From positions 248,001-312,000 of the forward strand of contig CT868119.1 in the NCBI GenBank assembly GCA_000165425.1: 64,000 nt of DNA. Reading direction: 5' to 3'. The position numbers were made by a program, and so were the translations under genes. A model generated the notes under the pieces. That model ran no database searches and was not told the origin of the DNA. It saw nothing but the letters and a program-made list of their open reading frames with translations. Every line of letters starts with the position of its first letter. Position 1 is the first letter of the stretch. This document shows, piece by piece, positions 1 to 64,000 of this stretch. Source of the DNA: Paramecium tetraurelia (lineage: Eukaryota).

Positions 1-1566
1 TTTAAAATTGCATTCAATAAAGCTGTCTTTCCACATCCAATCCTACCAATTATCATGTTGAGAGTATTCTTCCTTATTTTCAGTTCTGCCAACCTCAATT
101 AGAATGTCTCACTATCATTGGAATTACTCTCCTTCGTTGGCCATTTGAATTTAATCTAAGGTATCTCTATTACATATTCTTCTCCGATACAATTTTTATA
201 TCTAATTATTTCTTCCTCATTGATTTCCTTAAGGTCTAAATAAGTTTTAATACGCTTGTAGGAAACAGTCGTATTGATTAGTTGGTTAACTGAATAAGGA
301 ATCACTCCCAAAGGAAATGTCAATAAATTAAATAAGGCTATAATTGTGAAGACGTTAGTTGATTTCAATGCATCCTCTCCATTTTCTTTCACATAACTGG
401 ACAAGAAGAAGTAGAGCAATATGTAACTGATACTACTCCATTGGACATTATTTATAATATCTATTATTTTCTACCACCTGATATATCCAAATTCTTTTTC
501 TCTGATTGCCAAGATTTTATCATTGAAAGTTTGTTCCCATGAAAGATATTTTATTTGTTTCATCCCCTCAATGACATCCGAAGACAATGCTAATCTGCTA
601 TCCTTTTGGACCAAAGCCTTTCTATAAAACATCTATAAACAAACTGGATAAATTATTTACAATTGTCAAAGTAGTTGTAAAGGAATTAAATATAACCACA
701 CAGCCCAGTACTATTAAACCAGTCCAAACAGCATTCCCTAATTTAAGGTACAACATGTACAAGGCTATACTGATAGTCACCAAAGATGAAGATACTAATA
801 CGTATTATAATTTAAATTACATCCAAAAACACCCCAATATATACCGGAGAGTTCTTCGATATCAACTGTCAACAAATTGTTAACGTTGGCTACATACTCC
901 TCATCTCCATCCTTTTTATCCTTCATTTCTTTTTGCACTGTTTCCTAAAGATACTTTGTTCTTAAGGCCTTTTAATAAATCAGATATTGCCCAACTATTT
1001 TTAATAATGTCGTAAATTAGTTTTAATAATTGTTCGAAATTGACTCCAAGTAAGTTCCAAATGTATAAACAATTGTCATTGTCAATAACAATAAAATGGG
1101 TTTCAAGATTTTGTGTTCGTCTTCGGGATCGTTATAGTCCTTGATTGAATCAGTGACTTTATCTAATAAGTACACCGATCCGATTTGAATTGCTTTGTCC
1201 AAAAAGTTTAGCAATCCTATAAATATGAACTTCCCCATAAACAAGGACTTAAATATGTAAAAGGTAGGAGTTTGATATTCCCTCTCCAGACTAATATTAT
1301 TCTTTTTTCTCCTCTCTAACTCATTTAATTATATCCTACAATTCAATTATGTTTTACCTCTCAACTAGATCTATTGCCTTTTGAGGTTTTAAATTAGGCT
1401 CTAAAAAGTATTGCAAATCCGTATTCTCAAGTTGATCCGATTTCCTATTTATTAGTTCAATCAAAGGAGTAATGTTGGTGAATAAAAAATTGCATTCCTT
1501 GAAGTTCTCATGGCCGAGCAAAGACTCCTAATACTCACTTTCATCCTGTATCCCAACTCTCTTCAT
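1..1566 (-). CDS. ABC transporter, ABCC/MRP-like; 5' part only (TMD1 and start of NBD1), runs off the window
   Basis: Code-6 translation from ATG 1566 (MKRVGIQDESEYQESLLG...), 22-nt intron near 1337-1358. TM segments, IEGMKQIKYLSWEQTF, FTIIALFNLLTFPLGVIP and Walker A GRIGCGKT near 25-48. Confidence 0.93.
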
Positions 1567-1876
1567 TTTAGTTAAATTTTAAATCAATAATAAAATTAAA
1601 TTAATCAATTCTCAAAAATATGCGGAATCGTTTATGTAACACTTACAATGTAATAATACCTGTTAATTCTACAATTAATATTTTAAATTCAGGACACTTC
1701 ATACCTGAAAAATTAAAATAATTTAAGGTTTGATTTAAGTAAAAATAATTATACCTTTAATTCAAAGTTTTAAATAAGTTAAAAATTAAATGATAATTTT
1801 TAATAAATTGAATACCGTCTTAATAATTCCATTTCAAAATTGTAATAACAATTCAAATGAAATATATTATATTTGA

Positions 1877-2687
1877 ATGATAATATATCTGGAGACTAAG
1901 TTTAATTCAACCATCTTAATCTTGATTCCAGATGGAGTGCATACTGATGGATTTATTTTAAAATGTCTTATACTTGATTTCTAAATATTAAAGAACAACT
2001 TTATATAAAAATTGGGACGGCTATTTAATAAAGAGAAATTGCTGAGCAAAATAAATTGTCTTTTAATATTTTCTGAATCGTACTGAATATAATATTTAAT
2101 TGATTATGTAATGGAGCTTCAAAATATATTGCAAAATTAGTAAATTCTTCCCTTTGTGTAATTTTAATTTTTTTAAGTTCAATTTATATCATGATCATTA
2201 TTAAATTAATTTGAAACTAATCAGTTTATGATGCATTCTTAAGCAGGGCGATCTTCTTAAAGTAAATCCATATAGTAAGATTTTGTAAGCCCAACTGACT
2301 TTGCTAAAACTTTAGGCTAATTAGCCAATTTGATTATGAATTTGAATTAAGGAGGGTAGAGTGGAAAATGGGTGAGGAATTCTATTTTATATTGTTTTAT
2401 ATTCTTAATAAAGTATAAAAAATATTATTATGCAACAATAATTTACGGATATTAATTTGAATACATTTTATTTATATAAAGACGCTCTGGCTGAGGGGGA
2501 AAAACAATATAAATAGGGTCAAATTAATTAATTAAATAGCTTGATAGAAGCCTTGGAACAACAACAAAAGGAGGGCTACAAATTTGCTTAATTTTACAAG
2601 ATGCTTAATGAGCAAGACCTTAACAAAGAGTTTACTGCACGAATTTTGGGGAACAACTTTGATAATAATAAAAAAATCAGTTGGTGA
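1877..2687 (+). CDS. Hypothetical protein; 5' exon structure unresolved
   Basis: Clean 3' frame DALAEGEKQYKQGQINQLNSLIEALEQQQKEG...NNKKISW-TGA(2685-2687). Upstream frames are ambiguous, so the start is provisional. Confidence 0.4.
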
Positions 2688-2754
2688 ATGTTCTATAGAT
2701 AATTATTTTAGCTATTAATAATTGTTTATTAATATTATATAATATCAGATTAAA

Positions 2755-3644
2755 ATGAATACAAAGTCATCTATCCCTACTTTCATTCTAAAAACTTATT
2801 AAATGTTAGAAGTATGTTAATATTTAAGTATTTCAGGATCAAAAGAACACTAATGTAATTAGTTGGACTTCTTAAGGCACTGCATTTATAGTATACAATT
2901 AAATTTTGCTGGAGAAAGAAGTTTTATAGAATTTCTTTAAGCACAGCAATTATTCGAGCTTTGTAAGGTATCGAATAAGAAATATGATTGTAGACAATTG
3001 AATTTATATAATTTTAAAAAAGTGAAATCAAATGAAGGTCAAATCTTCAAGCATAAGTGCTTCCGCAAAGGCATGAAGTAATATCAAATCATCTAATTTA
3101 GATCAATGTTGTCATTTATCAAAAGAAAAAATCAAGATGATTCAGTAGGAGGATCTAATACCCTAGTTCAAGAAGAGCCAAGTATGTATATCACATTCAT
3201 CGTTTAGCCATTCACATCAAGGAAGAATAGAATCTATTTAAGGAGTGCGCCATTGATATCAAAGAAACAAACAATAAGTTAAAAGAGGATATGAAATTAT
3301 TATAAGAAACATCATCTTATTTAATTGATTAAATGCAAAATCTTAATCACGTATTTATTTCATTAGCCACAATAGTTTGTTTATAATTAAAGTGTTGACA
3401 TAGAAGTTAAGTTCAAATAAGTAGGATAAATGTTGCATGCAATCAATGAAGAATTGAGATAAGAGAGTAAGAATTTAGTTTATAAATGTAAGATAAAAGT
3501 GAAACCATTACAAACAAATTTATGGATAAAAAAGAAGAATCATTTTAAGAATCAAAAGTAGGTTCTCCAAATCCTTATGTGGATTACAACAGTACGGCCC
3601 TAAATCCCTTAGATTATGAGTATTTTATTGACTCATTTCTATGA
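2755..3644 (+). CDS. Heat-shock-factor (HSF-type DNA-binding domain) transcription factor
   Basis: Spliced translation MNTKSSIPTFILKTYQMLE/DQKNTNVISWTSQGTAFIV...FFKHSNYSSFVR/QLNLYNFKK...FKHKCFRKG matches the HSF signature, followed by a coiled coil. Several ~25-nt introns. Confidence 0.93.
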
Positions 3645-3903
3645 GAAGATTATTAAATTATTTTTTTAACTAATTAATTAAAAACAAATAAACATCAATA
3701 ATGTCAAGTTAAAACTTCATTTATGATTTTAATCAGTTTTATTTCTACATTATAACTAATACAATAATAATTAATATAAATACCTTTCTTGATATTATTT
3801 ATTAATGTAAAACATAAGTGAATCACATCCATTCTTTTAAAAATCTTGAAAATTCCAGAACCTAAGAAATCTATTGATGATTGGCTGCTTATAAAATAGA
3901 TTT

Positions 3904-4239
3904 TCATGTGACCTCTAAAATAAGTTCCTTAATTTTTAATAGATTTAGAAGTATTTGATTTATCATTAATTAATTAAACACACCTTCTATCATGGTTATC
4001 AAAACTAAGACTCTCAGTCTGTGATCTTTTAATTGATATTTTTAAGTATCAGATGGTTTTAATGATCTTTTTTACTATTTAGATTTTTTTAATTTATCAT
4101 CTTGCTACTTCAAGCTTGATAAATTGAACAATAAAGAGTTTGTTTCATAAGAATTTACTTTAAAGAAGGTTGAGTTATAATATATTTACTAGTATCCAAT
4201 ACTTAAAAAGAAAATTAAAATATTTGCATTTAATCTCAT
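3904..4239 (-). CDS. Possible small hypothetical protein
   Basis: Code-6 ORF MRLNANILIFFLSIGYQQIYYNSTFFK...ELILEVT-TGA with a hydrophobic N-terminus. No recognisable family. Confidence 0.25.
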
Positions 4240-4322
4240 TATTAATTATTTATATGTAAAAACAAAATAAGTCATTTTTTGAGTAAGAAACTTGGTTTGG
4301 CTGAAATCGAATTGCCATTAGA

Positions 4323-5070
4323 ATGGAGATCTCAATTTATTAAATGGACAAAAAAGTTAGAAAAATAAGATAAATATTAAGAGAAGTTGAAGGCTAGTAT
4401 AGAAATAAAAAATAATGAATACTATCTAATCATCGAAGATGAAAAGGATGAAAAATAATCAGTTAGAATGAATATAAGCGACCTAAAATAGCCTATGAAT
4501 AAATGTAATTTATTAATACCATCACCTCCTTATAATGAGCCAAGGGATATTTAAAACATCCATTGTTTACCATACAAAGCAAAAGCAAAAATTGAAAATA
4601 ATTAAAAAGATGTTGAAGAATTGCAAAATAAATTTCGTGGCCTTAAATATAGTGATAAATAGAAATAGAAATATAAAAATTATTCTAGCAGTTCAGAAGT
4701 TGAACAAAGTCCTAGCGAAGATGAATTTTCAGGATTTTAAATTCCTGTTCTCTTCCAACTCTCTCATTTAGGTATTTAATTATTTCAACTCAGAAATTAG
4801 AGAATCACAATAAGGAAAATAAAATTAACCTGCAGAAGCTTACGATAAATCAAATTTAAGGAGTAACTTAATTGATTTCTTGAGAACCAAAGGTGACAAT
4901 GGAGCTAACATCTAAGAGATAAAGTAATACTATAAATTCCAAAGCGTTCCAGAAGTATGAGTTGAAATAAATAATAGAAACATTTAAGAGATTCACTAAA
5001 ACTGTTTGCAAAAACTACAATGAGGGCGAACAAATTAATTTACATCTTGCCTTCTACCTTATAGAATTGA
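4323..5070 (+). CDS. Hypothetical protein with C-terminal winged-helix-like segment; possible TFIIF beta (RAP30/Tfg2)
   Basis: Two ~22-nt introns. C-terminus YDKSNLRSNLIDFLRTKGDNGANIQEIKQYYKFQSVPE/KHLRDSLKLFAKTTMRANKLIYILPS. The gene is well supported but the family call is tentative. Confidence 0.55.
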
Positions 5071-5400
5071 AATATACATGATTAAGAAATCATATGCATA
5101 GATAATACAAATATTATATTATTTAATATAACATTTAATATAATATATTTTTTCTGTTTATAAAGAAATTTATAATATAAATTCTCATGATATATTTAGC
5201 TTAATAATATATAATAAGATAGATTATCTGAGAGAAATTGTCAAATTATTTGATTGATCAAGGATGAAGATACTTGAGAAAATCAAAAGATTATAAACAT
5301 ATTATAGGTTTTTAAAAACTAAACTATCCTTGAAATTTTGTTACTATAGGAAAAAAGTGTTTCTAAAAAAGCTTGAATTGAATGAGTTTATAAATAATAA

Positions 5401-5852
5401 TCAGTTGTTTGTTGCTAGATGTTCATAAAAGCTATAGGAACGAATGAGCGTATTATTTTCCCTCACTTCTATTTTTAGATTATTTGCTTAAGGTATTGTT
5501 TAAGAAGTCTTATATCCTGCTAATTTTTTCGTATTAAGCACATCAAGAATAACAACTGGAATTGACCGTTTATTATTTTTGTAATAATGAATAAGAGATT
5601 TAGCACTAGAATAATTGAGATCCAAAGCTTTCGCAACCTAAAACTTAAAAAGATATATTTTACCTACTTTATCTATTTGCCCTCTTAAAATACCTCTCTA
5701 AACAACTATATCTATTGTTCTATAGGGATTTTGTGAACTTTTCTTGTATTTAATTTGGAAACTATTCTTTTTGGGACATAATCTTCTCCATCAGAGCTCT
5801 ATGTGCTAGAGATAGGATCTTGGGTTTAGTGATGATATATTTGTTGGCTCAT
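5401..5852 (-). CDS. Small helix-turn-helix (homeodomain-like) DNA-binding protein
   Basis: MSQQIYHHQ...KVHKIPIEQQIQLFREVFQEGKQIKQ/VAKALDLNYSSAKSLIHYYKNNK...-TGA, with one 26-nt intron. HTH pattern. Confidence 0.75.
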
Positions 5853-6089
5853 ATGTCAATAAAGGTTTAAGATATTAATTATATAATTAACAGTGATTAT
5901 GAATTATTTCATTATGATTTTTAATTATCTAGAAATTATATCTTCTGATTTTCTAATAATTAAATATACAATGTATATTACAATATAAAATCGATCAGTT
6001 CTAACAAATGGAGGAGATACATAAAATCTTAAGATATGGATCAAAAATAATAATTATAAATTTATCTTGATATTATTTATATTTCTAAT

Positions 6090-6710
6090 TCATTAGGCTG
6101 CAGCAACAGGAGGTTTTCTCATTTCTCTGACAAAGCGCTCGTAGATTTCATCTTCTCTTTGTTTAAGCTCATTCTCAGTACTTGGAGCATAATAATTTGG
6201 ATAATCCAATCCTGATGAGTTTGATATATATAAATTACCATATTTTGTAATTTTGAGTAGTTGTTTCTCAACATAATTCACAACTTTGGAAGCATCAGCC
6301 CAATTTCTATTAGCATTTGATCTATGTCCAAGAATAAATGGTGGTCTCAGATGAAAATATTGATTTTAATAGTTCTAAAAATTAGAAAGAATATTACAAG
6401 TATTTTTTCAAGTCTTGCACTAACAGGATAGAGATTAGTAACTCTACCTGATTCATGATTTAGGAATGCTCTCATATGGTTCAGAAATGATTCGCCTTTG
6501 ATAAATTCTTGAAATACCAACTCTTAATCTCTTGGCAAATGCTTCATATTCATATTCAGTCAAATCAGGTCTTAATGTGCTAAATGATGATTTATAATAT
6601 TTGAAATGCTATTCAGTTGTCATCTATCTTGCATTGATGGCTATTCCTCTTTCTGGGTCAATGTATACTTCATCTGTATCTGTTCCTCTTTGATTTCGTA
6701 ATTAATTCAT
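6090..6710 (-). CDS. Hypothetical protein (~180 aa), unassigned
   Basis: MNQLRNQRGTDTDEVYIDPERGIAINARQMTTEQHFKYY...RPPFILGHRSNANRNWADASK...REMRKPPVAAAQ-TGA. Three introns (22, 23, 27 nt). AGA/GCT-biased codons suggest high expression. Confidence 0.8.
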
Positions 6711-7519
6711 TATTATATAAATTAATACTAATTTTAACTTTTATTTTAATACAAATTCCTGAAACTTAGAATACTCTCTACTATTAGAACTGTCTATTTC
6801 TACAATAGCAAATAGTAAGTCATGTATTCTTAGTGGCGTCCAACTTGATAGTAATAAACAGATGTTATTCTATAATTTAATTTACTCTAATAATTAAATT
6901 ATGACTAGAATTTTTCTGAATTATGCAACTTTTAGGAATTTAAATTACTTTAAAGTAAATTATTTTTGTTTTAAGTTCAATTAACTGATGATCTTCTTAC
7001 AAATTGGTTACTCATAAACAACATTCCAAACAGTTGAAGTGAACTTATAACATAATCAATTAATTTATAAAAATACTCAAATATTACAGCTGTAAATAAC
7101 AAAAGCTACTAACTATATAAGAAGATCATAATTATGAATTATATTTGTAATTTTTCTAAACAAAAAATAATTGTGTAGAAGTTCATTAAATGATTTTGGT
7201 TCATTTATTAGTCCAAAGCTTAGACGATTTGATTATTATATCAATTTTATGAATACTAATTTTAGTATCGCAATTCATTGATTTTTATTTCATTTTATTG
7301 ATACTTATAATTTTAGACATTCTTTTAAACTACAATAATTTAGAACCAATTATTGTGTTATCTAAGAGTAATGTAATTTATCCAATTTGCTCTGAAATCT
7401 TTTATTTTATTTAACAATATTCTATTATCCTATAACTCTTATTTTCTATTGATTGTTTGATACAATATTTCTAAATTAAGATGATAAATAAACATTTTTA
7501 TCATTGGAAAATGGGAGGA

Positions 7520-7669
7520 NNNNNNNNNNNNNNNNNNNNNNNNNNNNNNNNNNNNNNNNNNNNNNNNNNNNNNNNNNNNNNNNNNNNNNNNNNNNNNNNN
7601 NNNNNNNNNNNNNNNNNNNNNNNNNNNNNNNNNNNNNNNNNNNNNNNNNNNNNNNNNNNNNNNNNNNNN
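7520..7669. other. Assembly gap (150 N)
   Basis: Run of N in the sequence. Confidence 1.
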
Positions 7670-8276
7670 ACAAAAGAAGACTTACAGGAGGTCGTATGCC
7701 AATCCATAAGAAGAAGAGAGCTTTTGAGAAAGGAAGATAAGCTGCAATGACTAAATTGGTTTCAGGAGAAAAGAGAGTCAGAAGATTAAGAGTGAGAGGA
7801 GGAAATTTCAAATTCAGAGCTCTCCGTTTATCTGAAGGCAATTTCTCTTGGGGAAGCCAAGGTGTTGCTAAAAAAGCTAAAATCGTTGAGGTGGTTTATC
7901 ATCCATCCAATAATGAATTGGTCAGAACCAAAACATTGACCAGAGGTGTAATTGTCTAAGTTGATGCTACTCCATTCAAATAATGGTATGCCAAGAAATA
8001 TAACGTTGAATTGGGATCAAAGAAGAAGAAGGTAATTGATCATCATCATAATCATAGGAAACAACTGGAGAATAACCTAAGAAATTAAGTTCAAAGTAAG
8101 AGAAAAGAGCCAAGGAAAATGTTATTGATTAATTCGTCTAAGAATAATTTGCCAATCAAAGATTGTTAGTCAGAATTACATCAAGACCAGGATAATCAGG
8201 AAGAGCTGATGGCTACATCTTGGAAGGAAAGGAATTAGAATTTTACATCAAGAAAATCGAATAGAAGAAGAAGTGA
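7670..8276 (+). CDS. RPS8: 40S ribosomal protein S8 (eS8); true start probably inside the N gap
   Basis: [29 protein letters not shown]...[14 protein letters not shown]...[10 protein letters not shown]...[22 protein letters not shown]. Intron 8032-8057. Confidence 0.98.
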
Positions 8277-8372
8277 TTTCCATCATCAATACATTAAATT
8301 GCATAATAATAGTACATCCTAGAAAATATTGTTTTCATAAACACAATTTAAATTAAGATATTTAAATTGATA

Positions 8373-11200
8373 TCATTTTTTCCTCTTTTCTGATCCAAAT
8401 AACTTCTAATATTAGTTTAATTTGTTCACAGTACTGTGAGCTGTTGTTTTAGGAGATGGCAAATTACAAAATTATTCTGTTTTAATTCTTTCAATTTAAT
8501 TTTTTTGATTTTAATCAGGGATTGTTGTTATTCTGTCCGAACTTAATAATTGCTTTGATTGATCAAATAGAAGTTTTAGTTTCTAAAATATGGGATTTAA
8601 CTTACTTTTAATTCTTAAAAAGAAATTTGAGAATTTTACTATGTTTTCGAATAACCATGACTCATTTTTAGAGATTCTTACATTATTTAAGAAGGCTTAG
8701 TCAAAAGATTATGCTTCTTAAAATAATCCTGAGTTTCACTTTTTATACTTGCTTTTAAAGATTTTTTACTTTCTTAAGGAGAGTACTAACATGTAAAGGA
8801 TTTAATAATACCTTAGCTTTATTTATTACCTATTTTGGTGGAGATATTGGTTCTTTTTATAAAAATTGGGAATACAATTTATTGCCATTTATTATATTAG
8901 ATCTATTGTGGTATTCCTCCTATTTCACTTTTTAATAGTAGAAGTTCTATAATTAATATTTTGCTGCGTCGACATTCTTTAAAATACAATATAACAATTA
9001 CTTGAAATTCATTAGTCATATTGATTGCAAACTATTTCCTGAATTCAGCATCCCCCTTATTAAACTCCTCTTCATCAAAATTATATTTTAAAGGTTCAGG
9101 CTTATAAGGAGTTGGTAATTGCCGATTCATAATTTTTTCAAAATCAACATCATTAAACCAAGGATGACTTAAAATTTCAATAACTCCTTCCTTTGATCCT
9201 AATCTTTCTTTAGCATCTTTTTCTAGAAGAGATATAATTAAATCTTTTAATTAATTTGAAATTTAAACATAATCAGGAAATTAAATGGTTTCTGTTAAGA
9301 TTGAATGATAAATTTCTTAAGTATTATGAGAGTAATAAGGAGGCAGACCTGAAATCAACTCATAGAGCAATGCTCCTAAACAGTAGCAATCAACTAAGTA
9401 ATTATGACCTGTTTTCATAAGCATTTCAGGAGCCATATATTCAGGAGAACCACAAAATGAATAAGCAAAATCATCAGCTGCCATATCAGGTTTAGAGAGT
9501 CCGAAGTCACTTAACATGAGATGGCCTTACAAATCTAATAAGATATTTTCTGGTTTGATGTCCCTATAGACAATATTTTAAGAATGCAGATAATTCATTC
9601 CTATGCAGATTTCAACAAAGTAATATTTAGCATCTTATTCATTTAATTTTTTCAATTTTCTTAAATGATAAAATAGCTCACCTCCTGCACAATAATCTAA
9701 AACAAATGCAATGTAAAATTTTGATTCGAATGCATAATGCAAGGGTATGATATATTGATTCTCCATTTTAATCATGATATCCCTTTCATTTTATACAATA
9801 ATTTCTTTGTTATTGTCAATTATAAACTTTTTATCAATCAATTTTAATGCATAGAATACTCCATTATCTTTTTTTCTAACTAAATATACCCTCGAGAACC
9901 CTCCTACACCAATGCATTTTATTAATTGAAAATCCTTCAATCCAACCTTTTTTGTAGTTTATGGCTAAGAATACATAGGTTATAAAGAAAGCTTTATTCC
10001 TTGAAATACTGTCAAACTCATATCTGATAGAGATAAGTAATAATCAAAAGGAACTTTTTTTTGTATTGTGCAAAACTAACAAATCTTTTTGATCTCTAGA
10101 ATCTATTTTAAACTTTACCAGCTTGTATTTAATCATCATTAGTAGAGCCTGTGCCTCCATCCTATTGGGCATGATGTTTTTCAATGCTTGCTATTTATTA
10201 GATCAAATAATTATAGAGATCACATGTAGATTAGTCGGCATAATCGAATAAGTAGTAATATCTATTAGGGTTGTGGTGATGCATTACTTTGAATTTTTGT
10301 AGTATAAAATTATCTAGAGTTTCTGTTTGGGATCATACTCCAACATCTCATCACTCTTTGTTTTGGTTTATTATTTAGGTTAAGGAGTTTGTTCAGTTTT
10401 TGAGTGTCCCTGATTCAGAGATTTTGATTCAATATCGGTTTTTCTGGTAATTTTGGGTTGCATTATTTAATAGGAGCCTTTTGTGCCTTTTTAATTGAAA
10501 AAAACATCTTCTATTGATTATTTATGATTAGTTGAAGTATCTGAAATAATAGATTATTTATTTAATTTTTAATTAAAGTACTTTTGATATTAGTTTTAAA
10601 TTATTTAAGCATTTTTCAACTTTAATATATTAATTAATTACCATATCGCATAAATATTATTCTTTTTATTGTTATTTCTTATTTTCTGGTTTGCTTTAAC
10701 CTTTAGGTGTCTAATTGTATGAAGTTTTTGTTGTCAATGGACGCTTAGCCAATTCTTTTTTCTATATGATAATCCTTCTTTAATTACTTCTAAAGATACT
10801 GTCGCTAATGATAGATTCTTGTTTTTCAGAGTTATCTTCTTTGAATTGCTACCCTCCTCAGTTTGAACACGCAATTCAGCAACCTATTAAAATTTACTAA
10901 TGTTCAAATTACATTAGGTTATGAAGTTTTGATTCGATCACTTTTTAATGTTTGCAGAAACACATTATCAATACTTTTACTCCCTTTTAATTTAGCTCTC
11001 ATTAGATTAGTTGATTATGCCATTGAATTTCTTTCCCTCTTAAAATAATCAAGTAATTTTGCTTTTGCTTTTTCTAAATGTCTCTCTGTTTTTATTGTGC
11101 CAGCAATGGTTTTCATATTTTTCTTTTCTAATCTTTGTGGGGAGTCTTAAAAACTATTTTTGTCAGCAACCTTTTCCGACTAATGACTAAGCTTCTTCAT
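8373..11200 (-). CDS. AGC-family Ser/Thr kinase (S6K/Akt/SGK-like) with long N- and C-terminal extensions
   Basis: IGVGGFSRVYLVRKK, YALKLIDK, YRDIKPENILLD, SDFGLSK, SFCGSPEYMAPE and an AGC C-tail (PYKPEPLKYNFDEEEF). Extension to ATG 11200 needs one apparent 1-nt frameshift near 10853; otherwise the start is ATG 10463. Confidence 0.92.
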
Positions 11201-11485
11201 TGATGAAGTTAAATAATTTATATAATGAATTTATATTATACAAAAATCATTACATTATTATAGTTTACACTAGTTATTAAAATATCTGAGTACTTTTTTG
11301 TTACTCAATCTTTGATATTTATTTTGTTTGTTCAAAAATTTAATACTTAAAATCAGTTATTATGATACTTCATTTAATAAATTAATAATCTGAAAGCTGG
11401 GACGAAATGAAGTACATGAAAAATGAGTAACGCTAACTTAAAAAGTGTTTTCACGTATTTCATCAAGAATATTATATATATAAAA

Positions 11486-14259
11486 ATGTCAGGTCATAAT
11501 CATAACAAGAAATCAAACTAAATATTTGATAAAAATATTTCGTAATTTAAGGAATTAGACTGGAAAAAGATATTAATCCTAAAATGAATCTCTTGAGTCA
11601 AATAGAAATTCAATAAGAAAAGGAAGAGAGATTGTACAACAAGGGTTATGTGATTCAACGAAGTGATAGAAAATTTGCCATTTCACTTAAAAGTATCTAT
11701 ATTATTTTCTAAGGAATTTAATAGACCTAGAGAGTCGATTATATATATACTTTATTACGATTACAATTCAGTTGATTATAAATTTCAATAAAGAATTATT
11801 TTATTGATTCCTATTTCGATGAATTCTTAAACAAATTCTCTAGTTTATGTGATCATTTGGTTAGATTAGTTATATTTTCTATCTAAACTCATAATAATTA
11901 ATATGTCATTAACTTGGATTACAAATCAAATCATTAATAACACCACATGATTTTAAAAAGATTTAAAAATACGTAAATTAATTTAAAATCTACTAATTAG
12001 TATCATTCTTCATAACTATAAGAATTATCTTAAAGGATCTAATTAGTAGATCAATATAATGATCAGAATTTGTTCGGCTCTAAATTACAGTAACTAAATT
12101 AATAATTTACTTGAACTAAATTCAATAAAAAAACTAATGAAATAAAATTAAGTTGAATAATTTCTTCTATAATCATAAATTTCAATTATTTGATAAAATT
12201 TAATAGATAAAAATATACACTCAATATGGAAAATACTCATTTGGTTGAAGAATCTTAATAAATCAACTAGTAATATTAAAACCCACAAACATCAGAAAAT
12301 AGATTTCAAAGTTTGTAATCCTAAGATGAAGATGATGAAAATTAATAAATCAATAATTCTCATTTTAAGAATTTAAGCTCATCATCTATCTAGAATGTTC
12401 TTTCTTCTTAAAATAGTAACTTAGATTAAGAGAACCAGGATGATGACTTTAATTTTATTACGCGAGAATAAAACTAAAAAAATAACATTGAAAATTAATA
12501 GAATGAATAATAAATATTACCATTAGAGAATGATCAAAATGAAGAGAAGATAATCTAAAATGACTCTAAGATTACCCAAACTTAAGTTGTACAGAATGAA
12601 GAACCTTAGACAGATTAATTGGAAGATAAAAATCATTCTCAAATAAACAATAATTCAGAAGATAAAGATATTAAATAAGTATCAGTTAATATCTTGATTA
12701 AACATATTCCAACTGAAACTTCAGATTAAAAATATGAATTATAAAGGGGCAATGAAGTTGAGTAGAATATTTAAAAAATACAGAACAGTTCTTAACATGT
12801 AGAAAAGCTTAAATCAATCATTAAGTCCCCAAAATCTGGAACTTCAAATGTTTAATCAGGAGATCCTTCCATAGATAAAAGTATTTCACCAGAATAAATA
12901 TTAAAATAAAAAAGAAATGAAAAATTGTATAATTAGATTATGGAGACTAATTTAAATGAAATCTTCTTATTTTACTCTAAACAGTTCCAATCTCCATTAA
13001 AATTACCCACAAAAACAAAAGAATCAATTTTTGAGAAAAAATCATTTTTGAGTTTGCCTTAATATATGCATTTTTGTAGAGATTTTTAATTAATTGATTT
13101 GTTGGTCACTAATGAATTTATAGAAAAGTATGCTGGTCCCAAAAACCAAAAACCATTATACAAAATAAAATATAAGAATAGAGTAAAAGATTCATTTATT
13201 GTTACAAAATAAATTTTATAAGAAATTTTTCAGAAATGCTCTGGAATCTAATAATTAAGCTTTTCAGAGTTTTAATACTCATTAATAAAAATAGCAGATG
13301 TTGTATTTCCAGTTTCTAATTCTATTAATGCACTCTATTTATATTTAGGTATTCATGATCCAGAAATCTACAATAAAAAGCTATCTACAATTTAAGATAT
13401 GAACTAATCACGTATCTAAAATCAAGACAATATAATAACTAAATAAGACGTCAAGAAAATACTACCTACAATTGTAAATAAACCATAAATTGATCATCAA
13501 AATAGTTAAGATACATCTCAAATTTCAAAATTTAATTATATTTAAGAGACACATAAAAGACATAAGGCCTAATAAAATACTAATTAGAGCTATTCAATTC
13601 GATGGGAAGATTTGGTAAATAGTGAAAGCGAATTTGATCCTAGAAAGTTGCTATTGGATGAAGACCTTACAGATTAAGATGATGCAATATATTTGAAAGA
13701 GTACATGATAAGTGAGGTAGGAATAAAAAAAAAATAAGATTTTCTAAAGTAATATTAAGAAGGAGAAAGGATAAAGTATTCCCAGTATCCCTACCAAAAC
13801 TATTAATAAAGAAGAAAACAAGGTTATACTGAAAATTCGTCTAGAGAACAAAATCCATCAAGTTTATAGGGGAGGCTAATTTTTTAAAAGGAAACTATGT
13901 TTTTATAGAAAATATAGGAATTGCCTGAAGCATAATTAGTTTATCCAACCCTACCTATAAATTAAACTTCTCAAATGCTTCAAAAAGAAAGAGGTCAATA
14001 ATTAATTCATCCTAATTCTTTTGAGTAAAGAAAAAACTACAATGTTATAAAATAACTTCCATCTCTTAATAAATCTTATGCTAATTAAAATGTTAGTTCA
14101 TCAATTGAGAGAGGACAACAAAATATATCATAAATAGATCATGTTAGTAAATAGAACTTACGTAAATTGGAAATAAATTAAAAAAAAAGAGATTAGTAAA
14201 TTTATGTAGGAATGTTAAAACTTTAAGATATCAAAGCAAGAAAAGTATAAAGGAAATGA
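11486..14259 (+). CDS. Large Q/N/E-rich hypothetical protein with a central p25alpha/EF-hand-like helical segment
   Basis: Long TGA-free code-6 frame over about 12000-14259. Segment LNEIFLFYSKQF...LSLPQYMHFCRDFQLI...LQEIFQKCSGIQQLSFSEFQYSLIKIADVVFP. 5' exons uncertain. Confidence 0.7.
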
Positions 14260-14558
14260 CTTTAATAATGTTATTTATAACTTAAAATCTCATTTAATTC
14301 TTTTTAATTTTCTTATAACTAGATTTTAGTCCTATAATTAATTTTAAGAACTCAAATTGAGAATAATCACTACTTTAGGAGTAATTCAACTTAAAAAGTA
14401 ATAATAAAATTGGGCATAAAATACTAAATAGTAGAGAAATAATAAGGCTAAGAATGGATTCATTGAGCTAAATATAATTTTGATAACTAATAGTGAAAAT
14501 TCAAAGAGCAATATGAATAAATATAAAAAAAATATACGTTTTTGAATATAATTATATA

Positions 14559-16581
14559 ATGAAATTCATTGCCTTAGCGATGTTGGTGATGTTAGCAACA
14601 TCACAAGAATTCGTAGAATTTTACTCGGCATTTTAAAATTCAGATGCAGCTTAATTGGATGGATGGACAATACAAGGATCATTGTCAAAGGCTTAAACTG
14701 ATAATTTCTTTACTTGTTCAGGTGCCTCAGTTTTTGGAGGACCTAAAGCATTTGGTAAAGGAGCAATAGTTACCAAATAATTTTAATTGCCTCCTCATTT
14801 TTAGATTAAAATATAAGTTGAAGTCTGGAAGTATAGCAATTTTACAAATCTAGATTTGATGCATGGGACACTCAAAGATAATTTTTTTATTTGGATAATT
14901 ACCTCTGGGAAACAATGTGGACTGGAAGTGATGGAACAAAAAGATGCGCAACTCCAGCAGGTGGTAATGTGAATTCATTCCCAGTTGATTAAACAATAAC
15001 TCATAATCATGCAGCATTATTTATTGCATTTACATCATCTGCTGATAAGACAGCCGATAAAGTATAATCAATGCTAATCTTTAGATGTCTTGGGGTTTTA
15101 GAAACTTGAAATTATCTTATTTGCCATGTCCAACGGAATGTGGTACATGCCTTGGACCAGATGCAATTGTTTGTTAGATGTGGGTTCCAGTATCATCAAG
15201 CTGGATTAAGAATGTAGATGCTGATGGATGGAGTGCAAAAGGATCTTCAACTGTTATTAAATCAAGCACTTGTGCAGGAGTTCCAATTATTGGTGGTCCT
15301 GGTAATTTTGGTAATAATGTGTCAATCTAAAAAATCTTTGATAAATTAGTGCCACATTATAGAATTAAGGTGATAGCATAATTTTGGAAGATTGATAATT
15401 GGGATAATGATAATGCAGTTTTGTCTATTGATAATCAAGAAAAATGGAAATAAAATGTTGCTTAAGTAGAAGATAAGGAATATTTCATTTGTGATAAGAT
15501 CAGTCCAGGAGGTGTTGATGGAACAGAAAAGATTATTAATGTTAACTTCGAAACTCCTCATAATTATGGAGCTGCTCTTGTAAAATGGACATCCACAATC
15601 AAGAAGTCATCTAAATAAGCATCTTGGGGTATTAGATAATTCCAATTGTATGTTGCATAATGTTCAAGCAATTGTGCAACTTGTACTGGACCAAGTGTTG
15701 AAGATTGCTACTGCTTGTGTTTCTCCTTATGTATTATTGGATCCAGAAGATGGAAATGGATCTGGTTGTGTATTGAAAGGAGATTGGGTTGAATTCACTT
15801 CAGAATTTCTAAGGAGCAGGTTGGACAGCTAATGCAGATTGGAAAGTTGCTGATGGTAAAAATGGACCAGATTTTACAACACAATGTGGAGAATTCAAAT
15901 TCTTTGGTGGTTTTGATAAGACTGGAAAAGATGCTAAAATCACTAGAAAATTCAATTTACCTGCTCATAAAAGAATTAGAATTGCATTTGAAGCTTGGAA
16001 GATTGATAATTGGAATGGAGAAGATTATTTTGTTAAAGTTGATGGATTAAATGTTTGGTAAAGAACATTTGGATTTGGTGATCCTGGACTTGCTGATATT
16101 TGTGGGTGGAGATGGATTTGAAAATTATGCTATTGTTGATTTTGTTATTGGACATGAAACACCCACTTTGGATTTACTTATATCAACCACCATTGGAAAG
16201 AATAATGATAATGCTTCATTTGCACTTAAAGGATTTAAACTCTATTATGAAAAACCAGATGCTTGTGCCACTCTTTATACAGAATGCAATTATACAGGTA
16301 GTTATTTTATTCTATTAGTTTCTTAGGAAAATCATTCAACATGTGTGAAGACTTACCTAACTTCCAACTAGCTAAATATCCAAGCAAAATCAAGTCAATT
16401 TAAGTTCCAGCAGGAGCTAAGGTGATTCTTTTTGATGAGATGGATTATAATGGTATTCAATATTATATTATAAATAGGAAAAACCATTGAATACACAGAG
16501 AATTAAAAGTGCATTGAAGAATATCAATACAAATTCCTTTAAAAAAACTAATAAAGTATTGTTTTAACAGCTAACAATTGA
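14559..16581 (+). CDS. Secreted protein with three tandem repeat domains, furin-like Cys motifs and a C-terminal beta/gamma-crystallin domain (Paramecium PCM / Tetrahymena Grt-type)
   Basis: Signal peptide MKFIALAMLVMLATS. Three repeats of C-x-G-x3-F/IGG...PH-x2-I-x-I...WK-x-D-x-WD/N...SWG/SFA. CPTECGTC and CSSNCATC linkers. CATLYTECNYTG...IKSIQVPAGAKVILFDEMDYNG crystallin motif. Three +1 indels near 15708, 15807 and 16105. Confidence 0.85.
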
Positions 16582-16600
16582 TATAATAAATAACATATAA

Positions 16601-17559
16601 TCATAAAAATCCTGCTTTTTTTTTTTAGTGTTTTTGCTACGGTTTTACTTTTATTCATTGTTATCATTTTCCAATACTTATTATCCTTTTCCTTCAAACA
16701 TATCAGATAATGTATTTTCATAACTCTACCAAATTTTGTTCCTCTAATGATTTTAATAAAGTATATACTTTTTATTTATATTTTAGGAAGGATTGTCATT
16801 TTTATTTTATTGTTATGGCTGTCTTTTTTTGCTTTGCTGTAATGTTTTATTCACTTTATTAATAGCATAATATTGGATGAAATAATTTGCCATAGGAGTA
16901 AAGTTTATTTAACATATTTTCTCTTGGTCAATTTGATCATCTAAAATGTAGACACTCAAGTCTTCATCTTTATCCCTAACTTTATATTAGGCTCTTTCCT
17001 TTTCATTTAATCTCTTTATATAATCCTATTCTAATTAAGAAAATGCTGTTTTGTAGTTATTGCATCTATTTTCTAAAGAATGGATAGTCAACAGCAATGG
17101 ATTTAAAATGTCATTTATCAGAATTTTGTTATGATGTTGGTCATCTACAACTTTGCAATCGAAAACCCATGTTAAAGTGTAAATCTTGATGACATTACTG
17201 TACCCGTAATACAAGGAGGAGTCATTCAACTTGAAGGAGTATTCGGCTTAAGGATCAAATTTTAAAGCTAAATCTAATAGATCCAGCACTCCTTGGAAAT
17301 TTGTAGTTTAAATTGATTTGTTGTAGAGTTCTTTATCCTTCTCGATACGATCTTTGTTGAGTTTGCAAATCCAAGATTACCTTAGATTAGTGATGACTTT
17401 ATCTTATAGACATAATTACAGATCAAACACTTATCAATATTGATTCCTGCTCGTATCAAATAGGGGGTGTTTCTGCATCCTGTCCATAAGGGTTGGGCTG
17501 AAACTAATTTTAAAAATAATACCTTTTAAAAAAATTAGATCATCTTCTTCAACATTCAT
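16601..17559 (-). CDS. XLF: XLF/Cernunnos (NHEJ1)-like non-homologous end-joining factor
   Basis: Spliced VSAQPLWTGCRNTPYLIRAGINIDKCLIFITNLRQSWICKLNKDRIEKDKELYNKSI...TLTWVFDCKVVDDQHHNKILINDILNPLLLTIHSLENRCNNYK, which is the XLF head plus coiled-coil pattern. Basic tail KKKAGFL-TGA. The 3' frame needs small indel corrections. Confidence 0.72.
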
Positions 17560-17858
17560 TTTAATAATATTAATTAAATTATGAATTTCCGATTCTCATT
17601 AAAGTAATTAATTTTAATTATAAGAATAATATATCTATCCTAAATTTAAATTCTCATTAAAATGTTCAATTCTCTTAGACAAAGATTGATTTAGCATTAT
17701 TTAAGTTAATATTGTTAATATAAATAAAAGGTATTGGCGTATTTTTATTTTTATGTGATAATATTTATTCGCCGATTTATAATGCATTACATAATATCTT
17801 TCTAAAGATTTACAAACAATTTAATAATGAACAGCAAATATAATAAATATTTTATCAA

Positions 17859-18156
17859 ATGGGCTGCTCTCTTAAAAAAGAGAAACGAATCTCAACCATC
17901 AATATTAATGAATAAAACACTTTTTATTTTGTGATAATAAATGGAGACCAAGAACTTAAACATCTTAAAAAAAGAAAGAGATTGTCAAATTCAGTACCAA
18001 CTTTGGGCTCAATAAGTAATATATATCATTCAGTAAAATCTAGCTGATAGCACTATTATTTTAAGGAGAAACAAACTACTTCAATCTTAATTAGGTCAGG
18101 TGGTATTATAAAGAAATAATTTAAAGACTTCCACCCAGTAACATCACAAGGCTTGA
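17859..18156 (+). CDS. Small basic protein with N-terminal acylation motif (MGC)
   Basis: MGCSLKKEKRISTININEQ...NSVPTLGSI/TDSTIILRRNK...QHHKA-TGA, with one 28-nt intron. Confidence 0.7.
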
Positions 18157-18390
18157 TAATTATTTATATTTCTAAATGATCGTAAAGATAATAAATTATT
18201 TTTTTGCCTAACTCTTATGGCATCATAATCCTCTTTAATAATGATAAGTGAGGAAGGATAATGTAACATTAGATTTGGAGCGATCAAGATATGTAAATTA
18301 TTCTTAAAAGCTCCATTTAGAGGTTAAAAAAAATAGTTATTAATTTAATATCAATTTAAAAATAATTAAATTATTTTATATTTTCTAATA

Positions 18391-20286
18391 ATGGAGGAGA
18401 GAATTGTCTAATTTGCACCATTCTTGGCAAGCAGAGCCAATGAAATTGCTTAATTGTAAAATACTCTTAAAAGCAAATTTCTAAACTCAACTGCTCAGCC
18501 ATTTTAAGTAATCCATAAGCACATGAGAAGAAGAGCCATGTCACATAATAGATATCGTATCCCTAGTTCAGTAGACTTTAATCATTTTACAATTAGTTGA
18601 GAAAACATATGTCTGGCCCAGGATTGGAAGAGAGGGACTTGAAGTAAAAAACTCCAAAGTGTAGAAAGCATATAAGAAAGCGAAGAGATTTAATTTTTCT
18701 GAATAGATCAAATAAAATTTTATGGATGGAAACTCACTTGTATTAGGTCAAGAGAATGAAGATGATTAATTACTGTGGATTTAAGGTGCCAGAAAAAGCA
18801 AACGAAAAGAATTTTAGAGCAGTTCACAGATATTTCGATCATGGAAGTATGATTTTTGATGCTTCATACTATTAAATTGTTGAGGGTAGCATAGAAAATG
18901 AATTAGTTGTTGATGATCACACAATTATTCATCCTTAAGAAGTACCTGATACAGATTTTGTTGTTCATAATAATAAATACAACATTTTTTAAATAATTGG
19001 AAGAGAATCCTTATAAATTGTTAACTCTTTATTAAATATTTTTAATTGCTCAATAGATGGTCAAACACATAAATACTTTAGTTTTAATTATTAATATGAG
19101 AAGATATAGAGTGTTACTACAAAGAAAGGTAGGAAAATCAAGACATTAGCAGATTATGATGAGGATATGAAAGACATGCATGAAGTGTTTGAAAATAAAG
19201 GGGATGAAGATATCAATAAATCTGTTTGGCAAATAGATTAAAATTAATTTATGAAGAGATTCAAAATTGATACGAGAAATCGATATACACATTAGAGAAA
19301 TAAAAAATAAATATTCAAAACTCTTTTAGAAATTAGATAAAAATAATAATAATAATAATAATAGCAATAAGTTGAACCATAAATACCGATTGATCTCATG
19401 AAAAAAAAAAGAGCCATGAGATGGTTATTGAACTAAATGGATAAAAATGAGAATGACATAAGTGTTGAGTTGTTTGATTAAAATGAAAAAGAAGAAAAAC
19501 CTGATAAAGAAATTTAAATAGAATAGCCTGATATTTAAGAATAGAAACCTTAAAAAGAAGAAGATTTATAAAAGTTACAATAAAATACTACTCTAAAACC
19601 CAAGGATATTCAAATAAAGATGTTAATAATACCACCATCAAATTAGATAAAGAAGTAAATTGATATTGGTTACAAATTGATTATTAATTTGGGAGGAGGA
19701 TTAATAGTTTGGAGATTGTTCAATTAATTAAAATTAAAGCCTGTTGGCCTACGTGATATTCGCCAATTATGTTTGGAAAACAATGTCTTATTTAATGAAT
19801 ACGAAAATGAAGATCTCATTGAAAAGTATCTAAAAAGCACTAATAAAATCAATTATTTGGCTCTACAGTTTCCTTATCCTTTTTCATTTGATTTTTCCCT
19901 GTATCCATCATGGTGTTCTTGCCATTTAATAGCTTATAAGAATGTTCCATAAAAGCAAGCATTAATCCTTCAACCGACATAGGAGGATTTTGAACTCCTT
20001 AAGAACAAGGTCTTTAAAATCCAAATATAAAGAACAGAGGATGAAAAAACCAAAAATAAGCAATAGAGTTGAGATTTTGCAATATGAAAAAAGACTATCA
20101 GAGATGGAATAGAAACGAAAAGTCTTGGGTGTGGTAACTTTTGGAAATATATCATTACAACATGGGAAGGGAGTAGGATAAGGAAAAATTGATGGAAGGT
20201 TGGCTGGAAAAGACATTATTGTTCTCTTTCGTAATCATGATTCTGAATATTGCTTCTTTGCAGATTGCAAGGTAAATACCATTTGA
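18391..20286 (+). CDS. POP1: RNase P/MRP protein subunit POP1
   Basis: FLASRANEI...FQVIHKHMRRRAMSHNRYRIP, WMETHLYQVKRMKM...GFKVPEK...NFRAVHR...IFDASYY, and POPLD end VLGVVTFGNISLQHGKGVG...VLFRN. Confidence 0.93.
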
Positions 20287-20335
20287 ATTAATACGTATTT
20301 GATATATTAAAATATACAATTTAAATTTATACAAA

Positions 20336-23300
20336 TCAAACTAATTCTATTGATTCTGGTTTTCGAACATAGATCTAAAAATCATAAAATCTCTCAATCG
20401 CCAAATCGAATAAAAATAGCATACAAGTTAGAGCTAGAGCTAAATAGAGTTATGGTCTAGAATATTGAATGAAATAAATACGAGACAAGATATCTGTAAA
20501 AGTTAAATGAGGGAGACAACTCATAATCATTCACTAGAATCAAGATTAGCCAATAAACAAGAATTGATAGTACAATGAAAAATATGGTGAAGTTGTAATT
20601 TGTATATGTAAAAGTGAGTACCTTAAGATTAACTAGAAGAATGATGATTCCATATATAAATACTCCATCTTCAAAAAATTCCATTGTCATACCACTGTCC
20701 ATATTTTAGTTCTCTGTTGAAAATGTGCAGACTAGAAATATGATCAAGCCTTGAACCATTCCATTGAAAACCCAAAGCCAGAATTTAATAATAGTAAAAA
20801 TTGGTTATTATCTAAACTAAACATAGACATCAGGTTTATCTTCAAGTAAATTATGTGATGTCTTGCTCCATTATAAGTATTCAGAAGAAGGGTGCATTTC
20901 ATCAAAGAGAGCATAGAGCACCTAAGGTAGAGAAGCAAAGACTGTGTTAAATAATTAAGAGAGCCATTGATCGTATAAGTATTGCCCACTAAAGCCATTG
21001 AGGAATCCAAACCAAAAGTAAGGAGTGATGAACACCTAGTTCTTAAAAAATATATATAGAATCGTAAGTGCATTTCTTCTCGAACACTCAACTCCATAAT
21101 AAAACATTAATCGTTTGAGATGCTTGAACTCTTGGATGGCAAAGTCTGCAGCTCTGGCCGCTTGAGTGCCTTCAACGCCTTGGATTCCAACTCCAACATG
21201 GGCCTTGATAGTGATGATCTAATTTACTTCATTAATCATGGAGACGTCATTGGCTCCATCACCAATAGCCAAAGTGTATGCCTTTGGGAGATACTCTTTA
21301 ACTAAAGCTACAACTTATTGCTTTTGTTTTGGAGATACTCTGGCCACAATGACAACCTTGGCATAGAACGCTCTTTTAAGTAGCATTGATTTAAGTTATA
21401 GATTATCTAACATTACTGATAATGCTTATCCGCTAATCACCAATGCAATATTAGCTGACTCATTACAATAATGCAAAAATACTTCCTCAATGCTCCCAAC
21501 TGTTGTTTCCGTTACTACTTAGAGCATATCATTGCTGTCAATTAGATTGCAAGAGTATCCTATGGCGATTGCAGTTTCAACTTTATCACCTGTAAGAACC
21601 CAAACCTTTATTCCTGCAGACTTTAGATCTTAAATAGTTTATCCGACATCGTCAGCTAGCAAGTCTTCAACTGCAGTAATTCCTAGAAACTCTAAATTAG
21701 ATTCCAAAGTTTTTTGTAACTTGTTCATCATCTCTTCATCTTTCTCTTCTTAAGCCTTTTTATAACTATAATTATATTAAATTGTTAGATACTCTGCCAA
21801 ATAAATGTCAATTTCGTTTTATTTAAATGTCTTTCTGCCCAACATTAAGGTTCTGTATCCTTTGATTGCAAATTGATGGATGACTTGCTAATGTTTGCAT
21901 TCTCCTATTAATTCAAGTAATACTTCATCAGCGCCTTTGCAAAATAAAATATATTCATCCCCTGTTTTGACAACGATGGTCATTCTCTTTTTTTCACTGC
22001 TAAAATCAAAACTCATAACTCTATGGAAATGAGTTTAGTTGATGGTAAGATTATTATTATTATCAATGCCTTAAAATAAATACCCTTTTTATTCACAATA
22101 ATCTAATATTGCTAATTCATCAGGAGAAGATCCTATCAATTTATTTTTTGATTTTACAACAGAATGACATAAACTCAAACATAATAAGGCTTCTTTTTCA
22201 TTTTAAGCAAAAAGCTCTCTGAACTGCATAGAATTTTTGGTTAATGTGCCTGTTTTATCAGTAAAAACAATATTGATTTCTCCTAATTACTCAATCAAAT
22301 TAGATTAATGTGATTTTGAATTCGGCATAACTTTGTCTGATTCTAGCATTTTAGCTTGTCCAAATTTGACTAATTCCACATTCACCACCAAAGATATGGG
22401 TATAAAGTAGGAAAGCAACGAAAACCATAATCCCAGATCTACAAATACATTGTCTTTAGAAAGTCCCAAATATGAATAATTAAGATGATTGTTAGTCCAT
22501 AGGAATTCATAGATCGATGCCATGATACAGAACAATGCCAAACTGATGGAAATAGATATAATACATATTCTCATATATTATTCTAATCTACTTCGTTTGG
22601 TTCTTTCTTAAGAGCTATTCAACATTATTTTGCAATCCATGCCACTGTAAATACACAAACCTATTATCCATTCTGTGTTTTTCAATATACAATCTCTTTC
22701 GATAAAGTTACCATAGTTTAATGAATTTACTTCAGAATTACTAATTTGATAGGTTCCTGATAGTTTATAGAGTATTGGATTCTTCTAATCGTATACGAAT
22801 TTTACACTGTTATCTTTTTTCTTCTGTTTAATAACTATATAAATACATAGTTTATTGCATTCTCAATGTGATATTTTTGTTATAAATCGTAGATTGAATA
22901 TTTTTGCTTTAAGTTAGTTTCGCCATCTATTTGCTTTGTCTCCACATATGCTATGCCTCCTTAATAACTCGATGACAATATCAAAATGTCACAAGGAATA
23001 CTTTCATTCTCCATCACCATGACAATGTCTGCTTGATAGATGTTCTTCCAATTGCACTCTATAAACGAATTTTCAAAGTATTTGTGCGACTTGCGATTAT
23101 TCTCTTCCTAATCAGATTTATATCTACATTAATTAGAGTCTTACCTTGAATATTCTTCAAAAGCATCTTTAATTATACTAATACTAATCATCATCGACAA
23201 AGGACCATAAATAACAGGTACACCACTAGTATAAGAAGTGACAGGGATTATTTGTAATATCCCAATGACAATGAAATAGATATTAGCAGGTTACGTAATT

Positions 23301-23449
23301 TGTTTGATAAAAGCATATGGAAGAAAAGTGAGCCAAGTTGTTTTCATAGTTGTTATGGTGTTAGGTCTATTCCTCATAGGAGTATCATCTGGCAAGATAA
23401 TCTTTTCTGTTTATGAAATTGATTCATTAATTTGGAAGTAACTCTTCAT
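20336..23449 (-). CDS. P4-type ATPase (phospholipid flippase)
   Basis: [39 protein letters not shown] (phospho-Asp), [32 protein letters not shown]. Confidence 0.96.
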
Positions 23450-23568
23450 TTGACAAAATAATTGCTGCAAATTATAATATATATTGTAATTGCTTTTAAT
23501 TCACCCAATCCAATGGCTCATGAAAAAACAACTTTATGAATTTATATAATTTATTAAAATTTAAATCT

Positions 23569-24879
23569 TCAATCTTAAGTGGTCGTGCTGCTATCAGAAT
23601 CAATAACTCCATCGATAATGGCTGTGTCCTTTGAGAGGATCTCTTCTCTTATTGATTCATCTATTTTTATATTTACAGTCGAGGGATCAAAGAATTGTTC
23701 TTACCCATCCTATTCATTTACTAATTCATTCTTTTCCTCCCTCTCCAATTCCTTATCAATTTAATCTGTATCTTTGATATCCTCACTCTTATTCTCTGCT
23801 CCCTCTTGTTTTTCTGTTGTTGTTTCAACAATTGGCTGAGTATCATTTGCCAATTTGATTTTATTTAGGATTTACTTAATTTCATGATTTTAATTTGGAC
23901 TATACATATGAATTGTGTGTTTAAGTTTATCTGCTAATTTAGTTCTCTTTAATAATTGTATTTAGTCCATATCTAGAGTGAATTAATGAAGGGTTTTTAT
24001 ATCTTCCACAAGTTCAGATGGTATCACAGTAAGATGTTTTAATTCTAAAATGTGGAAGTTATATTCAGATCCTAAAAACAAAAACTTTGCTTCAAAATGA
24101 ATAGGCTTGCCCTTTTCTAATTTTTAAAATGTTTAGATTGAATATTAAGATTCAGTTACACCAATGATAATATCAGGTAAATCTTCAGTTGATTCTGTGG
24201 GATCCATCTTTAGATATACCCAATAATTGAAATGGAAATTTGGATCATGATTAGGTTTGGTCTGAATAAAATCACTAAAATTAATTTTGTATAAAATACC
24301 CTTTCCATGAAACTATTTTATTCTTGAAATTGGTTTCAAATTGATGTCTTGCTTTCAAGCCATTATCGACAAATTAAAATTTGCCACAAAATTATAAGAA
24401 ATCAACCCACGATTTGTTTGCATAGACATTTGCTTCGATTTAAGGATGCTCTTACTCTACAAAATATTCGAAATAAAAAAACAGAGAGATTATAATTGCC
24501 AACAAAATTAATGCATACTTTCTAGATACTACTACTATACAATTGCCAAATCTAAATTATAGAACTTGATCGTTGATGTTGGGTAATTAGAAATATTTTC
24601 TTTTTTCCAATTCCTAATGACAATAGTAACATCTCTTTATTATTATCTTGACGGTTATTTATTTTTATATACTTTCGTTGATTAAAACACCAAGGGGATG
24701 ATAAATATGCACCAAATTCCAAAATAAAATAAAGAGACAAAGGATATTATAAATGAAGCTGAAGATGGCACCTATTCTAAAATACCTTCCCTTGCTGCAC
24801 CACAATTAGGACATACAGGCTATGTTGAATCAACTGCTGTTTCACCTTACTCCTCGTTTTCAGTCTTAGATATTAACAT
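23569..24879 (-). CDS. LITAF-like zinc-finger membrane protein with extra TM and luminal domain
   Basis: VCPNCGAAREG, a hydrophobic stretch, KRCYYCHQEL, then TM SRKYALILLAIIISLFFYF, a globular domain (SWVDFLQFCG...VSWKG...YLKMDP) and an acidic tail. One 26-nt intron. Confidence 0.8.
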
Positions 24880-25006
24880 AATTAATTAAAATTAATGACA
24901 AAATTCGATCAATTCTCAATTTTAACATAAAATAACCTTCCACGCACTCCTAATTATATGAATGTTAAAAGTTATAATATTTTATATGACATTCTTAAAA
25001 AATAAA

Positions 25007-26721
25007 TCATAAAAAAGGTTGCTTAAGATCTAGACGTGGAGCTTGAGCCTTTGATTATTCCAACCTGTTCTTTTGAACATACTCCTGACCCTCTTCTGTG
25101 TGCTCATCTGCATATCCAATCTCAAATTAAAACCTTTGAAAACCCAAAGCTCCCAATAGCTTATCATATATGTCAAATATATTGCAAATGATCAAAATCA
25201 CCAATAAAATTGGAAAGGCCAATTTGAATTCGGCTATTCATTATATCTACAATTTAATACTTAAATATTAATCGAAATTGAAATTTCCAACAACATTTGC
25301 AATATCTGCATCTGATTCATTGAACATCCAAAAGAAATTAAAAGCCAAAGGAAAGGCAATTCTTGAAATGAAAGTGGCTGAAAAGATTAAAGATGGTCCA
25401 TCTGTGAAACCGTAATCATAAAATCCATATCTATTCAATCTTATACTTAGTAGTCCATACTATACACAATATAAAACATAGAGTAAAGGAATTAACACGA
25501 GTATTTGAACTGCAAAAAACTCTTCCTCATCATTTACGAAATAGATAAAAACATTGAACTTAAGATTACCAAAGATTGCAATCTCAGACAAAGTAATTAA
25601 AGCTCCAAGACAGATAAAAATGATAGCTGCACTGTACATGATAACTCTCCAAAATTTGACGTACCAATAATATTGTACTTTGTCTATGAAGTTTCCAAAA
25701 CAACCAGCTCTTTCTGGTCTTATGGCTGATGTTATTTTCTTCCCTCTCATATCACAATTTATGATGTCCTCTATAAATAATGCTTATTAAGTTAATATTT
25801 CCAATTTCTTTGTATTCCTTACACAATCATAGGACAATTCCTTTGCGCGCTTATGAATCTCTGCAAATTTATCAAGATTCATATCTTCTAAACCTTGGTC
25901 GTTCTTACTTCTTAGACGACTAAGCTTTGCTGAATCTATCTATTCCTTTGTGAATAATTGAAGTATCTTTTAGATATAAGGTTGATATTCTTCATTGTAT
26001 TTGTATTTTGATTCATAAGACAAAATCTCAATCAACAAATCATCTAGATCTAGGGATTCCTATTCAAGCAACTATTTAGTCTTGTTTATCGAATGATATT
26101 TTAAGTTAACTTAAATTTGATGGTTGCTTTCTCTAAAAAATTATTTGGGAATGGCAACGATCGCATATCCTAAAAGAAAAGTGACAATCAACAACCCTCT
26201 AAAGATTAATCAATTTTAATACAATGCATTACTCAGCACAACTGTAAATGCTAGCAAAGCTTGAAAAGTAAATGACTTCTCAACTAGCAAATATATTGTA
26301 AATGCTATTCCTAAAACCCCAAAAATCGCATAGGTTATCAAATTTATTTTAATCGCTTTAATGAGTTTTTGTTTAAAAGTGAATTCTCCTGCATCTTCAT
26401 AGTCTAAAGTGATTGGAAGAAAAAACCTATGATATAGAATACCATAATCATTACCATGTTAACAAAAATGTTACCCAATACAATACGACCCAAATAATCT
26501 CTATTTTGGTATCCTCCAATTCTTATTCATTCTAATTATCATTCGAATCTTACTTTGTAGATGTCTAATGGTAAGATTATAATCAGACTAAATGAAATCA
26601 ACCAAGAAATTAATGTTAAGGCTTTAACATAAAAATTCACTTGTTTTTAAGCATGACTATGTATTACATACCATAAGTATGCAACAAGGAATATTGATTC
26701 GATTATCAATAAAATTAACAT
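25007..26721 (-). CDS. LMBR1-family membrane protein (LMBRD2-like)
   Basis: SWLISFSLIIILPLDI, WVVLYWVTFLLTW/VFLPITLDYEDAGEFTFKQKL, LLGYAIVAIPK, TDGPSLIFSATFISRIAFPLAFNF. Confidence 0.92.
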
Positions 26722-27515
26722 TTAATTAACAAACATAGAATCGAATAAATAAGTATATGAATATTATATTAGATCAAATTTTTCAATTTTTATCCATATT
26801 ATACTAAATGCCATTTCAAAGTTTCATATTTCCTAATGAAGTGATGCACATAATAACTATACATATAATTATCATACTCTATTTGCAGAATTTATGTTTT
26901 TTAGATACTTTTAAATTAATTACCGATATGTTTATGATATAAATGCAAGATTAGATAAATCATTATGGAATTTATATGAGAATTGTTATATAAATTTATA
27001 TATCAATAATATAAGATAAATATTACGATTAACTATTAGTGTAGAGATCGATTTATAAATTATATTTGTTCATCAAAGTTAGTTTATCCTAATACTGTGT
27101 TAGAAATAAAATTTCATTTATATGGAATTACAATTAATTCTTTAAATATAAAATTGTGTTCCATTAGAAATTAATTCAAAAGAGATAATTATAATTGATG
27201 ACGTCGAGCGGAATTTTATTCATTAACAGTATTATTCACTTATTAAATCTAATAATTGGTTAATTTTCTAGATATAACACTCCAACTATTTCGTTTCTAA
27301 ATAATATTAATTTCTTTATAGCCTTATTATTTGAATCGAAATTGAACATAAAATTTACATGATGGTTTATTGTATAATTGCAAAATCTTTAATTGATGAT
27401 TGCTTATTTGCATCAATCATTCTCAATCTAAGAATCAACTATTTTAAGTATAATAAGCTGCATTACTTTGAGTTTTAAATAATTAATATTATAATTGCTG
27501 TTATTTTTAATTTCA

Positions 27516-28571
27516 ATGGGAAATTGTGCTACTTGCGATGATCCATCTATTTATGAGAATGCAAAACCGGTTAAAAATAAAACAAATTTAGAAAACTAAG
27601 AGAATATTTAATAACTCACTCCTAAGAGTAAATTATCTTAGAGCTTAGTTAAATCAGAAAATCCCAGTTTGATTGTTTAATAGCATATTAGGTAAAATAA
27701 TAGTTAATTTAAATAGATAAGATCTAAAGGTATTAGATTCAATGCCAGATTTCACTAATTAAAATACAAAAGCCTTACTAGAAAGATTATAACAATTTAA
27801 TTACGATCAAAATGAACCATTTGAATTTAAATAACTTCCTTTTTACGGACCAGTTGAGATGGAACCTAATGTATTTTATTATGGACAATGGAAAAATGGG
27901 TAGAGACATGGAAGAGGCAAGTAAGTTTGGGTGGATGGTTCGATTTATGAAGGATATTGGTTTTAAGATAAGGCTTGTGGAAATGGAAGATTAATTCATG
28001 CAGATGGAGATCTCTATGAAGGAAAATGGTTAAATGATAAAGCACACGGCTATGGAATTTATCATCATAAAGATGGAGCCTTTTATAAAGGAGAGTGGTA
28101 TGAGGATCAACAACATGGATACGGTTTAGAAAAATGGGCTGATGATTCTATGTTTGAAGGAACATATAACAATGGTATGAAAGATGGTCATGGTAAATTT
28201 AATTGGCCAGATGGCAGTTGCTATGTTGGAGAATTTACAAATAACAATATCCATGGAAAGGGACACTATTCCTGGGCTGATGGGAGAGTGTATGAGGGTG
28301 ATTGGAAAGAAAATTAGATGGAGGGTAAAGGAATTTTCACTTGGTCTGATGGAAGGTACAAATACATATTAAATAACATAGAAAATACATAGGAGAATAT
28401 ATAGATGATAAGAAACATGGTTATGGAGAGTTTTTTTGGCCTGATGGAAGAGTCTACAAGGGACAATGGTAGGATGGAAAATAACATGGAAGAGGAAAAT
28501 ATAAAGGAATTAATAATGTCTTTAGGGAAGGAGAATGGGTAGAAGGAAAATTATAAAAATGGATATAATGA
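27516..28571 (+). CDS. MORN-repeat protein with N-terminal acylation motif
   Basis: MGNCATCDD, then about 9 YxGxWxxxxxHGxG repeats ([28 protein letters not shown]...). Confidence 0.95.
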
Positions 28572-28591
28572 ATTTATTAATGATTTACTAA

Positions 28592-29439
28592 TCAATTAAG
28601 TTTGACTTCTTAGATGAATGGCCAATTTTTCCCAGTAATCCAAAAAGTTTGTGTTTTTTAATTGAATGCAATTCCATTCAGACATCCGTCTGGCCTGTTT
28701 GCTTCGTTGACGAGATTTGCGAAGTTATACTTTGCCAAAACTTTGCCTTTGTCAAGATCTATAGCATAGATATGTGTTTTTCCATATTAATTTGCATATA
28801 ATATTCCATTTGCATATTCTAATTCATTGAGATATTCCGTAGGAATTGTAACATGTAATATTTAAATTGATTTCAACAATTCAAAATCTTCATTAAGAAT
28901 ATGTATTTTGCTTGTTCCATCAGAAATAAGTATTTAAGTTTCTCCATTCTAAACTCGATGAGTTAACCCCCAACCTTCCTTTATGGATGGATGTAAATCA
29001 ATCTATCCTATGTATTATAGATCTTCCTTTTCATATACCATTCTAGGAGTATTATTAATGAATACATTTTTCTCTCCAACCAAGTTAATTAATAGACTTT
29101 GTTATTTATAATATCGCATCCTTCTCCAAAGTACTTATCGTCTAAATTTTATCTATTTTAAAGTTTATTAACATTCTTGAGATTAAAATAATGTATTCCA
29201 CTCTTTTTGTAAAGTCCTGCTGACTCTAATATGGTATCTTCATTCAAAAATGTGAATCCCTAACAATTTTATAAAATATGTACCTATGTATATTAAGGAT
29301 TGTTTGTATTATCTCTGTATATTCGTTTTAAGTATTAGTAGCTGCCTGTTGGCTTATTTTGAAGAAATTTTCCTTCAATTCCCAATTGCGAGTTAGCTGA
29401 TGTAATCATAATAATCAGGGCTATCATTCTTTTGATCAT
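28592..29439 (-). CDS. Secreted glutaminyl cyclase (glutamine cyclotransferase, plant/bacterial type I)
   Basis: Signal peptide, YTQ/GFTF...ESAGLY, YFGEG, QLTW, EGWGLT, SDGT, LNELEY...YAN, LNGIAF...TGKNWP. Confidence 0.93.
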
Positions 29440-29474
29440 TGTAATAAAATAATTTTAAGAAAAAATCTAAGAAA

Positions 29475-32101
29475 TCAATACTCCTTATCCCAATTAGGAT
29501 CACGAGCCTTTTCAGGTTTGTAAACATTCTAAGCAGTGGCAAGATCATTCTAGTCTACTAATTACAAAATACTTTTATTTCTTCGGTAATCAATTTACCG
29601 ACTTGGATAGCCTTTTAAATATCTTTATCGCTATGTAATTTATTTTTAGGTGGTAAATAAGGAGGTTTCAATTCTCTATTGATTAAAAGATCCTATTATA
29701 TAAATTTATTGATACATAATCGAATCTTTCAAAAAAAGAGTTATTTTTTAAACTAGCATAAGATGATCCTAGTCTAAGCTCTGGAGTCTTACTAAGCAAT
29801 TACTCAATTAATTTCTTAGCTTTTCTATCCTTCAATACTGATGGAAATGTTAATTATTTCTTTTAAATTTCTTCATAAATTTCATATCTAATATATGATT
29901 TATAAACAAATTTACGGATCGTCTGCATCTTCAGCATACGGAACATTTCCACACATGAATTCATACAAACAGATTCCGATAGACCATAGATCTACTGAGT
30001 AAGTGTATCCCTTGCCAGTTAATATTTCTGGTGCCATGTAATGTGGAGTTCCAATAATTGTGTATGTTCTCCCATTTTTACTCTTTAAATTTTTTGCAGT
30101 CCCTAAATCAATCAATTTCATGAATCCCTAAGATTTATAAACTTGGTGATAATACTTTTTCATCAATCATAATGTTTTCTGGTTTAATATCTCTATATAT
30201 GATATTATTCAAGTGTAAATATTCCATGCACAAAATCAATGATCCAATATAGAATTGAGAATCATAAGTGTTAAGCAATCCAATGTCTCTGATTACATCG
30301 AAAAGTTCCATTCCTCTAATGTACTCTTCTAAGAAGTAAATATAAGTATTGTCTTTGAAACTTCGAGCAAAATGCATTATTAATGGAAAGTTAACAGTTT
30401 CCAAAGCTATTTTTTCTTATGCCAAGTGCTTTTCAAGATTTTATTCAATAATTTATGCCTTTGAGATACATTTCAAAGCATATGTCTTTTTATCCATTTT
30501 ATTATGAACCAAATAAACATTACCGAATTATCCTTAGCCTAATTTCTTCACATAAATCAATTGATCCAATTAAAAATGCTTAAAAACATCTTATTTTTGA
30601 CCTTCCTCTTTCTTTATAAACCGATCATGAGCTTTTTCGTTCTTAGCAAAGATTTATTCTAAAGAACCTCCAATGATCTCAAAGAACTATTTAAACGTTA
30701 TTGTTGCTATCATTCCTTCATCTTTCATTATCACTGGCTCTCCTAATTTAACATTTTCTCCTTAATCTAAAAATTTATCACCAAACATTTATCCTTTCTC
30801 CAATATTTCCTTTCCATATTTAATTGAACCTTATAACACAATAATAATCTCTCTGCAAGCTTAGCCTTTCTCTATGATTACTTCTTCACTTTTCTTTTGT
30901 GTCTGTTACATATTGCTGACGATTCTTTCTACTTGCAATTTAGTCAATTTATTGAGAATAGCATGTCTTTCAAAAGCCCATCTTTAAAGATTGCTGTACA
31001 TAATCAATTGTATCTTATCTCCCAATATTCTAGTTAAGTCATCTCTTGCTAAAGCCAAAACTGTAGCATCCTCTTTTATAGCCTTTGCAGTAGCCCCTCT
31101 AACCGAATTCTATTGTAATGCTTATTCTCCCAAAGAGTCTCCTGCCTTCATTATTCTTATTTCTTTCCCTCCTCTAGATATCTATATTTCTCCTTTCTTA
31201 ATTATAAAGAAAGAGTCAGCTTGATCTCCTTCATTAACTATAATTTCTCCAGCTTTAAAATTTAAATTTATCAATGCTGATGGTATTGCTGCTTTTTAAT
31301 CATCAGTCAGTGATTCTATTTGTAAAATGATTATGTACCAAAAAACTGCACTTTATTTATGAATTCCTTATTCTAATCATAATCTTTTTACGAAATCGAT
31401 TCTATTGCCTTTCTGACTGTATTTCTATCAATTGCCCAAAAAGCACAATCTAAAAATAAATTTATTTTTACCTCCTATTGCCTTAACAGAAGCAGATCTT
31501 GGCGCATTATATAATAAGGCTAATTCTCCAAAGGCTTCACCACTTTTTAACGTTTTTTTTAATTCATTATTGATTATAATCTAGCACTGTCCACGTTCAA
31601 TTAAGAAGTATGAACTTGCCTTATCCCCTTGCTTAAAAACCATTTCACCATCATGAACTGTGCAATAAAACATTTTCTCAATGACCTTCACTCTTATCTA
31701 CTAAAAAATAGTGTTTATACTTGTCATCGGGTTGTAATTACCCAAAAATAAAGCTATTACCAAAAGCATTCAAAAGTAATTGAAAATCAAATGGGCTTTT
31801 GACTTTTTCCTATTTTTGGACATTCTCATAAATGACTTCTTGATCAATGACCGCAGCTATTTTGGCCATCTTCTTCTGCTCTTTTCTTTTTGGCTAAGAA
31901 ATATTGAATCCTCAAATATACTTCATTCTCTTATTTTGCCTAATCTATTTCTTGAGCCGGCTCCTCTTATTTCTCAGGCACTTGAGTCTTCACTTCCTCC
32001 GGCTTAGGAGGTTGCATCTATTAGATAGGAGGAGGCTAGGAAGTAGTAACCTCTAAATCATTTTTATCATTAATTGGATTTTACCGACAAATGTTTCCCA
32101 T
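29475..32101 (-). CDS. PKG: cGMP-dependent protein kinase (tandem cNMP-binding domains plus AGC kinase)
   Basis: MGNIC N-terminus. FGELALLYNAPRSASV, a second site FGEQALQQNSVRGATA and a degenerate third site. Kinase motifs LGQGQFG, YRDIKPEN, DLGTAK, TIIGTPHYMAPE. Confidence 0.93.
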
Positions 32102-32385
32102 TAATGTTAATATTTATTTATTAATAAAATAAAGGAAAATAAATTTATAATTAATCCAACATCAGAAAAGCAAATTTATTGGATAAAAGTAACAAACTTC
32201 TACACAATTAAATGATATTTTTAATCGAAGAAATGCTTATGCCTTTATGAGATGCATCTAATAAAATGGCATGGTTATTAATCATTCATTTATAAAGATT
32301 TAAAGTCGTAATAAAGCTTAGTTGGCTCATATTTAATTAAATAAATTGATTGAGTAATATACTGGGTATGAATATTGTTCATTAT

Positions 32386-32784
32386 TCATGATTATATTGT
32401 TTCATCTGAAAAATTCCATTGATTTAAATCGCTCCAATTTTCACTCTGTTTTCTTTTAACATTAGAAGTCTTCTTTATAACAATTCTAGCTGATTGTGGG
32501 AATTCAGCTAATGTTACAAATCTTCTCACTTTATTTTTTAGTTAACACTATCCATTCTAAATTGGGTACATCGTTCGGTTTACATTAGTTTTAGCTCTAT
32601 AGGTCTAATTGTGACATTTATTTAAATCTTTTAATTCCATTTTGGCCAACCTAATTTTCATATATTTTTAAAAAAGGTTTTCTCTAGGTTTGTTTCTCTC
32701 AGGCTAGTTTGATAGCATAGTTAAGGGCTAAGAATTCTATTATTAGAATTCAAATGAGTTTTTATGTAAGCATAATGAGAACAT
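32386..32784 (-). CDS. Hypothetical protein (132 aa)
   Basis: Intronless code-6 ORF MFSLCLHKNSFEFQQQ...WSDLNQWNFSDETIQS-TGA. Confidence 0.65.
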
Positions 32785-32969
32785 TGTCAAAAAGTTTAGA
32801 TAAATTGAAAAAAATAAGAAATTTATTATCTGAAAAACGTGTAATATGAACTTTTAGTCAATTAGAATACATTATTAATGATAATAATGAAAATTAAATA
32901 TGATTTTATTGATAAAGAGTAGATATTTATTTAATTCCCTTACATTTTTAATATTATTTAATTATTAAA

Positions 32970-33621
32970 ATGCTGCCATAGTTAAAACTCATCTCATTAA
33001 TTGTAAGAGTATTTGCGAGACCAATCATTACAAGCAGAAAAGAAGTGTCAATCGAGAAGGTCCTGATGAGCAAACAAAGATTTTTGACTCAATAAATATA
33101 AAATTTAGGAAATTATTATTATTACACTGATGTATAGAGATTATGAAAGATAGTAAAAAATTGATAGAATGTATTTGAATTAAAATTTGCACGATGAATA
33201 TGATAAATTAAATGATGAAGATGCTCTAAAATTGGTTATTTTAATTACTATTATCTTGTAGGGCACAGAATTTTTATTAGAAATGATAATATATACCATT
33301 TTGATACTAGTCTCCTTATTTGAAATATACAAAACTTATTTTGAATAATAAGAAAGATTATAAAATATGAATAATACAATTAAAGTAATTTTTATGTTAA
33401 AATAGAATTTATAATAATAAATTAAAGTTATTAAAGAATTGAAATTGAAAGACTTGAATAATCTTTCGAGAGTTTATGAAATTTACGAAGCAAATCTTAA
33501 GTCATTTCAAATTAAATAAGAAAAAGCATTGTAGTAAGTCTCCTCAGTCAGATAAGTAAATTTATTTTGATAATATAAGCTTTATCTTGAGAATTTAAAA
33601 AAGGACAATCAAAATTGTTGA
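32970..33621 (+). CDS. OPA3: OPA3-like mitochondrial protein
   Basis: MLPQLKLISLIVRVFARPII...LGNYYY...KLNDEDALKL/GTEFLLEMIIYTILILVSLFEIYK followed by a coiled coil. Confidence 0.8.
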
Positions 33622-33692
33622 TTGTATTTAGATGTAATAAATTTGATATCATAAACAAAATGATTTTTTTCAAAATTTGATAGTTGAATTCA

Positions 33693-35004
33693 TCATCCTT
33701 TCTTCTGTAAGGTATCTGAGTCTTCTATTTTTTTACAAATCAAATGAAAATCTCTGAGTTTATTATCATAATAATGGTTGTATGACTTACTGTTCTTAGG
33801 ACTAGCAGTATTCCTCTGCTTTAGTTCTTTGATTGTTTAATTTTCCTATTGGATCACTTAGTATAATTGATATGATTACATTTGATGAAATCTCTTAATT
33901 TATAGAAATACTTCTTTCTATGTTCAGCATTTGTATCTATTCCTGAATGTCCAATGTTTTCTACTTCCCAATGTTCATATAGTCGTTAACAATTATTTGC
34001 TAATAACTTTGCCTATGTAAAATCGATTATTTCGTCTTCTAAACCATGCATGATGAAAACTGGGCATGTAACATTTTAGATTCTATCAACATTAGGAAAA
34101 ATATCATAGAATGGAGTTGATTTCAATTTATTATTTACAACCCTCAATCCAGAACTTAAACCTGAGTGAACAACTAGGCCACCAACTGGAAATTCATTAT
34201 CAGAAACTAGCATAACACTAGGTCCAGATCCTATACTATAACCATAAACAATTATTTTTGTCGGATCAAATTTTAATTAAGTGACTAAAAAATCATATGC
34301 CACTTAAATATTATTAATGATATTGAGATCGGTGCATTTACCTTAAGATAGTCCATAACCTGAATATTCGTATGCAAAGACATTGATTCTCAAGTTCGTA
34401 CACAAATCTAGTATTATATTCATTTCAAGTTACCAATTAATGTATCAATCATATAACCCAAATCGCTTGCATTCCCATGGCTAAATAATATCACCATATC
34501 ACTCAATGGAAAAGTACTTTTGACATAAAGTGATGCTATTCTATGTCCTTTTCTGCCTTTTAAAAAATATCCAGTCAATTCTAAATTTTCTTGCTTTGGT
34601 ATTATTATCTCTTTTCCATTCTCATCAATTAAATAAAAATCATGAGTCGGATATATAGGACTTATTAAATTAAATTTGACTATTACTCCTCGCGTGTAGG
34701 ACTAGTACTTCCACTTGAAAATTGCATTAGTTCTTCTGCTAAATCGATCAAACCTAATGAGTTTATATTTTCATCATCATAGGATTTTGATTTCTATCTT
34801 ATTTCTGGATTAGCATTCAATTTATTTTAACGAATAAGAAGTTTTATTTGTGCTTTAAGTTGTATTATCTTCCAATCTTTATTTTAAAGCATAGCTAACT
34901 TTTGGTGGTTGAAAGGCAATGTTTTTTAATATTTTTTATCTTAAACCACAAAAACTTAGTGATTAAAATATCCCTACTGTTAGAGAAGACTTTAGATTTG
35001 ACAT
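33693..35004 (-). CDS. ABHD17: ABHD17-like alpha/beta hydrolase (depalmitoylase)
   Basis: IAFQPPKVSY, LFSHGNASDLG, YEYSGYGLS, YGYSIGSGP (nucleophile), DIFPNVDRI, IMHGLEDEII, GH. One +1 A near 34825-34828. Confidence 0.92.
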
Positions 35005-36360
35005 AGCAAATTTTTGTATATATAAATTTTGATTAATCATTTGAAACAATTTCTTCTAATATCATTAAGAAAAACTTTCATATAATTGATATAGATGAAA
35101 AATTTTTGCGATAGCCTTTTTAATAAGATTTAATTAATTGTTTAATCCCTTTTAACATCCAATAGAAGAATGAATAAAATTATTATTTTAGTAAATAATC
35201 ATAAAAAGTGGAAATAAAATTGAGACAATTGTTTTAGATATGTTCATTAATTTAGCAGTTAACAAATATAAAGGTGGCAATCTTTTTCCCTTGTTACAAT
35301 AATAACTTGAGGACGAATAGTCCTCTGGCAACTCAAGCCAAATTATAAGTCAAAATAAGAAAAATTCAACCTTTCTCCTTAAGCCTAATCAACTTGAATT
35401 GTTAGAATTACGTATAGAAATTATTTTTATACTTGAATTACATTATGAGAAAATAATTATTAAAGTATTCAAAAATAATTAAATTTTTCAAAGAATATTA
35501 AAACTCAACTAACTAGTTTAAAAAATCACCTAAAAAAATAAATGTCAAAAAAATAAGACTTTAAGTATTCATCAAATTCACTAATAGAAAATAATTATTC
35601 TCAATTTAATATTATTGATTTCATATAGAGAGATTAAATTTAATAAAACAAAGATTATTATCTATTTTATTGTTTATAAATTCAAAAATAACTAAATAAT
35701 TAGGGTATTAATTTAAGAGTTTTCCTATTTTAGTTATTTTTTATCATTCTACGTTCTTTATTGCAATTTTTAATATTTTCAGATATATAAGTATTAGTTG
35801 AGTCAATGGAAAATCAAATATTAATTGGTTGAATAATTCTTCAGATATTTTATACATTCTTTTAATTTCATTGTCAGACGATTTTGAAGTTTTTCTTTAT
35901 TAGCAAATCTCAAATTGATTTTAATTCATTTAAGGATATTTTAAATAAGTTTTATCTTATTAAGAAATAAATATTATAATAATTTTAAAGAACAATATTC
36001 GATTTATTTTAGATTATTCTAGATTATTTTATGGCCTAATCGCAAATAGAGCTAGAACCAAATCTAAATACAAAATTATTATTATTTTGCATATATATAA
36101 CAAGTTGAACAGTGAATAGTTACTTTAAAAACAACTAAAACCAAGATTAAAAAAAATGTAAACAGTACAAGAAAAATTTGTAATAAACTATTTTATGATT
36201 AAATAGTAACATAAATTGTTTGGCCGATTTATAATAACATTTTGGAAGTCATTTAAATTTATATTTAATGTAATAGTACTTTAAAATTCACATTCAGTTT
36301 AAGTTCTTTTATTATAATTATTTTTATTTAGAACATTTATCATTATTTTATTAATAAATA

Positions 36361-36981
36361 TCACATATATACAAACAGATCGTCTTCTGTACTATCATCT
36401 TTATTTTAAACCATATTTATTCCTTTATATTGAGATAAAATTTACATCAATGAAATTAAACTCTCCTTAAGCTCTTAAGAATTCATCGGTATGAACTCAT
36501 CTTATCTGAGCGATATTTTATGTTATTGTCCCAAACGAGGTGTTTTCACCCTTTAAATCAATTTTTAGAGATAGTTTAATTCAGTTGTTTAAATAGTTTA
36601 GACTATAGTTTCAGTTTTGTTAATTATTGGAGGAGAATGACAACATTGTTTATCTGATTTCTCTGATTTAATTCGGCTTGTTCGATTACCCCTTATCTTT
36701 GGAGAGGCTTTGTGTCTATCAACTGACTTAAAGTTTAAGTCATATTGTAACGACGGCAAAATAAATTTGGAAGGTCTTTTCCTATCTTGAGAAGACCCAA
36801 AAACAACAGAATTTTTATTTGCAGAAGCCTTCATAGTGTTATTAATTTTGCATGCCAAAGAAAAATGGTTTTGATGCAAATTGTTTAATTTGAACCTTTA
36901 AAAATTAGGAGATGCATCATATCTATCGTTTTCAATAGTTTTAGTCACCTATATGGATTCTATGATGGGTACATATATCAT
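36361..36981 (-). CDS. Hypothetical protein
   Basis: Code-6 ORF MIYVPIIESIQVTKTIENDRYDASPNF...STEDDLFVYM-TGA, with a possible 24-nt intron at 36949-36972. Confidence 0.7.
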
Positions 36982-37081
36982 TATTAAATTTTATAATATA
37001 TTTTAAGTTGATGATATCACTTTCTTTTCGTATTTTTGAAATGTAGAATAATTATAAATTGATTATCAAATAAAATATTTA

Positions 37082-38674
37082 TCATTAACAAGTTTTTAAA
37101 AGTCTCAAGTGTTCCTCCTTTATTTTCATAAACTTATCGTTAAATGAATTGAGCATATTAGTTAAATGTTTGATTTATTCATTTTGTTATGCAATGTGCT
37201 AAGCAGATTGGTTATCATTTATTAAAATAGTCTTTGATTCTAATTGTTTAATTTTATCTTCAGATCTCTCATTAAGTTATTTCCAAGCTTTTATCTATTG
37301 ATCTTGGTTTTTTATTTTTTCTTTTAAAATATCTATTTCCTTTTTATAATTCTCTTCCTGAATTAACATACTCATATGTAAAGCATAGTATTAATCATTA
37401 GTTTAGTTTAAATCTTGAGCGAGGTTGATTTGATCATTTGTATTCATTCTAGAATCCGGTCTCAAATCAGTAGCTTCAAAGGAATTCAATCTGGACTCTC
37501 TTCTTGAGGCTTCTCTAATTTTTTCATTCAAACAAGCTTCCTTCTAATGGAATTCATGATTGAGTTCATTAATTTTTGATTAGAGTTATTGAACATCAGA
37601 TTCAAGTTATAAAGTTCTTTTTTTTTCATTTTAGAATGAATTAAATATTTCCTAAAAGGAGGTTTGCAATTTATTTAATTATCTATCCTTATCTTCTATC
37701 AGTTTAGTATAATATAATTTTTATTATGATAATTTTTCTTTGGCTTGTTCATATTTTTACTCCTATTTTATGTATTGCATGATTTTAAGTTTCAATTATT
37801 CATTTTCCAATCGAGTATTATCTTTCAACAAATTTGCCTCCTTTATTAAACTTTATTAAGACTAAACTTTGATTTCTAATTCTCTAGTTTTAGATTAACT
37901 TGACCATAACTATTTATTTAAATCTTCTAATTCTTTAATTTTCTCTTCATTGAATGAGGATTTTCTCTCTAAAATTGATAATAAATACAAAAGTAATACC
38001 ATGTGATTCCAACATGACAATATGTTCAGCTTTTTCTTTGTTTTCCTAATCCAATTTTTTTATTGACATCTTTTATTCAATGATTTCATTCATCAATACT
38101 TAATGTTAATGAACTAATTTTTGATTTTCTGTTTCTAATTCATCTATTTTATCTAATAAACTTTTATCTTCAGATTATGTAAATGGTTCAACCAATGTTT
38201 ATAAATATTAAGAAATTAATTCCTGTTTTTTTTCTGGTAATTACAAGACTGGCACAAAAAAATCGTCTTAGAAATCGCTCTATAAAATTAGCTAAAAGAA
38301 ATAAAATTATTTAACAACTTAGCATATGACTCCAAATAGTTTTAAAATTTAAGTCTCATTTCTATCTTTTGCTATTTCCATAACATTAATCTCTAATTAT
38401 TTGTGTGTATAATCTGTTAATTTGTCAACTATCAATTTCAATCTAGACATATTAAGTGCCCAATTATCTGTGTAGGCTTAATTTTCTAAGACCTAAGTAA
38501 TTTTGATTTAAATTTTACATGGAAAGTAGATCCAAAATGATCTGTATTAATGTGATTTAAAATTTATATGAATAGAGTACCATCCACATATTCTCTAAAA
38601 CCTGTATGGTATTTTAAAAAGCTTATCTTGTTCATCCAATCTACTATTGCTGACTAAAGTTCTTAGTTTTACAT
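37082..38674 (-). CDS. HOOK-like protein (N-terminal Hook/CH domain plus long coiled coil)
   Basis: LQSAIVDWMNKI...YVDGTLFIQILNHINTDHF...TDNWALNMSRLKLIVDKLTDY...INVMEIAK...ILKLFGVI, followed by over 300 aa of heptad-rich sequence. Confidence 0.72.
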
Positions 38675-39250
38675 TATTTTTTTAATTAAAATAAATTAAA
38701 TTTAATATGCGGGGATTCTTCACATTTGCTAAATCGTTTATCAGCTTCTCCTCTGTAAAAACTCAACAAATGAAAGTTTCAATTAGATTGTAAGCATAAT
38801 TTTGATTTGAATTTAGAGTCAATCAATCAATTAATTGCTAATTGAGATTGAGTTCCACTTTAACAGCACTTAGAATGGCTAATCTATATGGAATTTGGTA
38901 AAAGTCTTCAATGTAGGAAGTTGATGATGGTAATAATGCCTAAATACTTAGAATCCGAATTAGATATCCACATTTCTCAGCTTATGTCATTGTCTCTAAA
39001 AGCAGAACAACAAACCATACAAACCAACATTTGATTATATTATACATTAATAATAAAAAGATCAATATTTACATTTATTCTGTTGCAATTTGTTTAAAGA
39101 AGTCAAATCTAGAAATCAGGGTTAATCTGATTAATAAATGATTAGAGTTATTCTTTAAAATTAATTCATTGATCAAGGGGATTTTAAGTAAGGAGTAGAA
39201 TGCTGTTAGTATATTAATTATGCTTAGGATAAAAGTTAATAAATATTATA

Positions 39251-39754
39251 ATGAAGTAATTTATTTGGGAAATAATATAATTTGAAAGGAAGTTAGAATA
39301 TTGTCGTTAAGATTTAGCACTTGATTAAGGATTTTCCATCGAATTTTTTCCAGAAACTATCACATATTTAGGATTAAAGTAGTTATTCCATAGAGAAATG
39401 AAAGGATTTTTCAATAGGTATGATTCTGATCGAGATGGAAAATTATCATTCAACGATATTTAATAATTTGTCTAGCCACGATAACTAGAGTATTAGTGCT
39501 TTATAAAGAAAGGTGGAAATTACAATCGATTGATTGAGTTAATTGAAATAGCTGAAGAATATGAGAATTATTTGATAGACAATATTGAGACCTTGGAATT
39601 TTAGGAAAATAATTAGATTTCAATAAAATAATTTTTAAGTTCTAAATTTAAACAACCAACTGAAAAAGACATATGGTTTTTGAATCAAAGATTTGAATGC
39701 TATACAATTGAGGAGTTTTTGGGATATTTTGAATAGTATAAAAAAGCTAATTGA
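39251..39754 (+). CDS. EF-hand protein
   Basis: MKQFIWEIIQFERKLEYCRQDLA...FFNRYDSDRDGKLSFNDI, a canonical EF-hand loop. Confidence 0.8.
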
Positions 39755-39787
39755 CTCAAATTTTATATATATAATAAATATTTATCT

Positions 39788-40720
39788 ATGAATACTTAAG
39801 ATGAAATACTTTTGTTAAAGAAGTGCATTTGTGAATTTTTAAATAAGTTACTCCCCACAATTAAGGATCCGTTAATTTTAACAAGATAAAGACTAAGCTA
39901 ATTTAAAACTGTCCTCTTAGATGAATTGAAAACTATACAAGATGTGTATTATTATGTTCAAACACTTTAATTTCAAGATGGAATGATCATCAGAACTGAT
40001 ACAAAGATCGAGCATTAAAGAAATCCATCAGGAGCTAATTAAGACTATATGAGTTTAAATTCAAACCCATCACTACAAGAAAAGAGAACCAATCCCCCCT
40101 TTGGGTTGAATAAAGGATAAGATCCTCAATTGCCAAATGCTGGAAATGCAATAAATATGAAAACTAACAATACAACAACACTCAATTAACAAAATCAGAT
40201 TGTTGAAGATTAATAAGAAATACCTAAGTTAGGCAAAGATATCTTTTTTAAAAGACCATCAACAAGAAAGCTATCTATTAAGACTAAAGATGTAAAGGTC
40301 TAAGAAAATAATTATAAACCGATTGATGAAATCTAGAAAGTGAATGTTTACGGATAAAAGGCAGATACTTTTAGTGTGTTAAATAATTATAGCAAGAGAA
40401 CCCCATTTTTTGATAAAGAGACCTTGTTAAATGAAATCAAGGAGAGCGAAAAGATTATTCGTAAAAACACTACTACTTTGAATGCAGTTTATAGCAGGAG
40501 CTTTGAAATTTTAACTGGTGACAAAGAATAAAATACAGAATAACTAAACAGTATTCAACAAGATTTACGCGCACAATAGGATTTAAGAGAATTGCAAAAT
40601 GCCTAAAGGAATGCCACATTGAAAGGGTATTCGATTTATGCTAAGAAGGATAAGGATATTGCTAAATAGAGAATGGATGAAATTGCATAAATTAACGATA
40701 AGAAGAAACTATATTTTTGA
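39788..40720 (+). CDS. Hypothetical protein (310 aa)
   Basis: Intronless code-6 ORF MNTQDEILLLKKCICEFLNK...KKKLYF-TGA. Confidence 0.8.
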
Positions 40721-40745
40721 TGAATATATTTAAATATATAGATTA

Positions 40746-42238
40746 ATGAATAAATTATATCCAACAGATAAAACACATCATCAATATGTTGAATACCCTC
40801 AACGTTGGATCCAATTAGTCTTATTTTTATGCGCTTTGCTTTCAAACATTATGTTCGGATTTTCGCTTTCGCCCATTGTCAAGGAAATGTCATTAGTTTA
40901 TTAAGTTGATAGTAGGTAAGAAAATATTAAATGCTATAGATATCTGCAATTTTTGACAATAAGTTTTACTGTCTTCTCAGTAATTATGATAATTCCAGGA
41001 AACATTATTAATGAAAAATATGGAATTCGTATGAGTATTATGATAGGTATCAAATAATTGCAGTATTAAAGGTTGTGCATTGACTTTTATAGGTTCGATA
41101 TTTGCAATTTTCATCAATGTTTCTTTTTGGTTTTTCTTCATTGGATAATTGATTTCTTTGATAGGATTTCCATTCAGATTGATTAGCGCATCAAAATTTG
41201 TTGCGAATTGGTTTTTCCCAGAAAACAGAATACTTATCATGGTTATTATCGCATTAGTTTTTAATGCAAGTTCAGGAATAGCTATTAGAATACCACTGAT
41301 TGTTTTAGGAGACTTTTAAATACATGATCATCCAACAGATGAATAAATTGAGTTAGGAAGAGCCTTAATTGAGAGTTTGATGTTCTTACTTTTCGGGTTG
41401 ATGATTTTATTATGCATACCTCCAATTCTTTTTTTCCTAAGCAAACCAGTCACCCCTCCTAGTTATAGTGCTTCAGATGTATAGATACTTTATATTATTA
41501 GGAATGCGTTAGAGAAGATTATAATAAAGCCAGTGTCATAGTGGCTAGCAATCCGGATTTTATATTGCTAACTATTAGTTTTGCTTTTATCTTAGGAACA
41601 ATCACATTATTTACATTGCAGATGGAATATTTTATATCACCCTTTGATTATTCCCTTAAAGATTAGAGTAATTTGGTGTTAGTCGGAGTGATAGCTGGTT
41701 TGATTGGAGATATTTGTGTTGGAACAGCTATAAAGAAGACTTAATCCTATAAAAAAGTGTTGAGGATTTGTAATATATTAGTGACTGTACTCTTCGGAAT
41801 ACTCATACTAGCCCTGCATGTAAACAAAGTTTTCTTCTTTATTATTTATTTTTTATTGTGTGGAAGTTCTGCTATCATGGCCTTGACTTTTGAGTTCTCT
41901 TGTGAATTATGTTTTCCATTGAGTGAGAACACTACTATAGCCATGTTAGGGTTCTTTGGAAATCTTCTTAATTTCTTGCAAGGAATTCCTGAAATCTTGA
42001 TCCTGAAGGTATTTATTACTTTTCATTGACTTAGGGAGACAATTAACTCTGCTCTACTATGACTATGATATTTATGTTGATCTTGATTGGTAGCTCAAAT
42101 ATATTGACGATGAAAATTAACGAAAATCTCAAGAGATCAGAATAAGATATTCAATTGGATGATAGGATTGAAAAGAAAAATACTGAAGTCAGCTTATTAG
42201 AATAATCAAAATTTAATAATAGCAATGATGATTATTGA
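40746..42238 (+). CDS. MFS transporter, FLVCR/SLC49-like
   Basis: YVEYPQRWIQLVLFL, KYGIR, FIGQ, KFVANWFFPENR, KPVTPPSYSA, FEFSCELCFPLSE. About 12 TM segments and several introns. Confidence 0.9.
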
Positions 42239-42689
42239 TTATATATATAAAAATTAATATAATTTATGCTAAAGGTAATTGGCTTTTTATTATTAATTCA
42301 CTCTGCCATCTCATTAATTAGATATAGAAAGCATTTGATCTACAAGGATATGGCAGATTAATACCATATCCCACTGGATGTATGAATATTTATACAATTT
42401 GTAGATCTTATTAGAAATAATTGTTGGATTTACTTTGAACATGTTTTTCGGAGTTATTTTGGATAAAAAATTTACTAACATTCACCTCTTTCCTCACAAG
42501 AAAACGTACACTTTAAATTTACTATCATAGATATGACTAGGCATTCTAAAGACCTAATTTCAGATAACCTGGTGGTCGAGGAGGAGTGTTATAATCTGTT
42601 GTAAGAGATAAAATTGGAAATTTTGATATATAAAATTGATAAATTTGTGTACATTATGAAATTTGTGTGTGTTTTTATACATTATTAAT

Positions 42690-44044
42690 TCATCTAAAAT
42701 AATATAATGCTCTTGCTGTAAGTCCTTAAACTTTTGATTCATCTTCAGTCTAATTAAGCCAATATTCCTCGAATAATGCTCTGTCTTATGGTTTAGAAGC
42801 ATCAAGCTTAGTCAATTATAAGTATTCAAATGTTGGATGGTCTTTCTATATAAGATTATATAAATGTCTTACTAAAAATGATGGGACTTCAGTTCCTCTC
42901 CATATCCAAGCTCCACTGATTTGAAGATCTGGTACATCTCCATAGACACCATGAATAGCAAATGCCCATTTTTTGAAATGAGGATCAGTTCTTTATAAAA
43001 ATCCATTGCAATTATTTCTAAAGGAGATCAAAACCTTTCCCTCTTATTCAGCCTTAATGTATTTCATAATCCAAATTGACCATCCTTAAGAATCAAAAAT
43101 GGTCCAAAAGTTTTTGAATTCAGCAGCGAAATCTTTAGAAGCCAAAAATTATCTCTTCCAATCGTCAATATTGAAAGTAGATTAAGGTAATAAATCAAGT
43201 TCACATTATTATTTTTTTGGTTTCTCTTCATCATCTTCTTCTTTTGGAGCAGGCTTTTATTATTATGCTTATTGGGCGTTTTAAGCTTATTATTTTTATT
43301 ATTTTTATTGTTATTATTATTGTGGTTATTATTATTATTATTATTATTACTATTATTCATATTAAAATGGGAAAGCTTTTACACAATATTTGGTTTTTCC
43401 ATAATACTACATTTATATATGATTAATTTTACGTCCACAAATGCTGGTAATTCAGAGATGTGTTTGTACCATCTTGAAATATTTGGAATGGTTCCTCTAA
43501 ATTATTTATCAAATGCAAAACTAAATAATCCTTAGAAGTAAGATGCTAAATTTAAATCAGCAATTGTCAATGATTCGCCAACTAAAAAATTATTTGCCTT
43601 AAAATGATTTTCTAATATTTTTAATTTCCAATTTAATTCTTTCTTAACTTCTTCTTACTTTTAGGGTGTTGTCTATTCATAACCAAGGATTGGCAATAAC
43701 AAACCAAGGAGAGTAGGTTCCAATTCAAGGGATGTGAAGTCTAACCATTGTCTAACTTTGGCTTGTTGGAAATCTGTCACTCCAACCAAAGGTGTTCCTC
43801 TGGCAACATACTATAAAATGGCGTTGCTTTCAGTTAGATATCCTTCAGGGGTCTCTAAAATTGGAATCTTGCCAACTGGATTCTTAGCCAAAAAGGCAGG
43901 GGTCTAAGGTAAATAAAGCATTGTTACTTCTAAGGATTTGTATTCTACAAAATCACTGCTGATTTAGACATTGGCTAATTGGGCAGCCACTATTATTTTA
44001 CCAGCTCTTGGATTGCCAAGTATATATGTAAGTTTAAGTGACAT
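42690..44044 (-). CDS. EEF1G: Translation elongation factor 1B-gamma
   Basis: GST-like N-domain (FLAKNPVGKIPILE, LTESNAILQY, FLVGESLTIAD), polyQ linker, and EF1G domain (LDLLPQSTFNIDDWKR, GWSIW, GAWIWRG). Confidence 0.97.
43250..43356 (-). repeat. TAA/CAA trinucleotide repeat encoding the polyglutamine linker of EF1-gamma
   Basis: (TTA)n on the + strand reads EQQQQQQQQQPQQQQQKQQKQQAQNAQQAQQQK on the - strand in code 6. Confidence 0.9.
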
Positions 44045-44302
44045 AAAAATATCTTATTATTTAAATTTTAATTTCTCACTTTTTAATGAACAACAATTCT
44101 TAAGGCATTGACAATGCTCCTAATTCTTTCATCATTCATTGTATCATCTATTTATTGTGATTTTTAACAAGAAGTAGAATTGATACTAAATAATGATGTT
44201 TTAATTGGAGTCATAGGAAAGTAAGTTCATGTGAGAGCAATAAATAAATAAAATAAAGGGTAGATTGAGTATTATTATCAAGAATTGATTTTATTTATTA
44301 AA

Positions 44303-45290
44303 ATGTCCCTCAGCCAATTGTATGGGAAACAAACAATTAATTATGCAAGTACACTATAAAATTAATCATTTTAAGAGAGCTCAGACAGATGAGATCTCCA
44401 AATGATGCACAATCATTTGGATTGCGTCAAGAATTTAATGATTTTTCATAGTTACATCGACAACCTGTTGAAACGAATAAACATTAAAGAGCGAAGTCAA
44501 CACTATAAAACAATTATAGACAAGGTACACCTCTTACAGATCTGGAGGAGATGGAAGGAGAGAAATTGTTTGATTAGTTTTTTAAGTTTAACAACTCTAA
44601 AAGTGAAAGCGATTTCATGAGGGATTCAATGTAGAGAGATTAAAAGCAGCCTCAATCAGAATTTTTAAGATTTGTAGAGAATGCAATAGAATATCATAAG
44701 CAATCTGAATTGCATTTTCGACCTACTATAAAAAAGAATTAACATTTAGAGTAGAAGACAAAAGAACTTACAGTATAGAATAGGTTATTGGCAAGTGAAA
44801 TTAATAGATACAAACAGAGAGAGATGGAATTAAAAAATAAGATAAAAATAATCCAAAAAGAATGTTAACTAGAATTGGGTCAATTGATATAGAAGAATGA
44901 ATGGTTGGAAGAGTTGTTGGTAAAACAAAAAATTGACAATGAGAATTCCTTGTTGGCTGTTAAGAAATCTTTAGAAATGATGTAAGGAAGGTGTATGTGT
45001 CAAAAGGGAATGGCTGATAAGATAATGAAAGAAGTTAAATAACAATCTAGACCATAATATGATCTTCAGGCTACACACTCGTCATCTGAATTAAGCAGTA
45101 ACACTGGAGACGAAGACTTGGACTTTGATTATGTGAGAAGAAGGAAATCTCTATCAAAGGTACTTAAATACATTATAGACAGACATCTGAAGAACATTAA
45201 TTTTAATTAGCGAGAAGCAAGAACTTGAGAGAGTTTGCTAGAGACCAATTTTTTCGAAAGAAACCTACACAAGACCCTTATTATACATGA
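44303..45290 (+). CDS. Coiled-coil hypothetical protein
   Basis: ...QHLEQKTKELTVQNRLLASEINRYKQREMELKNKIK...RKKPTQDPYYT-TGA. Introns near 44349 and 45160. Confidence 0.75.
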
Positions 45291-45308
45291 ATATTAAATT
45301 ATTATATA

Positions 45309-46763
45309 ATGGTTTTCATAAAGAGATTGGTGCCTCTTTCAATTTTGTATTGTTTCGAAGGAATCATGCTAGGACTGATTTTATACAGTGTTCCATCTGA
45401 TTTGATAGATAAAGGTGTTGAGATAAGTAGATACAAGTTTTCATTCATTGTGCTATTACCTTACTTGTTCAGATACATAGTAGGACCTTTGATTGATAGC
45501 TTAAGTTGGGATAAGATGGGTAGAAGAAGAAGCTAGTTGACGGTGTTGTATTTTGGATTGGGGTATGGTTTTGTTGAAAATTCTTAGAGTTCTGTTATAT
45601 TTTTCAAATTTCTAATCGCTAGATCCTAGTACATGGTTTTGGAACATATTCTGGATTGTATGTTTGTTGGCTTGCATTGACATCATAATAGCCGCTTGGT
45701 TAGTTGAAAGTTTAGAGAAGCAAGACAGAGGGTATGGAGCATTGGCTCAATTTCTAGGGATTTTGATTGGAGGATTTATTGGAGCATACATATTTAAGAT
45801 GTTCAATTCGCTTGAATTTTGCAATACATATATTTATGCCATTCCTCAAGAGATACCATATATTACACTCTAAAGTTAAATTATAGATATATTTTAGTTG
45901 CATTCAAGGATTTGTCTTACATTTCAGTAGGACTTGCAGCTGCATGCATTATAATAATACATAATGAGAAAACTACTAATTAGGATGTATGAATGTCATT
46001 ATATTAGATAATCGAAGCTTACAAATCAGCTCTTGGAGCATTTTCGAATCGTCATTTGATCGTTCTCTTTCTGTTTTTTTGTTTTTTCAGAATTGGGTAG
46101 ATGCCAATAGATTTGGCTCATATTCATTTGATGAAAGGCTAATTGACAGAGGGATAAATTCAATTCCTGGAAATACTAACTTTTCCTATTGCTTGCATTT
46201 TACCATACTACATGGCCAAAATGGTCAAGAAAAGTGTGTTGGAGATTAGACTTATCATAGTGTTTTCCATTTATGAGATTGGTATATCTATTTTACTAAT
46301 TATATTCGACTAGCCATCTCAGGAGTATTTATTATAACATTGTTTGCTTCCGAAGAGAATTTCCCATTCCCATACAGAGACACCTTAATGAAGATATCTT
46401 TATTTAGTGTCTGGCTATTAAACTTGATTAATCTCACACTGGCTTAGTCATTCATTTACAAAAGCACTTAAAGTTCTGTGTCTGCAACTTTCATATCTTT
46501 GTTAAGTAGAGATATTTGTAATATTTTAAGCCACTGGAATAAACTTCCAGTTCATTTTTGAAGGATTTGTTGAGTATTTGTTAGCCAATTATAATTATTA
46601 TTTGATTTGGATATGTGGAGTAGGAATATATGCTCTATTTTTTTTCCATCTGGCTTCCAGAGTCACTATGATAGATTAATTGAATTGTGAAGAGTTTAGT
46701 TTAGAAATTGATATAAAGAAAGAGAAACTCCTAATTAACACAGAATTAGCAACTTTGTCCTGA
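45309..46763 (+). CDS. Acetyl-CoA transporter-like MFS protein (SLC33A1/AT-1, AmpG-like)
   Basis: LYCFEGIMLGL, LPYLFRYIVGPLIDSLSWDKMGRRRS, ACIDIIIAAWLVE...AQFLGILIGGFIG. Confidence 0.85.
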
Positions 46764-46895
46764 TAATTAAATATAATTTTTGTATGCAATCATAGTTTTA
46801 TAGATTATTGAGTTAGATTATGTTATTATGATAATGTCCAAAAATACCATTAAAATAAAAGTCTATTTCTTTAATAATTTTATAGTATTATAAAA

Positions 46896-47913
46896 ATGGA
46901 AGATCGATTGATTTAATTACAAGAAGTAAGAGCATTTTAATCTAGTTTTCAGGCATAAAAGATCGAATTTAATTAGACAACTCTTTTTCCTCTTAGGATG
47001 AGAATTTTATGCCTTAATTTAGTTCGAACGTACAAAAGGTACAATAGAGTTTAAACATTATCAAAAATAACAACCTAAGAATGAGGGAAATGTTGAGCAA
47101 ATATTCTATAGCCACTACATCCTCTGTTGAATAAGGTATCCTAAAATTTGAGATTTCTTAGGATTGTCAAGAGAATTAGAGTAGATTATGATGCAAAATT
47201 AACAAATTAGTAAATAAATAAAGGAAGCGATGAAGGATATCAAAGAAGAAGTTGAAAGAAGTAAAAGAGAGAAGGATTAAGAGGATCAAACTGAAACCAG
47301 AATATAAATAGAACAGGAAAATGCATTGGCTAGTTCAGTTTATGAAGTTTTACAGGCTTCTTCTCAGATTTCTTACTAATATTAGATTGGAGTGAGAGAG
47401 AAAATCAAAAGGTAAGCCAGGATTTTAGATGAAAATGCCACAGAATAGTTTTTAAATGAAATATGCAATGATCCATAAGTATCTTAATTTTATCCTATAT
47501 CCAACTAGAAAGCAACATAATTATTGCAAAATAAACTCTATGGAGGAGCTCCTTCAGTTCAACTCACTAGTGCTGTTTCAGACATATAAGAGAAGTATAA
47601 AGACATTCAATAGTTGGAAAAAGTAAAATCTTTAATTATATTTAGTCTGTCTAATTGGTTTTTTAACTATAGTAAGATTTAGCAATCTTAGTTGGGACTT
47701 AAGGCTAAATAACTACTAATATCGAAGGTAGTCTTACTTCAGCCAAATCTTATGTTAACAAAGCCAAAGATGATCTTATAGATGCAGAAGGTGATCATAA
47801 ATCAGCTAAAAAGGTATTCATACATGCAATTCTTCTAGAAAATCTGTTGTATTATCCTAATAGGTGTTGTAATTTTGGCTGTAATTATTGGACCTATAGT
47901 TGCCACAGCATGA
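46896..47913 (+). CDS. Syntaxin (Qa-SNARE, syntaxin-1-like)
   Basis: MEDRL N-peptide, Habc helices, SNARE motif AVSDIQEKYKDIQQLEK/SVQLVFQLQQDLAILVGTQGQITTNIE, C-terminal TM ICCIILIGVVILAVIIGPIV. Confidence 0.93.
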
Positions 47914-48115
47914 ACTATTCATTTTATAAAATTGTTATTTCCTTTTAATTTTTAAATAAGGATAATCCATTCTTCTTATGATATCCTTTAAGTCGATTAT
48001 ATAATATCTCTATTTTAATAGTATAATTTGTAAAATTTAACTACTTGGATACATCAAAAAAGATCAATGAATATTTATAATGATGTTTTCGAAAAATTTG
48101 ATTTAATACTAAATA

Positions 48116-49909
<1,794 letters not shown>

Positions 49910-49958
49910 TTTCTAAGAATAAGCAAACTTTGTTAAAAATATTATTATTTATTTTTTC

Positions 49959-52902
49959 ATGTCCTTCAACACTAATGACCTTTTAGACAATTACAAAATT
50001 TCATTATATAAGGAATTATAATCCAATCTCAAGAGGTCTAAATTTTTGAAGAAAAAAGATGTAATTGGTGAATTAACTTTCAATAGTATAATAGAATTGA
50101 AAACAGTTTGAATTCATAACCTATTTTTGAGAATGGCCCCCGACTAGCCATTATTAAACCGTGTTTGACTAAAGAAGATTCAAATTCAATCATGGCCCTA
50201 AGTGGATCAACCTAAAGTTCTGTTAATAGAGATTTGAATGAAAATAATAGCAAGGAGTCGATCGTAGAACAATATACAAGTTTAGCCGTCTAAATTCTAA
50301 ATGCAATTTCAGCATTATCTGATAATCAATAGAGAGGTAAGGTGATCAAGCATTTCCTTTCAATTTCTACTACGTATTAAAAATACGAAAGGATGAGGCA
50401 TATTGAAAAAGAACTTCCTCCTAAACTCATTTACTACCTTTAAACCAAATTCTCTCTTGATATATTTAAGCAATTGAACGATTCATACAAAATGGTATTT
50501 CTAATCACTTAAACTAGCAATTGGATCAATCAATATCGAATGTCTTATTCTTTGAGGCTGCCGTTGAAACTGAAAACAAAGCTCTTTACAACTCTTCCTT
50601 TTTAGCTTCTTAATTGTTGCTATTGTACTCTTCAAAAGCTTAATGTACATTTATTTATTCTATTTCAAGAAAATGGTATTAAATAGAGAATAATATTCCT
50701 AAATTTTACTGGCATCTAGAATGAGGATGCCGAGCTTCACAAGGCTTACTCTAAGGATGAATGTCTCTACATCTCATTATAAAGAAAAAAAAATCCAATT
50801 TTTCAAGTTCCAAATGAAGTGCTGAGTTCAAATGAATCGAATTTTAAGACTATATACCTAGAAGACAATCAGGAGGAATTGACATGGTAACAATTCAGAA
50901 TTATTTACAAATACTAAATTAAAAGGAATATCAAAAATTTTAAGTCAAACTTATTCATTCTATCAATTGCAAAACAATTAGACTGTGTAATTTTTTATAG
51001 TATCATAGTAAAGTTACTTCAGATTTACTGAGGATTGCATAATCAAAATGATATCGAAGCTCTCAATCCTAGCCAAAGATAAATTGATAATACATTCCTA
51101 TATTAGTAAAAGTTCATCTATTCAATACCAAAATTACAATGCATCTACTCAATACCAAAATTATGATGCCTCTACTTAATTCCAAAATTACGATGCATTA
51201 TTAGAAGCATAAAATGCAGAACTAATATGTTACATCAATAGTTTAGAATAAGGTATATTGTCTCAAGAAATCTTTCTGAATCAAGACAAGTTTGATTTGT
51301 AAACAGACAGCACAGAATTAAGGCAATTTGATGATTGGGTTCAAAATTTAATATAGGGAAATACTAAATTTTTTAAGCCAGATTAGCAAGAATTAATTCA
51401 AAGAGAAAGAAGAAATTTAAAACTTGATTCCTAATTTGAATAAGTCAATGATCTATCCGCCATTAAACTTGGAGTGTATATTTTTAAGGTTAGCGAATAT
51501 TGTGAGTAGGATCAGATAATTTACTTAACTTATGAGGATAAGAATCTTTAGTTTTTCACTAACTCCATATTATATGTGGATTACATTGGAAGGTAAATAG
51601 TCTTGTTGCAATATGAGGAATCTGTGTACTATGTATATTATACAGAATTCTAAGACAACGACTCAAATAAACTAATACAAAAGGATTAAAATTGGTAAAT
51701 TTGAGTATTATTTTAAATTAGTTAAAGGATAAATTTGTCAGAACTATTAAAAGATTAAGAATATTTGGATGATTCAATAATTCTTGACTCTTCTTTAATT
51801 GTAAAAGAGCAGAAAGTGTATATTATTTACAACAAAGATGCTTCGAAAATCTTTAGGATTGAGTTGAATAATTCTTCTGCTGTTATTTTGAAAAGGAGGG
51901 ACTTGAATAGTTTGAGATTAAGACCTAAAAGTTAAGAAAAGTTTTAGAATCTAATTCATTAGCGTTAGGAATAAGTTGAGAAAATAGTTTAAAAAAGAAG
52001 AAAGCCTGCTATTGTTTAATAACCTTGCGTTGATGGATTTGATTTTATAATTTTCGGAGGAGAATTCGCTCAGTACCAACTTATTAATTTATGTTAGTTC
52101 CAATCAGTTTTGTAATCTTGTTGAATTGCTATAAGTTGAAAGCCATGGTTTTTCTTCAGTGACTATTCCTAAGGATATTCTATTTTAGAAATGTGGTTAT
52201 TACATCCCTTGGCCAAACATGATAGTTTTAGTAAATACTACATCTCCAAAACAGTATATTCTATTACCTGGTGATTATAATAACAAGACTCATTGTTATA
52301 ATTAAGTCATCAATAAGGAGCATCAAGAAAAAGCAATATTAATTACATCTGGTCGAGATACATTATAATTTCAAATCGACTATTTGAAGATTGAGTATAA
52401 GGTTAATTAGCCTGAAACAAATGTCTAGCAGATTGAGTTGGATGAAAGATAGACCAAAAAAAGAAAACCAATTCCTATTCAATATTTTTCAGGAAGTTAA
52501 ATTAATATTAAGAATTCTCTTAACTTGGAATAAAAATGGAATATTGCTATCACCATGTTAGAAAACGGATATTCAAAATTTGTGTAATTATTCGTATTTG
52601 CTGAAATTAAGATTGAGATTGAAGGTTAAAGAAAGCAATTATCAATTACATAATCAATCGTTTATGATGGAATTACATAATCAATCAAGCATGGTACTTG
52701 TAAATAAAATGAATACCCACTCAAACGATATTGTTTTGCGAAATTTCAAAAAAAAGAAAACACTCTTGATGAGTATGGTAGAGAAAAAGGATAACTCATG
52801 GATAGAGTAACCTCGGTTGAATCGGGCTCAAATTATCAGTAAGAAACTCAATAAAGTAACGAAAAATAATATCCATCTAAGCCCAAACCCTAATTCAATT
52901 GA
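49959..52902 (+). CDS. Large hypothetical protein; C-terminal half possibly a Kelch-like beta-propeller
   Basis: Multi-exon code-6 frame ending PSKPKPQFN-TGA. Motifs RRKPAIV...FIIFGGE and QKVYIIYNK. Confidence 0.65.
51117..51197 (+). repeat. 27-bp tandem repeat x3 (coding)
   Basis: tctattcaataccaaaattacaatgca / tctactcaataccaaaattatgatgcc / tctacttaattccaaaattacgatgca, encoding SIQYQNYNA STQYQNYDA STQFQNYDA. Confidence 0.9.
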
Positions 52903-53196
52903 ATCATATAAAGTTATAGATATTCCTAATATTGATCATTCTAATCTATTATTCTATTTTAAACATTCAATATATTAATGGATTAGGTTTATTCTATTAG
53001 AATTTTGTTGATTCTATTTATCCACAATAATAAGTTTATTTTTTAAATTGATTTATGTTTAATATTAATTTAATTAGAGGTATTAATAATCATTAATTCA
53101 TAATTAAAAATTGCAAGTAAATGATGAAATCAAATAATAATAAATTATTTATAAATTAATTGAGTTGATAAGATTTTTGAATAATAATATTTATAA

Positions 53197-53664
53197 ATGG
53201 ATAGAAGTTAGTAAGAAGAAGAGAATAAGAATTAGAACCCATTGGTTTAATACTCGAATTCATTGTTATTTCCATCTTTAGGGTTATCCTGTCCTTCATA
53301 GTTCTTACCAACTTATTCTATAGATACTTGCTTCATTCTCTCCCAAGAAGTTCAATCTACAATATTTTAATTAGAGACACAAATGATTCCTAAAAAGAAA
53401 ACCATGGAAAAAATTCTAAGGATTTCAAAAAGAATTCAAAGAAAAACTAAAAAAAATCAGAATTCTAAAATTATTGCCAATCCAGTTCTAAACGAGATTC
53501 GAGATCTTATAATCTAAGTTAAATCGGATACTCCTTTCTACCGAATCAAAGTTGTTTAAAAATTGAAATCTGTGATTGAAAATCTAGAAAATCTGTTAGA
53601 AAATATAAAACATCAACTCATTGATTAGCTTTAAGATTAGGAGTCCCACATAATTATTCAATGA
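53197..53664 (+). CDS. Hypothetical protein (155 aa; basic patch plus coiled coil)
   Basis: Intronless ORF MDRSQQEEENK...ISKRIQRKTKK...LKSVIENLENLLENIKHQL...-TGA. Confidence 0.75.
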
Positions 53665-54145
53665 AATTTTATACAATAATTTAACTTATGAATAGTTTTT
53701 CTTTTTGTATTAATGGTATTTTCCTTATGAATTCATAATAATAATGATACTTAAGATTATTATAACAGCATTACTTGCCTTTATTGTTAAAAAATGGAAT
53801 AAACATAATTTTTGTCTTATGAATAGAGATTACCATAAGTAGTTTTAGGCTTTGGTGTTCTAAATAAATTTTTTAATTAATGATATCCATTATGTGCTAG
53901 TAGGGTGAACAATTATATATAACTACATTGAGGAGAGTTTATAAGCGAAAAGACAATAGGATAATATGATCAATATGTTAATATACGGTGGGGTTTAGAT
54001 AGGAAATAAGAAGATTATAAATGTAATTGAATTTACTTTATTTTTGTTTTTAACTATTAAAATACTAGTTTAAAAATAATTGATTATTGCTTCAATGATT
54101 CTATGATAGTCTGGTTTTGGTTAAGAATTCTCTATTTATTATATA

Positions 54146-54754
54146 ATGTAATAAAATTAATGCGTATAGACTTCCTCATTTGAGTTGGCTTTTTAATTAT
54201 AAGATCTAATCTTTAGAGAAACAAAGACAAAATCTCCATCTCAATTATACAATTTTTCCACATCAACAAAAGCTATTTCATACTCAAAGTAAATAAAATA
54301 AATAAATTCACATCGAAGTATTGGTGAAATAAATACAAATATCTAATCTCCTGCCCCTCAAAAGCTTTTAGGTAAGGGAGTTGAAGGTAAAGCAATGTTG
54401 ACTAATCTAATGTTTCCTAGTCAAGTAAGGATGAAAGTGTCGATTATAGAATATAAGTAAGAGAAAAAGGATTAACCAATGTCAAAAAATATACATATGG
54501 CAAGGAGACTGAGTTAATACAACATGAATGAGTCGAAATCAGGGAGATAGTTTGAATGGATCAATAAATTTAATTTACAATTGCAAAAGTGCAATTATTA
54601 TGTGAATAATGAAAAATCAGTAAAATTAAAACCACAAAGAAAAAGACAGTTATCTGTAATAGATGATGTTCGACCAATAAGTTCTCAAAATCTTTTTATA
54701 AATGGAACTTAGAGTCAATTTTCAAGTCGAGCCAGGACACCAAATAAAAAATGA
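54146..54754 (+). CDS. Hypothetical protein (202 aa)
   Basis: Intronless ORF MQQNQCVQTSSFELAFQLQDL...RARTPNKK-TGA. It may be fused with the next gene if the A-run at 54746-54751 is miscounted. Confidence 0.65.
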
Positions 54755-54765
54755 TTAAATTAAAT

Positions 54766-56698
54766 ATGAATACTAAAATAACTTTGCGTAATTCAAAACA
54801 GAATAGCTTTCTGAGTTCATTCAAAACTACGCATCGACATACATTATCCTAGGGTATGGAACTAAAGTTTGAATCGCCTACAAACAGGGAAACTTCTGGA
54901 TTCACCTCTTTTTAATCCTTGAAATCTTCATCAATGCACTTGAAAAAATTAGTGAAATCTCCGACTTCATCACTATAATCTGCAAGATAATTCGATTTAA
55001 ATGAAAATTTTTTAAATAAGAGGACTTCAATAGTATAAATGATGCAAACTTTTTCAAACAATTATGAAATTATCTAGCAATCAGAACCCTTAGAAAATAT
55101 AGATTTGGAAAAATTGTTTCCAGTAGAAGAATAAAAGAAATTATAAAATAATGAAATAGTGTCTGATGAATCAAAGTTAAGAATATTTGAGTTAAAACAA
55201 GAGAGCAATAATTGGATCTCAATTAATAGATTTAGATTTCATTACTTTTCAATTAAAATTTAAGGTTAGGAATCGCCGATATAAGTTTACGTAAAATGCG
55301 ATTAATCAAGATTGCTTAATTACAGAATGTACATATCTACAACTGCTTCATTCCCTACTAAATTCAATTGTGAAGCAGTTGTATAATCTAAATATTTTAA
55401 ATATTAAGATAAAAAACATAACGATAAATTTTTGGATAAGTATTTATACATTGCAATATATTCTGAGGAGGACTGTGAAATTTCTATATCATTTCTTTAT
55501 GGAAATAAATTCATCAAAAAATAAAAACCCAAAAGAGAAAAGCCAAACTATGATAAATATAAATATTGGTGGCAGCAATAGAAATTTGATATGAGTTATG
55601 AAACAAATAAAATAAATAGCAATCTTGATACCAGGTAATACTCAAGAGAAGCACGAAAAGAGAAATTAATTCAATCGCAAGATTAATTAGATCTAAGATT
55701 AAAAAATGCAATGAGTAAGAAAAAGGAGTTATGTGAAGACAAAAAAATGGATTTATTATCCAAATATTAAGCAAATGAAGCTTTAAAAGAAATTAGAAAC
55801 TAACAAAAATTCAAATAAAGAATTAGATAAGCCCTAATAAAATTTCAAATCAGTTGGTTTGATATCTTTCTACTTATACATTTAGCTGAAAATACGAAAG
55901 TTATGTTAGATGTATTTTAGTTGATATCCTTAATTAGGAAGCAAAAAGGAGAAGCAAATATCTAGCCAAAGGAAGACTCATAGTTTGGAAGTATAGAACT
56001 ACAACTATGATTAAAATAAAAGAGAGTGGACAAACTGTTGATTAGAGAAATCTATTTAAATTATGTATGGCAATGTGTATGTACGCATTTCATAACAAAA
56101 AGAGAATAAAAACCGATGTATCTAAAGTATTAAGGTACTTTTTCACTCTAACTCATTAATATTGTCATTTCATTTAAAAACATTAGGAGCTAACGAATAA
56201 AGGTACGTAATCATTCATTTTTAGTAAATTATGTTAAAAGGGTATTTAGAAATTTAAAGTAAAAAGAAAAAGCTTATAAGGATAGATTATGGAGGATTCT
56301 TAACAAATACGCTTAGGAAATCCTTCATTCTTTGGGAGCACATTTTAGTAATCCTAAAAAGCGAACATACATCATTGATAGGTAATTAACTGACTTATCA
56401 AGAGTTCAGCACTAATGAAAGCAACGGAAGATTTTCTAACAACTAAAAAGAGAAAATGCTAACAATTTATTTAAAGCTATGTCAGAGAAAAAGATCAAAA
56501 ATAAGTAAAACTATAAATATTTTATAAAATAAGAGAGTAGTTGACCTCGCTTTAAATATGATGTAACCAGAAATGTTTGACACACCTTCATATGATGATT
56601 TATATGGAATTTTTCGTACTTACATTCTTTACAAAAAAATGACATCTCAACACTCATAACAATAATAACTCAAATCTTAACAAATATAAGAGCAATGA
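54766..56698 (+). CDS. Hypothetical protein
   Basis: MNTKITLRNSKQNSF...FHYFSIKIQGQESPIQVYVKC...MYISTTASFPTKFNC...QQIQEQ-TGA, multi-exon. Confidence 0.7.
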
Positions 56699-57355
56699 TA
56701 AATGATGATATATATTAAGTATTTAAATTTTAAATGTATAGATATATGCTTTATAAGCTATCATCAATAAAGTGAAAATTGTAAACTCTAATTTAATTTT
56801 CAATTAAATTATTAATATTAAAGACTTTTTTGAATTAAGCCTCTATTATTGATAATTATAAAGCTAAAACTATTCTATTTTTATTGTAATTGTTGCTATC
56901 AAAATATTGATTTGACACAAAGAAATAGCGAGACAGGAGAAGATATTATAAATTTATTTTATAAACTGTTATCCACCAGAATATGCTTATACAAGTTGAT
57001 ATTTATGTTATTTATTTTTATTGCCTATACTATTTTATTAAACATGAGAGTATTTAAGAAAATATAAGAATCAGATGTAATTATGGAAATTATATGATAA
57101 AATTGAATCAGATCAAGTTAACTTGGATATATTAGTTTTGAATAATAAAATGAAATTATACTTTTAAGGGATTAAAAAGTATAATCTATAATTAAATACG
57201 TATTATTTTTTCAATCAGTTCTAAAATTGAATGCTAAAGCAGTAGAGCATTTTATCCCATTACATACTGTTTTATAAAAGTTTTAAATAAATATTAGCGA
57301 ATTTAATTATTCAAGTTGTGTGTTTGGTTTAACTAGTTTATAATTAATATTTTAA

Positions 57356-58075
57356 ATGAAACTTTTAGTTATGCTTGTTTTGAATTTTATGCTAACATTC
57401 CAACAAATGGGTGGTGGAGGAGGAGGAGGTGGTGGTGGAGGAGGAGGTGGAAGCGGCGGTTCTGGTTATTATGATTCGAGCAGTGGAGAAGATTGCTCAG
57501 ATAGTTGTGTGATTTCAATCGCCACTATATTCTCATCAATCATTGTATTCTTTATATCTTTTCGATGTTACAAATCTGGTTATTTACGGTTTGATTGTTT
57601 TAAGATTAGAAAGGCAAAATAAAGTTTGCTTCAAAATTTCATCTAAACAGATAATATATCAACTAGAGATGAACTGTTATATGGATTAGAAATCCTTTAA
57701 AATTGCAATTGGAATATGATGTATTACCAAAAGGCATGGAATAATATAAGATTAGTTCAAAAGGAATTTAAAATAAACTATAATTAAGAACTTAATAAAT
57801 ATTACATTGATCTGAAATTAAGAGCACATGATTCAATCGGAGATTCAACTTACACTGGCCATATTAAATAAAGTAATAATCATTGGAGGATATTGATGAT
57901 TAAGACCTACGATGATAGGATTAAATCGCAATAATTTGGAGACTATGCAATATTGATTTATGAAGCGGTAACTAATTAACTACCTAATGGTTTTAACGGA
58001 AGATGGTACTTCTATGATGATTCTAAATCAAATGGAGAGTGGAAATGGTAAGGTTAGGAAGAAACACAATTATGA
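57356..58075 (+). CDS. Single-pass membrane protein with poly-Gly ectodomain
   Basis: Signal peptide, G14-SGGSG, CSDSC, TM VISIATIFSSIIVFFISF, and a beta-rich C-terminal domain (HDSIGDSTYTG...IKTY...FNGRWY...GEW). Intronless, 239 aa. Confidence 0.85.
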
Positions 58076-58746
58076 TAAACAAATATAAAATTTACATTAA
58101 AGGACCTTTAAAACAGTTGTCTTATTAAGATTTGATGTTTTGTTTTATTGTCATTTATTATAATGTAAAGTCTATATCTTTATTTTTGTTTTAACTTTAT
58201 ATTATTTTTAAGGATATTAAAATTAAACTATAAATTTATCTTTAATATTGTTAGTTAGAGATTATTTAATTTTGCTTTAGAATAAAGAAAGTTTTAATAT
58301 AAAAAGATATATATGATAAATTTATTTTTAACTAAAGATTTGATATTTTTTCATAAATTATTCCCTTTGTATTAAATAGTAGCGAAATAAAATTCAATAA
58401 TGATTCTGGGGATTAAGAAAAATGAAAGAATGATCCAAATATGCCATTTGAAAATGATTAAAAAACAGAATTTATAAAAAGATAAGGAGTATCATCAAAA
58501 ATTGTTGAGATGAAAGAAGCAAAATATTTTGAAAATCTTAATTTATAAAATAAAAGGACACGTAAATAAGCATAATGGGAACCAGTATTAAAGACAACTA
58601 ATTAAATTCGGTAATCAAATAGAATAATCAATTCATTATCTATTCTTTCTAATTTTATATTAGATTTTACAAAATATTAGTCGTAATATCAGCGAATTAA
58701 TAATTCTATTTATAATATTAATTATAACGAAAAAATAATAAAATTT

Positions 58747-59541
58747 ATGCAATAAATAATAGAACCCTCTGGAACTATGGGAGATTTGCTGTTTTCGTTA
58801 CAGCGATTTTCGTTAGAGGATGAAAAGCTAATTTAATATTTCGGAACTAGAATAATTAATTAAAATGAAATTTACTACATTAATTACTGCACTCCATTAG
58901 AAAAAAATTTATTTTTAAATTACCTTATAAATTTATTCTATTCAAATGATGATATCCCGAAGCAAGATATATTATATATAGATTCCCAACATAATTTTAA
59001 TATTCCAGAGAATATTTTTGTAGGCAATTGTTATTCAATTGAGGAGATAGTAATTCAGTTGAACTCAGCAAGGTATATACTAAAGAAGAATAGAAAAATA
59101 AGACTGATTATTATTGATTCCATTCATTAAAGATAGAAGGATAATAAAAGAAGAACTTCAAGAACAATAGGAGAAAAAATCTTATAATTTGATCGAGAAG
59201 TTGAATATGTTTTGGAAGAATTGATAAATTTATTAAGAGAATTCAATGCCATTGTGATTGTGCTTTGTTTAATGTAGTATCCTTAGAATACGATAAAACT
59301 ATCTCATAATTTTTAATTTCTAATTTCAGATAAAATAATAGGGTAATTGTTGGAGAATAATATATTCTTGATTCCTCCATTATTTTATGATTAAGAACTG
59401 TATAATTACGTTCAGAATAAGAACTAGAAGAACATATCATCTAGTTGTATTTCAATAATGGAAAGTAAAAGCAAGATAAAGTATTATATTTTTGATAGTA
59501 ATTAAATTATTTAAACTGGAGAAATAGCTCAGAATTTTTGA
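58747..59541 (+). CDS. RAD51-paralog-like protein (XRCC2-like), degenerate Walker A
   Basis: Intronless 264 aa. ILYIDSQHNF (compare VLFIDTDYHF), IFVGNCYSIEEIVIQL, Walker B IRLIIIDSI, LEELINLLREFNAIVIV. Confidence 0.65.
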
Positions 59542-59748
59542 ATATTGAACTTCTAAGATATATGATATTATAAAATATAAATAATATATTGTAATTATAT
59601 GGGTTATAGCTAATATGATTTTGAAGCAAAATAGGTGTAGTAATAATGAAAATTGGGTTGTTTAGAGACAGTATAATTGAACAAAATATAATATAAAATT
59701 AATTATTCGACACTAGGTTTAACCAATAATTATAAATTAATATAAAAG

Positions 59749-60696
59749 ATGGGCTAGAGTTGTGCATCTTGTTAGAATAAAGATGAATCTACTGCAGGCT
59801 ATAATTGTATGGAACAGAAGGATTAGTTTGATGAAGAAAACCTAGACGACAGTTAAGAATTTGATGCTAGTATTACATTATTATAGTCAAGAAAGTCCTC
59901 CATCTACATATCAATGTAAAACAATGGAAGCGGATATTCTGCAGTTTTAAAAGGTTATCCCAAAAGAGAAGGAAGAGGAAATTTTTGAGGAAAGAAAGGA
60001 ACAATAATTGGTATTTGAGGATAAATCGCGATATGAGGGTAGTATAGTAAATGGAAAGGCCAATGGTTTTGGAAAATTACACTTTGAAAATGGGGACTAT
60101 TATTAAGGTGAATTCGTTGATAATATGATGGAAGGAAATGGAACTTATAATTATGCAAAAGGTCCTTTTTATGAAGGGCAATTTAAGTCAAATAAACCAG
60201 ATGGTATTGGGGTAGAAACTTGGCCAGATGGATCTGTTTATGAAGGAGAATTTAAGGGAGGTCGAAAACACGGAAGAGGCTGTTATAAGTGGTATTAAGG
60301 CTGTTTTTACAATGGGGAGTGGAAGGATAATCTGATACATGGTATCGGAAAATATGAATGGCCTGATGGAAGGGTATGGTATAGTAAATATTGCAGTCTT
60401 ATTCTGGAAGTTGGGTTAAAAATAAAATGCACGGTCGAGGAAAATATATATGGAAAGATGGGAAGAGTTATGATGGAGAGTACTAGTATGATAAAAAAAG
60501 CGGTTTTGGCATATTCCATTGGCCTGATGGAAAATAGTACTAAGGTTAATGGTTGGATGGAAAGTAGCACGGAAAAGGATTAATGATAGGGAAGGATGGT
60601 AAGAAAAAAATAGGGTCTTGGTTGGAAGGCAAACTGATGAGTTCCATTGAGGATGACAATTTCTAAATTATACCAGACGGTTGGATTTAAGAATGA
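59749..60696 (+). CDS. MORN-repeat protein with N-terminal acylation motif
   Basis: MGQSCASC, repeats YEGSIVNGKANGFG, YEGEFKGGRKHGRG, YNGEWKDNLIHGIG. One +1 T near 59945-59948. Confidence 0.93.
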
Positions 60697-61177
60697 CAAT
60701 GATCTTATTATATTGTTCTCATAGTGATCTAATAGCAATTGTTTATATTGAACGCCTAACATAAAAATTTATTTTGGAACCTTTTTACAATATAATTTCA
60801 GTATTCCCTATTTCCGTTTCTATGAATTTATAACAATTTAGTTATTATTATTAAAGTTTGTGTTTTGAACATAGTTCCTTAAAAACTTAAATATTTATTA
60901 GTTTTATATTGAACATTTAGTTTAAAGGTTAAAAAATCTAAAAACTTATTGCTTAAGAAAATATCAGTTCTGACTAACAGAAATTCAAATCTATTCAATA
61001 ATATTAATAAAACTAACATATTAAATGTTAAAGTATCATTCATGTTAATTCAAGTTAACTTGTGATAAGATGTGATTCATCCTTTTACAAAATTAAAATT
61101 AAGCAAAATAATTTTGAATTAAATTTAGTATAAAATATTTAAGTTTTTATGTTAAATTAACCTCCAAATTATTAAAA

Positions 61178-62145
61178 ATGAAAAATAAAAGACAAGCACA
61201 ACATATTTCTGATGAATCTGGACTTACTTACTTTGAGGTATTCTAAAAGGCCATTTCAAAATTCGAAGTTGATAACTAAAAATAAAATCACAAGCAAGAT
61301 AGTGATCGAATAACAATATATGAGGATTTGAAATTGATCTTAGAATTATCTAAAATCAGTTAAATTGAACCACAGCATTTTGAAAAAATATCAGTACTGC
61401 TTAAAAGATCTAAAACAGTCTTAATGAAGAGGTAATAATTAAGGTTAGAGTAGATATCGAGAGTACTTAAAGAATATAAATCAAGATGACTTACAAACAA
61501 TATTTTCGTTTCTGTAACAAAACGGGGCTTATGGATATCTCATTTTTAATTTGGAAAACGGATCGTACAGATTATAAGACATTGAGCCAATAAAATAATA
61601 GGATTCTCCAAATAAGACCCCAATTCAAACACCAATAAAAAAAATATATCAGTAAACTGCACAAGCATCTGCAATCGATCATGCACAATAATAACAAAAG
61701 ATAGAGCCAGAATCCTTAAAAAAAATAAAACCAAATAATTTTTTTTAATTGTCTGCAAAGTAAAGTTCTTATTCAAACTTTTAGTTCAAAATATGACGTT
61801 TCTCATAAAAAAACCAACCCTTTTAAGTAAGAATAAGTTGTCTTAGATGCAGAGTAGAAACATGAATAAGAGGAACTTAAATTTACATTGAAAATACTAT
61901 CTGAAAGTTTAAAGATATCATATTAAGAATTATGTCAAAGGATGTATCAGTGTTCTGGAGATTTGAATACACTCTTGGATGTATACTTAAATCGTTAAGA
62001 AAATTTGCTTTGGACAAAGGAAGCAGATGAAGCCTTAAATGCTTACTTTATCGAGGAAAACTAATTTGAAAAACAAAAATTAAGAGCAATCCTACATGGA
62101 GAAGAGTAGATATAAAAGAGAAAGGAATGGTTATATGGAAAATGA
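61178..62145 (+). CDS. Rap1/TERF2IP-like protein (Myb domain plus RCT domain)
   Basis: Introns 61432-61453 and 61760-61784. Myb-like RITIYEDLKLILEL...KRSKTVLMKRYREYLK. C-terminal LSESLKISYQELCQRMYQCSGDL...LLWTKEADEAL...LHGEEQIQKRKEWL. Confidence 0.68.
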
Positions 62146-62200
62146 GAGTAGTAGTTTAACAGAATTAATGATTCTTATCAAATAAATTTTAATAACAAAC

Positions 62201-63081
62201 TCATTTATGTGCAGTAGCATCCATTTTAAGAATATCAGATGGCAACATGATGTGATTTCTAGATTCAGCTAAAATAGCAGATATCTCTCTTGCATATTCA
62301 ATCCTTCTGACATCCAAGAAGGCTAAAAGAACATTAAAATACAAAATACCTGGATTAGTTAAGGCAGATTTTCCTACTAATTCAATAGATTTAGCTTCTC
62401 CCAAGGCCTTGATTACAATACTTTTCTTGGCTTCTCTTGCTTATTCGACAACAAACTTGGCTCTTTCAGCTTCTTATTGAGCAACTTATTTAGCTTCAAC
62501 TGCTTCCAAATATTCTTTTCCAAAAGTGAGTTCTGTAATTGATACATCGTCGATTGCAATTTTGAATTAGGCTGCTCTTTAATCTAGGGCTTGTCTGATT
62601 TTGAATGAAACCTAATCTCTTTGACTCATCAATTAGGAGGCAGTATATTAGGCCACAACAGATCTCATAGTTTCATTAACAATGGAAGGTAACACTTTTT
62701 CATCATAATCAATTCCCAAATTTCTATAAATGGTTGGAAGATCATCACTGTAAGGTCTATGGAGTACTCTGAGAGTCAATAGAACATTTTGCATATCTTT
62801 TAGAATATTTTAAAAAGGGGGATACCTCTATTGGCTGTATTGGCCTTGATTTGTCTTGGTCTTGTCTGGATATTATAATCAATGGGGGTCTCGAAGTAGG
62901 GAATTCTGAAATGCCATCCTTCCTTGTACTTTTCTTCTTGGAGTCCGAAAAACTTGCTGAATTTGATAGCACAATGTCCAGGCTCAACAGTGAAAAAGCA
63001 ATTTTTAACCAAGAAAATGCCGAAAATACCTGCTGTTCCAAGACTCATAAGCATTTTTAAGGATTCTACTTAGGCAGCCAT
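62201..63081 (-). CDS. PHB2: Prohibitin-2
   Basis: [83 protein letters not shown]. Confidence 0.95.
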
Positions 63082-63123
63082 CTATCTAAGATTATATTTG
63101 TGTTGGAAATTTAATTAATTAAA

Positions 63124-64000
63124 ATGGGGGTACCCGCATTCTTCAGATGGCTTTGTGCCAGAAATCCAAAGGCTCTATTGGAAGTCTTGGAAAACTCAGA
63201 TGAATCCTGCTTGTCAAACAACCCAGATATTGATAATCTCTACCTTGATATGAATGGAATCATCCATCCCTGCTCTCATCCTGACTAAGGAGGCATTCCA
63301 ATTCCAGTCACATATGATGACATGTTTGTGAATGTATTTCACTACATAGATCGTTTAGTTGATATTGTTCGTCCAAAGGAATTGATATATATGGCCATAG
63401 ATGGTGTTGCCCCAAGAGCCAAATTAAATTAGCAAAGAAGTTTAAAAATACAATAAATCTATATAGGTCGTAGATTTAGAGCAGCCTAAGAATCCATTCG
63501 AATTCAGAAAGAAAAGGAACGTTTACGAGATTACTGGCGAACTTAAGGCTTAAATTCGGACGCTTTAAAATACATATATTGAGAAAAACTTTGATAGTAA
63601 CTAAATTACTCCAGGAACTGAATTTATGCAAAAGTTGAATATTGCCTTGCAGTATTACATTTATGATAGAATGAACAATGTAACAATAAATTTCATCTAA
63701 TATTAGAATCCTCTATTTAGAAATGTTCTCATAATTTTCAATGATTCAAGTATCCCAGGAGAGGGAGAACGACAAAATCCTTTAATTTGTTAGAGATCAA
63801 AGAAAACAAATGAATTATAAAACAGTTAGACATTGTTTGTATGGAGCAGATGCTGATTTAATTATGTTGGGTTTGAGTACACACGAACCATACTTCTATG
63901 TGATAAGAGAAACAATTATGGCTAATGATGATAAACAATGTTCCATTTGTTAATAAAAAGGTCATTTCTTTACCGATTGTAAAAAGAGAGAGAAGGTGAT
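63124..64000 (+). CDS. XRN2: 5'-3' exoribonuclease 2 (Rat1/XRN2); 5' part, runs off the window
   Basis: [68 protein letters not shown] (after indel correction), [15 protein letters not shown], and zinc knuckle [14 protein letters not shown]. Confidence 0.95.

Follow-up and report, generated by a model that had tools for sequence, protein, structure and literature searches.

A three-exon gene on the plus strand (61178-62145) of the 64,000-nucleotide stretch of Paramecium tetraurelia DNA analyzed here (the window) encodes, in the ciliate code, a 36-kDa protein of 306 amino acids, P0004, which is probably a nuclear adaptor of the ciliate Pat1 family and would belong to a branch of the Rap1/TERF2IP superfamily that lacks the BRCT domain, most likely acting in a complex of the Pot1-Tpt1 type. 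Rap1 has been called the most conserved telomere protein, telomeres and telomerase were first discovered in ciliates, and the Paramecium genome is one in which chromosomes are fragmented and telomeres are added de novo. To read the Pat1 family as Rap1 homologues without a BRCT domain, as sequence profiles and predicted structures suggest, appears to be new; in searches of openly available full texts, reviews included, we found neither a ciliate Rap1 nor homology between Pat1 and Rap1 described.

Gene model and transcription

The coding sequence of 921 nt (306 codons plus stop) is open in all exon frames under translation table 6 and contains 4 + 8 + 9 = 21 in-frame TAA/TAG codons, decoded as glutamine (Q). 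Because of these 21 codons there is no standard-code ORF at the gene, as the initial annotation had noted when it described the protein as invisible to the standard ORF track. The spliced reading frame of about 306 codons that it had proposed for the same interval is confirmed by the open exon frames, by an annotated protein, and by a spliced RNA contig, and every peptide string cited there is found within P0004. When we searched with exon 3, the protein was returned as a 306-aa ‘unnamed protein product (macronuclear) [Paramecium tetraurelia]’ with 100% identity across the exon, and its sequence maps onto all three exons in the window (Table 1). The gene already carries an annotation but no name.

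A 1044-nt RNA contig from run X3 spans 61136-62226, omits exactly 22 nt at 61430 and 25 nt at 61760, and shows no other difference from the window across the gene. The initial annotation had named splicing that breaks the frame of the C-terminal domain as a refuting result; the contig keeps this domain in frame. No splice joints were listed among the raw 58-nt reads over the gene, and the evidence for the introns consists of the X3 contig, the annotated protein, and dips in read depth at the introns. The MORN-repeat ORF on the upstream side stops at 60696 and the contig starts 42 nt ahead of the ATG, which leaves no place for a hidden upstream or BRCT exon. In two runs (X22 and X23), oligo-dT RNA reads lie across the exons and their first mates map to the minus strand in every case; the RNA is therefore probably plus-strand. 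Across three oligo-dT runs of one study we observed peak depths over the gene (61176-62143) of 14.1 (X22), 5.9 (X23), and 2.7 (X24), whereas the depth of the convergent neighbor (62188-62300) was 82-106 in all three alike; because depth varies between runs while that of the neighbor is steady, expression of P0004 looks regulated.

The 3’ ends of the P0004 and Band_7 transcripts overlap by ~10-25 nt, given that Band_7 reads start at 62203-62214 and the P0004 contig reaches 62226. Inside the Band_7 gene, 19 of 73, 38 of 85, and 46 of 100 RNA reads, like the X3 contig, differ from the window by A>T at 62237, which probably reflects variation between strains or alleles.

Table 1. Coordinates of the P0004 gene, its predicted domains, and the flanking genes in the window
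Feature	Position	Strand	Details
5’ UTR, minimum extent	61136-61177	+	Spliced RNA contig of run X3 begins at 61136
Start codon, ATG	61178-61180	+	P0004 gene
Exon 1	61178-61431	+	Residues 1-84 and two bases of codon 85; N-terminal helix, Myb helices 1 and 2
Intron 1	61432-61453	+	22 nt, GT..AG; interrupts third Myb helix; omitted in RNA contig
Exon 2	61454-61759	+	End of Myb, helix and beta-hairpin wing, disordered linker
Intron 2	61760-61784	+	25 nt, GT..AG; omitted in RNA contig
Exon 3	61785-62145	+	End of linker, entire RCT domain, TGA stop
Stop codon, TGA	62143-62145	+	P0004 gene
3’ UTR, extent of RNA contig	62146-62226	+	Overlaps 3’ end of convergent Band_7 gene
Myb-like three-helix domain	61307-61475	+	Residues 44-92; crosses intron 1
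Helix and beta-hairpin extension (wing)	61476-61592	+	Residues 93-131
Disordered basic Q-rich linker	61593-61836	+	Residues 132-204; crosses intron 2
RCT (Rap1 C-terminal) domain	61837-62136	+	Residues 205-304; six-helix bundle
MORN-repeat protein, upstream	60367-60693	+	E 3.4e-20; ORF ends at 60696
SPFH/Band_7 domain gene, convergent	62204-62878	-	Pfam E 1.9e-22
XRN-type 5’-3’ exonuclease N-terminus, downstream	63079-63582	+	E 7.7e-41

Resemblance of both domains to Rap1

Comparison of exon 3 with Pfam yielded one notable match, to Rap1_C (PF11626), which covers residues 227-303 of P0004 and profile positions 3-83 of 84 with an E-value of 4.4e-5 and a score of 23.9 bits, just short of the curated cut-off of 24.2; the full-length protein scored 21.3 bits, also under the cut-off. 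Rap1_C ranked top in all seven Paramecium homologues (best E 7.5e-5) and was reached at E<=0.1 by 16 of the 19 distant homologues scanned, two of which passed the cut-off (P0023, 25.8 bits; P0027, 36.5 bits, E 5e-9), and the three proteins in this set with no Rap1_C match were P0012 (an N-terminal fragment), P0016 (which has a different C-terminus), and P0048. The RCT domain of P0004 lies at the extreme C-terminus, consistent with membership of the Rap1/TERF2IP superfamily, and has a net charge of -5. In the HMMER alignment, the family columns SGD-L, L-W-t..eD..L, and kG...i.kR.eyl align with human SGEL, IWSRQDDIDL, and FGAQNVARRIEF. The landmarks on which the initial annotation had built its RCT proposal are thus real, column for column with human RAP1, at an identity of 17% to the human RCT, although the final spacing is G-x6-R-x-E-W and not the G-x4-5-R given there.

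Profile searches extend this resemblance to the N-terminal half of the protein. Using a 49-sequence family alignment (A2) as the query against PDB sequences, we recovered full-length human RAP1/TERF2IP (8rd4_D) at E 1.4e-12 and 51.1 bits, with profile positions 19-78 aligned to human residues 125-189, the Myb domain (independent E 0.01), and positions 109-266 to human residues 206-398, finishing in the RCT, such that Myb and RCT are matched in the same order in both proteins. The same profile matched the human RCT (3k6g_A) at E 3.7e-4, the human Myb domain (1fex_A) at E 1.1e-3 as the best Myb match, and the yeast Rap1 RCT (3owt, 3cz6, and 4bj5) at E 5-7e-3. Against the same database, exon 3 alone gave chance-level matches (E>=0.8), a Paramecium-only profile gave one match (CPSF3, E 0.16), and the single sequence of Tetrahymena Pat1, a family member discussed below, stayed at chance level (E 0.85). 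In Pfam, the single Pat1 sequence matched Rap1_C weakly (E 0.022, 15.2 bits). The chance-level yield of single-sequence searches is probably the reason that the Rap1 homology was overlooked. Herpesvirus U14 (PDB 5b1q_A) also matches the RCT part of the family profile at E 0.0054, about the level of the yeast Rap1 RCT, and may be a chance match.

The AlphaFold2 model of P0004, made with A2, contains two confident domains and a disordered linker between them, with pLDDT values of ~95 for residues 17-130, 82-97 for residues 205-304, and <50 for residues 135-195. When we compared this model with the PDB using Foldseek, ranks 1 and 2 were the two chains of human RAP1 RCT bound to TRF2 (3k6g_A and 3k6g_B), each at a probability of 1.00 and with TM 0.80/0.85 and rmsd 2.4/2.0 A, and yeast Rap1 RCT chains followed at ranks 5, 9, and 13. 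A model of Pat1 again placed 3k6g first with a probability of 1.00; no match of either model against the PDB reached E<=0.001, and a search of the ESM Atlas gave a best score of 0.82, under the lead threshold and so uninformative. The initial annotation had named the lack of a significant Rap1_C profile or structure match for the last ~95 residues as refuting; for the last ~100 residues we obtained both kinds of match.

At the N-terminus, the model predicts one helix ahead of the Myb domain, with helices in the exon 1 region at residues 18-32, 47-58, and 65-75. The Myb fold is clear in the models of P0004 and Pat1 despite the lack of a Pfam Myb match in P0004, at E<=10 for the exon pieces or E<=1 for the whole protein. 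Generic Myb models gave sub-threshold matches on the N-terminal domain of 6 of 19 relatives, and Myb_Rap1 (PF08914) was sub-threshold in 2 of 8 further relatives (best 22.6 bits versus 27.1). The Myb domain is followed by a helix and beta-hairpin wing (helix 95-108, strands 112-119 and 122-130, pLDDT ~96), for which no counterpart in human RAP1 was found in the A2 profile alignment. Its positions D97, I101, G109, G112, Y113, L114, and F116 are conserved in >=70% of alignment rows and are the most conserved of the family, and Myb plus wing is the most widely matched part, with many N-domain-only matches in the search with the Paramecium profile described below.

No BRCT family was found in any of the 35 family proteins scanned with Pfam, and only 43 residues precede the Myb domain in P0004. 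A 2024 review attributes BRCT, Myb, and RCT domains to all known RAP1 homologues; given that the BRCT is missing, we treat P0004 as a BRCT-less homologue or variant and not as a canonical Rap1. The combination of a probable Rap1-type Myb domain and a C-terminal RCT without BRCT, as first put forward in the initial annotation, is backed by the sequence profiles and the predicted structure.

We considered whether the resemblance might instead be fortuitous or convergent, P0004 being an ordinary Myb/SANT protein whose helical C-terminus is unrelated to the RCT, with no homology to Rap1. Its sub-threshold Pfam score and low identity to human RCT would allow this, as would the likeness of the W-x-x-E/D-D-x-x-L motif to a Myb first helix, weak Myb/SANT matches on the C-terminal domain (2lr8, 6jui, and 1h88, E 0.5-8, A2 profile), and a Myb_DNA-bind_6 match on residues 378-403 of P0027. 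Set against these points, the two domains each best match the corresponding Rap1 domain, in the same order and in a single protein, the Pat1 model repeats the result independently, two relatives score above the curated Pfam cut-off, and the one characterized family member is a telomere protein. We regard chance or convergence as highly improbable and consider both domains of P0004 very likely to be homologous to those of Rap1.

The charge distribution of the N-terminal domain bears on a different question, namely whether P0004 is a direct duplex-telomere binder whose Myb and wing read double-stranded repeats in the manner of budding-yeast or trypanosome Rap1, and hence the missing ciliate duplex binder. 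The Myb segment (residues 44-92) is basic, with a net charge of +5 and a pI of 9.8, R77 and R85 are nearly invariant across the family, and Linger et al. (PMC3204076) describe the duplex telomere binders of Tetrahymena as unidentified. However, the wing carries an acidic net charge of -4, the N-terminal domain as a whole is neutral, the Myb domains of human and fission-yeast Rap1 do not bind DNA according to a review, and a contrary point made by Linger et al. (PMC3204076) draws on their own unpublished data. We therefore judge direct duplex binding to be distinctly unlikely, and a role for P0004 as a non-enzymatic protein-protein bridge, not a sequence-specific DNA binder, would be the probable one.

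The linker between the two domains has a net charge of +6 and differs in length between species. Two motifs within it are invariant in the seven Paramecium homologues, a P...I.TPIK stretch (residues 137-147, about 61608-61640 in the window) and SANSKY (residues 185-190, about 61752-61794), which may be phosphorylation, nuclear import, or partner-binding linear motifs.

Pat1 family membership and phylogeny

A profile of seven Paramecium sequences (A1), searched against 1.84 billion representative proteins, returned 43 proteins with E<=1e-3, of which 13 reached E<=1e-10, and the named family members include proteins from Tetrahymena utriculariae, T. malaccensis, and Pseudocohnilembus persalinus, in addition to further P. 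tetraurelia paralogues. At least four family members, in three lineages, are present in P. tetraurelia (P0004, P0056, P0038 [CAK72274.1], and P0063 [CAK58017.1]). Among the best 8000 candidates from a 5.8-billion-protein set, the A2 profile added only Paramecium paralogues, and tblastn with P0038 found no second copy inside the window. P0038 is reported on a scaffold of 570,993 bp, the same size as the scaffold bearing the P0004 gene, and lies outside the window.

A1 also matched a Tetrahymena protein, P0020, at E 2.5e-11, which is 88% identical to Pat1. Searching with the Tetrahymena protein, we retrieved the 378-aa T. thermophila protein P0065, titled ‘hypothetical protein TTHERM_00013120’; Table 1 of one paper gives this locus the name PAT1 (‘Pot1 associated in Tetrahymena 1’). 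The supplement to Linger, Morin and Price 2011 (PMC3204076) prints a Pat1 sequence of 378 residues and 44.7 kDa along with the positions of mass-spectrometry peptides, and P0065 agrees with it in length (378 aa), computed mass (44,674 Da), position of the peptide at 44-53, and, by eye, the printed sequence. BLASTP aligns residues 13-303 of P0004 with residues 10-370 of P0065, end to end, at 23% identity and 50 bits, and the same architecture is predicted for both proteins. This full-length, collinear similarity identifies P0004, at the level of sequence, as a member of the Pat1 family.

To place P0004 within the family we used a maximum-likelihood tree (IQ-TREE) of 32 full-length members, with fragments and P0047 excluded. 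The clade of the window’s gene comprises two sub-clades, one with P0004 and the other with P0056 (support 100/99). Its sister, with weak support (89/89) and a long branch, is the P0038 group, and the P0063 group is separate. The Pat1 clade, the three Paramecium lineages, and others form a polytomy (69/78 support) with long-branch warnings. Given the three family lineages in Paramecium, P0004 is a candidate one-to-one orthologue of Pat1, and we hold it possible, if rather doubtful, that P0004 is the Pat1 equivalent in Paramecium. P0047 (1716 aa), which was kept out of the alignments as well as the tree, is probably spurious as a family member given its FAR1 domains in Pfam. Nine of its stretches match profile positions 81-125, in the wing, at E 1.8e-4, and the protein carries repeated FAR1 DNA-binding domains; these matches could be chance, or they may point to kinship between the wing and a portion of some other DNA-binding repeat.

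Predicted telomeric role and wider relationships

What is known of family function comes from Tetrahymena Pat1, and Linger et al. (PMC3204076) report that Pat1 co-purifies with TAP-Pot1a, that it binds the TPP1-like Tpt1 directly and does not bind Pot1a, that its enrichment at rDNA telomeres in ChIP equals that of Pot1a, and that its depletion leads to gradual telomere shortening with little growth defect. Pat1 is presented in the same paper as a novel protein with no recognizable fold or family (PMC3204076). The Tpt1 binding, ChIP, and telomere shortening are thus Tetrahymena Pat1 data, whereas P0004 is known here from its sequence, models, and RNA. The initial annotation had envisaged P0004 as marking an arm separate from the POT1/TEBP-type complexes, for duplex telomeres or silencing. 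That separation is probably mistaken, the family member in Tetrahymena, Pat1, being a subunit of the Pot1a-Tpt1 overhang complex, and we found no evidence of a silencing role for P0004.

By homology with Pat1, P0004 would most likely sit in a Pot1-Tpt1-type telomere complex, where it would modulate telomerase access or promote telomerase action. All of the solved RCT complexes among the structure matches hold a helical peptide of a partner (TRF2, Sir3, Rif1, or Rif2), and the RCT of P0004 probably captures a short helical partner peptide in like fashion, as in human RAP1-TRF2, fission-yeast Rap1-Taz1, and budding-yeast Rap1-Sir3/Rif. The Myb-wing module probably gives a second contact. On the analogy of Pat1, we lean toward the P0004 paralogue itself working at telomeres.

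The number of paralogues also leaves room for a different reading, in which P0004 is a non-telomeric adaptor in chromatin or transcription, for instance in gene regulation or developmental genome rearrangement, and another paralogue does the job of Pat1. This would fit the presence of at least four family members in P. tetraurelia, the polytomy of Pat1 with three Paramecium lineages, RNA depths that suggest regulated expression next to a steady neighbor, and the off-telomere activity of yeast and mammalian Rap1 described in published abstracts. However, the sole family member studied by experiment is a telomere protein, and both domains and the family-conserved residues are intact in P0004. 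We consider a non-telomeric role unlikely, albeit slightly less so than direct duplex binding, and continue with the telomeric adaptor.

Comparison with better-known systems sharpens what would be particular to the ciliate proteins. Tetrahymena thermophila Pat1 shares with P0004 a predicted N-terminal helix, Myb domain, helix and beta-hairpin, disordered linker, and RCT, and differs in its longer linker (378 aa versus 306 aa in total) at ~23% identity. Human RAP1/TERF2IP (3k6g, 1fex, and 8rd4) differs from P0004 in having a BRCT and no helix and beta-hairpin after the Myb domain, and it is recruited to telomeres by TRF2, whereas the ciliate relative Pat1 partners the TPP1-like Tpt1; to our knowledge, no TRF2-like partner is known in ciliates. 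S. cerevisiae Rap1 (RCT in 3cz6, 3owt, and 4bj5; DNA-binding domain in 1ign) binds DNA directly via tandem Myb domains and recruits Sir and Rif proteins, and it has a BRCT as well as an RCT that, at 151 residues, is larger than that of P0004. The arrangement proposed for P0004 resembles the bridging by fission-yeast Rap1, except that contact with the TPP1-like subunit would be direct here. As proposed for P0004, S. pombe Rap1 is a non-DNA-binding bridge in a shelterin-like complex linked to the Pot1-Tpz1 overhang module (PMC3204076), and its Myb and RCT domains are described in a review. Unlike Pat1, it has a BRCT and reaches Tpz1 via Poz1 and DNA via Taz1, whereas Pat1 binds Tpt1 directly.

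A broader proposal, which we advance tentatively and hold as somewhat less probable than its opposite, is that the Pat1 family is the missing ciliate Rap1. An ancestral protein with Myb and RCT, shared with animals, fungi, and trypanosomes, would have lost the BRCT, gained the winged extension, and come to dock directly on the TPP1-like subunit, so that the ‘overhang complex’ would be a compacted shelterin; the Paramecium paralogues, at least four in number, would have divided the work, with separate copies serving, for example, macronuclear and germline telomeres, or de novo addition at fragmentation sites. If true, the Pot1a-Tpt1-Pat1-Pat2 complex could be read as a shelterin-like assembly, in which the RCT groove may hold a peptide, either from Tpt1 or from a duplex binder still to be discovered, and a second contact may come from the Myb-wing. 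Rap1 would then reach the Alveolata, strengthening the case for an ancient Rap1-containing complex, and the BRCT would be dispensable in a Rap1-type telomere protein. The Paramecium paralogues, together with sample-dependent expression, would provide a handle on telomere management in a chromosome-fragmenting genome. Trypanosoma brucei RAP1 is, according to a review, likewise a protist Rap1 of weak sequence homology and late recognition.
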